Source: a virus
Length of the DNA stretch: 64,000 nucleotides
Reading direction: 5' to 3' (one strand)
IMG/VR virus record: IMGVR_UViG_3300050821_001948
Coordinates: 32,001 to 96,000 of that record
Under the pieces are notes generated by a model that saw only the letters and a program-made list of their open reading frames with translations, made no database searches and was not told the DNA's origin. This document shows, one piece after another, positions 1 to 64,000 of the stretch; within the stretch, counting starts at the first letter, position 1; every line of letters begins with the position of its first letter. The translations under genes and the position numbers were made by a program.

Positions 1-2363
1 CTGATCTGCGGAGATCCATGCTGATCGTGCCGTCTCGCGCATCACTTCATTCATAACAGATAATCACCTAGGGTTTGGGATTCTAGCCAGAATGTAAGGG
101 TCATAGTCTCGAAACCGCATCCATCAACCTCGAATTCTTCGATGCCGTAGTAACCATTAGTATCTACGAACATCTTTACTTGGGCGTTATCAGGGATGTT
201 CTTCAACGCTTCCTTGAGGTCACCAACAGTAAGCATTACTGGTTCCCTTCGAGGGCTTCTGCGGCCCGGAGTAATTTTCTTTTCATGAACTTGAACTTCT
301 TGGCATCAGCCGGATGCTTGGCTTTCTTGGCTAGCTTATCGTAGCATACTGCGGCTTCACGCATATAGGTGGATGCGCTGGAGGTTACTCCGGACATGCT
401 GTTCCGCAGGCTCCCATCAGATTCCACTCCAGCTAACTTCAACTTCTCCATGGATGGAGCAAATACCTTTGTAGTCATATCCAAGCTCGGGGCAAATTAG
501 ATAGCCACGTACTGTTGCGGAACTAATAAACCTTCCACACTTAGCACAATGCGTACTCGGGATACTCCAGATTTCAATGTTGGTGTATTCCCGCCCATCG
601 GAGAAATCTACATTCGCGGCCTCTCGAATCATTATTTACCACGCCATTTGCGTATTGGAATCGGACTCCACCCCTGACGGCGCTTAAGTATTAGTCTCTT
701 ATCGATTTTAATGGCGGTCTCAACATCGAGCCCAAGGTATTCCGTGGGAAGAACTGATGGTGGTAGACCTTGGTCCACTATCGCGGGCTCAACCGAGTGC
801 CCACATGGACCCCAGGTGGTACTACTCAACCCTGGGACTTCCAGAATAAGGCTTTCGGGTTCGATGGACTTCTCAATCACCACCATCTCAGCTTCATCCT
901 CATCTACCCTACGGTTTAATAGCTGGAGGATAATTGGAGGTGGCTCACTGATTACGTGAACACCGACATGCTTGTTGGATAGGGTGCAAAGATAGACGGT
1001 TCCGGAGAATGTACCCTTGTGGTAGAACTTACAGCCCTCACTCCATTCTTGCGGCCAGGTCTCTATGTAGTTGACACCGATCATACTTGGGGAAAAGACC
1101 CACACGGGTGCAAGGCTGGGCATTACTTCCAGCCATCCCAGAGGTAGTGGAGGATGTTATTCATTTCAGCCTCAAGAACATAGTGACCTACGGACAGACG
1201 GTCTGTGTACTTCATTGCCACTAGGTTCTGTACCGGACTGGGAATTTGGTAGACCTGGAGTGCTGATGGAACGATCGTGAATGTTCCACCCTTAGGGCCT
1301 TTGTGGAATAGCGCAATTAGCCCGAGCCCGTAAATATTAGATAGGGTGTCATCAAAATACATATCATGACTATACCCAGCGACCGCCCCCGGTGCTGGAC
1401 CCTTAGGGGCCTTTGGTAACTCCAAGGCGGGCGTATCCGAACTTGGGTGACCACCCTTGTGGTTAGACATCTTCCGCCATACTGTCTGGCAGGTCGTTCC
1501 CAACAGGAAGAATCCCATCGCGGAGTGTGTACAACACGGTTCCCTGAATGTGGTTACCTGTATCGACATAGGCAGTCAGGATTGCATCATACCCCAGCTC
1601 ATAGAACTTGTTCATGTCATCTTCGCACAGGCTGTGACGCGGGGCTTTCGCGCCTTGAATGTCGATGGTTCCGGTCAGCACATAGGTGCGGATAACATAC
1701 TTCTTCAGCTCAGCCATTATTTTCCCACGCCTTAATTTCTCTTTCCAGGACGTAACCATTGAAAGCCAACCATGCAATCCAGAACAGGGCTCCGAGAGTA
1801 GTTGTTGATGTCTTGATGAGGTACAGATCAAACACGATGGAAATCAGGATGATAATGATCCAGAAGAGGTGCTTCATCTACCACTCAACGGGTGCTAGTT
1901 CGGAATGGTCATTGAGACCAACTTCAACGGTGTTCCTAGGAGACTCTTTAACGCCGGTCTGAATATTTTCCCACACTAACGGGAAGGGCTTCAAGGTCCG
2001 GATGCGGCCACCAGCGGTCAGCCAGACTGCTAATTCACAATCGTCAGGTACGTTGATAATGGTGCGTAGGGTATCAAAGTCACCCCCAAGATCTTGTCGG
2101 GCACCCTCAACCAGTTCAGTGATATCAACTACGCTCATTCTTACCACTCATCAACCTCAATGATGTCGACATCACCGATGAGATCAGCGAAACCGTCAAT
2201 TCTTTCCAGGCGGTGGATTCCGCACCAGACACTCATTCTTGCTGCGTCTACCGCGTTACGGTGGTAGTCGCCTTCATAGATTTCAGGGTTACTCTTTCCC
2301 TTCACGCGACAGATGACCCGGAGTTCAACTTCCTCATCCCACTCGATGGGCTCCAACGAGCCT

Positions 2364-2732
2364 CTATCTTCCTCGGACATAGGAGATTTTCCCTTCAAGG
2401 CAGTCGTTCGCCCCAGCTACAGCGACACCCCAGGTTTCTCCCCGGTCTTGCAATACTTGAACGTTAGCTGCCCAAGTAAGCGCATCCTCCTCTATGTCAA
2501 CCACACCTCTAATCGATAGGGTTGAGATGGAGTTACGGTTGTGGTTCAATAACGTATCCCAAGAGACACCTAGATCAATGAGTGCGTAACCAATAAGACA
2601 TGACGGTTGATCGGCACTGTTAAGGTACGTGCAACGCTTTAAATCATCACCCACGTAAACGTAGTCAGCACCCTTTAGTCTAATTGCCCTGTTGACGGCA
2701 TCACGGATATTTGCGAGCGTAATCTTAGCCAT
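2364..2732 (-). CDS. Hypothetical protein, paralog of 20290..20646
   Basis: Shares C.Y...DQPSCLIG.AL..LG.S and Q..QD.G..WG motifs with 20290..20646; ATG overlaps upstream stop. Confidence 0.75.
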   Translation of the reverse strand: MAKITLANIRDAVNRAIRLKGADYVYVGDDLKRCTYLNSADQPSCLIGYALIDLGVSWDTLLNHNRNSISTLSIRGVVDIEEDALTWAANVQVLQDRGETWGVAVAGANDCLEGKISYVRGR

Positions 2733-3512
2733 TGTGCGCCGCCACGAACTCGGGGTATGAGAGCGTGCTGTACCAGCTATCGCGGTCAGTCTCAAGACCT
2801 TCGGGGGCGAAGGAAACTTCTTCCTTCCCTAGGTCAATTACTGCAACTGGATTAACTTCTGGTCCAGGCGCGTCATCAAGATTAAATGCTTTGAGTACAC
2901 TAGTAACCAAAGCCTGTGCGGTATCAGTCCACCAGTCAACATCCAGCGGGCCAAGGAAGCTACCCGGAAGGCCCCACGGATCAGGGCGAAGATAGAAACC
3001 TGCGGCACCTACAATCTCGGCCACATCTTCAGCCTGTGGGTATACTAGGAAGAACTTGCTTACATCGGTGATTTTACTCAGCGCCTTTCAGTCGGTGGTG
3101 GTTGGTACTATTGGACCGAAGTTGATTCCGGTTACACCATCCCACACTTTGCCAGTATAGGGAAGTCGGACAACGAAAAGTCCTAGGGTAATCCAGCGGT
3201 AGGTTCCATCAGTTCGGCGCCTCAACTCACGCTTCGCGGCGCCCTTGGTCCAGTATTCACCCCGGATGCCGACGAATGGCTCGGTTGTTTCTAGAATACC
3301 CCAGCGTTTCATTCGGGATCGAATGTTCGGGGGCCGCGTGATTCAGGTGGACCGACTTCTTTGAACCAGGACTCAGTACCATCCCAGTATTCAACGTCTT
3401 TACCGGAGAGGATGTTGTAGTATTCGCGCTCGAACAGGAACATTCTGATGGTGTAGTACCATCCGCGAATCCAGGCTCGAAATTTCCCCATACAGGCAAA
3501 CTTACCAGAAGC

Positions 3513-4031
3513 CTACGGCAGTGTCAAGGGTGGCCCGCTGGTTACCTGACACAATAATGGGACTAGACAAAGATTTAACGGCGGCGAAACCTGCGGAAGC
3601 GGAACGGGTGTAGGCAACGGCAGGGGAGCGAGCACTCGGTTAGGTAGAGGGATTGGCTGGGGTACTGGGAATGGGATCGGCACAGGAGTTGGCACGAAAA
3701 CAGGTGCGGGGATTGATACACCCACGGGTGGTGTTTGCACTGGAACGGGTAATGTAACTGGAGGTCTAATACCTGTTGGTAGCGTTGGCTTAGGCGCCAC
3801 AGGGGATGTCTTCGGCGTACCAGCTCCCACCTTCGGCGCAACTTTCAGGGCAGTGGTTGGTGCAGGTTGAATCACCGGCTTGGGCACGGGATGAAAGATT
3901 CTCTTTGCCGGTCCCTTGTTGAATAGACCAGCAACACCCGTTACTAGAATGAGTGCGAGCACGAAAGCATTTCCGGCCGCAAGAAAAATGACCAGGGCCT
4001 TCTTCGGCTTTGACAAGTTCGCGTATTCCAT
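3513..4031 (-). CDS. Proline-rich membrane-anchored protein
   Basis: N-terminal TM segment, long PV/PT-rich tail, AGGAGG RBS, TAAA-N15-TCCGATAA upstream. Confidence 0.75.
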   Translation of the reverse strand: MEYANLSKPKKALVIFLAAGNAFVLALILVTGVAGLFNKGPAKRIFHPVPKPVIQPAPTTALKVAPKVGAGTPKTSPVAPKPTLPTGIRPPVTLPVPVQTPPVGVSIPAPVFVPTPVPIPFPVPQPIPLPNRVLAPLPLPTPVPLPQVSPPLNLCLVPLLCQVTSGPPLTLP

Positions 4032-4094
4032 GAGTCCACCCCTCCTTAGGGTCTTTGTACCCTATTTATCGGAGTGGATCTAGGTCGATTTAAC

Positions 4095-4292
4095 TCAGTC
4101 GCCCATCGCGTAGTAGACGGCACACATAACGGTGAGGATGATGACGTAGAACGGCCAGCCTAGAATCAGGCTGATTGTCTGCGGATACGAGGCGCCCCCA
4201 TTAGGGCTTGACGTCTTGTTGAAGTACCGACCGAAGAACACTCCAACGGTTAGATACCCAATACCCCCGAGGGTAATCCAAAGCCATGTCAT
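4095..4292 (-). CDS. Small two-TM membrane protein
   Basis: GYL..G..F.R and WP motifs shared with adjacent 4289..4498. Confidence 0.7.
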   Translation of the reverse strand: MTWLWITLGGIGYLTVGVFFGRYFNKTSSPNGGASYPQTISLILGWPFYVIILTVMCAVYYAMGD

Positions 4293-4498
4293 ACTTTGAC
4301 CCCAGCGTAGGCGAGTGCTGAAATAACGAGGGCGTACACCAACCAGAGCGGCCAGAAAATAATTGTGCTAACAGTGTTCCAGGCTCCAGCTTCATGGTCC
4401 GGATTCAGCTCTTTACTACAACTGTAAACGCTGCGCGCGAAGATGGTTCCGAGGGAGAGGTAGCCGATGACTGCGAGGAAAATCCAGACTGCTAGCAC
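4289..4498 (-). CDS. Small two-TM membrane protein (tandem paralog)
   Basis: Same motif pattern as 4095..4292; ATGA overlap. Confidence 0.7.
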   Translation of the reverse strand: MLAVWIFLAVIGYLSLGTIFARSVYSCSKELNPDHEAGAWNTVSTIIFWPLWLVYALVISALAYAGVKV

Positions 4499-4991
4499 TT
4501 ATGGTCTCCAATGTAGGGGTCGAACGTGTTTGCGAATTCTTCTCTAGCTATCTGATATTCCCAGGAGCGGAAAACGCTCGCCGCGCATTCAGCGACAAGC
4601 TCTCCAGCAGAAAGCTCTACGCGCTCCTTGATGGGTTCGGAGTCAATAGCCACACCATCTTCTTCATGGTATGTATACATCCCCAAATCATCCAGAACAG
4701 GTACCCATCTTATGTAATCCTTACTTACCTGCTGATTTCTTTGAACAACAATCTCTTTCTGACGTCCAAACCTACCACTAACTGTCCGGTGGATAGACAC
4801 GTGAAAGAAGGCTTCTTTGTCACCAATGAAGTTATTTATGTAGCGCTTCTCCACCCGGTAGAAATATCCTTCAGGCAATGGCGGTGCACCGAGTGCTATT
4901 AGTTCAGCGTGTGTCACGGGAACAATTCTTCTTTTCTGTGGGTGGGGAAAAGCGTGCACAGGGAAAAAACTTTTCGGAGATTCCAGGATCG

Positions 4992-5038
4992 AGTTGATCT
5001 TGATCTAGACGGGCTTTTCTGCTAGATCTTGATCAACT
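4992..5038. repeat. GATC-rich inverted repeat in an intergenic gap
   Basis: AGTTGATCTTGATCTAG-N13-CTAGATCTTGATCAACT, 15/17 complementary. Confidence 0.6.
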
Positions 5039-5453
5039 TGGGGCGACCTTTCTTGCTCACTAAACTGGGGTAGCATGGTTTTCTGCCTCTTTTTCGACTC
5101 TATCAACAATAGTGAGGTCGTGGACCCAGAGTCCCACAGGAGGGAACAGTACCAGAAGTGGGTGTGCCGCGCAATTGTGGATAACCCACTTCAGCCAGTT
5201 CCTCATGACTTAATTCCAAGAAGCGCGTTCGTGATTGACCAGTGCGGCCGGTAGGTGACATCAGCTTTTAGGAAGGCTAGACCGTCTGCGCCGAACGTTT
5301 CCACGGAAGGACGAGTGCTTATTTGCACATCACTAATGATGTCTTCAGCGGGAATGTCAAGCTTAATGTAGTCTTTGATGTACTGAACTGTTTTCGCCAG
5401 CAATTCGGGGTAGTTATTACCGGATACTTCGAATACGAATAGGCTGCTATTTA

Positions 5454-5813
5454 TCATTTGTAGAGCGCTAACGGCAAGTCAGTAAAGATACGGTCGAATT
5501 CAATAATGAAGCTGGTGATATGCGGTGGAATTGGAATAGTGCAGTCGGCAGGGTTGCTGGGACTATCGCTTGGTTTACCCATTTCGACAATATTGGTTAG
5601 AACCATAACCTTCTCCCCTGTGGTGGTTTCCAAATATTGTGCCACGGGACAATGGGTCGGTGATTTGCGTACTCCCTGGATTCCTAGAGAAAGGAAGTAT
5701 TCAGAGATCGCTGGAATAGTTTTTGGTAGAGCTTCTAGGGCGGCTACTACCTTCTCTTCGGGTGTCACGGGTTCTGGCTTCTTACCAAACAGCTTCTTGA
5801 TGGCCTTAATCAT
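5454..5813 (-). CDS. Hypothetical protein, CP(V/I)A.YL paralog family
   Basis: G..G...P..CPVA.YL...G..V and FI..FD motifs shared with 13684..14034 and 21576..21881. Confidence 0.75.
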   Translation of the reverse strand: MIKAIKKLFGKKPEPVTPEEKVVAALEALPKTIPAISEYFLSLGIQGVRKSPTHCPVAQYLETTTGEKVMVLTNIVEMGKPSDSPSNPADCTIPIPPHITSFIIEFDRIFTDLPLALYK

Positions 5814-8800
5814 GAAACAATCTCCTGGCCCTGGGGAAAGTCGGGGAGTCTAGAAAAAGCTGAAACGAGAATGTCCACGCGGTGATCTAGCGCATGAAGA
5901 TCGGTGAGTTCCCAGCCTTCAATACTCTCTCGGCGCGAAGCCTTGTAGTCCACACCAGTTTTGGCAAATTCCCACTTTTCGAAGGCTTCCCTGGTGACAC
6001 TGAATAGGCCCTGGACGATTTTAGTGTTATTCGCGGCGCCAAGGAGAACCTGATCAGCATTCAGTGCGTTGAAGACAATGTTCCGCACGAATACCCGCTG
6101 CACCTCAGTGGGAACGTCTAAGTAGTTCACTTGCCACCATCCAGGAGGGAATAGAGATCTTTTGCCATACCCTCATAGAACTTGAGGAGTTCCGGGTCTT
6201 TGACAATAACATGGGTAGTGAATATAATCCAGCGCTAGAGCCTGTGAACGAATACCATCCTGCAACCTTTTCAGTTCAGCTTCGGCTTTGAGAGCGCGGC
6301 GATCCATGTAATCGAGAGGGACTGCGGCTATTTCTGGCTTATCGCGGGGCTCATGAGGACAGTCTTCCTGATGGGTTCCAAATACGAATAGGTCGCAACC
6401 GTTTTCACATTCGCCACTCGTAAACCAGCTCATTCTTCTATTCCCCAAACGTCGATGGCTAGTGCTGCGGCCTTATCCCAGTCCCACTCAACGGTCTTCA
6501 TGTTGGTCAGCGGGGAGGTTACTGTGTGCGTCGGTGATTCACCATCGGCCCAGCCAATAACCAGGGACGGCCAAAGATCTCCGAGCATGGTGACAACTTC
6601 GAATGTAGCATACTTCGCCCAACCTTCGCTATCTGTTGCGCCGGGTGAAAATCTTCCGGTGGGTTCACTTTTACCCCAGAGGCGCCGGATGCGGGAGTTT
6701 TCCTGGTCCAGCTCATAGGTGGAGTTCTGCGTCTCAAAAATGATCATCCCGTATCCTCCACGTCATCATTAACCTCTTGGGCCACCGCAATAAATTCTTC
6801 ACAGGCGTTTTGTAGTTCAGCGCGGCACCAGTCCACAAACGAGTAGCCTTGAACAGCAGCTCCGCTGTCACTGTCATAAGCCATCACCGCGAAGGTGCCA
6901 GCTAACATCACTAAGAGTTCCTGTACTCGGAATAGGGCCAGTATGTCTTTGGCTTCCTCCATGTTCGCCACAGCGATTGCGGATTCACGAAGAAAGTCGT
7001 CGGTTCGTTCTTGTGCACCGGCTTTAATAGCTAGTCCACCACGGGCGATCAGCTCGAAGAGTAGTTCAAGGATGGCTATTTCTTCCTCAGGGAACCTGTT
7101 AGCCATTAGAACGGACTTCCCGTCTCGGGGGTTGCGAATTCCTTGCTAAGTTCTTGCCACTGCTTGAATCTCTTATCGCGCTCCCCGGAACGGTACTTCT
7201 CACTATCATCAAGCATTTTCTGAATAGCGTCCTTACGCCTCTGAAGAGCTGCATCGAAGTCGGTTAGCCAGAGAGTTTCTAGGAATTCTTCATAACCTTC
7301 GTGGTCGGTAAAATAGAGTTCCCCATCCAAATGGTACTCATAATTCTCAGGACGGAATGTTCTATTAGCCCTAGGAGACCCAAAACCCCTAGGGGTGGGA
7401 AATGGGTTCGCCAGGATTGCCTCGTTTATTCCAAGAAGGCGTTCTTCAACATATGCTTTGATAGTCCGCTGAGCATCATCAACAAGCGCAATGAAATCCT
7501 TGGCATCAAGATTCAGGCTCTTAGGCATAGTATACTTCCAACTCCCCAGTCTCATAGTTTTCCCTGAGGTTAGTGTACACCACAATTTCGCCAAACTGAA
7601 CCCCCAACGCCGCGACCGGAAGAATTTTCCGGACAGTCGCCAATAGGTCATCTAGGGTTTTGATAGCTTGAGTCTCTTCTTTGACGTAGGCAGTATGCCA
7701 GGCTTTTGCCACCACGGCGGCGGCTGGATGGGTCATATGCGGCCCATCATGCCCTTTTGGTAGCAGGTCACAGTAGGTGTGGGAATAGCGGTCACCGGGA
7801 CCGTAGTCAACAACCTCACCACACGTTCGTAAGGTCATGACGCTGGCCAGAACATTGCTTGAATCTGCTCAGCGTTAATAGCAGGAGTGGGCTCCCAGTA
7901 TTCCATTTGAGCCCGCAGGCGTGCTAGCTCATTCTCGGCCAGTACGGCTCGGTTCTTCCAGGCGGCTCCTTCATCATCCACTTGTCGCAGTAGACTCTCT
8001 TGAGAGAGGAAAGTGACGATGCGCTTGTCGAGGCTCGTATCTTCTTCCCGGACAATATCCATGGAAGCTCTAGCCCGATGAACACAGTTCTCGGCTAGAT
8101 CCTGAATTGAACGGCTCACAGTTCCGTCTCTAAACTGTCCATTGCAGCGAGCGCCAAACGGGCATTCTGGATGCAGAGTTGGAGCGCGTAACGAGCGGCC
8201 TGTTCCGTGGCTCCGTTCACAGCAAACTCAGCGGCATCTCGAAACGCCGGAAGACCCATCGTCGGCTGCTGGATGTAGTTCAGGTGCACGCGAACTTTGG
8301 CCAACATGGCTTGCAGTCTGTCCAGTTGATCCATCGCTTCATTCGCAAGCTGTGCCTCGGCATCTGCCGCGAGCTTGAGGATGTAGTTATCGTCACCCCT
8401 CAGGAGACCGGCTTTACCGAGTGCCCCGACAATCTTCCGGCTATCGAGATACCAGCCACGCGATGGCTCGCCGCGCTCTCCATAGAGGGCCTGTGCTGCG
8501 ACTTCATAAGCTTGGTCCATAACTTCATCCTGGGTCATGAAACCTCCTCGTCTAGCCAGCGGTAGAAACGGTTGTTATGTGCGCGGAACCAAAGTAACTG
8601 GGCCTGTTCACCGATAAATCGGATCGGCCATACCGCCTTTTCCCGGTACAGGTTTCCCACCGGCTCAGTCCAGTCAAATGCGAGGCACCACAGGAAGCGT
8701 AGCACACGGCGAGTTCTGGTTTTCGCGGGCCAAGTATTGAGTTTCCACCATGGCGTTTCATGACATTCGTCTGATTCACAGAACTCACAGTACTTGTCGT

Positions 8801-10702
8801 TCACGAGATTATCCAGTCTTCGATAGCGTAAGTGAGGCTACCCTTATCCTCGCGCGGTATAGGGTGCCGTGCCACCCATTCCTCAGCGGCTTCCATTGAG
8901 TGGAAAACCTCTACTATTTCACTACCTTCGAAGTGGCGCTCTAGGGTAAGAACCCAAACACTATGTCCGATAAAGTCTTCGTTAGCCACGGAATTCATCC
9001 TCCATCCAAATGCTGGGATCTTTCTTGCACTCTGTGCAGAAGCCAATGAACTTGTACGGATTAGCGGCTACTTGTTGAACCTGTGCTGGCGTCAGGTCTC
9101 GCTTTATGGTTTCCCCGCAACCTTGACATCCCAGCCAATCAGTTTCTTGCATCAAATTCCTCGTAGATATATCCATCGTTCACAACTTCGATCTTCGGGC
9201 GCACCCGATACTTGCCGATCCTCGGGGGCGCACCTAGATTCATGAAGTAGTCGTCTACCTCGCAATGCAACAGTTCTTTTCCTAAGCGCTCATGCAATGG
9301 GTGCTGCATGTTGTAGTTCTCTTCGTGGAAGTTCACGATATGATATTCCTCGAAACAACCAAGGTCTTCGAGGATGTCGCAAAGCTCGTTGATGTAATGT
9401 GCGCCCTCTCGGCATTGGTTCGCGTAGTTGCGCGCCCTAATAACGGCACCTACGATATCGTGACTCATGACTTCACCTTGTTACGAATCTCCACTAGCAG
9501 GGGCGACAGAATGTAGAAGGTTCCCTGAATGGGCCACAGGACTATACAGACGACAGCCTGCCACCAGACGGGATTTGAGTTATAGCGGTTGAAGTGACTC
9601 CACATGAGGAACCAGATGATGCCAATAAGCAGGTAGGTGAACGCGATCCAGCCGCTCATGATATTTCCTAACTGTAATAGCCGAGCCGCCCGTGGGACGA
9701 AGGAGAGGAACAACCACGGGCGGCTCGACAGTCTGTGGGTGCTAGTACGTTTCCACGTACATCGAACAGTGACAACCTACTCCAGGATGGCCGCAGGTGC
9801 AATGGCTCCGGAGAACTTTCTTGGGGCGCGGAACTTCTTCCACCTTAGGCGGAACGTAGTTTCTTACCTCTTCCAGGTACTGGATTTGGTCAGCCGCCCA
9901 GAAACAGTCATCCCGAAATCCATCATTCAGCGGGAACTTGAAGCCAATGTCATACAAGTCAGACTCGGTTAGCTCCAGGATGATCTCGTACTTTCCGTTA
10001 CCGCAATGCTTTCCGACCTTAATCATCTGTAGTCCATATGAACTTCTCCATAATGGACCAGCACTTCGGGGTCATGAAATCAGAATCTTCAATCAGATCG
10101 GCCACAAGAAGTAGCCCGATGAACGTGCAGGCAATGAGGATAATCAACAAGAACCGTAGAAGGAATTCTATGAATCCGAAGAAAAGGAGGGAGAGCGCGA
10201 ATGGGTACTTCACAGGTCAATCCGATGCATAAGCTCAATGAATCCCATGACCGCACCAATAGCAAACAGTACTCCACCAGTTCCGGCTACACGGGTTACC
10301 GTATCATGCCCATGGGTCCAGATGGCGGCGAGGAAAAACACAAACCCTACAGATACCAGAATAGCACTAACGGCCAACCGTATGTCTCCAGCCTTCATTT
10401 CACTCCTCATGCTTTCAGTTCCCCTGTTCTAACAGCCAAATCCGACCAAACCTCCATAACATTCCCGAGCATCACTCGGCTAGCATCAGGGAGTTCTAGC
10501 ATCCCGATGGACATCATTAGCATGAGCGTCCAGCAGACCTGTTCGGCCGCATCGCGTCGCTTGGCGGCATTCGTCTTTGCCATTTCTCCCCTTTAAAAGT
10601 TTGTGGAGCAGTTTGAATCTCATGCTCAGGAGGTATCACTGGGCGACCTTCTTGGAGGTGTTAGCGATCACGGAGAAGCCCAGTGAAAACTTATCTCACT
10701 TC

Positions 10703-11221
10703 TCACTTCTTGTCAAGGGTGCGACACGTTTGACATCTAGGCAGGTGAGGCGTCCTCAAGGACTGGACAAAGATCCGGCTCTCGTGACCGCAGGGTAGTA
10801 TGACGTTTTGCTGTGGCCCGGTTTGCCCTGGAAGGATTATTACTCCCCGACTTTTCGCCACTGACTTTATGGCAGCTCCTCGCGTTTCGACTATACAGAT
10901 CTTACATTGCGGCTTCCTGCCTTGACGTAAGGTCTGTGACCATACCTTCTGCGCGTGTCCACACTCAAGGGTTGCTTCACCTGTCACGTTTCCATCGTCA
11001 GAGTTGTATCGGAAGCCATATTTTGATTCCAGATCGCCCCGTTCGCACCCCAGGCATCTATTTTTGAGGATGTAATATGGATTCTTGACTGCAAGGTGTT
11101 CACACAAGTGGAGTTTTACGGCTTCGAGGAGATTACCAGGGATCGGCTGTCCGTTTATTCTGGCTTCGTAGAGTCGGTACCGGGCTATTCGTAGGGCGTC
11201 ATCTAGGGCTATATTACTCAT
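10703..11221 (-). CDS. Zinc-ribbon protein
   Basis: Repeated CGH...CxxC motifs; N-terminus similar to 11218..11880. Confidence 0.7.
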   Translation of the reverse strand: MSNIALDDALRIARYRLYEARINGQPIPGNLLEAVKLHLCEHLAVKNPYYILKNRCLGCERGDLESKYGFRYNSDDGNVTGEATLECGHAQKVWSQTLRQGRKPQCKICIVETRGAAIKSVAKSRGVIILPGQTGPQQNVILPCGHESRIFVQSLRTPHLPRCQTCRTLDKK

Positions 11222-11880
11222 ACAGAATTCCTGAACCCCACGACTCCCTTTGCGCGATTGTTGTTTCGTATTTCTCTACGCCGCTTATTGAAGGTGCTAC
11301 GAGAGCATTTTTTACATTCCCCAGATCTAATGGTAACTTTTTCGCGCGGGATTCCGCAACTTATACAACAAACCGAGCATCTATAATTCCTAGTAGATCC
11401 AGGAGGTGGTGGCGCGCAGAATATTTCATGGCCACATTCATATAAGTAAACCATTTTAGTGGACATATTCTTGAATTTTTGCCCTGGGGCTAGCCGTAAT
11501 TGGAATTGTGAAAAGACCCTATCTGTTGCTTTTTCAAGAGAGTCTTCTTTTCGACAAGTAGTACAGTAAGGAATCTTCCTAGAATTCCCATAATAGAAAT
11601 TTGATATTGTATACCTACCAACATGACCATTTGGACAGGTTGCTGTTAATATTTCACGGGTGTCATCGGGAATTCCAGAATGTGTAAAATTACCAAGCTT
11701 CAGGAGGGAATCAAGATCCTCTTTCCAGGACTTTTCTTTTAAAAAACCAGGGACATGTAGTCTAATTGCCTCAATCATCGCTTCACTAGGCTCTAGCCCA
11801 GCTTTAATAGCTGCCCTAACCCGCGCTTGCGCGGCCCAAATGACTTGATTCTTTGTTTGATTTTTATTTGGAGGCCGCAT
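11218..11880 (-). CDS. Zinc-ribbon protein, AT-rich
   Basis: CPNGH, CTTC, CGH and CxxC motifs; overlaps the helicase stop. Confidence 0.7.
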   Translation of the reverse strand: MRPPNKNQTKNQVIWAAQARVRAAIKAGLEPSEAMIEAIRLHVPGFLKEKSWKEDLDSLLKLGNFTHSGIPDDTREILTATCPNGHVGRYTISNFYYGNSRKIPYCTTCRKEDSLEKATDRVFSQFQLRLAPGQKFKNMSTKMVYLYECGHEIFCAPPPPGSTRNYRCSVCCISCGIPREKVTIRSGECKKCSRSTFNKRRREIRNNNRAKGVVGFRNSV

Positions 11881-13420
11881 AAGACTTCAATTCGGTAATA
11901 AGTTCCTCATCTGTAATCCAGCCAGTTACAGTGTAAAGCGTCGTGGGAAACAGGTCGGAATAATGCTTAAACGTACCCTCGTACACTGGCGCGTCAGCAG
12001 TTCCACTCTTACTAACCTTACGGATCTGGTTCTCTGCAAGGTTAGCCCATGAGACCACCATGGATAGTTCCGGATTTTGGAGACCCGTTAGGATCTCTCG
12101 TACAGGACCCCATCCCTCCTGCTCGAAAATCTCATTCTGGTTCCCGTTGTAATCATCCGACACTAGCAAGGGGATAATAACATCCGTTAGCCGTCCACTT
12201 GGCGTCATGCGGGTACCGCGTCCCACGCGCTGAATAATATCCACGGGTGATCTATGCATGTCGACAAACGCGACAGTATCTACGGCTGGTACGTCCACGC
12301 CCTCGCCTACCGTACGACATGAGCATAGGATATAGGCCGAATGGGCTCCATTGCCTAGGTGTTCTAGGGTTCCTAGGGCCTCATTAATCTTATCACGACT
12401 CATCTTGCCTGAAATATAGACGGCCTTAATACTGGGTCCGAAGTAGTGTTCGGAGAATCTACGTGCGGCTTCTACCGTTTGGAAGTATGCCATGACACGC
12501 TGGTTACCCTTAGAAATGGCGTTGAGGATTGCCTGTCGTGCAATAAGTTCCCGCTCAGTCATAGGCTTCCCGGCAACAGTGTGACCCGAATCCGGTCTAC
12601 CGTACTTGTCAATAGTCGTAGCAAGTGCTGCTTTACGCATTGCTTTTGTGAACGACTTAGGGGATGCCATGGCAATGTGGATTTTGTAGTCAGAGGCAAT
12701 TCCCCGAGCTACAGCATCGGTAAACTTGAACTCATATGCGCAAGGTCCAAAATGACTTTCATCCCTCATGCCAATACGCATTTCGAAGTCAGTCTTATCA
12801 GAGTGCTTTGGGGTCGCGGTGACAAACAGCTTCCGCGTACCTAGCTTGCGCCTGTAACCTTCTCGTTTCGTGGCGTTGTCAAAAGAGTGAATGGCTTGCG
12901 CGAATCGCCCAAACTCCATAGTGCTAGCACCCTTTGGAATTAAAACAGTTGCATGATGTGCTTCATCCACGATGAGAAGAACATCGTCGCGGCGGCGGCG
13001 GAGGGCATTATTACCGGCTACCTTACGGGCGAAACTGCTGTTGGTGGTAAATACGATAAGTGGTAAGCCAGATTTGACCATCTCAGTCAGATCGTCCTTG
13101 GAATCACCACTGACAACGCAGTATTGATACTCGGACGGTTCTACAACAACAGGAGGTAAGCCATTGCGTCGCAATACGTGCTGAGGGTTCTGCCACTTAA
13201 GGAGCGCCTCAGCGATGAGCGCCTTCGTCGGGAAGGTTACGACGATGATTGGCTGGGTGACAGGCTTGACGGCGCGGATTGCAGCCTCGTAACAGATGTT
13301 AGTCTTACCTGTGCCCGTAGCTGAGATGACATGGGTGTAGCGATAGCCGCCTTGGTATTTGCCAAGGATTGCTTTAACCGCCGCTCGGGCATGCTTATTG
13401 AATTCCGTTTGCTTTTCCAT
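11864..13420 (-). CDS. Superfamily 2 DEAD/DEAH-box helicase (ResIII-like)
   Basis: ATGTGKT (I), DEAHH (II), TATP (III), GEGVDVP (V), QRVGRGTR (VI). Confidence 0.9.
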   Translation of the reverse strand: MEKQTEFNKHARAAVKAILGKYQGGYRYTHVISATGTGKTNICYEAAIRAVKPVTQPIIVVTFPTKALIAEALLKWQNPQHVLRRNGLPPVVVEPSEYQYCVVSGDSKDDLTEMVKSGLPLIVFTTNSSFARKVAGNNALRRRRDDVLLIVDEAHHATVLIPKGASTMEFGRFAQAIHSFDNATKREGYRRKLGTRKLFVTATPKHSDKTDFEMRIGMRDESHFGPCAYEFKFTDAVARGIASDYKIHIAMASPKSFTKAMRKAALATTIDKYGRPDSGHTVAGKPMTERELIARQAILNAISKGNQRVMAYFQTVEAARRFSEHYFGPSIKAVYISGKMSRDKINEALGTLEHLGNGAHSAYILCSCRTVGEGVDVPAVDTVAFVDMHRSPVDIIQRVGRGTRMTPSGRLTDVIIPLLVSDDYNGNQNEIFEQEGWGPVREILTGLQNPELSMVVSWANLAENQIRKVSKSGTADAPVYEGTFKHYSDLFPTTLYTVTGWITDEELITELKSYAASK

Positions 13421-13426
13421 GATCAA

Positions 13427-13455
13427 AAAATATCCTAACGTCCGTTACTTGTCAA
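13427..13455 (-). promoter_or_regulatory. SigA-type promoter for the helicase cassette (probably leaderless)
   Basis: TTGACA-N17-TATTTT, ATG 7 nt downstream; spacer contains AACGGACGTT. Confidence 0.6.
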
Positions 13456-13683
13456 GGTTTCTTACTCACAGAATATCCCGTTCGACGCGACCACACCGCT
13501 GGCAGGTTCTGATCTGCGCATCAGCCGGAACCTGTTGCCCCTTGTAGGTGGTGGTCAGCTTAACAATGCGCCACTTGGACCAGTCATGGAATAGCCGACA
13601 GGTGGTCCGCTTCTTCTTAAGAGTGCGCTCAGCCGTTTCCCCTTCGTACTTCGAGGGGGGCGGATCATATAAACAATCTCCAC

Positions 13684-14034
13684 TCATGCCGCTTCCTCAT
13701 GTGGATACTTAACCCGAAGCGAGTCAGGGATGTAGTCCTTGTGGTTGTCAAAATCCATGATGAAGTCATGGATGGCATCCGAAAAATTGACACACTGATG
13801 GATACCTCTAACGAGAATCCCGAAGCTGTAGACGTCAACCGGGATTCCCGTTCGCAGCTTCAAATACAGGGCCACAGGACAGGATTCAGGGTAGCTAACA
13901 CCGACGATGCCGAGTTCATCCAGGAAATGGGCGACACCCTCAGGGGTTTGTGGTAGCGCGCTTAGCGCAACCTCAATCCGTCGAATCTTGCGCGCGGTTA
14001 GCTTCCTGGATATTACATCGACCAGACTCTTCAC
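13684..14034 (-). CDS. Hypothetical protein, CPVA.YL paralog family
   Basis: Motifs shared with 5454..5813. Confidence 0.75.
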   Translation of the reverse strand: MKSLVDVISRKLTARKIRRIEVALSALPQTPEGVAHFLDELGIVGVSYPESCPVALYLKLRTGIPVDVYSFGILVRGIHQCVNFSDAIHDFIMDFDNHKDYIPDSLRVKYPHEEAA

Positions 14035-14897
14035 ACGTCTGCCTTCACCTTTGTGGCTTTCTTGACAACTGTCGTCTTAGGTTTGGCGGCGCGCGCCTTC
14101 GCCGCAATCGCCCGTTCCAGATTGACTGTTAGGTCCAGCGTCGTGGCAGTATCGCCAGATTTTTCCTTCGGAGCGGTTGCATCAACCGGAGTTCCGGCTT
14201 CGACAAGCTCTTCCAGCTTCGCCCGACTCTGGTTCACGTAGTGCTCCAGCTCAAATCCTTCGACGGAAGTGTCAAGGAGCTGAGTCAGGAGGTCGACCTG
14301 CTTGGCATCTGCACCAATACCAGCCGTTGGAGCGGGCTGCTGATCCTCTGGCCACGCCAACTGAGAGATCGTCAGAGTGTCGCCGCGAACTCCTAGACGG
14401 TACAGAGCGGCCTTCGTGCGGGAAGCCCAGGTGGTCACCATTGCCAGATCTGGACGGGTCTTCAGAACCTCCACGAACAGCGCGTAGGCATTACCAGCAC
14501 CCTTAGCTGGTGACAGGTAATAAACCGATCCTGTCGGCATCAGGGAAGAGATCTCGTCGGCCGGGTGAACATTGACACTCATGCCGAACTTGACTTCATC
14601 CGGCGCCTCAAGTTCCTTCAGCTCATCCTTGGACAGGATAACGGCGGTGTTGCCGACCTTGCGCCCTCGCAGCGGAAAGTCCCGCGTAGTTCCTTCAGTG
14701 GAGCACAGGGGGCAACGGTATAACTGGTTCAACGAAGAAGGATTATGTTCACCGTGTCCACCGTCACACAGCATCGAAAGTCCCGTAGATGGTTCAGAGA
14801 CTGCTGACATGACATCGAATGAGCCTAAAGTAAGTCCACTGACACTCAGTGAAACCCCTGATCGAATCGGACTAGCCACTTTGACCACTTCCTTCAT
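14031..14897 (-). CDS. ku: Ku-like DNA end-binding protein
   Basis: Prokaryotic Ku-like layout: N-terminal strands, QLYRCPLC, RG..VG...VILSKDEL.EL, YYLSP, basic Lys-rich tail. Confidence 0.7.
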   Translation of the reverse strand: MKEVVKVASPIRSGVSLSVSGLTLGSFDVMSAVSEPSTGLSMLCDGGHGEHNPSSLNQLYRCPLCSTEGTTRDFPLRGRKVGNTAVILSKDELKELEAPDEVKFGMSVNVHPADEISSLMPTGSVYYLSPAKGAGNAYALFVEVLKTRPDLAMVTTWASRTKAALYRLGVRGDTLTISQLAWPEDQQPAPTAGIGADAKQVDLLTQLLDTSVEGFELEHYVNQSRAKLEELVEAGTPVDATAPKEKSGDTATTLDLTVNLERAIAAKARAAKPKTTVVKKATKVKADV

Positions 14898-14961
14898 TCT
14901 ACTCGGCGTAGAAATTGTACCGCTACCAGCCTTCCCTGACCAGTAGCGGTAGATCTATAGT

Positions 14962-15065
14962 TGCTGGAGCCCCGATTTGCACGGGGGTCTCCTCGGGCTA
15001 ATCGCTTCACCACCTAGGTGGTTAGGCGACTCCTCGGGCTCTAGGCTACTGAGCTACATCCAACA
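14962..15065 (-). ncRNA. tRNA-like RNA with anticodon arm replaced by a long hairpin
   Basis: D arm TAGCTCAGTAGCCTAGAGC, T-like arm CCCCG-TGCAAAT-CGGGG, acceptor GTTGGA(T)G/CTCCAGC. Confidence 0.6.
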
Positions 15066-16510
15066 ACAAAACTATCGTTCCACAAGGCTTAGCAGTTGTC
15101 AAGACTTCTCTGGTCGAATATTGATCGGAGGGCTGTCTGGGTATTCGCTGACGACACCTGTGGCGCGGATGAAGTCCCAGTTGTTTCGGTCGAGCCGATT
15201 ACCGTTATTCTGAATCAACTCTAGAGCCTTCAGCCGATTCGCTGTCTGAAGCTCAGTTGCAATAGTTGAAAGCGTGTACTGGATTTCTACCGCTCTTTCG
15301 TTGTCCATGTTTACTCTCCAAGTTGCAGATAAACCATTCGACCTTTTGCACTAACAGTGGAGTAACGTTCGACTAGCCCATCTGCCGCGTTTTTACACGA
15401 CCAACTTTTTCCACGAGCCTTCACTCGAAGTTCGCGTCATCTAAAATGCGAACACCGTCGACTGCTTCAACCCCTGACAACTCACACGGATTTCCGATCT
15501 CACAACAGCAACAAGCACTATCACTGAATCCAGCCCATCCAACATCGTGAAAACAACAAACATGAAATGTGTCACCCATTGGAGTTCCTCTCAGTTTGCG
15601 TGCGGATCTGCCACTAAAACACCATCGACAGCGAAGTATTCAAGAAATTCGTGCTCAAGTTTCTCGATACACATTTTGCGTACCTTGTGAATAACTTCAC
15701 CCTCAGTAAAGTCTGGATGCACTGAAACCGTTGACGTAACGGCAATCGGTTTACCAGTGTAAACGTCTGCCGCTAGCATGTGTGACTGAATCTGAAACTG
15801 ATACGTGTTCAGAAAATCTGCCGGGGATCTCACTTCGAGCCACATTTCCGGTGGCAGTGTGATGCGCGCACAAAGTTCTTCCAGCCTAACAAAATCAGCG
15901 TAGTGGTCCCGAACGGTCACTTTCCAGCGCGCCAAACATTAACCGTTGCAGCTAGAGCGAAAATCGGCCACAGTAGGAAGATTGCTGTTTTCCAACCGCC
16001 TGAGACCGGCTTACTGTTAGCCGTTGTCATCCGAGCCATTGTGGCGCCGACGAAAAGATAGAAGGCGACAATCCCTAATACCGCCCAGACCATTATAGCT
16101 CCGACAATGCTAGTTGTGTCAGCTCATCATCCAGATAAGAAATGGCGAGCACGACGCCCTCATTCTTACCAAGTAGGCGCCGCTGGTCGTCCGGAGATGT
16201 GCAGCTCGTAGCCAGATTGATTAAAGCTAGGGATGCATGATCCAAACGGGAGCGCAGACTCAACAGAGTCTGTCTCGTGACTGCATCCATCAGCTCAAAT
16301 CCAACAGTTCAACTTCATCGAGCGAATCGATAATCTGACGGGCAATAGCTTGCGTGCCTAGGCCATCGGGGGTTAGGCCCGGAATATTAGAGGCTAGCAC
16401 CGAACAAACAATACCGATAGCGTTGTTACGCGCCCCTGTGTACTTCTCAGCTTGGGCCGCGATGTATCGATCCACAAAATCGGAAGTGGCGGGTTCGCGA
16501 GATGCGCTCA

Positions 16511-17149
16511 TCAGTAGTCCTCATCCTCGTACTCGTCGTAGTACTCCCCATTGTCGCCATTATACCAGCAGCGCTTAACGGTTTCCTGTAAGACTGACAG
16601 GACTGAACCCGAGGCGATCTCATCCCAGGGACCACCGTTAGCGATCTCATCCCAGGAACCGGAGGCCGTCTTTATTAGCATAGCTGTACCGTCAAGGCTT
16701 ACGGTAAGATTGTAGAAGCCGTACTGACCACAGGTGTGTTCGAGGAAGCTATAACGAACATACTCGTGTTCTAGTGCAAATTCCTTGCTGAGCTTCTTAA
16801 GTCCTGCCGCCAACTTTTTGATATCGGTGTCTTTTTCAACGATCAACATGGGCTCTGGTTGAACGGCCTCATTGTTGTCATTGACTTCGCAGCCAATCCC
16901 ATAGACCTCGGGAACCAGATTCTTTGCGAACACCAGAAGTTTTTCTTCAGCGGCGATATTTCCCACCCCTCTAGACCAGGATGCCTGAACCAGCTCGCGG
17001 AGTGAGAGATCCTTGGTTGTAACCCATTCGGTCATGAGGGATGAACGGAGATCCCTTAGTTCACGCCACTTACCGTTCAGGACAGCAATTTCCTGCCACA
17101 AGGTTTCCATCTCAACGTCGGTTTGCGCGATGCGCTCAAGGGTGCTCAT
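16511..17149 (-). CDS. Hypothetical protein
   Basis: 212 aa ORF coupled to neighbours, acidic C-terminus. Confidence 0.7.
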   Translation of the reverse strand: MSTLERIAQTDVEMETLWQEIAVLNGKWRELRDLRSSLMTEWVTTKDLSLRELVQASWSRGVGNIAAEEKLLVFAKNLVPEVYGIGCEVNDNNEAVQPEPMLIVEKDTDIKKLAAGLKKLSKEFALEHEYVRYSFLEHTCGQYGFYNLTVSLDGTAMLIKTASGSWDEIANGGPWDEIASGSVLSVLQETVKRCWYNGDNGEYYDEYEDEDY

Positions 17150-17694
17150 GAAGCATCCTCCGGGTGGCGGCGATCCCAGTCTTCCAGCCGAGTCTCTACC
17201 CGAAGCTTGGCCACATTCGTGGACCAGGGAACAACCAGCAACGATCCATCGTACACGTGGACATTGAGCTGCTCTTCGTCGGGTTCTACCTTGATGTCAA
17301 TACGGCGGTTCTCACCAAGAAGGAAGCGAATCGTAGGGGATTTTCCGATCGGCTGACCATTCTCCTGAGAAGACCTGTATGGGTCTAGGAATGTGTTCGC
17401 ATCCCCCTCATCGGTCTGACTGAAAAGACGCCCTTCGAGCGATTCGATCTCAGCCTGGAGCTGCGAGATGTACCGCTGCGCCCACTTAGGAAGATTCTCA
17501 GTATCTCCCACGAAAGGTCCACGTGTTACAAGCATGACTAGCTCCTCCCGATTATGGATTCTAAATCACTGATAACACCATAAAGGATATCAGCCCGGTG
17601 GTCTGCCATTCTACGGGTGTATCCATCCTCATCAATGCAGCGAGCTGTATAGGAGGCTCGCTCTGCTTTTTCTTGATAGCCAAGAATGAGATCT

Positions 17695-18360
17695 TCAATC
17701 TCTTCGTTTACTGTCACGATTCCTCCTATCGGTAGTTCGCTTACGGTGACAAATTGCACAAACAAGATCACACTTCGCGAGTTCTGCTAGAACCTTTTCT
17801 TTTGAGAGCTGGACCATTTTAGAGGGGGTATATAACTTAACCTCCCCATCACGGTGATCCCATTCCATGGCATGAGGATGATGTTTAACCCCACAATCCA
17901 TGCAAGGGAAGTCTTTAAGTGAATTGAACCACTCCCGGCTTCTTTCTCGGGAGCGACGTTGACTTGCTAAGGCGCGTTCTCTATTCGACCCAGTACGATT
18001 CCTACGCGCCTTTTCTCTATTATGTTCCCTATGGGCTTCATCCCATAATCTAGTCTTTTCTTTATGTCGTGCTCTACTTTCTTCTGGAGTTAATAGAACA
18101 CGCGGAACAACACTCTCAGGATTCTTTTTACGTCGATAAGCCCTCTGTTTAGCGCGCGCTGCTTCTGGATCGGCTAACCTACGCTCTAATTGATAAGCTA
18201 ATCTTATTTCTCGATTAGCTAAATAAGTAGCTCGGGCTTTTTCCTTTGTTCTAGCCGCATAGTCCGCGTCGGTATCAAGCCTATTTCTTCGATACTCTCT
18301 CTGTTTAGTGTTTCGCAGCTCTAACTCTTGAGGGGTTAGTTCGCTAGCGAGGCGCGTCAT
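17695..18360 (-). CDS. HNH endonuclease with Arg-rich N-terminus
   Basis: CMDCG...WDH...KCDLVCAICHRKRT; AT-richer than neighbours. Confidence 0.85.
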   Translation of the reverse strand: MTRLASELTPQELELRNTKQREYRRNRLDTDADYAARTKEKARATYLANREIRLAYQLERRLADPEAARAKQRAYRRKKNPESVVPRVLLTPEESRARHKEKTRLWDEAHREHNREKARRNRTGSNRERALASQRRSRERSREWFNSLKDFPCMDCGVKHHPHAMEWDHRDGEVKLYTPSKMVQLSKEKVLAELAKCDLVCAICHRKRTTDRRNRDSKRRD

Positions 18361-18384
18361 GAGAGGAAGAATAGCATAGCATAA

Positions 18385-19377
18385 CTAGGCTATCAACGAG
18401 TGTCCTGCTGCTAATTTTATCGCCTCCTCCTTTTCTGCTCGAAGAAGGTCATTAGCCCTTCTAACACCCGAGCCAGAGAGTCGACGTCCAGCCTTGAGCT
18501 TGAGGATGTAGCCTCGCTTAACAAGAACGCGCTCGACGGCATCGACACCGCCAGGCGCATTCAGAACCTCTGCTACGGCCGACCGACCCAGGCCATCTGG
18601 GAAGCGGAGAAGCGTAGTAAGGTAGTCCCGCGCCATCTTATCGAGCCCGTCGCAGGTGAGGTTCATTAGCTCAAGGGTCTCCGAGATGGAGTAAGAACCA
18701 TCCTTCGGCGCGTTATTCGAACAGATGGCAAGATCGCGGATGTTAGCAAGAATCTGCTTGGCAAGACGTGGGTTATTATCTGCGGCAGTTGCCACAAGCC
18801 CAAGAGTCTCATCGTTCGGAAGTGGAAGCGCGCCGAAGAGGCGACTCGTCATCCCCTTGGCGATCAAGGTCGCTTCGTCGTGGGTGTAGTCCACGAGAAC
18901 CGGACGGAGCTGGAAGCGGGTCAGGATCGTGTCAGGGAGCTTACCCACCTCGTTGGTGCAGGCAATAATGCAAACCTTCGGCATCTCTTCCTCACCAGCG
19001 GCAGTCACGATCACACCATCTTGAAGAAAGTTAAGCGCCCAGGAAAGTTTTGCCTTGCCGCCAACTACGGCGTCACCGAACTCATCCCATAAAAGGATGT
19101 CCCCATCCTCCATGCTAAGGAGGATCTGCCGCGCCTCGTTAGCCCGTACGGGACCAGCGACCACCTTGATCTGCTTCTGCATCTCACGGGCCGCGAGCAC
19201 CGCCAGCGTGGTCTTACCATTCCCGCTTGTACCCTCAAGAAGGGTGTGCGGCATGGTTACTCCACGACTACGCGCGGACGTAGCGGCGATCTGGAGCTGG
19301 CGCTTCACGAGCGGCTGCCCGATGTAGTCGTCCCACTTCAGATCGTAGTCCGGATTTTCAAGAAGTGACTCACTCAC
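18385..19377 (-). CDS. ruvB: RuvB-like Holliday junction branch-migration AAA+ ATPase
   Basis: WDDYIGQ, HTLLEGTSGNGKTTLA, WDE, TNEVGKL...RF, NPR, E..L...GYI; GTG start with GGGAG RBS. Confidence 0.85.
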   Translation of the reverse strand: MSESLLENPDYDLKWDDYIGQPLVKRQLQIAATSARSRGVTMPHTLLEGTSGNGKTTLAVLAAREMQKQIKVVAGPVRANEARQILLSMEDGDILLWDEFGDAVVGGKAKLSWALNFLQDGVIVTAAGEEEMPKVCIIACTNEVGKLPDTILTRFQLRPVLVDYTHDEATLIAKGMTSRLFGALPLPNDETLGLVATAADNNPRLAKQILANIRDLAICSNNAPKDGSYSISETLELMNLTCDGLDKMARDYLTTLLRFPDGLGRSAVAEVLNAPGGVDAVERVLVKRGYILKLKAGRRLSGSGVRRANDLLRAEKEEAIKLAAGHSLIA

Positions 19378-20289
19378 AATTGTCTCCCTAGCAAAAGATT
19401 CTGTATGCGAACAGAAACTTGACTCAGTGAACCACGTCAAGACTATCCTGTCAACGCGGCGATTTATACAGCTCGATCCGGATGTCTCCAGCGAGGTCTT
19501 CCTCGGTCCAACCGATCTGGCGGTCTGTGATGAGCCAATCCAGGGCTTCCCATACGGTGTCAGTGCTATGAAGCCACACATCATTCAGGAAGATGAGATA
19601 CACATCGTTCTTCATAGCTTCTCCTTGTCGAGACAGATTAAACTTAACCAAGCGCCTGACGCAAACGCGATGACGAACGCATGCTCATTGTCAGCGTCGC
19701 CCTGAAAGAGGAGAACGCCGCCGCCGTTGATTTCAAAAGCCCCAGCCAGCACGCCTTCAGTACTGCCGTCAGCCAGCCTGACCTCATAGTGGAACTGTTT
19801 CACAACTTCTCCTTTGTGGGGGTAATGCCCCATACTTCGGATAATAGGACAGCGACACCATTGAACAGCTTAGCCAGTTCCGCGCCGGTCCATACCCTGT
19901 TGGGCTCTTCAGCGAATACTTTACTCAGACCGTCAATGCAATCGAGTACGCCTTGACGGGGCGTTGCTACTGTCGGCCATGCAAACCAGTCACCGAATAG
20001 CGATCCATCCACGAATTCTCCTAAGAACTGTACAGGGGCTTAACGTCGAAATGAATCTGCCCGTACTTTTCAATACCGGCAGCCCCGATGACCGTTTCTG
20101 CCGCGAACGCGGCCTGTTCTTTCCGCGTTTCAGCGAATGCGAAAGCGTCTTCAGCGTGGAAGAATGGCCCGATCACGAGAACATCAGACGGCTTGTCTGT
20201 GTCCTGATAGAAGTAGACACACCACGGCCCGTCGATGGTTTCAACGGCTAGTTCGACCTTAGCCTCATCCAGAATCTCTTTTATTCCCA

Positions 20290-20646
20290 TCAAACCTCCT
20301 CAAAGTCGTTCTGCAAAGCGTACTCAGCCTGCGCTAGCGCAATCCCCCACGGGTTCCCGTTATCCTGCATGTTCTGCACGACATCAGCGTAATGGGCCAC
20401 ATCTGAGTTCTTTTCAAAAACGGGAATGTCCCTAGCCGCGCATGCATCGTCTACACTGTCACCGTCCCATTCAGTGAGCTGAGAAAGTGATATGCCGAGA
20501 CGGTAGAGTGCCTGACCGATAAGGCAGGATGGCTGATCTCCGTCGACGTATCTACAGACTCCATCTTCGGGTTGATAGACGACGTCCGGGCCAGCTTCCT
20601 CGACAACATCGTGCACTGCCATACGAAGTTCTTCAAGCTCGATCAT
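20290..20646 (-). CDS. Hypothetical protein, paralog of 2364..2732
   Basis: Shared PSCLIG and QD.G..WG motifs. Confidence 0.75.
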   Translation of the reverse strand: MIELEELRMAVHDVVEEAGPDVVYQPEDGVCRYVDGDQPSCLIGQALYRLGISLSQLTEWDGDSVDDACAARDIPVFEKNSDVAHYADVVQNMQDNGNPWGIALAQAEYALQNDFEEV

Positions 20647-21407
20647 CGGACGCGCTCCTTCATTGTCGGCTGCAAATTGATACCTTTCAGGATATTAGAT
20701 CTAAGATCTTCGCCCGCGCACTGAAGAAGCCTCAGCGTCGCTTCTAGGTCCAGTTCAAACATCTTGGCAAGCTCCTCCCTACGCCTCTCTGCCGAGACAG
20801 CTCCAACGAGGGGAGCCATGGCGGGATCTTCTAGCGCCCGCTGAATGTCGTCGTCCCACTCAAAGGCCAGCTTCACTGAGAACCGCATCACGCGGAGAAC
20901 CCTCAGTGCGTCTTCCCTGAAGCGTTCCTGAGCTGAACCAACCGCGCGCAGCATGCCGCTATAAAGGTCATGCTGACCACCAAAGGGATCGTACAGGACG
21001 CCCTCAGCATCCATGGCGATGGAATTGATCGTCAGATCGCGGCGCCCTTGGTCTTGAAGGAGAGTCCCGCGCTCTACCGTGTCAGGCCGACGACCATCGC
21101 TATACGCGCCATCTTTTCGACAGAGCACGAAGTCAGCGGTGATCTTGCTGAAGTCATGGCCCGCGAATGACCAGCCACCCTTAGGACAGTGCGCGCGTAC
21201 GGTGAAATAGCTCGGTGATTCCAAATACGTCTCGAAACCCTCATCACACAACCATTCCACCATGTCCTGGTATGAGTCAGCCTCAACACTGAAGTCGAAG
21301 TCGTGCGGGCGAATACCTAGAAGTCTATCCCTGACTGCGCCGCCCACAAGGTAGGGCGTAATCTCACTCACTGGCGGCAGGTACGTAATAAGCGATGATA
21401 GTTCCAT
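20643..21407 (-). CDS. cca: CCA-adding tRNA nucleotidyltransferase (class II)
   Basis: YLVGGAVRD..L...DFD, RRDLTINSIA, DPFGG, F.EDALRVLR. Confidence 0.9.
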   Translation of the reverse strand: MELSSLITYLPPVSEITPYLVGGAVRDRLLGIRPHDFDFSVEADSYQDMVEWLCDEGFETYLESPSYFTVRAHCPKGGWSFAGHDFSKITADFVLCRKDGAYSDGRRPDTVERGTLLQDQGRRDLTINSIAMDAEGVLYDPFGGQHDLYSGMLRAVGSAQERFREDALRVLRVMRFSVKLAFEWDDDIQRALEDPAMAPLVGAVSAERRREELAKMFELDLEATLRLLQCAGEDLRSNILKGINLQPTMKERVR

Positions 21408-21575
21408 CCTCTAACGTATTAGTGTGCTCAAGGACGAGAATTCCCATGCGGATCAGCGTTGTTATATCATCTCCGCGAATGGAATCGGTCCAGCCTTTCG
21501 GGCCGACTATTCGGCAGATCACGCTGGGGTTCGGGGTAATTTCCTGCTCTGTCCCGAAGTTGTACTTCTTTTCGT

Positions 21576-21881
21576 TCATGAAATTACCAGATCCGGGTAT
21601 CGCCCCTTGTCAAAGGAGCGGATGAAGTCACTTACCGGGGTGGGAAGCTTGACGTAGGTAGCATGTTCACTCGACGTTGGCGGAGTAAAATAAGCCGCCG
21701 ATGTGATGACGTTGACCGTAGTCCCTTCATTCCGGTATGTCAGATACTTGGCAATCGGGCAACCACAGGGATTCATTCGTTCACCCTTGAGGTTTACGCC
21801 GTTCCTGTCCATCTCGCCGCGAAGGAGCTTAGCCACGGCGGGCGATGTCTTGCATGCACTCAGTGCCTCAATACCGTTCAT
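21576..21881 (-). CDS. Hypothetical protein, CPIA.YL paralog family
   Basis: Motifs shared with 5454..5813. Confidence 0.7.
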   Translation of the reverse strand: MNGIEALSACKTSPAVAKLLRGEMDRNGVNLKGERMNPCGCPIAKYLTYRNEGTTVNVITSAAYFTPPTSSEHATYVKLPTPVSDFIRSFDKGRYPDLVIS

Positions 21882-22239
21882 ACCAGCTTCACCTGCGCCT
21901 CCAAGTATTCTTGAACCCGTGTCAGGCTGATGATTGTAGCCTCGACGTCCAAGAGTGACCAGCGGGCTCGCGCATATTCTGAGTACGGCTTCCCATAGGA
22001 CGGAACCGCGTACCTAAGGTCAAACACGGCGCAGTCGGCCTTCTTCTCGTCGCGGAGTCCTTCAAGGACAACTTTTACATCACGAAGCTGCTTGAGCTTG
22101 CTCTTTAAAACCACTTTATCCATGTTACCCACACTCTCTGTGATAATCAGTAACTCTAAGTAATAGTGCTTTAATGTCAAGCAACCTTCCGATAACTCCA
22201 GTAGACCACTACAGGAAAAATTATTGGGAGCTGCAAAAA

Positions 22240-23550
22240 ATGCCTCTATCTGCCGCACAAAAGGCCGATCTTGTCGCGAAGGCGACGACAGATGTAACTG
22301 ATGCTAACCTAGTTGTGACGAAGGCGCAAGCTGCTATTGCCGCAGCTCAGGCCGAGCTTACTGCCGCTCAGAGCGCAGTGACCGATGCTAACGCGGAGCT
22401 TGCGGCCGTGAATGCTCTCGTCGTTGATGTTCCGCCCACTCCAGTGCCGGTTCCCGTACCTGTTCCGCCGAAGCCGGTTGTCAGCCCTGATGGGTTCACG
22501 GTTTCACCAGCAACGGACGTTAATGGTGTTGTGTGGTCAATCGTGGGCACTCCTGGGACTCCTGGGGCTCAGATTGCGAAGAATGGCGTGGTTGTTCCGC
22601 CGTCGAACAACATTAAAACTCTGTATGTCAAGAGTGGTATCGTTTATTTCGAGAACAACTCGGGGATTTGGTACACGCCTGACCCTGCCGGTGTCGGAAG
22701 TTCTACTGTTGTTCCAGATCCGACCGTTGCACCTGCTCCAGCCCCCGCTCCAGTGCCGGTTCCTACACCTACGCCTACGCCGACCCCCGCACCAACGGGC
22801 ACCGTTACTTTCGGCGGCGTTACCGGAAACTTCAAGTCTAGCAAGAAAGACACCTTCAAGGCACCACTCGATCTAACTTTCTGGCAGAAGAACCGCTGGG
22901 ACGGTGGAAGCGCCAGCTCGATCACCGATGAGGCGACTAACATCCCAGGTTCACAGGCGGACAGCTCCTACTCGGAGAACAACCGTATTGGCGCGGATGG
23001 CCTTGAAATGTGGATTACACCGCAGGTTGATACCGCGTCGTTCCCTGATAAGCCATTCTGTGGCGCCCACCTGGGCGTTCGTAACGCAACAATTCTACCA
23101 GGCATGGTTGTTGAAATTGATCTGATCGTGAACGTTCTTGGCGGCGGAACTTGGTCCGGACCTGTTCTTTACCCTCGCACGAAGGCTGGTGAGATCGACT
23201 GGGCGGAGTTTGGTAATACCCGTACCAACAAGACCCCAACTGCGAACTCTCACCTGTTCAAGCAGGATTCGAGCGGCAACTGGTACCAGTACGGTCAGGA
23301 CCAGACCAGCTATCTTAATAACCCTCAGCTCGCGGACGGGAAGACCCACAAGTACCGCATCTTCTACCACGCGGATGGTAATGGTTGGTCGTTCTGGGTT
23401 GACGATAAGTCCAGCTCGAATGACAAGATCCAGGACCCTGCTGGCGTTCCTATGTCGTTCTGGTTGGAGCTTGGTGTTCCTATCGGGGAGAATCCTGGGA
23501 CGGGCGCTACTATGATCTGCTCGCGCTACGAGGAGTTCGTTCCCGCCTAG
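22240..23550 (+). CDS. GH16-like glycoside hydrolase with coiled-coil N-terminus and Pro-rich linkers
   Basis: GEIDWAE catalytic-type motif, HKYRI...SFWVD; start at 22240 chosen from the GGGAG RBS. Confidence 0.75.
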   Translation: MPLSAAQKADLVAKATTDVTDANLVVTKAQAAIAAAQAELTAAQSAVTDANAELAAVNALVVDVPPTPVPVPVPVPPKPVVSPDGFTVSPATDVNGVVWSIVGTPGTPGAQIAKNGVVVPPSNNIKTLYVKSGIVYFENNSGIWYTPDPAGVGSSTVVPDPTVAPAPAPAPVPVPTPTPTPTPAPTGTVTFGGVTGNFKSSKKDTFKAPLDLTFWQKNRWDGGSASSITDEATNIPGSQADSSYSENNRIGADGLEMWITPQVDTASFPDKPFCGAHLGVRNATILPGMVVEIDLIVNVLGGGTWSGPVLYPRTKAGEIDWAEFGNTRTNKTPTANSHLFKQDSSGNWYQYGQDQTSYLNNPQLADGKTHKYRIFYHADGNGWSFWVDDKSSSNDKIQDPAGVPMSFWLELGVPIGENPGTGATMICSRYEEFVPA

Positions 23551-26500
23551 TCAGCGCGGTGTGTAAGTACCACCACTCGAATCCGGGAAGCACCTTCCCT
23601 AGGGTCAGCACTGTTACAACATTGTCGACTATACCTAGGAGTGCCAGCGGCGTGGAAACCGTCAGGCGCCATTTAAGCGGCGCATCATTAAGACACTTCA
23701 TTATTTCCTCCCGGAACTACAAAGTTCTCACTCATCGGGATTTCATGCAGCGGGACCGCCTTGGTACCTGGCGGAATAAGCGATGCCGGAACAAGGTTCG
23801 GAAATACTTCGCACGCATTCTTATATGCCACATGATCCCGGCATAATCCACAGTCATCCTGTAGCGGTTTATGATCCGGGTATTCGGCGTGCGCGAGACG
23901 TACCATCAGCTTAGCAACAGCGCGCCGCTGTACCAGCGACATTCTATCTCCCTGAGCCATCAGACCTCGACAATCGCTACAATTTCAGACAGGTCAAGGT
24001 ACTTCGCCTTGCGACCAAATGCCGTGTGAACGATCTTGTAGCTGTTAAGCTCATTGCCCGTGCTGCCAAAGTTGTAGTCCTTGACTCGGACCTTGATTGT
24101 GGCGCCCGACTTGAAAGTGACCTTCAGCTTCTTACTCACAATGCTCCAATGAGGTTGACGGCGATATATACGAAGACGAACACGATTGCAAAGAACATGA
24201 GCCAGCCGAGAATCTTTGTAATGAGTTCCATGTCAACCCCAGGGTTGGAACTTTGGCGGGTCAGCATCCTCGCCTAGAAGCTCGGTCCGTAAAGCTTCGT
24301 CCACCATCTTGTCATAACACGGTTGACAGGTCCGGTCTAAGGCGTCCGTTAGGGTTCGACAGAAGTTACAAGGCACGCGTCTTTCTCTAGCTTGATGCTC
24401 TCTCCCGCATCCTTCACACAGTTCAGGACCGGGGGTACAGCGGAGAAGATCCCTCGCGTACATCATCTTACCCCTCTCTTTTCTTCAAGTCTCGAATGTG
24501 ATTGTCGTAACACATCAGCACTTGAGCCACTATCAAGATGGCGATTACGACCCAAATGGTAGCGAAGCACTCTAAGTCCGTCACGCTACCTCATACACTC
24601 GTGTCTCAGCGGTCTCGTTGACGTTGCGCGCCTTGAGCTTAGCCTTCAGCGGATTGGCGATTCGCCGTGCGGCCGCATCGCAGCGTTGCACTGTAATGGC
24701 GGAGCCGAGGATCGTTATTTCAATCTCCCCACGGTCGATGTGGTTCTTCACAACGTACGCAGCCTTAGACATTCTTATTCTCCTCCAGGAGTTCAACGTA
24801 ATCCGGCGAGTATAGGGCGTTAGAAACCCCGACCTCAGCGAAGTATTCGACAACCTTACCGGGGGCTTCAAACTCATCGTCAGCCTCGACTACGTATGTG
24901 TAGTGAACAGCAAAGGTCGCCATTACAGTTCCTCATCTTTCCAATACGGGTCAAACTCAATCGTCACAATCTCCGCGCTGGAGTTACACGCGGGGCACTT
25001 AAGAACTGACTTGACGTTCATCACGCGGTTTCCAAGATCCCCGGTCCACCATCGGGTCATTGGTCGGGGCTCAACAATTTCGTCCGCGCCGAATTCACAG
25101 TCGTGGTAGAACGACTCTCCGAAGATGCCGACGCCCTCATCTGGACCTTCCCAATTCCAACCTGGGGGAAGCGTCTTATTCATCACCTGATCTCACGAAA
25201 CAGGGATGGGCGAAGCTCCTCCACATAGGCTTCTTGACCGTCACTCCTGGAATACACTTCGGCAAGAAGGGTTGCCTGATGTTCTGAATCAATCGGGCCG
25301 TAGAAAATAGATTCCTCACCCATAAACTTGTCAATCCGAACCAGTCGGACGATGTAGGTCACTTTACCACCCCCTTACGGCGCGCAAAATGCCGCGACTC
25401 AGCCGCCACACGACGAGCCTCACGCTTGCTGATATTCTGATCGTGTTCAATTCGCGCAACGTCAGCCTCGAAAGATGCTTGACGAGCCTCGGCTTCCTCG
25501 CGGAGAACCGCCTTATGTATACGCTTGGCACCCTTTTTCTGCGGGCCACGAAAAATAGACATATCAATTACTCCTTAAAGATCTACGACTGCGGTGATAT
25601 CAACCCAGCGATGGTCGGCGGCGACTCTTGCCTGAACATTCACATCCAGAATTGTCTTACCGAGCGGATCAATCTTCAACGCCACGTCCTTGAGGAACTC
25701 TACCACTTCAACAACGGTTGAGGGATGACTGCGCTCAGCGTAGACCTGAGTCTTAAAGGTTAACTGTCCGCTAGAAACTGTACCCATTATTCCCCCCACT
25801 CCAAAGTGTCACGGTAGCGCTCGATGTAATCGGCCGCATTATCAAGCTTAGCCCCAAGAATCGGCGCGCTCCATGTTCCCTGATGGGCCGAAGCCTTGAA
25901 AGTCCCGTCAACGTCAATACCGAGACGAAGTTCGCTCACGCTGGGATGCATGTAGTGCGCGAGTTCCTCGATTGCCTCACGGTTGAGATGCAATACTATC
26001 ACTCGTATTCCACCACCCTCTGAATCGTGGTGTAATCAACGGTTCCATCAACTGTGTAGATATTTGTGCCCGGATTATCATTGGCGAAGTCTTCAGCCGT
26101 TTCGTATGAGTCGAATAAGAGATTCGTGATCGCGTCTTCCTCGTCCACTCCGACTAGATAAAGCGTGATCTCCATTACTTCAGCTCTCCTCTGTCGTATT
26201 GCTGAGCGGCACGGATGGCGGAATCCAGGGAATAAAGAGCCTCGCTACCCTTGTGGAATACAGCACTTCGCCCGCAGTCATCAGCATCTATGACAATCTG
26301 CTCTAGGTCGTCATAGACCTTTTCAAGCGCGTCCACCATTCCCATCAGGTCACCGTATCCGGATTACCGAGGATGTACTTCACGAGCTTGAGAACGTCAT
26401 CCAGAACTTCATCGGAGACATTACCCCAGCGCGCTGATCCACTTTCACCTGATTCGTCGTCCCACTCGATCCAAAGCGCGCCAGTTAGCTTAGGCGCTGG

Positions 26501-27706
26501 CCGATTTCTTTGGCCTAGCCAGGTTGCAAGCTGATCATAGGGCTCAGGGCTAGGCTCGTTAGCCGCTGATACCGGATAGAACCTATAATCGCCCCAGAGG
26601 ACCATACAAGTCTCATCGTCCTTCCACCCAGTAACTCTACCGAGGGTAGGAACGTCCCTGTCATCATCGTTGCGGATAACAAGCTGCCCGATATCCATTA
26701 GACCTCCAACCATTGTGCCACGTTATTGATCCAGCGCCGCACCAGAGTCATACTAGCAGCGTCAATCTTCCAGCTTGCCACGCCGCCGTTAAGGTCTAGA
26801 CCGTGCGGGTATTCAGCCTCTACGCCTTGGAACTCCGTGAGGTAGTAATTACCGCCCGTGAACTGCCCACCCGATCCAGGGAAGGTGTCATGGTAGCGGC
26901 GGTCATAGAAGCTAATCGTGGGTGTCTCATCGGTCGGGTTCATATGTGGCTGGTTAGGTCCGACACGGATCACGGCGCGGAACGGTACACCGCTGCTGTT
27001 ATTAAAGTCGAACGTCCACTCGTTCACGCTACTCACTTGAAGAACTCCTCGACGTCCAGGAATTGAACCGACTTAACTACCAGCTTCATGGGCTCTTGAA
27101 AATCGTCCACTAGCGGCTGATCGTCAGCGAGCCAGAAGTAATCCCCCGACCCGGCGCTGTAACAGTCACCGCTGATAGTGGAGATCGCAATGGCTTGAAT
27201 GCCGCACCTCTCACACTCTTTCATGTTCTTAGGTGTTGCCAGCATGAACGTCCTCCAGGTTCTCATAGATCTTGAAGTCTGCGTGTTGTCTCGTGCGGAA
27301 TGACTTGATCGGCTTGAGCGCTGCGATGAACTGCTCGACAGTAGCATCGTCGCGCCTGTAGTCGTACCGGCAACGCGGGTCGGCACCTTCGATCAAGTCC
27401 ATGAGCTTCGCCGCTGCACGAACCGGCTTAGGCCAGTAAGCCCAACCGTCGCTGTTGCGGTTAGTCCAGTTATAGAGGCTCAAGAGCGTCCGTGTTGCTG
27501 GGCCAAGAACGGGATGCCGCTCATAGTGTTCCGCTGAGTCTAATATCTCATAACCATTCATATAACGCATGAGACAACTCCAAATCTGAGTAGCAACGGA
27601 CGTTTCTAGTGGCAGCGAAAGCTTTGATTTGACAGGGGCGTTATGCTCGATATACCGATGCCGACCAATCACCGCAGGCAGAGCGGTTACGACCCTCACA
27701 TAACGA

Positions 27707-27961
27707 CTAGAAACGAACGTTTCCGCTAGACTGTTTCAGTAGCTCTAGCAAGGTCGATTGATACTCTTGATCGGCTAGAAGTTCAGCGCGAGGGCGATGC
27801 TGGTTCTTTTTGACAAACGCTTCCCGCTTACCTTCGGGTGATTGTGCTTCACGGTAGCGGCGTACGAGATCATCGGATACGCGGCCTTGTGTCCCGCAGA
27901 ATAACCCTTGCTCCCGCGCCCACATGCGAATAAGCATCGTTTCTGTGCGCTTTACTGTCAT
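27707..27961 (-). CDS. lsr2: Lsr2-like DNA-binding protein
   Basis: IRMWAREQG...GRV...LV..Y matches the Lsr2 C-terminal domain. Confidence 0.7.
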   Translation of the reverse strand: MTVKRTETMLIRMWAREQGLFCGTQGRVSDDLVRRYREAQSPEGKREAFVKKNQHRPRAELLADQEYQSTLLELLKQSSGNVRF

Positions 27962-30183
27962 TTGCGGCCTTAATTTGTGCTATACGGACATTAACGGGGT
28001 TCAATTGACAGTACTTTGACTACCTTCGGCGTTAGTTGCGCGCGCTCAGGTGCGAATTCTGCCACCTTATGCTCATCGCAGCATCTAACCTTAACGGTTT
28101 CTCCTCCACCCCACCTTAGCGGCAAGTAGTGCCGCTCCACGATGTAGTGTGCGGGCTTACGGCACGGAAACCATTCACATACACTGTAAGGCAGCATAGT
28201 TATCTCCTAAGACGCTTATGAGAACGAAACGTCGATCGAATCTTCATTGATCGCCGCGACATATCCCATGATGACTTGACTGTCTGACGTTGTGACTTCG
28301 ACGTCTTCACCTACGGTGTGACTTACAGCGTCCGGCGTACGCCAGAATAGGGTAGCGTCGCTGCATTGAACTTCCTCGATGTCGTATGCGGTGGCTGCGG
28401 TCTGGAGTTTCAGCATTACTTATACCTCAACAATTCTTGAATAGCCTCGACGTCATCGCGGTTAATGTTCAGCCACTTAGTCTCTTTAGCTCCGGTGATC
28501 TTAAGGTGGAACCAATCCTCACCATGGGCTGGCCCAGCTTGTAGGACACGATCAATCTGCGCCGTCTCGTAATGCAAGGACTCATGTCCTAGCGGTGACG
28601 CGGGGAGCTTGTCACTCATCGTCACCCTCCAGGTCACTGAATGCCTTGTCAACGCGGACGGCATAGCCAGCTTCGGCGGCGCGGTGGATAAGCACCTGTA
28701 GGTCCATCGCAATGAGCTTCAGCGCGTCCATGGTGGGCTCATAGAATCCCTCAGCCTCAGCCGCACCTTGAGCGTTGATAGCGAGCCATGTCGTGACCCG
28801 ATCGTAGGTGTACGGCAGGAGCGAATCAACGTCGAGCGCGTCGCAGGCATCGTCCCAGCTATCGTATTCGTTAACCGTGATCTCGATGGCGTCCACGAGC
28901 TTGAATCCCTGCTCAGCAAACGGGAAATCGAGTGCCTCGCCAATAGCCGTACGAATCGGATTTCCCATGATTACTCACAATCCATGTCAGGATGTCCGGG
29001 GTACCGGATGTATGTGCAGCCCGCGTTCGGCATGCCAAAGTCTGCCAGCGGGGAATAGCACGCGCGCTCAGAGATTGTAGCCGTTCCATCGCGGAGCGTG
29101 GAGTCTTCACCACCATCAACGATTAGGCGCCCGGAATAGTAGCGTTCACGATCATCGTCAAACATCTCGAACTTGAAGACACGGACATCATTCGTGATCG
29201 TTATGTGGGTATTCTTAGGGTTTAGCAGTGAAATCATCCAGTCAGGCGCATCTTCAGGTCCACAAACACCAGCCGCGTTATCTGTTTCAAGACAGTCATA
29301 CTGTTCGGCTAAATGATCCTTGTCAATGATCCAGCAGTACATTCATGTCTCCTATTCGCTCGGCGGAATCCAAACGATCCCCCAGGACTCAGGGCCGCTA
29401 TCGTCGGTATCGTCCAGCGGCGATGGATAGACTTCCACTGCGCAATAGATCCCAGGTGTTTCAAGGATGTCACGTGCAAGGCGACCGCCGATATATTCAC
29501 TGGAGTGCATCTCCGGGCCGTTGTATCCATGCTGGCCGGTGTATCCGTAGGTGAACCACATCCAATCGCCGTACAATTCCTCTAGTTCCCAGTGGTCCGG
29601 GGAGATCTCGGAGGTATAAACGTTCGGCGCGTAAAGGTTACGAACCTCAACCACGCTACCGTCCTGGCAGACCTGAATCACTCTATCGAATTCCATAACG
29701 TCGCTCAGGTTCTCAGGCGTGACGTTATCAATTGGCAGGATATCGGTCATGTGAGCGTTTCTCCTAAACGTCGTGTTTCCACTCGTAGAATGTCTGGGAT
29801 GCTGAATCGGCATGGTCGCCGCACGCGGTTGTCCAGTAGGGATAGCGGCTGGCCGGTACGTCATACCGTTCACCGCGCCACGGTTCGCCATCATCATATG
29901 TGACTAGGCTGAATGACTCATACTCGCGGATGTCGAATGCTAGCGGCACAATTCGGCCGGTCTTGCAAAACTCGCACGGCCCATAGGTGATGTTAGTGCG
30001 GAATCCTTCACCTTCCCACTTAAACAGGTGGGGCTCGATCATCACTAGCGTCTCATTCATTCGCTCAGCGGCGACCATCGACGTGAGGTTGTGAACGTCC
30101 ATCTCGTAAACCCAACCGTCGCGCGGCCGGGTAATCTTGAGGGTTAGCACAACGGTTTCCTCTCCTAAACGGATGAGGATACA

Positions 30184-30241
30184 AATAACGGCGTGAGCTT
30201 TGTCCGGGCTATAGGGTGAGCCGGATCGTCTTCACGCCGTT
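30184..30241 (-). terminator. Long stem-loop (terminator or processing site)
   Basis: AACGGCGTGA...TCACGCCGTT stem in an intergenic gap. Confidence 0.5.
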
Positions 30242-31011
30242 ACTAATATCCTCATCGGCAGATGGTTGAGTGTAGCCTACTCCGGGGCGATCCACTCCCT
30301 GTTGCCAGTCTCAACAAACCTAGCGAGGGCGTGGGCCGCGACTGCGCGTGTTTGGAACGCGTGGCGCCTACCGTCGAACGGTTCACCCGTGGGGACCGCA
30401 ATCCACACACGGGAGGGATCGACACGCGCAACCTTGCCAATGTATCGCAGGGTCGATAGCTTGTCAGTGACCAAGTAGATACCGTCCGCGTTTCCTACCT
30501 TTGTGTAGGTATACAGGCTTTTCATTTAATATCTCCGCGCATGCGTAGTTCTTCATAGATTGCTTGTGCGGTTTCAAGGTCTAGCATGAGTACTAAGCGT
30601 GCAAGTTCGTAGTCTGTGGTGCCATTGATCTGGTTGGCAATCTGCCGCGCGTGAGTCTCGTCCATTACTCTACCCCTTCGGTTTCACACCATTCTGAATA
30701 GGCAACGTCGATACGGTCGTATTCCGCCTGCGCGGTCTCAATCGTCTCATATCGTACGCAGTAAACGAATCCTTGATCGTTGGAGGATACGAGGTAAACA
30801 CCCCACGGAATGGTCACGGTTACAGAGGCGTCGGCGTATGGGTCGATATCCTCGACCTGATCGACCTCAAACACCAATGGCGTGGTGCACCATACTCCGA
30901 AGTCGGAGCTTCCGGTGTAGTCATTCTCGTCCATCGCAAACGAATACAGACATTCAGCTAGGCAGCTATCGAATTTCGCCAAATGTCCCTGACATCCGGG
31001 GTTGTCACACT

Positions 31012-31176
31012 TCATCGCTTACCCCTTAGGAGGTTAATCAGGCGGCTAAACAGTCGCGGGCGCTTGTAGCGGTCACACCGGCAGTACCAGAGTCCAACCT
31101 TTGCGGAGCAATGCGTACCAGAATGGTAGTACTGATGCGCCACCTTAGGGTGGTTACACGTCCAACAATTCGGCAT
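31012..31176 (-). CDS. Small Cys/His-rich protein (54 aa, not in ORF track)
   Basis: MPNCWTCNHPKVAH...CRCDRY; AAGGA RBS with ACACTCAC motif; ATGA overlap with next gene. Confidence 0.6.
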   Translation of the reverse strand: MPNCWTCNHPKVAHQYYHSGTHCSAKVGLWYCRCDRYKRPRLFSRLINLLRGKR

Positions 31177-31641
31177 AGTGAGTGTTTCCTTCCCTTACTT
31201 GCGGGGTGTTAGCGCCATTACAACCATTAGCATCCAGGTTAGCTGCATGCACCTATTAAGAATGACGCCAAACTCGGTTAGGTTTGAGATGAATCGTTTC
31301 ACGGTTAGGACTCGTCAAGGAGGTAAAGCTTACCCTGATGCTGAGTCGTGGTCACGCTGAACTTTTGCGTTACCCTGTGTACGGTTCCATCCTTGAGAAC
31401 CCAGGCGATAGGCGTGTTATAGCTATACACAACGTAGGTGATACCTAACCGCTGCATACGGAATGCCTCAAGGTCTTCGCCTGACAATCGGCCGCTATCC
31501 CACACGTTTAGGCCATTGACGTTCTCAGCGCGCAATGCACCGTAGGTTGTCACATTCTCGCGTCGGCCAATGGCTTGAGCACATTCGCGCGACTTACTGG
31601 CAATCTTAGGCATGATATCCCCTTAGGTTGTCTAGTATCGC

Positions 31642-31682
31642 AAAAAGCCGCATTAGGGACACTCACGAACCCTAATGCGGCC
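31642..31682 (-). terminator. Intrinsic terminator
   Basis: GCCGCATTAGGG/CCCTAATGCGGC stem with T-run on the minus strand. Confidence 0.65.
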
Positions 31683-33280
31683 ATTAACGATACTAGCTTA
31701 GGTGCAAGAAACAGTCCAATTCTTCACAAGCTTGGGACCATTCGTCCCGATTGTCTTCGGTTGGGTTGGCCGTGTAAACATCCCAGGCCACCTTAGCAGC
31801 CTCACTAGCTTCGGTGATACTCATGCGGCCGTGACCATTCCCCAGGGTGAAACGCTCAAGTTGTGGTCGTGAGCGGCGCGCAAAGCGTCCTGTTTCGTGG
31901 CGAACGTCTCAGGCTCATCGCTCAGCGGAACAATTCTGTCTCCGACCGCGAATGAGTAAGTGTGGTTACGAGGGTCAAAGGCTAACTCCATGGGAATCAT
32001 CCCCTATTGTGCGATTATGGGCGATCCTGTCGTTTAGGTAATCGGCGGTCGATGTTCAGTAAAGCAAAGCCTCGTGGCAAAGGTCACAAACAGCCTCGTC
32101 GGAGCCTTCGTCAATGTCGAATACCGGCGTAATGAGGTTACCTTCGGTGTCTTTAGGTGACAATCCGATGCAATCAAAGTCGCCAGGCAAACGGTAGGTT
32201 TCACAAAGGCACGCAATGTGCCATACTGCGGCGTCGGCAGTCCAGCCGATAATAAACATGGCTACGCCTTTCTCCTATGGAATGCGTCACCATGAATCGC
32301 GCACCGATTATCGTGGTGCAGTGGTGAGTGCTTATCCGTGGAAAAGGCGGCATCCAACCGATGCCACTCGGCGCAAATCTGCTCCGGTGTCGCCTTGTGA
32401 AAGTCCAGCGCGCCATATGACACGCGGGGAGCGTTATCAAGTACGTTAGACATGAGAATCCTCCTCAGGCATCCTAGTGAAAATTGGCGCACGTGAACAC
32501 CCTAGGACCGGACCAATGTCATCGACCCTAGGGAAAGGTAAGTCTCCAGGTATGTTAGCTGGCTCATATCGCTCGCGGCGATTTGTTGGGGTCCAGTGTC
32601 ATATGGAGACTAGAGACACGCCGGGTAATGCTCCCGGAATCCACTGTGATATCGTGGACGTAACTTTACCGTGCCGCCCTGCTATCACCTTTTTGGTGTG
32701 GTGACATAACACAGAGAGTCGATGTTATTTCGGCATCGCTTATCGGGACTTAATCCCGAATCATCGCGGATTCCCTTTTCAGGTGACCATATTCTCATTA
32801 TCCATGCGCGTGGCGCATTAACCTAGAGGATTGCTAGGTGGCTTAGGTCTGGCATGTAGTAAACCATCCTACCGTTTCAAGGATAGGCGACCTACTCCAC
32901 ACCAGAGGCTTTAAGGGAGGGTGACCGGGCACCATCCGTACTTGAATAGTCGCCACGTGAGCGTGATTCTGCTCTAACGTGAATCGACTAAAAACGTCCG
33001 TTTGCGTCGCATTCCGTATGCGTCGCGCCGTTGTCTCACTCATATAGGAACGCTGAACCGCGTTCTGCGCCGTGATTCTCGTATCAATTTGCAGCACCGC
33101 TGCGCCCTAGCTCCGCTCCCGCGTGAACTACTGCACCATGACTGTGCACACATGCGCCGCGCGCTTACCGCGCTTCGCTCGCACGCTCCGTCTCTCACTT
33201 AATAAGGAACGCTGCCCCCGGACATCCGCCACAATCCGCCGAGATATTTTCGATTCACTCTAATGGGCTAATCGTGATAC

Positions 33281-33334
33281 AAAAAAAGGGGCGGACACGC
33301 GAGACCTGTCTAAGCGTCTCAGCGTGTCCGCCCC
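33281..33334 (-). terminator. Intrinsic terminator after 33347..34279
   Basis: GGGGCGGACACGC/GCGTGTCCGCCCC stem plus T7 on the minus strand. Confidence 0.8.
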
Positions 33335-33346
33335 GTGGCGAACCTG

Positions 33347-34279
33347 TCACACTCCAACTAGCTCCCGCATATCGAGCACACTCTCGTGCTCGATGGTTGC
33401 GGCGTACTCCGCGTGTGCCCGTTCGATCACCTTGAGACGCGCCGTAGCGGAGTGGTTACCGTACAGAGCGTCCGCCGCGCGTCCTACGGCGCTATCACAC
33501 AGTGCCAGCGCAGCTAGTGCCGGATTGACTAGCGTGCCCTTAGCGTTGACGTCGAGCGCCGCACCGATCACGCCGCGCGCCGCGTGAGACTGTGACACGT
33601 ACGTCGGCGCGCTCCCCTCTTGCTTGGGCAAGTCTGCGCCGCGCATGTTGACGTGACTCACGTCCTGCCGGACGTATGTCTCTCCATCGCCAGACGGAAC
33701 GTATGACTGACCGCGCGCAGCGTGCTTGGCAGCGTCCCGCGTACCCTTGATCGCAGAATGTCCTACCGTTGTCCTACGCACTCCGTCACGCGCGGCGCAC
33801 GCTACTAGGTACCGTGTAACCGATTCTGCGCCGCGCTCGTCGTGAATCCTTGCGCACACTTCCGCCCGTGACATGTACGCGCGTAGCGCACGCTCCGCGT
33901 TCGGTTCGTCACGCTCCACGGCTGAGGCAAGATCGTCCCATGATTCCGTGGCGTAGTGCGCGAGGATCAAGACCGCTTCGCTTACCGCGTCGTTCATTGC
34001 ATCATGCTGCGGCTGCGCCATGCCAGACGCGCGGATACCGGCGCGCACGTACTGCCGAGCGGATTGACCCGTACCGTTGATCGTCCCCGCGTTGCCGTGA
34101 ACGCGCCGCGCAACCAACACGCGCAACATGGCGTAGTCACTCTGCGTGATTCCGCACCATGTCCACGTGTCGACTAGCGCCGTGTCGTCATCGCCTTGCG
34201 CGTACGTGCTCGGCCTGTCTTCCGGCGTGGCCTGTAGTTCAGCCGCGCGGATCAATTCGTCGTGCGTGCGTGTAGTCAT
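33347..34279 (-). CDS. Pre-early protein, possibly a divergent sigma-factor-like protein
   Basis: Long ORF; DAMNDAVSEAVL and RYLVACAARDGVRR resemble sigma region 2; start chosen at the ACACTCAC-associated ATG. Confidence 0.55.
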   Translation of the reverse strand: MTTRTHDELIRAAELQATPEDRPSTYAQGDDDTALVDTWTWCGITQSDYAMLRVLVARRVHGNAGTINGTGQSARQYVRAGIRASGMAQPQHDAMNDAVSEAVLILAHYATESWDDLASAVERDEPNAERALRAYMSRAEVCARIHDERGAESVTRYLVACAARDGVRRTTVGHSAIKGTRDAAKHAARGQSYVPSGDGETYVRQDVSHVNMRGADLPKQEGSAPTYVSQSHAARGVIGAALDVNAKGTLVNPALAALALCDSAVGRAADALYGNHSATARLKVIERAHAEYAATIEHESVLDMRELVGV

Positions 34280-34372
34280 GTGAGTGTTTCCAATCGTGAG
34301 TGTTTGCTTGTCCCGATTAGACAGGCAACGAAACGCGCCGAACGTGTCGACGCGCAACGCAACCTAGCTAAG

Positions 34373-34678
34373 CTACTTCACTAGGCGAAGATTCCACCTT
34401 AGGTGTTTATTCATCGCGGCGTAATTGACTCCCGCCCGTGCATGGAATGCGGGGGAAGTAATCGACTCAAGGCGGTTAATCGCCTGCGCGGCCGAACAGA
34501 TTGAATCGTCCGGGCCGTACTCCGCGATTAGGTGTACTTTCACGTTTCCGCGTGTGGCGATAAGGTCCCGTAGGATTCCGAGGATTACCGTCGTTTGTGC
34601 TGATTCGCGCTTGATATAGCCGGTAGTTCTGACCGGAATAAGGCTAACCTTAGTGCCGGGTAGCAGTCTGGCAGTCAT
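34373..34678 (-). CDS. Hypothetical pre-early protein
   Basis: GAAAGG RBS with ACACTCAC motif. Confidence 0.6.
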   Translation of the reverse strand: MTARLLPGTKVSLIPVRTTGYIKRESAQTTVILGILRDLIATRGNVKVHLIAEYGPDDSICSAAQAINRLESITSPAFHARAGVNYAAMNKHLRWNLRLVK

Positions 34679-34752
34679 GGCCGTAGCCTTTCTTTGTGAG
34701 TGTTTAGGATGACAAGGAACGACACGCGCGCGGCGTGCCGAACCTAGAGACA

Positions 34753-35202
34753 CTAAACGTAGTGCGGTGTGTGTACTCCATCCTTCGCTGTGTAGTCATC
34801 GCAGGATTCGCACGGGCGAGGATTCGCGTACTCTAGAGCCTCGGCCAACGTGAACGCATAGCCGGACATTCCGCCGTACATTCCCTTACCGTGCTCGTCC
34901 ACGCCTGCGAACGCTTCGCGCGTGCCATTGTCGGCGTACACGTACTCCGGCCATTCAACCGTTTCCGCCTCTGTGATCGCCGCGTCAAGCTGCGCGCGCA
35001 ATTCCCTAGCCTCTGCGACTGTGTACCAGAGGTGAAAACGCTTGTCCGTTTCGCCGTTACCCTGCGACACGTAGACGCACACTGTCGGATCGCTGATATC
35101 CGAGCCCGCGTATCCGTCAATACCGGCATGACCTTTATTACCGTCCGATGACGTCCGAACGTAAACCGCCGTGCCGCGTGCAAGGTTCGATTGTGTGCCC
35201 AT
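34753..35202 (-). CDS. Hypothetical pre-early protein
   Basis: GAAAGGAAACACTCAC directly before the ATG. Confidence 0.65.
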   Translation of the reverse strand: MGTQSNLARGTAVYVRTSSDGNKGHAGIDGYAGSDISDPTVCVYVSQGNGETDKRFHLWYTVAEARELRAQLDAAITEAETVEWPEYVYADNGTREAFAGVDEHGKGMYGGMSGYAFTLAEALEYANPRPCESCDDYTAKDGVHTPHYV

Positions 35203-35296
35203 GGTGAGTGTTTCCTTTCGTGAGTGAGTGGCAACGGACGTTGCCATCGTGCGCCGTGTCGGAATCGAACCGGCTTAAACCGTTCGGCGCTGTGAA

Positions 35297-35437
35297 TCAA
35301 TCCGTGTAGGTGATCCGGTAGTCTGCCAAGTCGCGGTATTCATCCGTGGCTAGTTCCACCTGTACGTCGACTGCCTGCGACAGACTGTCACAATCCGCGC
35401 GGACGTTACCCTGAGAGTCGATTACTACGTATCGCAT
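35297..35437 (-). CDS. Small hypothetical protein (46 aa, not in ORF track)
   Basis: MRYVVIDSQGNVR...; GAAAGG RBS with ACACTCAC motif. Confidence 0.55.
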   Translation of the reverse strand: MRYVVIDSQGNVRADCDSLSQAVDVQVELATDEYRDLADYRITYTD

Positions 35438-36480
35438 GTTAAAGCCTTTCTGTGTGAGTGTTGTCTAGGTGTGCAACACGTAGCGCGCACCGTAGCGCGT
35501 GCCACATGCAACGAACCTAGCGCCGTGCTTAGCGCTCCGTGCCCCAGACAAGTTCGCCGTGTGCGTCGCGGCCGATGACGTTACCGCCGCAGAGCGCGTA
35601 CTCACGCTCGATCTCAGCGCCGAGCGTGCTCCAGAGTGAGACAGTCTCAACCGTCTCCGCCATAACCGTGGAGCGGCGGAAAGGGTTCGAGCCGACGTTC
35701 GTCCGTACTGCCGATGTCGCAGTAGCGCGCGGGTCGGCGCCGTTGTGCTTCACAACCTTGCGTCCGTTGAGTTCCATGTCCGTATCCGTTCTGTGTGAGT
35801 GTTCGTATGGCGTGTGCCATCGTGCGCGCTGTGAGTGTGAGTCACTAGACCAGAATCGTCGGCGCGCGGACATGGCAGAGAATGAATCGGCCCGATGCAA
35901 TGATGCACACCCGATGTCTATTCCCTACCAGCTAATCGCGCGGCGCTTGTTAGGTGCCAGACCTTGCCAGCACTCTCGCCGCTAGGGTCGGGCATCACGG
36001 GGAGTTATTATCGCTGACTCCCAGGCCACTCGCCACCATCACGATGTCTTGCACTACCAGAATCGACCGATGCCTACGCCTGCCATACCGCCATTAGGGT
36101 GACGTTTCCGTCTCACTGTCTCGACGGCATCGGGCCAGTGAGAGTCTAGCCGCCTATGCAAGCAGTCTACCTGTCTATCTGGCCTAGCTGCCTATGCTTT
36201 GCGATTCGATATCGCAGATACACTACCTACAATGTTCGAACACCTGTTCGATAGCCCCCCCGTTAGAAGTAGTCAAACCCTCAATTACTTTGTGTTATAA
36301 CGCCGGGACCGCTCGAACATTTTGGGCGATTTCAAATTCGGATTATTACGAAAACGGACGTTTTAATTTCACCCGTTTGGCGGTTGTATTGGCCTTTATT
36401 TGACATGGCTGCTAAACTAAGCGCAAAGCGCTTGACACCCGGCGTAATCAGTAGTAACGGACGTTTGAATTGGAGTTGGA

Positions 36481-36639
36481 ATGAGTGGGGAAGCGCGAGA
36501 AATTGCCCGCATGCGGGAAGAGATGTATGGGATGATCGAATATCTGGAACTCGAACTCAAGGATGATCCCAGTTTCATGGTTCACCCGGTCGATGTAATC
36601 GTAGACCTTCGATATGCCCTTGGTGAGATTGAAAGATGA
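36481..36639 (+). CDS. Small hypothetical protein (52 aa)
   Basis: GGAG RBS; ATGA overlap with the phosphatase. Confidence 0.55.
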   Translation: MSGEAREIARMREEMYGMIEYLELELKDDPSFMVHPVDVIVDLRYALGEIER

Positions 36640-37146
36640 CGACCCAAATGTTTGAGGAATACGATCCAACCCGAATCGATATCCAATTCGATCCAACCGC
36701 GAAGAGAATGGTTGGAGTTGCCTATCATGGCAACACTCCGTTTGACGTACCTTTATCTCGGAGATCGCGCCTAATATTTGGCAGGGTGGCTGCGAGAATG
36801 GATTAATCCTTCCAGCACATATTCGACACTTGGTGTCACTTTATCCGTGGGAGCAGTACACCACCCATGACGATCTGGACTCGATCCTGGTTGTGAAAAT
36901 GTACGACTCGGTTGACCAGGGCTTTGGTCAGGTAGAACAGATCGCCCGATGGGTTGACTCAGTGGCTGACTCAGCTCCGGTATTAGTTCACTGCCAGGCC
37001 GGTTTAAACCGCAGCTCCCTGGTTGTGGCGCGCGCCCTTATGTTTCGCGGGTATAACGGAGAGGAAGCCATCGATCTGGTCGCGAGAAGCGTTCACCAGC
37101 ATGTTTATGTAATCCGGCCTTCGAAGAGTACCTACTAAATCTTTAA
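36636..37146 (+). pseudogene. Dual-specificity/tyrosine phosphatase with two apparent 1-bp deletions
   Basis: HCQAGLNRS P-loop; frames join as PFDVP|FISEIAPNIWQGG and DLV|REKRSPACLCNPAF. Confidence 0.75.
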
Positions 37147-37184
37147 CATTAACTTCCGTTTTCGGTTGAGCCGATACAATGGGT

Positions 37185-38276
37185 ATGGCTAACCAACTAA
37201 AATACGGTCGTCGTCCGCCCAAGAATTCCCCCGCCCTCAAGTTTGCAAGCTTTCGCAGCGCGGTAGTTCCAACTCATCCAACCACCGAAGACTACCTCGC
37301 GCCACTCGCGGGCTGGCAGGTTCTTGGAAATGATGTTGCTGGTGACTGCAATGCAGTGGCTTGGGCTAACATGCGTCGCCTTGTAACTGCCACCTTAGCG
37401 ACTGAGAACTATCCGTCTCAGGACGAGGTGTGGGCTTTTTATAAGACGCAGAACCCAACTTTCGATCCGAACGGAACTTCTGCCGATAATGGCCCCGGCT
37501 CCAACGCTGACCAGGGTATGGATATTCAGAGTGGTCTTGAATATCTTCAGGCTAACGGTGGACCTGATGGGGTTAAGGCAATCGCTTTCGCTAAGGTTGA
37601 CCATACTAATCTCGCTGAGGTTGAGGCGGCGCTCGCGATCTTCGGTTCTCTTTGGCTCGGCATTACAGTCCTTGCGGCGAACCAGACGGAGTTCTCGAAC
37701 GGCCAACCGTGGAGCAATGTTCCCAACTCCCCTATTGATGGCGGTCACGCAATCCTTGGTGGCGGCTACACCCCAGATATTAGATTCATCACCTGGGGCC
37801 AAGAGACTGAATTCGACCCCAGCTTCTGGAGCGGCTCCGCTGGCGGTAGCCCGTTGGTTGAAGAGGCATGGGTTGTTATCTGGCCAGAGCACTTCGGTTC
37901 GAAAGAATTTCTTACGGGCGTAAATCTTGCTCAGCTCGCAATTGATTACAACGCCTTGACTGGCGGAACCCTGGTTGTTCCTACCCCTCAACCACCTACC
38001 CCGGCCCCAGTACCGGCCCCGGCTCCTCAACCAACGCCGACTCCGGAACCTATCCCAGCACCCCCTGCTCCACCAACACCCGTGCCACCCATCCCGGAGC
38101 CAACCCCTAGCCCAACTCCAGTTCCGGTACCGACGCCTCAGCCATCTCCTATCGTAGATAAGTTTGATCTTGCACTAGCCCAGGTGGCAACTTCGTGGGT
38201 TAAGAATCGCCACATCTTCAGTAATCACAAAATGGCAGTAGCTCTCAAGCAGTGGCTGGCCGGTAAGGGACTCTAA
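37185..38276 (+). CDS. Papain-like cysteine peptidase domain protein with Pro-rich tail
   Basis: GDC...A, GGHAI, TWG motifs; alternative start 37179. Confidence 0.7.
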   Translation: MANQLKYGRRPPKNSPALKFASFRSAVVPTHPTTEDYLAPLAGWQVLGNDVAGDCNAVAWANMRRLVTATLATENYPSQDEVWAFYKTQNPTFDPNGTSADNGPGSNADQGMDIQSGLEYLQANGGPDGVKAIAFAKVDHTNLAEVEAALAIFGSLWLGITVLAANQTEFSNGQPWSNVPNSPIDGGHAILGGGYTPDIRFITWGQETEFDPSFWSGSAGGSPLVEEAWVVIWPEHFGSKEFLTGVNLAQLAIDYNALTGGTLVVPTPQPPTPAPVPAPAPQPTPTPEPIPAPPAPPTPVPPIPEPTPSPTPVPVPTPQPSPIVDKFDLALAQVATSWVKNRHIFSNHKMAVALKQWLAGKGL

Positions 38277-38278
38277 TA

Positions 38279-39382
38279 ATGACGACCATTGCCTACGATA
38301 AGCCCGTCGAGGATCTGGTTGCGCAGCTTAGCGCAACAGGTCACGTAACCCACGACGCATACAAAAAGACTTCTGTCACTATCCACCACAATGCTGGCAT
38401 CATGACCCATGAAGATATTCTTCGCGCCTGGGTAGTTCGACCATCCTCAGCACACTTCGACGTAGATGGTGCTGGTTCCGTGGCTCAGTATGTCAAGGTT
38501 GATGAGTACGCTTGGGCTGTCGGGAACACCGAAGGTAATCAGTTCTCAATCAGTATTGAAATGTGCAACTCGACCCTCAGCCCGGATTGGCAGGTTTCCG
38601 CGACTACATGGCAGGCCGCTGCCCGTCTAGCTGGATGGCTCTTCGCATTCGAAATCGGCGCTCGACCGGACTCAAATAACTTCTTCCAGCACGACCACTG
38701 GTCCGCTACTGGATGCCCAGGTCCCTATATCGCCTCTATTTGGGGTCAGGTTATGGCTGCGGCGCAGGCTGCTTATGATTCATTCGTGGGGCACTCTTCC
38801 CCGACCCCCGCTCCCACCCCAACCCCGGTGAGCCCACCGAGTTCGGTACTGAGTCTTGGTAGTAAGGGTGCGGCCGTTTCCGCCATGCAGGCGGAGTTGA
38901 ACGCTAAGGGCTTCGGGCCGGTTGTGGTAGATGGAGACTTTGGTCCAGCAACTCAGGCTACTCTGAAGGTTGCTCAGGCCGCGCTTCATCTAGCAGTAGT
39001 AGATGGTATTTATGGTCCGAACACTCAGGCGGCTCTCGCTGCGTATAGCAAGCCGCTGACTACGAACCCAGCCCTGGTGACAAATCTCCAGAACGACGTC
39101 CACGTGCTACCTGATGGCAAATGGGGCAATGGGACTGATGTTGCACTGACATGGGTAATGTCTGTTGCGCAGAGCCAGTCGCTACCTGGAGATATTAAGG
39201 CGCTCCAGACCTGGGTTGGCGCCACACCGGACGGATTCTGGGGTCAGCTCTCTAAGCTCGCGCTTGTTGCGACCGTGAGGAAGATCCAGGGATCTCTTGG
39301 GGTTGCGCAGGATGGGTCCGTTGGGCCGATCACTCTTGCGGCCTTCAACAAGGCTCGCGTAGCTAACCTTAACAAGTTCTGA
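38279..39382 (+). CDS. Endolysin: amidase_2 plus peptidoglycan-binding domains
   Basis: HH, SAHF, AWAVG...N..SISIE, H..WSATGCPG; repeated DG.FGP.T motifs. Confidence 0.9.
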   Translation: MTTIAYDKPVEDLVAQLSATGHVTHDAYKKTSVTIHHNAGIMTHEDILRAWVVRPSSAHFDVDGAGSVAQYVKVDEYAWAVGNTEGNQFSISIEMCNSTLSPDWQVSATTWQAAARLAGWLFAFEIGARPDSNNFFQHDHWSATGCPGPYIASIWGQVMAAAQAAYDSFVGHSSPTPAPTPTPVSPPSSVLSLGSKGAAVSAMQAELNAKGFGPVVVDGDFGPATQATLKVAQAALHLAVVDGIYGPNTQAALAAYSKPLTTNPALVTNLQNDVHVLPDGKWGNGTDVALTWVMSVAQSQSLPGDIKALQTWVGATPDGFWGQLSKLALVATVRKIQGSLGVAQDGSVGPITLAAFNKARVANLNKF

Positions 39383-39585
39383 TAGGTTGACGTGAAGTGC
39401 CCTAAGTGGGATGCTTGTTAAATGACGGGACACCGCAAGTGGGGCGACATTTACGCCGAAGCTCTCGCCTCGGGTAGGATCACCGAAGAGGGCGTCAAAC
39501 GAGCGCGTAAGGAACTGCTCGCCCAGATTGAAGTATGGGATAATGAGGCATTGACTTCCGGTGAGCCCTGTGAGAAGATCGATGG

Positions 39586-39792
39586 ATGAGAGCCGTCCAC
39601 GGTAAAGAACGCTACATGCGTACTTTGTATGGGAAAAGGGACAGAAGGTCCGAAGTCCAGAAAGCCAATGATGAGGCACGGCGCAAGCGACACAAGATTA
39701 CATTCCTCAGCGTCGTAGCCATCTTATTGATTCTGATTGTCGCCGGTAATATTATTCATGGCCTGTTTATCCTGTTTGGATATCAGAGCTAA
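39586..39792 (+). CDS. Small membrane protein
   Basis: C-terminal TM segment near the endolysin; holin role unproven. Confidence 0.5.
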   Translation: MRAVHGKERYMRTLYGKRDRRSEVQKANDEARRKRHKITFLSVVAILLILIVAGNIIHGLFILFGYQS

Positions 39793-39960
39793 AAGAGCGT
39801 TCCTTGCTCCATGGGGCGCGAACTCGGGAACATTATTCCGTCCTTGTGGTAAGCCCGCACATCCTCAGCGCGCTCCTTAGAAGTGAGAACGCCAGTCAAG
39901 GAACAGTTACTACACTCAACCAGGTAGCAGTCTCCGTTCCGAATAATCTTGACGGAGTGC

Positions 39961-40152
39961 TTACTCATCCCCGAGGTACCCCATCTCCCACGTGGGATGA
40001 ACGGACACCATTTGGCCGGTATCGAGAAGGAGATTCAGCCGACCATTGTCAGCGCTAAGGATTCGCCCAGGGAAACCCTGAAATAATACTCGACCTCCGC
40101 GCTTAGCTGGAACGTTGTAGTAGTTCCGAACGTAAGCCATGTCGCCGCGCAT
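39961..40152 (-). CDS. Hypothetical protein
   Basis: YVRNYYNVPAKRGGRV...HPTW, resembling a widespread small phage protein. Confidence 0.7.
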   Translation of the reverse strand: MRGDMAYVRNYYNVPAKRGGRVLFQGFPGRILSADNGRLNLLLDTGQMVSVHPTWEMGYLGDE

Positions 40153-40793
40153 TATGCCCGCTTCATCGCCATAGGGTGCCCAGTGGAACGGGTACGCTGT
40201 GAGGCGGAAGAACCATGATGGTAAGGTAGCTGCACTTCGCGCGTGTTAGAAGGATTAGCAACCTCGCTAGCGGTCAGCGTAATAATCTTCCGACCCTTCC
40301 TCTTACCAATGAAGCCCTTACGGTAATTCGGGGGGCCAATCGGCGTTGGGTTCTGCCTACGCGGGGGAGTGGGTTCCCAAGGAGTATTGGCACTCTCGTT
40401 AATATCCGGCCCCGCAGTAGAGCCTTCATCGAAAATCATGATTGGGAGGGAACTCGTGTCATTCATCGTACAGCATCCTCCTTCGCCAACGCGTAAAGCT
40501 CAGCATGAGCTTCTGCCTCAGGGCCGGTGAACACACCAACCACCTTCGACGTCAAAGTATCAACGACTTCGAACCGCTTCCGGGTGGCACTCCGGTCGGG
40601 AAACGTGAAATCCTCACACGTGAAATATCTGTCCATACCCTTATCCTCCCATATGCCGGTTTTAAGTGACCCCTGACACGCCGGTCAGGTTTTGATTTTC
40701 GAGGGATACGCTCAGTAGCCCTGTAACCTAATTCCTAAAATTTTCGCGATTGGAAAACATTTGATTCAACCGCTGACCTACCGATAAATAGGT

Positions 40794-41024
40794 ATGAACC
40801 TTTCTGTGACAAACACTGCTACTCGCTTGACGCTTCCTCAGGGTGCTCTCGTTATTCTTCAGAACCTGGGAAGCGGTGCGGTCTACGTTGATCAAGACGA
40901 TAGCGTAAGTAGCACCACTTCTTTTAAGCTGGCGTCTGGTGACAAGTACCAGTTCCCTAGAACGGCTGGCTCAATCTGGGTAATTAGCGATGGTGCGGCT
41001 GATCTTCGGATTCTTGTTGCTTAG
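40794..41024 (+). CDS. Small beta-rich protein, possibly virion-associated
   Basis: QN.G...VYV pattern; start 14 nt from ACCGATAA. Confidence 0.7.
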   Translation: MNLSVTNTATRLTLPQGALVILQNLGSGAVYVDQDDSVSSTTSFKLASGDKYQFPRTAGSIWVISDGAADLRILVA

Positions 41025-41499
41025 GTAGTCGCTCTACATTACCGCAATTGTCCCACCTGGCGTTACACTCCCAATTTTCGCACTCAAATCCTGTTAAGTC
41101 TCGGTGCTCTGAATAGGCCATGGAAGTATAGGTAAGTTCAACCTCAATATCGTTTCCACAATATGGACATACGAGACGCCTAGGTTCTACCACATTATCC
41201 ATTTCTCTCTCACAATTCCTCACTAAACCCGATTATCTCGGGTTTTTTGCGTTTTTCCAAGTAATAAACGAGTGGCCCGTAGCCGCTCGGGCGCCGAGTT
41301 CCGAGACAAGCTACGAGCCACTCGCAACTGGCGGATCAGGTCACTTCGCACAGTGACCGATGCGCAGAGCGTGGCAGGCACCGCTCGTTGACCAGTTGAG
41401 CAGAAACTTAGCCACCCCGGAAACATTTGTCAAGCCCCTAGATCTGGGTGGAGTGTCGTGCTAGAGTCTCTCCTAGCCGAAATTTTCTTGGAGGAAACC

Positions 41500-41727
41500 A
41501 TGTCTACCGACGTTATGTCAGATCTGAGCATCTCACCTACCTCTACGGATGTTCCCGATGACCCAGATGGCCTAGCCCATGTTGCGGATGAGGTAGAAAT
41601 TACCCGGAGTGCAGTAGAGGGAACCGTAGTTACGGCTCTCTGCGGCTACAAGCTCCAACAGGTACGCGATGCGGTTGGTCTTCCCATCTGTGAAGAGTGT
41701 CGCAGGCTTAACCAACTACTTCTTTGA
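41500..41727 (+). CDS. DUF3039-family protein
   Basis: AH......I..SAVEG..V.ALCG...PIC.EC; GGAGG RBS. Confidence 0.75.
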   Translation: MSTDVMSDLSISPTSTDVPDDPDGLAHVADEVEITRSAVEGTVVTALCGYKLQQVRDAVGLPICEECRRLNQLLL

Positions 41728-41775
41728 CGGGTAAGTTATACTGAAGGTTACATATACTACTGGTCGGAGAAGATT

Positions 41776-42147
41776 ATGGGCTGGAACGAGCTGAGCGTAC
41801 CTGATGAGCCGGAAGGAACCGGCTGGGTTACAGCACCCCTTCTAACTACCTCAGAGATAGCCCAGGTAATTCTTTGTCGTTATACGGCTGAACGCCCATC
41901 GAGGGTAGACGTTGTGCACGGCATTGAATTAAACACCCCACCGGAGTGTTTAGCAAGGATGAAAGGCTTACACCCGGACGAAGACTGCCTGACGATTTTC
42001 GTCTCAGCTAGAAGTTTAGATGCTGGCATATCCGCAGAGGCTTTCACCTTAGAATTACGGACCAGCGACCCATCTAGTGAACCCCTTCATGCTGGACTCC
42101 TCTTCGAGGCTGACCTTGATGACGAGATTCCGCTCGCTGATGAGTAA
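41776..42147 (+). CDS. Hypothetical protein
   Basis: ORF with RBS, overlaps next gene. Confidence 0.6.
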   Translation: MGWNELSVPDEPEGTGWVTAPLLTTSEIAQVILCRYTAERPSRVDVVHGIELNTPPECLARMKGLHPDEDCLTIFVSARSLDAGISAEAFTLELRTSDPSSEPLHAGLLFEADLDDEIPLADE

Positions 42148-42352
42148 ATCCATCCCGTGCGTTTGTGGCGGTATAAATAGCGCGTGTACTCAATGTTCCG
42201 GTTCTGGGTTTGTCTTGAAAATTAACTGTCGTAGGTGTAATGGAACCGGAAACGACTCGGGTATTGCAAATGTCGGCGGAAAATGCGTAGATTGTCGCGG
42301 TTTAGGTTGGCGCGAGCTAGATAATCCTATTCTGACTGATGAGTTTGAGTGA
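42140..42352 (+). CDS. DnaJ-type CxxCxGxG zinc-finger protein
   Basis: CTQCSGSG, CRRCNGTG, CVDCRGLG. Confidence 0.7.
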   Translation: MSKSIPCVCGGINSACTQCSGSGFVLKINCRRCNGTGNDSGIANVGGKCVDCRGLGWRELDNPILTDEFE

Positions 42353-42930
42353 TCTATCCTTGGAGTAAGGCTGTCGTAATAAATTTGCCCTCAAGGAAGG
42401 ATAGATTAGAACAATTCTCTCTTGGCGCCGAAAAGCAGGAGATCAATTTCACTACATGGCCAGCTATGGCTCATCCATTAGGAGCAGTTGGCTGCTTGGC
42501 GTCACATCGGGAGGTTTTAAGGGCATTCAAGGATTCCGGTGACGAATGTTGGGCCATATTCGAAGATGACTGCTTATTTGTGGACAACTTTCAAGAATTG
42601 TTCCATAACTTCTTCGATCTAGTTCCGGTGTGTTGGGATGCCCTGTGGCTTGGTGGTAGGCACTTGGATCATCCCATACGTATGCACGAGCACGCCCGAG
42701 TCATTACTAAGGTGAGCCTTAGTCATGCTTATGTGATATCACACCGCGCAGTAGATGCGCTACTCGGTTTAACGGAAAGAGGGTTGCCGGGTACCTCTCA
42801 CGTTGATAAGATGTGGAGTGACGCACTGGGTCCTCGTGGTTTAACTTATGCTCCAGTTCCTTGGCTTTGTGGGCAATCTGATGGATGGTCTGATATAATT
42901 CAGTCTCATTTGTCAGAAAGATGGGGTTAA
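42349..42930 (+). CDS. Glycosyltransferase family 25
   Basis: INL..R.DR, GC..SH, IFEDD, HAYVIS, HVD. Confidence 0.85.
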   Translation: MIYPWSKAVVINLPSRKDRLEQFSLGAEKQEINFTTWPAMAHPLGAVGCLASHREVLRAFKDSGDECWAIFEDDCLFVDNFQELFHNFFDLVPVCWDALWLGGRHLDHPIRMHEHARVITKVSLSHAYVISHRAVDALLGLTERGLPGTSHVDKMWSDALGPRGLTYAPVPWLCGQSDGWSDIIQSHLSERWG

Positions 42931-42934
42931 TCGC

Positions 42935-42963
42935 TTGACGGGGTAGAAGCTGTCTGATAACGT
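42935..42963 (+). promoter_or_regulatory. SigA-type promoter of the tRNA operon
   Basis: TTGACG-N17-TAACGT with extended TG. Confidence 0.6.
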
Positions 42964-43182
42964 ATGATTGCAACGTCCGATTCCGATAGTTGGACATTAT
43001 AACCGAGATAAGGTACAGGAGGTAATCATGATTGATACGCGCGGACTAGGGACAAACCCATCCGTTAATCAGTCATGGGCGAAGCGATTCCAGCCCACCT
43101 CGGCCTACAGTGGTGAGGAGCAGGACTAGACTAAAATCTAAGCCTGCGCCCCTGTCCACTGGATGAGGGGCGTTTTACATAT

Positions 43183-43254
43183 AGGGGATTAGTTCAGCGG
43201 TAGAACAGCAGTCTCCAAAACTGCGTGTCGGGAGTTCAAGTCTCTCATCCCCTG
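43183..43254 (+). tRNA. tRNA-Trp(CCA)
   Basis: Cloverleaf, loop CTCCAAA. Confidence 0.95.
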
Positions 43255-43380
43255 CTAGACCGCCAGACCGGAGCTTGAGGCCGAGGTTCGATGTGTCTCT
43301 GGTAAGACTTGAAAACTGGACAGTGTGACCAAACGGTGTAGAAACGAGCGTTACTTCTCGTTTTACTACTGCACCGTCAT

Positions 43381-43456
43381 CGGGATATGGAGGAGTATGG
43401 TCATCCTCGCCTGTTTTGGAAACAGGAGATCGCAGGTTCAAATCCTGCTATCCCGA
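43381..43456 (+). tRNA. tRNA-Pro(TGG)
   Basis: Cloverleaf, loop TTTGGAA. Confidence 0.9.
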
Positions 43457-43462
43457 CTGGAG

Positions 43463-43534
43463 TCGTTAAGGGTGTTGAGGGCAGCATACCGGCCGGTGAG
43501 GACGGAGGCTTCGGTTCGAATCCGGATTAACGAT
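43463..43534 (+). tRNA. Atypical tRNA-like element (loop CGGTGAG)
   Basis: Acceptor TCGTTAA/TTAACGA, D and T arms present; G at position 33. Confidence 0.5.
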
Positions 43535-43540
43535 TCGTTT

Positions 43541-43612
43541 GTGGTACAGGTGTTCTCGGTGACACGCCAGTCTTCCAAACTGGAGAACGGGGTTCGATCC
43601 CCCGGTGCCGCA
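43541..43612 (+). tRNA. tRNA-Gly(TCC)
   Basis: Cloverleaf, loop CTTCCAA. Confidence 0.9.
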
Positions 43613-43659
43613 CTAGACCCGGAGCGATCCCTAGTGAAAGTGGCTACATCGCCGGGTAT

Positions 43660-43726
43660 GCCAGACATTCTGGGACTAACGAGCCTTCGTACGGCTTGTA
43701 GTGGAGTTCGATTCTCCAGTTTGGCT
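43660..43726 (+). tRNA. tRNA-Thr(CGT), shortened D arm
   Basis: GCCAGAC/GTTTGGC acceptor, loop TTCGTAC. Confidence 0.7.
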
Positions 43727-43734
43727 CGTATTTT

Positions 43735-43807
43735 GCCAGATTAGCTCAGTTGGAAGAGCGCCTCTCTTGTAAAGAGGATGTCGCGGGTTCGATTCCTGCA
43801 TCTGGCT
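43735..43807 (+). tRNA. tRNA-Thr(TGT)
   Basis: Cloverleaf, loop CTTGTAA. Confidence 0.95.
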
Positions 43808-43837
43808 CTGGTGATGTTTTGTTAGCATCACTCATTT

Positions 43838-43910
43838 GCTGCCGTAGCTCATCTGGTAGAGCACTTCCCTGGTACGGAAGAGGTGCAAGGTTCGAGTCCT
43901 TGTGGTAGCT
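43838..43910 (+). tRNA. tRNA-Thr(GGT)
   Basis: Cloverleaf, loop CTGGTAC. Confidence 0.95.
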
Positions 43911-43985
43911 CTTGAAGCGGTATTCAATAGGGACATCGGGCCATATGGAGCCCGATAGAACGCCGGTTTCCGGTGACCGCTCGTT

Positions 43986-44058
43986 GTGAAAGTAGCTCAG
44001 TTGGTAGAGCGCCACCTTGCCAAGGTGGAGGTCGCGGGTTCGAGCCCCGTCTTTCGCT
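43986..44058 (+). tRNA. tRNA-Gly(GCC)
   Basis: Cloverleaf, loop TTGCCAA. Confidence 0.95.
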
Positions 44059-44197
44059 CAATGCACTAACTGGAACCCTGGCTGACGCTAACCACGCTCA
44101 GAGGGGTTCCGTGGTGGTGCAGGATGTATGGAAAGTGTTCTGCGGCAGGCGGTAGGTTGGTTACCTATGCGCACGTCGAAATTACTCCCGTACCTCT

Positions 44198-44269
44198 GGT
44201 TCTTTAGCTCAGTTGGTAGAGCAAGCGGTTGAAGCCCGCTGTGCGAAGGTTCAAGTCCTTCAGGAACCA
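44198..44269 (+). tRNA. tRNA-Phe(GAA)
   Basis: Cloverleaf, loop TTGAAGC. Confidence 0.9.
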
Positions 44270-44355
44270 CTGGAATCGATGGAAAAGAGGTAGTAGCCCA
44301 ACGCGGTTGCGTCTTACGGTAACCATTCCGTGATTATGGGAGATTGATTCCGTAT

Positions 44356-44428
44356 TGGAGAGTTGAGTAATTGGTAGCTCACCTGACTTTGAATCAGGCC
44401 GGTGTAGGTTCGAATCCTGCTTCTCCAG
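44356..44428 (+). tRNA. tRNA-Gln(TTG)
   Basis: Cloverleaf, loop CTTTGAA. Confidence 0.95.
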
Positions 44429-44494
44429 CTAGAGTGGGTATCACGGCTGTCTTAGGACCGGATATTAAACGATCTACAGACGCCCGCTCGTTAT

Positions 44495-44567
44495 TGGCTA
44501 CTAGGGGAACGGTAGACCCACTCGGCTCTGACCCGAGATCTTCCTAGTTCGAATCTAGGGTAGCCAG
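44495..44567 (+). tRNA. tRNA-Gln(CTG)
   Basis: Cloverleaf, loop CTCTGAC. Confidence 0.9.
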
Positions 44568-44591
44568 CTTATGCTACAATGTAGACAGCAT

Positions 44592-44664
44592 GTCCCACTA
44601 GCCCAACGGTAGAGGCAACGGGTTTAAGCCCCGTCTAGTGTCCGTTCGAATCGGACGTGGGATA
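44592..44664 (+). tRNA. tRNA-Leu(TAA)
   Basis: Cloverleaf, loop TTTAAGC, short variable loop. Confidence 0.9.
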
Positions 44665-44680
44665 CGACATAGTAAGACGA

Positions 44681-44754
44681 GCGCCTGGGACCGAACGGTT
44701 TGACGGTACTGAGCTTATATCTCAGCGGACAAGGTTCAATTCCTTGCGGGCGTA
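44681..44754 (+). tRNA. tRNA-Ile(TAT)
   Basis: Cloverleaf, CTGAG-CTTATAT-CTCAG. Confidence 0.85.
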
Positions 44755-44762
44755 CGTAACAT

Positions 44763-44836
44763 GCAGGAGCATCCAAGCGGTTGAGGGAAACGTCTGATAA
44801 GCGTTAGCGGTGTAAGTTCGAATCTTACCTCCTGTA
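44763..44836 (+). tRNA. tRNA-Ile(GAT)
   Basis: Cloverleaf, loop CTGATAA. Confidence 0.85.
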
Positions 44837-44856
44837 CGTCGATATGATAGAATCAT

Positions 44857-44929
44857 GGTCCGTTAGTGTAGCGGTTATCACGCCTGCCTCTCACGCAGGA
44901 AATCGCCGGTTCGAATCCGGCACGGACTA
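44857..44929 (+). tRNA. tRNA-Glu(CTC)
   Basis: Cloverleaf, loop CTCTCAC. Confidence 0.95.
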
Positions 44930-44976
44930 CGACAGAACAGTACTGTTTTTGGTATAGTTCTGACACATAATAACGT

Positions 44977-45052
44977 CGCGGAGTGGACTGGAGTTCGGCC
45001 CCAGCACGGCCTCATAAGCCGTACGACGCAGGTTCGAATCCTGCCTCCGCCA
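44977..45052 (+). tRNA. tRNA-Met(CAT), initiator-like
   Basis: C1:C72 mismatch, loop CTCATAA. Confidence 0.85.
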
Positions 45053-45106
45053 CTGGTTGATGAATAGCATGCTTCGAGGTGACGAGCCCCCGACATTAAC
45101 CGTTAT

Positions 45107-45182
45107 TGGCATGATGCTCTTGTCGGCTCAGGGCGCCTGGCTGTTAACCAGGACTTCGTAGGTTCGACTCCTACCATGCCAG
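45107..45182 (+). tRNA. tRNA-Asn(GTT)
   Basis: Cloverleaf, loop CTGTTAA. Confidence 0.9.
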
Positions 45183-45221
45183 CAGGGTTACTATACGCAA
45201 GGTCGCTTAGTAACCTGATAT

Positions 45222-45291
45222 GGGCTTTACGCTAAGGTAGCGATCCTCTTTTGCAAGGAGGCTGTAAGGGGTTCGATTCCCCTAGGGTCCA
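45222..45291 (+). tRNA. tRNA-Ala(TGC)
   Basis: G3:U70, loop TTTGCAA. Confidence 0.9.
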
Positions 45292-45292
45292 C

Positions 45293-45691
45293 GTGGGAAA
45301 TACCGAACGCAAAAGATTCATCCGAGATAAACGCAGACGAATTCTAGTCTCTGCGCTGGGTGGACTTTGTTCTAGTTGTGGTGTAGCTGAGAATCTTCAG
45401 TTTGATCACATCATCCCTGCTACAAAGGTCTTCGAAATGAGCGGTTATCATCTAGATAAGCCTTGGGTCATCCTAATAGATGAGTTGTCTAAGTGTCAGT
45501 TATTGTGTAACGATTGCCATCTCGATAAATCTAAACTAGAGGGTTCGCTCGGAACGGTAGATCACGGTGGTGGTATTAGTGGAAAGAAAAACTGCCCCTG
45601 TGTGCTATGTAAAACTCGCAAGGCTGAATATATGAAGAATTATCACTTGGGACGTTGGAGCAGCGGAGTGCTCGTCACCCTGTCAAGGTGA
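45293..45691 (+). CDS. HNH endonuclease
   Basis: LGGLCSSCG...LQFDH...KCQLLCNDCH; 3' end overlaps tRNA-Asp. Confidence 0.85.
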   Translation: MGNTERKRFIRDKRRRILVSALGGLCSSCGVAENLQFDHIIPATKVFEMSGYHLDKPWVILIDELSKCQLLCNDCHLDKSKLEGSLGTVDHGGGISGKKNCPCVLCKTRKAEYMKNYHLGRWSSGVLVTLSR

Positions 45692-45721
45692 AGGTCACGG
45701 GTTCAAATCCCGTACGTCTCG
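45649..45721 (+). tRNA. tRNA-Asp(GTC)
   Basis: Cloverleaf, loop CTGTCAA. Confidence 0.95.
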
Positions 45722-45722
45722 C

Positions 45723-45795
45723 GGTGTCTATAGCTCAGTGGTTAGAGCGCCCGACTGTGACTCGGGATACGATGGTTCGACCCCATCTAGACACA
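45723..45795 (+). tRNA. tRNA-His(GTG)
   Basis: Cloverleaf with G-1, loop CTGTGAC; A73 rather than C73. Confidence 0.9.
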
Positions 45796-45797
45796 CT

Positions 45798-45870
45798 GTG
45801 AGAGGTAGCCCAATAGAGAGGCAACCTGATAAGGGATCAAAGTGTCGGTGTCAAATCCGACCCTCTCACC
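45798..45870 (+). tRNA. Atypical or pseudo tRNA (no proper anticodon stem)
   Basis: 8-bp acceptor GTGAGAGG/CCTCTCAC, D arm, T stem with 8-nt loop. Confidence 0.5.
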
Positions 45871-45873
45871 TAT

Positions 45874-45950
45874 GCCATGACTGCTGGGACAGACGCGGGT
45901 CTGTAAAACCTGCTCCTACGGATAGCGAGGTTCGATTCCTCGGCGTGGCA
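45874..45950 (+). tRNA. tRNA-Tyr(GTA)
   Basis: Loop CTGTAAA, long variable arm, short D arm. Confidence 0.8.
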
Positions 45951-45951
45951 C

Positions 45952-46025
45952 TAGTGTGTAGCTCAGTAATAGAGCATCGGCACCACAGCCGAAGGTCCCC
46001 GGTCTGAAAACTCCGGGCGCGCTTC
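45952..46025 (+). tRNA. Atypical tRNA-like element (6-nt anticodon loop, 10-nt T loop)
   Basis: TAGCTCAG..AGAGC D arm, TCGGC-ACCACA-GCCGA. Confidence 0.5.
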
Positions 46026-46027
46026 TT

Positions 46028-46108
46028 GGAAGGTAGCGCGAATGGTCGCAATCGGTCTTGAAAACCGTGCCAGGGTTAAACCTGAGGGTTCGATTCCTTT
46101 ACTTTCCG
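46028..46108 (+). tRNA. tRNA-Ser(TGA)
   Basis: Loop CTTGAAA, long variable arm, G73. Confidence 0.85.
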
Positions 46109-46203
46109 CAAGAAGACAGTTAGTTGGAGGCCCACAGGTCAATGAAGACCCTGTTTTCTAGTCAGCCAGAAATACTTGTGCACAGTAATCTGGTTGGCGT
46201 CAT

Positions 46204-46274
46204 GCATCCGTAGCTGAGGGGATTAGCCGCTGACTCTTAATCAGCAGACGTTGGTTCGATTCCAACCGGGTGTA
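46204..46274 (+). tRNA. tRNA-Lys(CTT)
   Basis: Cloverleaf, loop CTCTTAA. Confidence 0.9.
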
Positions 46275-46298
46275 CTTGTGTTAGACTGCTAGAAACAA

Positions 46299-46370
46299 GC
46301 CTCGCTAGCTCAGAGGAAGAGCAGCCGACTTTTAATCGGCGGGTCGGGATATCGTAATTCTCGCGGGGTA
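46299..46370 (+). tRNA. tRNA-Lys(TTT)
   Basis: Loop CTTTTAA, variant T loop ATCGTAA. Confidence 0.85.
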
Positions 46371-46371
46371 C

Positions 46372-46716
46372 ATGGTGAAAGAAAAGCTATTCTCGGTAAC
46401 GGTTAACGACTGCGAAGTGCAGACCTTCCGTTCTGGTGGTAATGGCGGTCAAAACCAGAACGTTCGCGATACTGGCGTTCGGATTATTCATCATCCATCG
46501 GGCGCTCGCGGTGAGTCACGCGAGGAGCGTTCTCAGCTACAAAATAAGAGAACCGCCTTCCGAAGAATGGCTGAGTCTGCTAAGTTTAAGATCTGGATTA
46601 CTCGGGTCGTCGGAAATCGACTTTCACCCGAACAGCAGGTAGAGAAAGATATGCAGGAAGCGAACTTGAAAGTTGAGGTTCGTGATGGTAAGGTTTGGAA
46701 AGTTGTGCCTCACTAG
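46372..46716 (+). CDS. RF-1 domain peptidyl-tRNA hydrolase (ArfB/PrfH-like)
   Basis: RSGGNGGQNQN..DTGVRI.H.PSG...ERSQLQNK. Confidence 0.9.
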   Translation: MVKEKLFSVTVNDCEVQTFRSGGNGGQNQNVRDTGVRIIHHPSGARGESREERSQLQNKRTAFRRMAESAKFKIWITRVVGNRLSPEQQVEKDMQEANLKVEVRDGKVWKVVPH

Positions 46717-46780
46717 CTCAGTGGACTAGAGCACTTGGTTTCTACCCAAGGTGTCGCAGGTTCGAATCCTGCGTGGGGCT
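46707..46780 (+). tRNA. tRNA-Arg(TCT)
   Basis: Cloverleaf, loop TTTCTAC. Confidence 0.95.
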
Positions 46781-46907
46781 CGCGTTGGCCAAGCACGGCC
46801 ATAGGTTTGAGTGTCATAGTCTGTCAGATACGCTCGGAGTCATATGCCCGAAGACGGCTGGCTAAGCTCTTACCGAATTGGGAACTCGAAAGCCCTTTGC
46901 GCAGCAT

Positions 46908-46991
46908 GGAAGATGCCCGCACGGCGACGGAGCCTGAGTGCTAATCAGGTACGAGGTAAAACTCCGGTAGGTTCGACTCCTACATCTTCCG
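46908..46991 (+). tRNA. tRNA-Ser(GCT)
   Basis: Loop GTGCTAA, long variable arm. Confidence 0.85.
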
Positions 46992-47098
46992 CTGCATAGT
47001 TCAGGTAGCCAGCGTGTATTGATGTGATGACGGATCGATTGTGATAGAATCGTCCCGATCCATATTGAGCCCTCTCTTATGTTACTATCACCTACATA

Positions 47099-47163
47099 GA
47101 CTGGGTAACGCGAAAGAACACCGACTTCATACGTCGGAGACCTGTGAGTGGCGCACTCAGTCA
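47099..47163 (+). tRNA. Minimal tRNA-like element with CAT anticodon, degenerate D and T arms
   Basis: GACTGGGT/ACTCAGTC stem, CCGAC-TTCATAC-GTCGG. Confidence 0.45.
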
Positions 47164-47168
47164 AATTT

Positions 47169-47239
47169 GCCGCTGTTGCCGAATGGTTAGGCGCTGGATT
47201 GCAACCCCAGTTACGCAGGTCCGATTCCTGTCGGCGGCT
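47169..47239 (+). tRNA. tRNA-Cys(GCA)
   Basis: Cloverleaf, U73. Confidence 0.9.
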
Positions 47240-47282
47240 CGATATTCACTGTTATGCTATTATTTACCGATAGTGTAAATAT

Positions 47283-47356
47283 GGCCTACTACTCCAATAG
47301 GTAGAGGGGACGGATTCAAAACCCGTACAGTCTCAGTTCGAATCTGAGGTGGGCCA
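47283..47356 (+). tRNA. tRNA-Leu(CAA)
   Basis: Loop TTCAAAA, short variable loop. Confidence 0.85.
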
Positions 47357-47369
47357 CGTAGTAAGATAT

Positions 47370-47443
47370 GCCGGTGTATCCCAATTGGTAGAGGAGCCTG
47401 ACTTAGAATCAGGATGTTGGAGGTTCGAGTCCTCTCATCGGTA
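47370..47443 (+). tRNA. tRNA-Leu(TAG)
   Basis: Loop CTTAGAA, short variable loop. Confidence 0.9.
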
Positions 47444-47546
47444 CAAGGGTTGTCAACGGTAGCTGCCTGTCGGCTACTGGCAATGCGGCTTAGACCACCG
47501 CGCCGCGCATGAAGCTTGGTCGGCGGATTGCTTGATGGCCCAGTTT

Positions 47547-47619
47547 GCCGGATTACGTCATGGGGTAGACTGGCTCCCTTACAAGGAGTTTGCGGAAGGT
47601 TCGAGTCCTTCATCCGGTA
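47547..47619 (+). tRNA. tRNA-Val(TAC)
   Basis: Cloverleaf, loop CTTACAA. Confidence 0.9.
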
Positions 47620-47752
47620 CGCAGTTGCCTCGGCCTCCAGGGGCGAAGTTGGGTGTGGTTAGCGCATGAGGGATATTCTAGAAACACCCTGAAGTCAGCG
47701 TCATCCGGCGATCTGTGGGGATTGGTGTCCATAGAGACTGTACCCACTTAAG

Positions 47753-47781
47753 TTGACAATAGGCGAACGCCGTGTTAACTT
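47753..47781 (+). promoter_or_regulatory. SigA-type promoter upstream of rpf
   Basis: TTGACA-N17-TAACTT with extended TG. Confidence 0.65.
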
Positions 47782-47880
47782 ACTATAAGTAAATAGCAAG
47801 GAGCCCCACCAGGGGTTCAGCCAGGACGCCCCAAAATTCGATTTGAATGAGGGTGTCGCCGCAACTGCCTCTGGAGACAC

Positions 47881-48330
47881 ATGCCCTATGCTATCAAATT
47901 CCTTATTGTCCTAATCATCGCTGTAGTTTCGCCAGGTAAACCGCCGAATATTATCGCAGCTTCTGATACTCAGCCGGTAGTATTCAGTTATCAAGACTCC
48001 GTAAGTGCAGCATTCGCGTTCCATGATTTAATGGTTCAAGATGCACCTAAACCCAAACCTATTAAACCAACTCCGGTAGCATACAATACCGTATGGGATC
48101 ATCTAGCTCAGTGTGAGTCCTCTGGTAACTGGGCTGACACCGCTGGTATGTTTGAGGGCGGTCTCCAGTTCCTCCACTCTACATGGATCGAGTATGGCGG
48201 CGCGACCTTCGCTCAGCACGCCTACGAGGCCACCAGGGAGCAGCAGATCCTAGTGGCTACAAGAGCCTTAGCTGGGCGTCCAGACTGGTCAGCGTGGCCT
48301 GTGTGTAGCATCAAGCTTGGTCTACGATAA
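47881..48330 (+). CDS. rpf: Resuscitation-promoting factor (Rpf) transglycosylase, probably secreted
   Basis: WDHLAQCESSGNW...GGLQF..STW..YGG...A..ATREQQI...AWPVC; hydrophobic N-terminus. Confidence 0.9.
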   Translation: MPYAIKFLIVLIIAVVSPGKPPNIIAASDTQPVVFSYQDSVSAAFAFHDLMVQDAPKPKPIKPTPVAYNTVWDHLAQCESSGNWADTAGMFEGGLQFLHSTWIEYGGATFAQHAYEATREQQILVATRALAGRPDWSAWPVCSIKLGLR

Positions 48331-48385
48331 ATCTTTCCCTTCATTGTGAAGGGAAAACGGCGTGAAGCCGTGAAAGAAAGGTGGC

Positions 48386-48580
48386 GTGATGCCAAAAGAA
48401 AAGTTCTACGACAGCACTCGAATTGATGGAGATGGATTACCTCCAGATATTATCGTTGCTTGGGGAAATTCCCAACCAGAGGTCACCATCAATGGCATAG
48501 TGTATGATAGGTCTGGGGTAAATCGTTTGATCAGCACTCTTCGTAAGGCGCGAAATCAAACTTATGGACCCGATGAATAA
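48386..48580 (+). CDS. Hypothetical protein
   Basis: GAAAGG RBS; DRSGVNRLI..LRKARN..YG.DE. Confidence 0.7.
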   Translation: MMPKEKFYDSTRIDGDGLPPDIIVAWGNSQPEVTINGIVYDRSGVNRLISTLRKARNQTYGPDE

Positions 48581-48762
48581 AATGTGATATGATGAAGCTG
48601 CCCTGTGCGTGGGGCGCGCGACCTGTTGCGGGAAGCGGCACGTACCGGAAGGTCGGTAGGCTGGGGTAGCCGATCACCGTTAAACACTACCCAGACGCAA
48701 CCTCTTCATAGGCATTCGTGCCCGTCTCCCCGGCGCGTTGAAGAGTATGTAGCCGGGGTTTA

Positions 48763-48838
48763 GCTTCTATAGCTCAGTGGAAAGAGCGTCTGGCTACGAA
48801 CCAGAAGGTCGGGAGTTCGAATCTCTCTAGGGGCACCA
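48763..48838 (+). tRNA. tRNA-Arg(ACG), CCA encoded
   Basis: Cloverleaf, loop CTACGAA. Confidence 0.95.
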
Positions 48839-48897
48839 TCGTTCAGAGGCCAAACGGTCAGGCACCGCTCTCATAAGGCGGGCAACCCGCCGATATT

Positions 48898-49365
48898 ATG
48901 AAAGTGAAGAATTGTTCAAATTGCAAGCAAACCAAACCGCACAGTGAGTTTGGCCGTAACGTAGCTACGAAAGATGGTTTACAGTATCACTGTAAGCAGT
49001 GTCGAAACGCTTACCTGAAAACTTGGTACTCTGAGAACAAGGACTTACAAAAAAGTCGAGTCCAGAAAAATACCAAAAAGAAGGTTGATGACCGCAGAAA
49101 TTTGATACGGGAAATCAAAGAGTCGACACCATGCGCAGACTGTGGTATCCTCTACCCTCCGTACGTCATGGATTTCGACCACCTCCCCGGAAGTGAGAAG
49201 ATTACATCCATCTCATCCTTATCGCAAGGATGGCGTGGGAGCGTCGAGATACTAAAAGCGGAGATCCTAAAGTGTGAGCTTGTATGTGCCAACTGTCACA
49301 GAATTAGAACTCACAAAAGGCGCGTCAACGCTGGGAAGCCGAAGGGTGAGGCACCTCTCTCATAA
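48898..49365 (+). CDS. HNH endonuclease inside the split tRNA
   Basis: CSNC...CKQC Zn finger; CADCG..YPPYVMDFDH...KCELVCANCHRIRT. Confidence 0.9.
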   Translation: MKVKNCSNCKQTKPHSEFGRNVATKDGLQYHCKQCRNAYLKTWYSENKDLQKSRVQKNTKKKVDDRRNLIREIKESTPCADCGILYPPYVMDFDHLPGSEKITSISSLSQGWRGSVEILKAEILKCELVCANCHRIRTHKRRVNAGKPKGEAPLS

Positions 49366-49403
49366 AGAGGCCGTCGTGGGCTCGACTCCCACTCCAGCGA
49401 CCA
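49329..49403 (+). tRNA. CAT-anticodon tRNA (probably Met), intact, nested inside the split tRNA, CCA encoded
   Basis: CGCTGGG/TCCAGCG acceptor, loop CTCATAA. Confidence 0.9.
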
Positions 49404-49446
49404 TCTAACCGGGTATAGTTGGTTCGATTCCAACCTGGACGACCAT

Positions 49447-49518
49447 CGGCTCGTAGCTCAGAGGAAGAGCACGCGGTTCCTATCCGTGGTGTCGGGGGTT
49501 CGACTCCCTCCGGGCCGA
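49447..49518 (+). tRNA. tRNA-Arg(CCT)
   Basis: Cloverleaf, loop TTCCTAT. Confidence 0.9.
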
Positions 49519-49524
49519 CAATGG

Positions 49525-49848
49525 TCACACTGTCCTGGGTGCCCGTTCCCGTTCTTGACGACTCATCTCTAGGATGAAGTCAGTAATCTCGTCTTCGGTG
49601 ATAGCTGGGCCTTGGGGATTGGATTCTACCAGCTCTAGTGGTACATGGCTCAGTACGTGCTCAACCATAGGGAACAGAAGCGCCACTATTGCAGAGTTAG
49701 CATCCCTCTGGTAAGCTTGGGAACACTTAGAGCAAACGAATTCGTAATATGGTTTACCGTAGGGGTCGTCAAATAGATAGAGGGTCACACGCTCAGGCGT
49801 TAATTCAACCCTTCCATCTATCGGGCAAACTACAGCAATACCATTCAT
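49525..49848 (-). CDS. Zn-binding hypothetical protein
   Basis: CP.DG.V.L...Y.FVC..C...GPAIT.DEI.DF; start 15 nt from TGCGATAA. Confidence 0.7.
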   Translation of the reverse strand: MNGIAVVCPIDGRVELTPERVTLYLFDDPYGKPYYEFVCSKCSQAYQRDANSAIVALLFPMVEHVLSHVPLELVESNPQGPAITEDEITDFILEMSRQERERAPRTV

Positions 49849-49911
49849 AGTGTTATTATCGCACGTGACGCAAACCGATATGAATTCTACAACTGAATAG
49901 GGTTTACACAT

Positions 49912-50270
49912 GGGGGTGCCGGGTTTCGACGGCATCTGCTGATGTGAGAGAAGCGAGCAAGACCAAGGTAACACGGAAGTCTTTCAAAACTCTTGTTGCA
50001 TAAAATAAATGAGGCATTCGTGCCCGCTCGTTCTTACGCTCTCGTAGCCTAGGAACCGTCAGCCCGAGGATTCCTCGACTCGGTAACTGGCGTCAGCTAG
50101 AGGAACGCTCTCCGATTAGGTGTTCGAGTAGTCGGAGCTAAGATACACGAACTAAGCTCACCGGATGAGTCCCGCAATGCCGGAAGCTGACATTTAAGAC
50201 CGGGACTACGCTCGTAGAAGAAGCACAAACGTAATGTCGGACGGGAGTTCAACTCTCCCCACCTCCACCA
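49912..50270 (+). ncRNA. ssrA: tmRNA
   Basis: GGGGGTG/CACCTCC-ACCA with G3:U70, GGTTTCGAC, T arm; tag frame (E)AFVPARSYALVA-stop. Confidence 0.95.
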
Positions 50271-50326
50271 ACGCTCGATGGAACCCTATACGGGAGCTAA
50301 CTATTGCGTTTTCATCGAGCGTGTTT

Positions 50327-50398
50327 GGCCGATTGGGGTACTGGCTAGCCCTCCTGACCTTCACTCAGGGAGAAACGGATCGAAACCGTTATCGGCTA
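50327..50398 (+). tRNA. tRNA-Glu(TTC)
   Basis: Cloverleaf, loop CCTTCAC (C33). Confidence 0.85.
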
Positions 50399-50411
50399 CA
50401 AAGTGAGTCTT

Positions 50412-50483
50412 GTTTTCGTAGCTCAATGGAAGAGCGTAGCCCTCCGAAGGCTAAGGTTGCTGGTTCAAGTCCAGCCGGGAACA
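50412..50483 (+). tRNA. tRNA-Arg(CCG)
   Basis: Cloverleaf, loop CTCCGAA. Confidence 0.9.
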
Positions 50484-50527
50484 CTTTTATCGGTTGAATG
50501 CCGATATACTCTTCAGGAGGTAATACA

Positions 50528-50704
50528 ATGGCTGAAGATAGAGTACTCGGAACCGGCGCACAGCATTTGTCCGCCGTTCAGGTTGGTAGATCACTCTTTG
50601 CTCACGAGTCCGCATTTGAAGTAGTGGCAGAACCAGCAACGGACGTTATTGAGGTAGTAGTTCCAGATCCCGTAATTTCGGAAGCTACTTCCACCGAAGA
50701 GTAA
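50528..50704 (+). CDS. Small acidic protein
   Basis: AGGAGG RBS downstream of GCCGATAT. Confidence 0.65.
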   Translation: MAEDRVLGTGAQHLSAVQVGRSLFAHESAFEVVAEPATDVIEVVVPDPVISEATSTEE

Positions 50705-50744
50705 TAGGCTTTCATCTTATTCAAGAATAGCCGATAAAGTCTTC

Positions 50745-50936
50745 GTGACACTTATTACCGAGAAGGCTACCCATAACCTCGATTTGCCACATGCATTTTT
50801 TGGCGTCGGGGATATTGAGCTGTCTTCAATTCGCAAGTGCGTTTGTGGTCGGAACGGTAACGATCCTCTACATAGTTTCTCACAGACTGAATGGGCATCG
50901 TCTAACGAGCCCCTAATGACCGAAAAGGGGTCGTAA
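50745..50936 (+). CDS. Small Cys/His protein
   Basis: H.F...CVCG.....PLH; GTG 15 nt from GCCGATAA. Confidence 0.6.
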   Translation: MTLITEKATHNLDLPHAFFGVGDIELSSIRKCVCGRNGNDPLHSFSQTEWASSNEPLMTEKGS

Positions 50937-50939
50937 GAC

Positions 50940-51860
50940 ATGGCTGCACCGACAATTAGCTCAGTAACCCCCGCAGCGGGGCCAATTACAGGAACAACGA
51001 GCGTTGCTATCGTTGGAACCAACCTAGATACTGTGACCGCCGTAAACTTCGGTCTTGTTGCAGCCACTAGCTTTATTCTAACTGACCCGACCCATATGTC
51101 GGCTATTGCGCCTGCTCACGCGGCTGGTGTTGTTGATATAACCGTAATTAACCCGACTGCTACTTCTGCGACTTCAAGCGCCGACCACTTCACGTTCGAG
51201 CCGATCCCGGTTGTTTCAAGCGTAGCTCCGGGTGGTGGACCGACCGCTGGCGCGACTTCTGTAGTCATCCACGGTTCTGGCTTCACGGGTGTTACTGGTG
51301 CCGCTGGTGTGAAGTTTGGTGCTACAAACGCGACCTCTTACGTAGTAAATAGCGACACTCAGATCACCGCAGTAGCACCGGCACACTCTGCTGCAACTGT
51401 CGATATCACGGTTACGAGTCCAGGTGGTGTTTCTACTACCTCTGCGGCTGATGACTTCGTTTATGCGGGTCTACCGACTGTAACTTCAGTAACCCCTCTT
51501 CCTGGTGATGAAGATGTCGAAATTGTTGGTACTAACTTTCTAGGGGTTACGGATGTTGAGTTTGGCGGACATGACGCCACTTCCTTTACTGTTACTGACT
51601 CAACTCACATCGTTGCTACGTACGCCCCATTGAGCGCACCAGCTACCGTTGATGTGACCGTAACGGCATTCGGTGGAGTTTCCGCTACAAGCGGTGCTGA
51701 CCTGGTATTTGATGGCACCTACGTGCAGCCAGATGGTACTGAGGATGCAACTTACTTCATGGATGTGGAGATCTCACCAGCTACACTAGCTGATGGTTCC
51801 CTGTTCGCGCGTCTGAACCCTGATGTCTACCCTCAGGTTGGGGTAATCGCGAGTTCCTAG
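50940..51860 (+). CDS. IPT/TIG Ig-like repeat protein
   Basis: Three P.V.SV.P..GP..G.T.V.I.G..F....V.FG-type repeats. Confidence 0.85.
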   Translation: MAAPTISSVTPAAGPITGTTSVAIVGTNLDTVTAVNFGLVAATSFILTDPTHMSAIAPAHAAGVVDITVINPTATSATSSADHFTFEPIPVVSSVAPGGGPTAGATSVVIHGSGFTGVTGAAGVKFGATNATSYVVNSDTQITAVAPAHSAATVDITVTSPGGVSTTSAADDFVYAGLPTVTSVTPLPGDEDVEIVGTNFLGVTDVEFGGHDATSFTVTDSTHIVATYAPLSAPATVDVTVTAFGGVSATSGADLVFDGTYVQPDGTEDATYFMDVEISPATLADGSLFARLNPDVYPQVGVIASS

Positions 51861-52152
51861 TCTCTAGGTTCGCATAAGCTCTCTTACGTTGCAAATGTAG
51901 GGATTCTCTTTCTACACCGAGGTCTCGACACTTACTTCCCGTTGGTTGGGAACACTTCGGACACCTGACTGTATCGATGACTCTTTGACGGTCGAGGTTA
52001 ACTGATTCTAGGGATTTCCCACTTCCGGGTAAGCACCTGGCGTGCACCCACTTATTATTCCGGTAGTTTCTGACTATCTCGTTACCTGGAAAAATCGTCT
52101 TTTTACATGCGCTACACGTCGTGAAACTTTTAGCTGCAACGTCCGTTTTCAT
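51781..52152 (-). CDS. Zinc-finger protein
   Basis: CSAC...W.H..C and CPKC....G..C...H. Confidence 0.65.
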   Translation of the reverse strand: MKTDVAAKSFTTCSACKKTIFPGNEIVRNYRNNKWVHARCLPGSGKSLESVNLDRQRVIDTVRCPKCSQPTGSKCRDLGVERESLHLQRKRAYANLETRNSRLPQPEGRHQGSDARTGNHQLV

Positions 52153-52505
52153 TCGTTACCCCTGGCTCGTAACCGCTCGTCCTTCGGTGATTGATCGGAC
52201 TCGGTTTTTAGATCGTATCGGGTCTGTCAAATCGGTAGATCACTCTCACTAGAAACGCCCGTTACTACTTAGCCAGCACCTCAGCAAAGATTCTCCTAGT
52301 TGACATCTGCTACCGATACTGTATGGTATGAAGCCTACGACGCTTACAGCAGAGCTACCTACTCTGTCCTGGCAGGATGAGCCCGCCATGGAGACGATTG
52401 ATAGGATGCTGAAGTTCCTCTCGACTATAGACAGGAACATGAAGGTCGGAGATGTTTTAGACGAGTGGCTTGACGTCCGGGTGGACCTAGGGAGACTTCT
52501 AAGCA

Positions 52506-53069
52506 ATGGCCCAGCGCGACTACCTCATGAAGCAGGTTCAGCAGGAAATTGACAAAGGTCAACTTAAGCCCGTATGGCAAGAGGTCGACACCCGAGTATT
52601 TACTATCGAGCACTTAAGTGAAGATCCGGATTTAGTCTATACATATCATGAGCCTTCCGCATTTACATGGGGTCGCGAGTTCACTAAGATCTATATAGCG
52701 CCCCCCTTGTGGGAATCACTCAGGGAAATGCCCCAGGTACAACTAGTTACAACATTTCTAGAATTCTTGGGTCCTAAAACCGGACTATGGGACAGTGGGC
52801 TATACACTGCTAACGTGGTAAAGAAGAACCCAGCTATTATTTACTCAGACCGGATAACCTCCCTTCTAAATGATATGTCCGCAGTCTTGAATGTCATTAG
52901 TACAACTAATATCCATGGCGTATCCGAAACAGATAAGGTGGGGTTAATCCTTCGCCTCCATGAAATTGAAGAAAAGTATTACGATCTTAATTCTGAATTC
53001 AATCAGTGTCGTGTCGGTTTGGATCTGATAAAAGTAAGCCTATCTGAGGAGATAAAGAGTGCCTCCTAA
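52506..53069 (+). CDS. Hypothetical protein
   Basis: 187 aa ORF in the rightward operon. Confidence 0.6.
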   Translation: MAQRDYLMKQVQQEIDKGQLKPVWQEVDTRVFTIEHLSEDPDLVYTYHEPSAFTWGREFTKIYIAPPLWESLREMPQVQLVTTFLEFLGPKTGLWDSGLYTANVVKKNPAIIYSDRITSLLNDMSAVLNVISTTNIHGVSETDKVGLILRLHEIEEKYYDLNSEFNQCRVGLDLIKVSLSEEIKSAS

Positions 53070-53359
53070 GACCCAGAAGAAATGGGTCCATAAAAAGCAC
53101 GAACACTGTTTCGTCTGGACAGATGTAGATGGGCAGTTGATAATTAGATGTGCTCACTGTGAATTTGTGAAGGTCTCCATTGATGTCAGCTTGACAACTT
53201 CGGAAGAGTTGCTAGAGTATCTAGTGAGGTGCTCTAGGTTTCAGCACAAGCAGAACAAACATGTTCCCGTCAAAGATCCTGCCGCCGTTGCGATCCGTAA
53301 ACACTTCAGCCCCGAGCGCATCGCGCGTATGAGTTATAACCCAATGGCGAGGTAGAGCT

Positions 53360-54586
53360 GTGCAGTTAGACGATCTGATTGATCCAGAAGCCCTACGTAA
53401 GAAAATAGATCTTGGCCACGTAGCTGAGCGCCACCACTGTACCCTCCCCCTAGCTATCCTAAATTACACGGCCCGATGCCAGTACGCTAACGACTGGGAT
53501 GAGGTCACCTCAAAGACTCGTGGTTTAATTTACAACACTGAGACAGGTAAGATTGTCGCTAGGCCCTTCGAGAAGTTCTTCAATCTGGGTCAGCACACTG
53601 ATGATGAGATCCCTACTGGACCCATACGTGTCTTAGAGAAGATGGACGGTTCTCTTGGGATTCTTTATGACACACCGGATGGGTTAGCTATCGCAACTCG
53701 CGGATCATTTCATAGCGAACAGGCTGAGCACGCAACTGAGGTTCTCCGATTCAACATAGAGCACTATTATGGTCCAGGCTCTAAGCTTCCGTTTAGTCCA
53801 GACCTTGAGAATCATACATATCTTTTCGAGATCATCTATCCAGCGAATCGCATCGTTGTGGATTATGGATCAAAAGATCTGTTAGTGCTTTTGGATGTTT
53901 TGGATATTGAGACAGGAATGGCAGTTCCTGAGTTCGATCTGTATGATCAGCGTTATTATTTTGGACCTCATGTTTATCGTCATGAGGGGATTAAAAGCCT
54001 TTCTGAATTGATCGACAGAGATGTGCCAAATGCCGAAGGCTATGTCGTTGTTTTTGACAATAACTTCCGTGTTAAGGTCAAGCACGCTGAGTATGTTCGG
54101 CTACATAGAATTCTAACGAACGTTACTGCTCGTAGTATTTATGAGTGTATAGCTGTAGAGGATCTAAAGAAGAGGGGCTTCGGAGCCAAGGAGATAGCAC
54201 GATCTATTAGTATTAGCGACGAAGAGGTTGAAGATTATCCCTCACTAGCGCAGCTTCTAGACGGAGTTCCGGATGAGTTCTACTCTTGGGTCCACAAGGT
54301 GGTTCATCGACTAGAAACGGCATTCTCCGAGATTGAATCTGAGGCCAAGATTGAGTTCTTGAATAATTTAGCCTTCATCGATGTCCCCCTTCCCGGCTTT
54401 GAAGAATTCGATCAGCAGCCAGTGAAGGATGGTCGAGCTGAGTTCGCTAAGGTTGCGCAGAAGAGTAAGTATGCTAGTATGATGTTCCTGATGTATGATG
54501 GTAAGCCTTACCACCAAGCTATCTGGAAGATATTGCGCCCCGAGCACGAGAAGCCATTTGGAGAAAGGACAGAGGATGTATCGTGA
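53360..54586 (+). CDS. T4 Rnl1-like RNA ligase
   Basis: RGL...IVARPFEKFFN, EKMDGSL, FEII, EGYVV, RVKVK. Confidence 0.9.
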   Translation: MQLDDLIDPEALRKKIDLGHVAERHHCTLPLAILNYTARCQYANDWDEVTSKTRGLIYNTETGKIVARPFEKFFNLGQHTDDEIPTGPIRVLEKMDGSLGILYDTPDGLAIATRGSFHSEQAEHATEVLRFNIEHYYGPGSKLPFSPDLENHTYLFEIIYPANRIVVDYGSKDLLVLLDVLDIETGMAVPEFDLYDQRYYFGPHVYRHEGIKSLSELIDRDVPNAEGYVVVFDNNFRVKVKHAEYVRLHRILTNVTARSIYECIAVEDLKKRGFGAKEIARSISISDEEVEDYPSLAQLLDGVPDEFYSWVHKVVHRLETAFSEIESEAKIEFLNNLAFIDVPLPGFEEFDQQPVKDGRAEFAKVAQKSKYASMMFLMYDGKPYHQAIWKILRPEHEKPFGERTEDVS

Positions 54587-55467
54587 GTGATCGTAGAGAT
54601 TTCTACATGACCAAGGGCCTCCCTGGCTCCGGGAAGAGCACCTGGGCAGCCGAGTACGTCCTGAATAGGGCTCCTGGTAAGGCTGTTAGGGTCAACCAAG
54701 ATTTACTTCGGATTATGTTGCACCTTGACCGCTTCGGTGGAGGTAAGACCGAGCCTCTCGTTCAGGGCGGTCGTAGCCTGTTAATCGAACTCGCTATGCA
54801 AAACAACGTTGAGGTTGTTATTAGTGACGATACCAACTTTCATCCCGATTGCGAAAAGGAATTTCGTAGGTTATGTGAGAAGCATGGTTATCAGTTCACG
54901 ATTAAGGACTTCACTGATGTTCCTGTTGAGGAATGCATCAAGCGTGACTTGAAGCGCACAGCCTCTGTTGGTGAACAGGTCATCCGCAAGATGTGGCGTC
55001 GTTACTTAGTTCCTCCGAAGGCTCCCACTAACCCGGAGGACTTCGATCCCAACCTACCGACAGCCGTTATGGTAGATATTGACGGAACTGTGGCTATTAT
55101 GAATGGTCGAGGTCCCTATGACCCAACTCTCTACCACACCGATATTCCACACAAACCCGTAGTTCAGCTAGTTAAGGACTTACACGCTGCTGGTGAGGAG
55201 ATAGTTTTCTGCTCGGGTCGAGATGATACTTACTGGCAGGAAACTCATAATTGGCTCACTACCCACCTTGGGTTCCTTCCTAATCACCTCTTCATGCGTC
55301 CGGCCGCTGATAAGCGTAAGGATGCCATCGTAAAGAAGGAACTCTACGAGGCAAAGATAAAAGGTAAGTTCAATATTCGTTTCGTTCTAGATGACCGTAA
55401 TCAGGTTGTTGAGATGTGGCGCGATGAGGGGCTTACTTGCCTCCAGGTTGCTGATGGGAATTTCTAA
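54583..55467 (+). CDS. pseT: Polynucleotide 5'-kinase/3'-phosphatase (PseT-like)
   Basis: GLPGSGKST, DDTN, DIDGT, SGR, DDRNQVV.MWR. Confidence 0.92.
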   Translation: MSDRRDFYMTKGLPGSGKSTWAAEYVLNRAPGKAVRVNQDLLRIMLHLDRFGGGKTEPLVQGGRSLLIELAMQNNVEVVISDDTNFHPDCEKEFRRLCEKHGYQFTIKDFTDVPVEECIKRDLKRTASVGEQVIRKMWRRYLVPPKAPTNPEDFDPNLPTAVMVDIDGTVAIMNGRGPYDPTLYHTDIPHKPVVQLVKDLHAAGEEIVFCSGRDDTYWQETHNWLTTHLGFLPNHLFMRPAADKRKDAIVKKELYEAKIKGKFNIRFVLDDRNQVVEMWRDEGLTCLQVADGNF

Positions 55468-55657
55468 TGACGCGAATTCCAGTAATCTATGATGAGGGTT
55501 CTTTTGCGACTCTGGTCAGGGCTGTTTGGACGCGCGAGGCGGTTATATATGGAGGAGAATGCTCACATGGAGCAGACGGTCCAGACTGCTTTAGCTGTTC
55601 AGAGGCGACAGAGCGACTGGTAATCGGTGCAGCGATGCACTTGAATGTGAAAAGATC

Positions 55658-56026
55658 GTGAGCCTAGAAGACATTCCTATTTGTGGCGCAAGTAAGGGCT
55701 CCCTGGTTTGCCTAAAGGAGCAGCATCGCGGTAGACATCTATTCAGACCAACTCCTCATGTGCCACCTCCTCGCTCTTGGTCTGGAATCGATTTTATTGA
55801 GATTGAAACAGGTCTCATTCGTAACCCAACTGCTAGAATTACTGTTGGGGATGTCGTTGGTGTCATCGGGAAACAGGGCGACTGGCGTGTCATTAGAATA
55901 GAGCAGCATACGGAGTCTATGGTTATAAACGTGGAGGTAAAGGCTCCGAATACTGGCCACTCTCATGTGTATAGGGTTGAGGATATCCGTTACCGTAGAC
56001 CAATAAAGGTGAAGCAATATGCCTGA
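55658..56026 (+). CDS. Hypothetical protein
   Basis: Coupled ORF. Confidence 0.6.
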   Translation: MSLEDIPICGASKGSLVCLKEQHRGRHLFRPTPHVPPPRSWSGIDFIEIETGLIRNPTARITVGDVVGVIGKQGDWRVIRIEQHTESMVINVEVKAPNTGHSHVYRVEDIRYRRPIKVKQYA

Positions 56027-56702
56027 CAGGGACTATATATTCAAAGGAATCACTGGGTCTGTAGCTTACGGTTTAGATACCGAGGATAGCGATGTTGACC
56101 GGAAGGGTATATTCGTTTTCCGAACTGAAGAAATATTTGGGTTGAAGACACCCGATGAGACGGTGACTAGCAGCTCTCCTGACTTTCAGGGCCACGAAAT
56201 AGGTAAGTTCTTCAGACTGGCGCTTGGATGTAACCCTAACCTTATTGAGTTGATGTTCCTTCCTCAGAATTGTGTTGAGCTGGAGGATTCAGTTTTTACT
56301 TTCATCAGGGCAAATAGAACAAAGTTCTTATCAGAGGGAGCGGTCAGAGCTGCCTACGGCGGATATGCACGTCAGCAACTATCTCGTATCGAGAGACGGA
56401 TGTCTGTTGATGGTGAAACAGCTAGTGAGACAGATAAGCGGGTCAAGAAGCATGCCAGGCATTGTTTTCGACTATTTGATCAGGGGGCTCAGTTACTTCG
56501 CGACGGGGTTATGGATGTCCGTGTAACGAAGGAAAAGCGCGAGGAGCTTTTCGCCCTTGGTGACGTTCCTTTTCCTCGTCTATCTGAAATGTTCTTGGAA
56601 AAGGATGCAGAGTTTAAGGCGATCCCGTCTAACCTACCCGATTCTCCTGATTCAGAATGGGTTAACGAACTCCTAGTCGAGATTAGGAAGATGCGTGTCT
56701 GA
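56019..56702 (+). CDS. Pol-beta superfamily nucleotidyltransferase (RlaP/YcgL-like)
   Basis: GSVAYGL.TEDSDVDRKG, NPN.IE..F, K.A.H..RL. Confidence 0.85.
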   Translation: MPDRDYIFKGITGSVAYGLDTEDSDVDRKGIFVFRTEEIFGLKTPDETVTSSSPDFQGHEIGKFFRLALGCNPNLIELMFLPQNCVELEDSVFTFIRANRTKFLSEGAVRAAYGGYARQQLSRIERRMSVDGETASETDKRVKKHARHCFRLFDQGAQLLRDGVMDVRVTKEKREELFALGDVPFPRLSEMFLEKDAEFKAIPSNLPDSPDSEWVNELLVEIRKMRV

Positions 56703-57141
56703 GCGCCCAGGTTGGGACGACTATTTCCTGGGCATAGCACACAGCGTCTCAGCTCGCGCCGATTGTACTAGACGCCGCGTAGGCGCCGTCTTAGTGAAGG
56801 ACAATAGGATTGTAGCAACTGGGTACAATGGTGCTCCCGCTGGCGATTCTGGCTGCTTAGAAGGTGCATGCCCGCGTGGTCAGCTTTCATATGAAGAGCT
56901 ACAAGAGCATTCCGACTATGAGCGCGGTCCTGGTAGGTGTATTTCAATCCATGCGGAAGTAAATACCCTTCTTTACTCATCACTTGATGATAGACGAGGT
57001 GCGGTCCTGTATATAACTGACGCACCGTGTCCAGCGTGCATGAAGGTAATTCGCGGGAGTGGTGTCGCTCGTGCCCACTGGACCGATGGCGGTAACTCGG
57101 CCGGTTGGGATCGTTCCACTGGAGAATTTTACTCCCAGTAA
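56695..57141 (+). CDS. dCMP deaminase
   Basis: RP.WDDYF, VGAV, TGYNG, HAE, PCPAC. Confidence 0.9.
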   Translation: MSERPGWDDYFLGIAHSVSARADCTRRRVGAVLVKDNRIVATGYNGAPAGDSGCLEGACPRGQLSYEELQEHSDYERGPGRCISIHAEVNTLLYSSLDDRRGAVLYITDAPCPACMKVIRGSGVARAHWTDGGNSAGWDRSTGEFYSQ

Positions 57142-57357
57142 CGACAAAACCCGCCATATAGGCGGGTCTGCCGAGATTTTGGATCACCTCCCTAGTTGGG
57201 GGAAATACCTGGTGCCTTTCGATGTATGGACTCAAGGGTCCTATAGGCTGAGGGTATATTCACAAGCAACCTCCTTTAACTAGGGCGATACTGTCAACTA
57301 CTGTATCGGGAATATGGCCAACCTATTCTAGCACAGGCTAAATGCCGATTTATTAGC

Positions 57358-57711
57358 ATGGACCTGTTTACCTTCACTCATTTCGAAGACCCGGTTGTGA
57401 AGGGTCGACCAAGATTTTCTAAATGGGGTGCTTATACCCCCAAGAAGACTCTTGATGCAGAGAAACGCCTAAGAGAGACGGCGATAGAAGCAGGTATACC
57501 AAAGTTTGAGGTCCCGGTCGAGATGTCCCTTATCTTCTACACGAAGACTAAGCGCCGATCGGATGCGAGTAACCTAGCTAAACTGGTTGAGGATGCTCTT
57601 AATAACGTGGCCTATTCAGATGATTACCTTATTGAATCTCTTCATGTTCGCGTCTTCCGCGCACTATCGGGTGAAGTTCCCCGCAGTGAGGTAATGATAA
57701 AAGAATTGTGA
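57358..57711 (+). CDS. rusA: RusA-family Holliday junction resolvase
   Basis: KGRPRF, D.SNLAK...DALN..AYSDD. Confidence 0.88.
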   Translation: MDLFTFTHFEDPVVKGRPRFSKWGAYTPKKTLDAEKRLRETAIEAGIPKFEVPVEMSLIFYTKTKRRSDASNLAKLVEDALNNVAYSDDYLIESLHVRVFRALSGEVPRSEVMIKEL

Positions 57712-57759
57712 TGGCAGTTTTAGCATCTTAATTTGACAGGCGTTATAGTATAGTACCAA

Positions 57760-58401
57760 ATGACTACGCCATCTATACCACATCCAATCCTTAAGCACCA
57801 GTCTGTTAAATTGGTGTCCGGAAAAGACACTGTTGTTCAAACTGACCTAGAAGCCGAATGGTTCAATGAAACACGCGATCTCTACTTAAAAGATCTAAAG
57901 TTTACTGAGCAAACGGACTTAGCTGACCTGGATAGAGTTCTAATTCAGGAGTTAATGGTATTCAGATGGACGCAGCAACTATCTAAGGGCGAGGACTACG
58001 AGGGAGACCCTATAGATGCTAAGCAAATGGCTATGGATCTGAGAGGGTACTCGGATCAGATCTCTAAGCTAAAAGAAAACATGGCTATCTCAAAGAAGCA
58101 GCGAGATTCTGCTGCAAACGATGGTAACTTCTCCGCATGGTTTCAGCAGACCAAGCAAAGGGCTATGAAGTTCGGAATCCACAGGCAGCAACAGTTGAAT
58201 CAGATGATTTCCTTAGGGAAAGAACTTTTCTATATCGTTGATACCTTCAAGAGATCGGATGAAGAAGAGCGCGTTAAGATGGGCTTTCCTACTGAGCACT
58301 CTATCTTTGAGTGGGTTGATGGAACCATGCGTCCCGAGTTTGATGCTCTCGATAAGTATTTCAGAGAACACGAACAAAAGCTCTGGGTTAGGGAGATGTA
58401 G
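57760..58401 (+). CDS. Hypothetical protein (terminase small subunit candidate)
   Basis: Helical protein upstream of the large terminase; function inferred from position only. Confidence 0.6.
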   Translation: MTTPSIPHPILKHQSVKLVSGKDTVVQTDLEAEWFNETRDLYLKDLKFTEQTDLADLDRVLIQELMVFRWTQQLSKGEDYEGDPIDAKQMAMDLRGYSDQISKLKENMAISKKQRDSAANDGNFSAWFQQTKQRAMKFGIHRQQQLNQMISLGKELFYIVDTFKRSDEEERVKMGFPTEHSIFEWVDGTMRPEFDALDKYFREHEQKLWVREM

Positions 58402-58952
58402 TGGCTAAAGCAAATCTTGACGCAGCCAAAGAAGCCTATCCAAGTGTTGACTTGGATGTTGAGGGCTGGAGAATATTCTTCGGTACCCCCGAGGGTTTCT
58501 CGGCAATGGGTAGGATAATTGGTGATATCTACGATGAGCTTCTTGCTATAGAAGATAAAGAAAAGGGATTTCGAAGCTTAGGGCGCCGCCCTTCTAGGGT
58601 TGAGGTTCCTCTTGATGAGGTATTCGCAAAGGTGTTTGGGGTTCCGCAGAGTAACGAACCTTTCCGGATTGCTCTAGCAAGTCTCTTAGTGGGGAAGTCC
58701 CAGAGACAATTTGCTAGTCGTGTCCCCATGGACCAGTCAACCCTTTCCAGGCTTCTGTCTGGAGCTAAGGAGCCCTCCAGGGATGTAATGGAACTCATTG
58801 CTGCGGCAGCTCGGGTCGATCCAGCTTATTTTGTTGAGTGGCGCGCGGATTTCGTTTCAGGCTTAGTAAACGATTGCCTACGTATGAGTCCAAACGTAGG
58901 AGTCAAGATTGTCAAGCACATAAGGTCAGCGAGGAAGCGAAATGAATCCTGA
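58401..58952 (+). CDS. XRE-type HTH DNA-binding protein
   Basis: SQRQFASRVPMDQSTLSRLLSG..EPS. Confidence 0.8.
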   Translation: MAKANLDAAKEAYPSVDLDVEGWRIFFGTPEGFSAMGRIIGDIYDELLAIEDKEKGFRSLGRRPSRVEVPLDEVFAKVFGVPQSNEPFRIALASLLVGKSQRQFASRVPMDQSTLSRLLSGAKEPSRDVMELIAAAARVDPAYFVEWRADFVSGLVNDCLRMSPNVGVKIVKHIRSARKRNES

Positions 58953-59102
58953 CGGGTTAAATGAGGAACAGGTTCGTGAGCTTGCTGATTACTTCGGGTG
59001 TCTTTTAGCTGAGCATTCTATTATTGAGTCAACTCGTGCAGTTGAGCAGTTATGGCCTTTGGTTCTAGACGCTCCGGAGCCATTCGGTCCATTGGTTCTG
59101 TA

Positions 59103-60800
59103 ATGGCTGTTATTACCTGTCCTGACGAGGAGGAGCTATACCTTCTTGCTATTCTTGAAGACCCAACAGGTCTTGATCTAGCTGAGTTGTTTTGGCAGGA
59201 TCATGAGGCTGATGATGGCTGTTATAGAGCTTGGGACTACCAGTGGCCCTGGTATATGTGTCAAGACCAATTCCAGGTTGACCAGGGTGGTCGATCAACG
59301 GGGAAAACCGTTGGTATCCAGATGAGGGCCTGCTCTTTTCCTTTTGTCTTCCCTGGCGGCGAGATGCTAGTTACGGCCCCAGAACTCAATCACCTTCAGC
59401 CTTTGACTGCCGCAATTGAGGGAAGGTTAATATCTTCTCGTCTCCTTAGAGAGATGCTACCCGATACGAAGGGTCGCGGTGTAATTCGTAATCCCCACTG
59501 GGAGATTAAGTTCAATAACGGAACTAGGATCATCAGTAGGCTTCCAGGACTTACGGGCAAGGGCGTTAAGGGCCAGCACGTGGTCAGGGTAGAGATGGAT
59601 GAGGCACAGAACTATCCTAATCCAGGATGGGTTGAGATCATTCCTACACTAAAGCGCAATATACCAGGTAATGCATTCTACGCCCATGGTGTACCCACTG
59701 GTGTGCGTGGACAGTACTACGAGGTTAGTCAGGATTCGTCCAACTGGACAGTTCATCGCCCTATGGGTTTCATGAGGCCATCCTGGACACCGGAGGAGCG
59801 CGCAGATCTTGTCTCTCAGTACGGTGGTTCGAGACAGAACATCGACTACAAGAGAAACGTCTATGGCGACCACGGTGATATGACTCACAGCGTCTTCGTT
59901 CTCTCTCGCTTAATTGCTTGCGTCGATATTGATGATGCCAGTTTCTACAACAACAATGTTTACACTCATATATCACTGATTTTCGAGTCAATTCCAAAGG
60001 GTCTATCTAACGAGGAGACCACTTTCTACCTCAAGGGGCTCATTGACCCCCCTGGGGAGCACAAGACCGGATGGTCCCAGAAGGTAACTAGAACTGAGGG
60101 GGGTAAATCATCCCAAGTCGAGATAGGGGCAACCAAGGGGTATTCTGCCTACTTCGGTGGCATGGACGTCGGTGTCACCAACCACCCCAGCGAGATACTA
60201 ATTTTTGGTCAGAGGGAAGACAACGATAAGGTCGATCTTCTTCTCAGGGTAAACATGCAACGAATAGATACAGATGACCAGAAGGTTGTAATTGAAAAGT
60301 GCTTCGAGTTCTATGGATCTAAACTAAAATGGTTCGCACTGGATAAGAGCGGTGTCGGGTTCCCTATTTGGAATGAGATAGCTAAGTATCCTGGTATTGG
60401 TTCAAGGATTATGGGTATCGGTTTCTCTGAGAAGCGTATTGTTGCTTTTGAAGACCGAGAAATGAAGCCGGGGGAAACCTGGGAAGATCTTGGAATCCAG
60501 CGAAGTGTTATCGAACAGGCAACTGACTGGTTAAGAAATAACTTGGTTGACTCGAAGCGCCTATTGCTTCCTAATGATAACGAGTTGATTATGGAATTCC
60601 AGGGACAGTCTTACACCACAGTTAAGGATACTGGTGACCCATATGGTCGAAAGAGGATCTTCAGTGGTGGGAGTTTTCATACACTGGACGCGGCGAAAAT
60701 GTTTGCATGTTCCCTATTCTTACCTCCAATCGAAGAAAGGTTAGCAGCAGTTAAACCCGCTGAACCAATTCTGGACGTATTTATTGGTGGCATGATGTAA
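59103..60800 (+). CDS. Terminase large subunit
   Basis: Q-motif, GRSTGKT, MDEA, GMDVG, DKSGVG, HTLDA. Confidence 0.9.
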   Translation: MAVITCPDEEELYLLAILEDPTGLDLAELFWQDHEADDGCYRAWDYQWPWYMCQDQFQVDQGGRSTGKTVGIQMRACSFPFVFPGGEMLVTAPELNHLQPLTAAIEGRLISSRLLREMLPDTKGRGVIRNPHWEIKFNNGTRIISRLPGLTGKGVKGQHVVRVEMDEAQNYPNPGWVEIIPTLKRNIPGNAFYAHGVPTGVRGQYYEVSQDSSNWTVHRPMGFMRPSWTPEERADLVSQYGGSRQNIDYKRNVYGDHGDMTHSVFVLSRLIACVDIDDASFYNNNVYTHISLIFESIPKGLSNEETTFYLKGLIDPPGEHKTGWSQKVTRTEGGKSSQVEIGATKGYSAYFGGMDVGVTNHPSEILIFGQREDNDKVDLLLRVNMQRIDTDDQKVVIEKCFEFYGSKLKWFALDKSGVGFPIWNEIAKYPGIGSRIMGIGFSEKRIVAFEDREMKPGETWEDLGIQRSVIEQATDWLRNNLVDSKRLLLPNDNELIMEFQGQSYTTVKDTGDPYGRKRIFSGGSFHTLDAAKMFACSLFLPPIEERLAAVKPAEPILDVFIGGMM

Positions 60801-60915
60801 TGTCGTTTCCCCATATTTACGTCTATGTGAGATAATGATATCTGGCTTATTTTTGTCCAGAATCTTGGTTTTTGGTTTCATTTTGCCGAACTTATAGATA
60901 GAGCGGAGGCTAGTA

Positions 60916-61311
60916 ATGGTAGTGTCAGTACTCGCAGAGGATAGAAGTGATCCAGATTCAATCGCCTATATCCCTGATTTAGTCCCAGACATTGCTTCAA
61001 CGCTAGCTGAGGGTGAGCTTATAGATAAGCAGCACGTAGAGGAAGAGATTGATCTGATCCTTAGAACACTTCGCGAGATGTGGAATATGGAGCCGGATCA
61101 GGTTATGAGAATGTCCTCTGCTTTAAGTTCAAGGGCAACAGAATTAGCTGTTCATCTTCATCGTGCTGAGAACGCTAAAGGTCCAGGTAGGCTTCAGTGG
61201 AAGCAGATTAGGACCTTGCAGATCGGCCCCGTTATTGCGGAACTTGATCGTCAGTTCCGAGTGGCTAGTCGAATTGTTGAATTGAGAAGGCAAGATCTTG
61301 CTAGCCTATAG
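60916..61311 (+). CDS. Hypothetical protein between terminase and portal
   Basis: GGAGG RBS. Confidence 0.7.
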   Translation: MVVSVLAEDRSDPDSIAYIPDLVPDIASTLAEGELIDKQHVEEEIDLILRTLREMWNMEPDQVMRMSSALSSRATELAVHLHRAENAKGPGRLQWKQIRTLQIGPVIAELDRQFRVASRIVELRRQDLASL

Positions 61312-61326
61312 AGTAGAGGTTCTTAG

Positions 61327-63177
61327 ATGGCTGTGATGGAAGTAGAGGCATCGTCTGAGATTTTTATAGCCGGTCAGCCTATGCAGTTCATAAATGACTC
61401 AGGCTTACCGTCCTCACAGCTTATTGAGGACCCTGGTATGCGCGAACTAGCTAGTTCGCTTTCACACTGGGTTGATAATGCACGTGCCGCTACTGGTAGA
61501 AACACCATGTTCGACCGAGGAGCGTTTACCCCCCCTAACAACTATTACGACGAAGTTCGCGCAGCTCGTCATGCCGTTCAATATGACTCAATCGTTAGCG
61601 GTGTTGCTGAAATCACCGAAGCATTCGCATTCCAGGGGATCAAATGGGAGTCTCCGGATGCAGATGAGGCTGATGTATTCAATCAACTAGCTATTGATCA
61701 GAACCTTGACTCTATTATTCGCAAGATGTGGAAAGAGGAGTTTACTGGATCTCAGGCTATTATGGCTAAGATCTGGGGATGGAGTGAGTACACCTCCCGC
61801 GTTCAGACTGAAAGCGGAAATAAGAAGAAGAAGAAGTACAAGATCTGGGCACCCCAGCAAATCCGTACACTGGATAGCTGCAAGGTTGTTCCAGTTGGCG
61901 TTGGCCCACTTGGTGGAGAGGCGCTTGCATGGCAAGCTACCCCCGGCGAGATTGGGCACTACACGTCAGCATTCTTGGGGGATAAAATTGATCCACTGAT
62001 GATCACCTATTTCCAAGGGCCTTATGAGCCAGGTTTTGAAGAGGCTTCTGAGCTTTCACGTCTAGGGGTAGTGACTAGTCGTCTTCTCGTTATGAATCCG
62101 GAGTGGGTTTTTCGGCATGTAGTTACTAAGCCAGATTACGAAAGATTCCCAGAGGTTCGCTTAAAGTCCATCTTTGCGCTATTGGACCTAAAGCGCCAGT
62201 TGATGCAAGCCGATAGGGCTAGCCTTATTGGGGCGGCTAACTATATCCTTCACGTAAAGAAGGGTCTACCTAATGAGCCAGCACTTGCTCCCGAGATTCA
62301 GCACCTCCAGGACAGTTACAACTACATCGTTAAGATGCCTGTTATTATCTCAGACCATCGCCTGAATATTGAGATCATTTCCCCCAAGACGGACCTGACC
62401 CTAAATCCGGATAAGTACGAGATGCTCGACCAACGTATTCTCAACCGGCTTCTTGGGACACTTTCACCCGGTGGTAGAAACTCTGGACGCAGCGAGAATC
62501 AGGACACATTGTCAGCGTCGGTTGCGCAGGTTATGGAGAACCGGCGCCACATGCTCAAGAGGACGATGGAGATTGAGGTTGCTCGCGCAATTATTAATCA
62601 CCCCAAGAATAAGGGTATCTTCGAATATGAGCCGAATCTAGTTTATACACCTAGGCGCATTGCTCTTAACATGGATGCTGCGTATGCGCAGGCACTCCAG
62701 GCATTGAGAACCCAGCGTGAGATTTCAAGAGAGACAATTCTTGAGTTCTTTGGGTTGGATGAATCGGTCGAGGCGATGCGTCTTGAGATGGAAGCGAAGA
62801 TGTATGACGACATCTTTAAGACTGAAATTCCATACTCAAAGGGTCAGCCAAGCCAGGATGTGGATGCAAACCTAGATAAGAAGGATGCACCTTCTGCGGT
62901 TACTGTTGCACCTGATGGGACACTCAAGGTGGCACCAGCCGCTCCATCAAAGACTGCAACTACAAAGGATGGCCCAAACAAGGGTGGGGCTGCTTCAACT
63001 CCCGCTTCCGGTCAACCGTCTAATGGTAAAGCAAAGACTGGACCGAACGGAACCCCAGAGTCGCCAAAGGTGTCTGGAGCCCGTGGTGGTCGCCCCGTTG
63101 GTGGAGGAACTTCACCGAAATCACCAGCGGCGACCGCAAAACCGAAGACGCCTAGAGGAAATCCGAGGAGTGGCTGA
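61327..63177 (+). CDS. Portal protein
   Basis: 616 aa after the terminase, ISRET motif, low-complexity GGRP.G tail. Confidence 0.75.
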   Translation: MAVMEVEASSEIFIAGQPMQFINDSGLPSSQLIEDPGMRELASSLSHWVDNARAATGRNTMFDRGAFTPPNNYYDEVRAARHAVQYDSIVSGVAEITEAFAFQGIKWESPDADEADVFNQLAIDQNLDSIIRKMWKEEFTGSQAIMAKIWGWSEYTSRVQTESGNKKKKKYKIWAPQQIRTLDSCKVVPVGVGPLGGEALAWQATPGEIGHYTSAFLGDKIDPLMITYFQGPYEPGFEEASELSRLGVVTSRLLVMNPEWVFRHVVTKPDYERFPEVRLKSIFALLDLKRQLMQADRASLIGAANYILHVKKGLPNEPALAPEIQHLQDSYNYIVKMPVIISDHRLNIEIISPKTDLTLNPDKYEMLDQRILNRLLGTLSPGGRNSGRSENQDTLSASVAQVMENRRHMLKRTMEIEVARAIINHPKNKGIFEYEPNLVYTPRRIALNMDAAYAQALQALRTQREISRETILEFFGLDESVEAMRLEMEAKMYDDIFKTEIPYSKGQPSQDVDANLDKKDAPSAVTVAPDGTLKVAPAAPSKTATTKDGPNKGGAASTPASGQPSNGKAKTGPNGTPESPKVSGARGGRPVGGGTSPKSPAATAKPKTPRGNPRSG

Positions 63178-63178
63178 T

Positions 63179-64000
63179 ATGGCTAATTTGATCCCAGAAG
63201 ACAGTGTGCCACCCCATGGTTTTCATACTGGCTATAACGGTAAGTGCTTAATCTGTAATGGTCAGCCCGGTGGGCCTATTCACGAGGACTGGCTGGATAA
63301 TCAGACACCCGAATTTACCAGCAAGCTGGTAGATAACCTTCCCGATGAGGATTATGGGAAGAGCGAGTACTCATCTGATGGTGATGACGATGAGGAGGAA
63401 ACTCATTCAGGGGTAATGATCGCTTTAATGGTCGATCCTTCTGTCGCAGATATCTTAGCCATTCCTGGCGGGGAGCCAGCTAATAACATGCACGTAACGC
63501 TTGCCTACCTAGGTGATGCGGTTGATTTACAGAACCCTGATGATCTAATTTCTACAGTTAAGCAGTTTGCCACAGATGAGGGTAAGCCCTTAAGTGGTAA
63601 AGTGAATGGCCTTGGTTTATTCACTGGCGGCGAGACTACGGTTACCTATGCAAACGCTGATGTCCCAGGTCTACCAGTACTTCGCCAGCAATTACTTCAG
63701 GTACTTGATGCTGCCGGATTCATTGTGGACAATTCTCATGGATTCACCCCTCATATCACGCTAGCCTTTTCGGATGAGCGTAATATAGATGTACCGAATC
63801 TTCCATTGGAATTTACTACGATGACTGTCGCCATCGCCGGGAAGAAGACTACTTTCCCACTCGGTGAGTCACCAGAGGTATCTGGTGTTCATAAGAAGCA
63901 TAAGTACAAGCATCCAGTCGGTGAACCATTGAAGGAACATCGTGAGAGCTTTGTCGGATTCCCGATGGCAGCACAGTATCCCCCTTGCGCTGATTGCGGG
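63179..64000 (+). CDS. 2H phosphoesterase-domain protein (runs off the window, not in ORF track)
   Basis: MANLIPED...GVMIAL...HVTLAYLG...GFTPHITLA; AGGAG RBS. Confidence 0.85.
   Translation, partial: MANLIPEDSVPPHGFHTGYNGKCLICNGQPGGPIHEDWLDNQTPEFTSKLVDNLPDEDYGKSEYSSDGDDDEEETHSGVMIALMVDPSVADILAIPGGEPANNMHVTLAYLGDAVDLQNPDDLISTVKQFATDEGKPLSGKVNGLGLFTGGETTVTYANADVPGLPVLRQQLLQVLDAAGFIVDNSHGFTPHITLAFSDERNIDVPNLPLEFTTMTVAIAGKKTTFPLGESPEVSGVHKKHKYKHPVGEPLKEHRESFVGFPMAAQYPPCADCG

Follow-up and report, generated by a model that had tools for sequence, protein, structure and literature searches.

Homing endonuclease genes spare their carrier either by residing in self-splicing introns and inteins or by being placed between genes. 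A group I intron is found in tRNA-fMet, a CAT tRNA, and integrative elements enter tRNA genes by means of integrases and attachment sites, usually restoring the 3' end of the same gene. In archaea, tRNA halves are joined by a splicing endonuclease and a ligase at bulge-helix-bulge motifs. Split and permuted tRNA genes have been described in archaea (PMC4090602), and group I introns that carry homing endonucleases have been described in tRNA genes of bacteria and phages (PMC3984707). [quoted passage not shown] In passages of three further papers, HNH endonuclease genes rank first by frequency among the protein genes of mycobacterial and phage tRNA arrays, and they were suggested to move tRNA genes and to diversify the tRNA repertoire (PMC5966550, PMC6582537, PMC6409571). 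Among the passages returned by a literature search, no description was found of a tRNA gene split by a cassette of an HNH gene and a cognate tRNA.

An arrangement of this kind occurs in the window, the whole 64,000-nt stretch of DNA analyzed here, which is part of a 130.6-kb metagenomic virus record with a G+C content of about 50%. ARAGORN placed 33 tRNA genes and a tmRNA in an array at 43183-50484 of the window, and the locus lies within this array. Its features are given below.

47881-48330: Rpf-type cell-wall enzyme gene (PF06737), within the tRNA array
48763-48838: tRNA-Arg(ACG), directly before the outer 5' piece
48840-48882, plus strand: 5' piece of the outer tRNA(CAT), with the acceptor 5' strand, the D arm, the whole anticodon arm and the first variable-loop base
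48877-48891, plus strand: perfect 6-bp hairpin GGCGGG-CAA-CCCGCC, in the minimum-energy and centroid folds
48883-49413 (equally 48879-49409), plus strand: insert of 531 bp, missing from the allele of a relative
48898-49365, plus strand: HNH endonuclease gene, 155 aa (phrog_2255 'HNH endonuclease', E 6.2e-35)
49329-49403, plus strand: inner tRNA(CAT), intact, with CCA encoded (ARAGORN; Rfam tRNA 48.9 bits, E 3.4e-09, above the gathering score of 29)
49414-49445, plus strand: 3' piece of the outer tRNA(CAT), with the variable-loop remainder TATA, the standard T arm GTTGG-TTCGATT-CCAAC, the acceptor 3' strand and ACCA
Following 49445: tRNA-Arg(CCT), one base ahead of which the outer 3' piece stops

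The original prediction had described an HNH reading frame that overlaps an intact tRNA between two outer tRNA halves, and ARAGORN, Rfam and the reading-frame call all returned this layout. Most likely, an HNH homing gene fused at its 3' side to its own tRNA(CAT) was inserted into a resident tRNA(CAT) at positions 41-44, and the outer pieces are its scars. The insertion, its exact ends and the occurrence of the same design in other phages are established by sequence comparison. Positions 41-44 span the anticodon-stem 3' strand and the first part of the variable loop.

Against the described systems, the likeness to SegB lies in a homing gene within a phage tRNA array, in cutting within tRNA genes and in inheritance with neighbouring tRNA genes. 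As excerpted, SegB differs in its GIY-YIG fold, its place between genes and its recognition of a T-loop motif of many tRNAs, whereas the window gene is of the HNH type and lies inside a tRNA gene. The excerpts of PMC2330249 and PMC13096335 contain no split target with a same-anticodon cargo tRNA. An assignment to SegB-type intronless homing, with a GIY-YIG gene between tRNA genes, was rejected since the window protein is an HNH protein located within a tRNA gene. The HNH genes of actinophage and mycobacterial arrays share the protein class and the setting; the passages available on them describe adjacency to tRNA genes but no insertion within a tRNA, fixed breakpoint or fused cognate tRNA. Group I introns likewise place an endonuclease-bearing insertion inside a tRNA gene, whereas the window locus has no detectable ribozyme, is interrupted at 41-44 rather than in the anticodon loop, and carries a spare gene instead of being spliced. 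Integrative elements also replace what they break, although in the window it is a nuclease gene that brings a whole second tRNA. The archaeal split tRNAs have halves encoded apart as well, but no such joining machinery was seen in the window. A group I or group II intron was rejected as an explanation, as no intron family in Rfam matched 48600-49700 up to E 10, which agrees with the missing intron core of the original prediction.

The outer gene was once whole, since a soil-metagenome contig of about 91% identity (from run X1; 415 nt, depth 5.4) carries the same locus without the insert. In this contig, 48629-48878 runs gapless into 49410-49572, so that 531 nt are skipped, and the tRNA(CAT) is unbroken, 75 nt long and with the variable loop GTATA. 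Four letters (CGGG) fit either side of the joint from 48878 to 49410, the shorter side of which is 163 nt. The first aligned piece has 23 differences and 6 gaps and the second has 7 differences. Position 48848 (G>A) is the sole listed difference within the outer tRNA (1 of 75 positions), and about 11 of 134 positions differ in the upstream spacer. Because both flanks hold unique non-tRNA sequence and about one in ten spacer positions differs, the source of the contig is a related phage rather than a stray tRNA. The empty allele is a single low-depth contig, from an alignment of the contigs of three small-share sequencing runs at 80% likeness. A relative with the uninterrupted gene, which the original prediction had proposed to look for, was thereby found. 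By this comparison, the 531-bp block of HNH gene and inner tRNA entered as a unit and duplicated tRNA positions 41-44 (4 bp). It consists of a short leader, the HNH gene, the inner tRNA, a 6-nt trailer and the second copy of CGGG (49410-49413), the first copy being the last four nucleotides of the outer 5' piece (48879-48882). The insert between outer halves thus stood as proposed, and its size of 520 nt was corrected to 531 nt by the allele of the relative. Another contig (from run X3, 76.5 kb), matching at 119 of 124 positions over 49413-49536, was not counted as a further empty allele, as its leftward sequence was uninformative. Parts of the window that lack contig cover were likewise given no weight.

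The record is metagenome-assembled, and no sequencing run was found that contains the window: none held half of its words, the best share being 0.09, and no RNA dataset was among those listed as containing it. Two strain variants could therefore have been stitched together in the contig. Such an assembly artefact is extremely unlikely, as the joins have just four nucleotides in common, too few for a k-mer assembler, and as the architecture also occurs in finished genomes of the cultured phages Wofford and Riptide and in an independent contig (L008). Searches for close copies of the locus gave little: the near search of 48740-49540 against cultured phages returned zero matches, and the distant search of this region returned matches to the flanking tRNA-Arg genes only, none of them at 80% query cover. 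Seven viral contigs from an exact scan for the outer 5'-piece motif were rejected as orthologues, since their common part is the anticodon arm only. The exact scan of viral contigs for the outer 3'-piece motif returned no match.

That the outer tRNA was an intact gene is supported both by the unbroken allele and by the pieces themselves, which rebuild a cloverleaf. With the insert deleted in silico, ARAGORN called a tRNA(CAT) spanning 48840-49445 in 327 of 440 joins; in a larger set of in-silico joins, 403 of 2000 were called Met and 10 more Gly. The computed 75-nt join folds into a cloverleaf of -26.3 kcal/mol, matched by only 6 of 300 mononucleotide shuffles. The outer acceptor stem pairs 7/7, as had been noticed from the letters, with one G-T pair included.

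These complete, fully pairing pieces favour a functional outer tRNA, with the halves either used as two pieces or ligated by the phage Rnl1 and PNKP. In this rival account the array transcript would fold around the insert, RNase P and 3' processing would free the inner tRNA, and the halves would be trimmed. RNase P and 3'-processing cuts leave a 3'-OH and a 5'-phosphate, and an Rnl1-type ligase can join such ends. Both enzymes named in the original prediction are present, encoded at 53360-55467, about 4 kb downstream of the locus (Rnl1, PF09511, 58.8 bits; PNKP, PF25109, 172.7 bits), which counts for the account, although they have an ordinary role in the repair of anticodon-nuclease damage. 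RtcB is absent from the phage, and the match to an Rnl2-type ligase is under its cut-off. The departure of the pieces from the intact allele at just 1 of 75 positions also favours function. By a rough Poisson estimate made by hand, neutrality since the split would give about 3.4 expected differences in the outer pieces (P about 0.15). The near-identity fits a recent insertion and also continued selection, and alone is no argument for function.

Several observations make a functional outer tRNA very unlikely. With the inner tRNA removed, the 5' piece would still be attached to some 450 nt of HNH message, and we know of nothing that would trim it back to position 44. In the Rfam search no intron family matched, and no joining signal or ribozyme was seen. 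The minimum-energy fold of the whole 606 nt has no outer acceptor stem and no outer cloverleaf; the 5' acceptor strand pairs elsewhere. The anticodon is already served by the inner tRNA of the same build, and one piece or the other is truncated or missing in homologous cassettes (Riptide, L020, L064). The two-piece or ligated outer tRNA of the original prediction is thus unsupported, given the HNH message, the lack of an intron family, the fold and the partial decay of the Riptide 3' piece.

A stem ACCCG/CGGGT, taken in the original prediction to close the insert as a variable arm, did not hold up. CGGGT is positions 41-45 of the tRNA itself, with CGGG duplicated at both ends of the insert, and in the 606-nt fold ACCCG pairs locally in the hairpin 48877-48891. 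This hairpin straddles the left junction and pairs tRNA sequence in one arm with the beginning of the insert in the other. The GCCGATAT promoter motif that had been placed across the 5' junction lies at 48889-48896, entirely within the insert. It is not enriched: the window has it three times where 2.1 are expected, and a count of three is attained in 32 of 100 shuffles. A consensus promoter scan found nothing at the junction.

The same design is present in cultured Streptomyces phages. The best tblastn match to the window HNH protein was Wofford gp171 (NC_048722.1), with 44% identity. In the Wofford annotation a tRNA-Met, an HNH endonuclease and a second tRNA-Met follow one another, and the HNH gene overlaps the second tRNA by 38 nt. 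The initial 40 nt of the 75-nt "spacer" ahead of gp171 are the start of a third tRNA(CAT). The order reads tRNA-Met2 5' piece, HNH gp171, inner tRNA-Met, a 59-codon open reading frame and Met2 3' piece. Wofford equals the second tRNA-Met of Elmer until the third base past the anticodon loop, where it diverges into leader, HNH gene, inner tRNA-Met and the 59-codon reading frame. After these, the 3' part of the Elmer Met2 is matched again at 29 of 29 nt, followed by common downstream sequence. Three bases are lost at the site (canonical positions 42-44), and the Wofford pieces were rebuilt into a tRNA-Met in 103 of 288 joins by ARAGORN.

Direct comparison of sequences found Met2 unbroken in Elmer and Wipeout. 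In the near search, Elmer and Karimac match both Wofford flanks without the approximately 700 bp between them, and about 20 further relatives match as far as the Wofford 5' piece; their annotation has two tRNA-Met genes next to each other and lacks an HNH gene. Among the near-search relatives, the HNH gene is there only in Wofford, Riptide and Anedea. Close relatives thus carry the cassette patchily, next to uninterrupted target alleles in Elmer, Wipeout and the X1 contig.

Wofford and the window have in common a homologous HNH gene, a stop codon in the same anticodon-loop TAA of a CAT tRNA, insertion after position 41 of a resident tRNA(CAT) and the retention of both pieces. They differ in the length of the cassette, about 700 bp in Wofford with the extra 59-codon reading frame, in their unrelated leaders and in the outcome at the site. 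As judged from these alignments, the nested design, its position and the overlap of HNH gene and tRNA are common to HNH genes that are only 44% identical. In Riptide just about 19 nt of the 3' piece are left and the 5' strand of the T stem is gone. With this reduced 3' piece, and with L020 and L064 having a 3' piece only, the leftover tRNA pieces are, on comparative grounds, dispensable and can decay.

The wider HNH family was assessed in 80 IMG/VR loci with relatives of at most 48% identity (labelled L001 etc.). tRNAs were present in 35 of the 80 loci. A same-strand tRNA started between -24 and +6 nt around the HNH stop in 14 of 80 loci (13 distinct, as L001 equals L002), and the 13 upstream gaps of at least 25 nt were examined. 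For the gaps of the window, L001 and L003, the best match was a tRNA whose amino acid agrees with that of the tRNA after the HNH gene. Same-anticodon 5' pieces were found in L003 (GTG), L008 (TCT) and L078 (TCC); those of L001 and L025 are weaker. The gaps of L008 and L078 are less clear by score; direct reading shows an anticodon arm with the matching anticodon (TCT and TCC, respectively). In Wofford, L003 and L078 the anticodon stem keeps its pairing over exactly three positions (39-41); the number is four in L008, two in Riptide (with one substitution) and zero in L001. The ambiguous junction of the window, 40|41 to 44|45, takes in the after-41 breakpoint.

A blind scan of joins in the 80 loci was left uncounted in its raw hits, as ARAGORN accepts many chimeras of unrelated neighbour tRNAs. 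When the scan was limited to uncalled gaps in nine loci other than the window (L001, L003, L008, L020, L025, L038, L057, L064, and L078), L008 alone rebuilt a tRNA. L008 is fully nested: its pieces at 2945 and 3512 rebuild a tRNA-Arg(TCT), with the join 2945..3512 called by ARAGORN in 529 joins, and by direct reading, not by an ARAGORN call, its interior holds an element that resembles Arg(TCT) but lacks a D arm. L001, L003, L025 and L078 retain a 5' piece only, and L020 and L064 only an orphan 3' piece of T arm and acceptor strand after the cargo tRNA.

These recurrences also bear on passive capture, in which the tRNA array, being prone to recombination, would have taken up the block by illegitimate recombination or end-joining, with the HNH gene as a passenger or inactive. 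The 4-bp duplication in the window and the 3-bp loss in Wofford count for it, being imprecise joining, unlike clean homologous homing. Capture of this kind is nevertheless improbable: the after-41 position and the match of target and cargo anticodon recur in at least four lineages with different anticodons, catalytic and zinc-binding residues are conserved, and the cassette is patchy among near-identical Streptomyces phages, as is typical of homing genes. An HNH-tRNA homing cassette that brings its own replacement, the other proposal of the original prediction, is well supported by three lines of evidence, namely the uninterrupted allele, the homologous cassette of Streptomyces phages at the same position and the same-anticodon 5' pieces in the HNH family.

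The HNH gene and its enzyme look intact by alignment. Among 12 aligned sequences (the window protein and 11 relatives), the catalytic D94-H95, N132, and H134 are invariant, as are C9, C32, C35, C79, C82, C130, and C133, and C6 is nearly so. Two CxxC pairs adjoin the catalytic residues, and of the four cysteines at the N terminus three show no variation. The predicted HNH (beta-beta-alpha-metal) motif with zinc-binding cysteines is therefore present according to phrog_2255 and the alignment. The tail past the last conserved Arg is variable; its codons are those that overlap the tRNA. The TAA stop of the gene is made up of the last anticodon base of the inner tRNA and two loop bases, so that the reading frame ends 37 nt into the inner tRNA. 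Pfam assigned no family to the 155-aa protein at E 0.01, HNH PF01844 included, and a PDB sequence search with it returned chance matches only (E 0.036). The second HNH gene of the window reaches 17.9 bits with PF01844, below the cut-off of 21.4.

The best matches of the HNH protein are in phages of Streptomyces, Gordonia and Mycobacterium. Taken together with the Rpf-type gene in the array, and in the setting of terminase and G+C content, this suggests an actinobacterial host. The Rpf protein has no relative in IMG/VR, and in a large protein database only the window's own copy and short-contig relatives of at most 71% identity were found. The terminase is 36.6% identical to its best cultured-phage match.

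Inner and outer tRNA(CAT) share C1-G72, A8, the GCC/GGC D stem, the CTCATAA loop and A73, and 30 of 36 aligned bases are identical between the inner tRNA and the outer 5' piece. A8 is found in 37 of 352 array tRNAs. On the strength of this shared build, both would have the same function, as tRNA-Met or as tRNA-Ile2 of the lysidine type. In the genome, tRNA-Ile(TAT) is absent and the codon ATA occurs 7 times per 1000 codons. The cargo tRNA differs from its target in the anticodon stem, the variable loop and the T loop; the T-loop motif of the target is standard and that of the cargo is not, the inner tRNA having the non-standard T loop CTCGACT with C at position 54.

In the proposed homing mechanism, the HNH enzyme would cut unbroken tRNA(CAT) genes close to positions 41-45, and the cassette would be copied in during repair. 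The contrasting 4-bp duplication and 3-bp loss at the same spot suggest a staggered break with imprecise repair. The anticodon stem, variable loop and T loop of the cargo tRNA, all different from those of the target, would make it immune to cutting. It would also take over decoding, so that the insertion would cost the phage little, and the two outer pieces would be non-functional leftovers. Harm would be avoided by replacing the broken gene and not by splicing the insert out. The cassette came with a tRNA of its own and landed in a resident tRNA gene that has the same anticodon, which makes the outer halves most likely the scar of an insertion rather than parts of a spliced gene. That the locus is a form of free-standing homing element that replaces the gene it breaks is well supported at the level of sequence.

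Such an element would represent a third way for homing genes, by landing in an essential-type gene and bringing a copy that would resist cutting. It would supply a concrete mechanism for the HNH genes that litter the tRNA arrays of actinobacterial phages, and arrays could in this manner gain, lose and swap tRNAs one cognate at a time at the fixed position 41/42. If the outer tRNA were functional after all, the locus would give a bacterial virus a spliced tRNA by a route that needs only proteins and no intron. As the same design exists in cultured Streptomyces phages with the cassette (Wofford) and without it (Elmer and Karimac), the idea can be tested at the bench at once.

With its unusual T loop, the cargo tRNA may decode less well than the tRNA that it replaced. 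In both CAT pairs, that of the window and that of the Wofford type, the target T loop is standard and the cargo T loop is not. Odd cargo T loops may explain the non-canonical look of many phage tRNAs. Across the tRNAs compared, the TTCRA T-loop motif was missing in 6 of 15 tRNAs behind HNH genes and in 39 of 337 others (Fisher p 0.0065, a post hoc comparison).

Only two CAT tRNAs were called by ARAGORN in the whole phage genome (G000): the inner tRNA(CAT) of the HNH cassette, which splits the outer tRNA(CAT), and an initiator-like tRNA.

Window 44977-45053, initiator-like tRNA(CAT) called by ARAGORN, with a C1/C72 mismatch

Long ORFs use ATA for 7 codons in 1000, and G000 has no tRNA-Ile(TAT), so the inner and outer tRNA(CAT) could be of the lysidine-type tRNA-Ile and not tRNA-Met.

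A tRNA-like element also follows the HNH gene at L008, the fully nested IMG/VR locus with a tRNA-Arg(TCT).

L008 3411-3487, tRNA-like element: acceptor stem of 7 bp, anticodon arm with TCT, T arm

The place of its D arm holds only about 7 nt, the HNH stop codon lies inside its 19-nt variable region, and the element received no ARAGORN call. Among tRNAs of the window and loci L001-L078, the standard TTCRA T-loop motif was absent from 6 of the 15 lying directly behind HNH genes; for the remaining array tRNAs the figure was 39 of 337 (post hoc comparison, p 0.0065). The non-standard T loop may be a mark of nuclease immunity, and HNH-linked tRNAs lacking TTCRA may be one source of "odd" phage tRNAs.

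Some cultured phages whose genomes have been published carry an unannotated split tRNA-Met gene that encloses the HNH gene gp171.

L090, Streptomyces phage Wofford (NC_048722.1) 96311-97083, split tRNA-Met around HNH gp171, unannotated as such in the published genome

The tRNA-Met gene is whole in relatives of Wofford such as Elmer (L092), and in Riptide (L094) its 3' piece is partly deleted. The Wofford, Elmer and Riptide loci are an experimental system ready for use. In sequencing run X3, the 76.5-kb contig of a second, abundant relative (depth 142.6) matched window 49413-49536 at 119 of 124 positions, a stretch that takes in the outer 3' piece and the tRNA-Arg(CCT).

The left junction of the cassette is spanned exactly by a hairpin: one arm belongs to the target tRNA, and the opening bases of the insert form the second.

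Window 48877-48891, perfect 6-bp hairpin GGCGGG-CAA-CCCGCC

Fold-back repair might have left this hairpin behind, or it might have arisen by chance, and no comparable hairpin was seen in the other cassettes inspected (L003, L008, L078 and Wofford). Many of these HNH genes are closely preceded by a -10-like box (GATATAAT or GTATAAT), which suggests that the cassettes supply a promoter themselves and that its leader is very short.

L001, L008, L025, L033, L038 and L064, -10-like box 5-25 nt before the HNH start codon

Immediately before the ATG of the window HNH gene there is only GATATT (48892-48897).

About 4 kb downstream of the tRNA array lie two adjacent genes that make up a tRNA-repair pair; RtcB was sought in the phage and none was found.

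Window 53360-55467, T4-type RNA ligase 1 (PF09511, 58.8 bits) and polynucleotide kinase-phosphatase (PF25109, 172.7 bits)

Besides the HNH gene of the cassette, the window holds one from another family.

Window 45293-45691, second HNH gene (phrog_4234, E 2.8e-26)

It starts at the base directly after a tRNA-Ala (45222-45292) and overlaps a tRNA-Asp (45649-45722) by 43 nt, and no tRNA pieces were seen flanking it.

A cysteine-rich ORF, matched by nothing in Pfam or PHROG, runs antisense to the tmRNA gene and overlaps that gene's 5' end.

Window 49525-49974, minus strand, cysteine-rich ORF of 149 aa
Window 49912-50270, opposite strand to this ORF, tmRNA gene

The tag peptide of the tmRNA is EAFVPARSYALVA.
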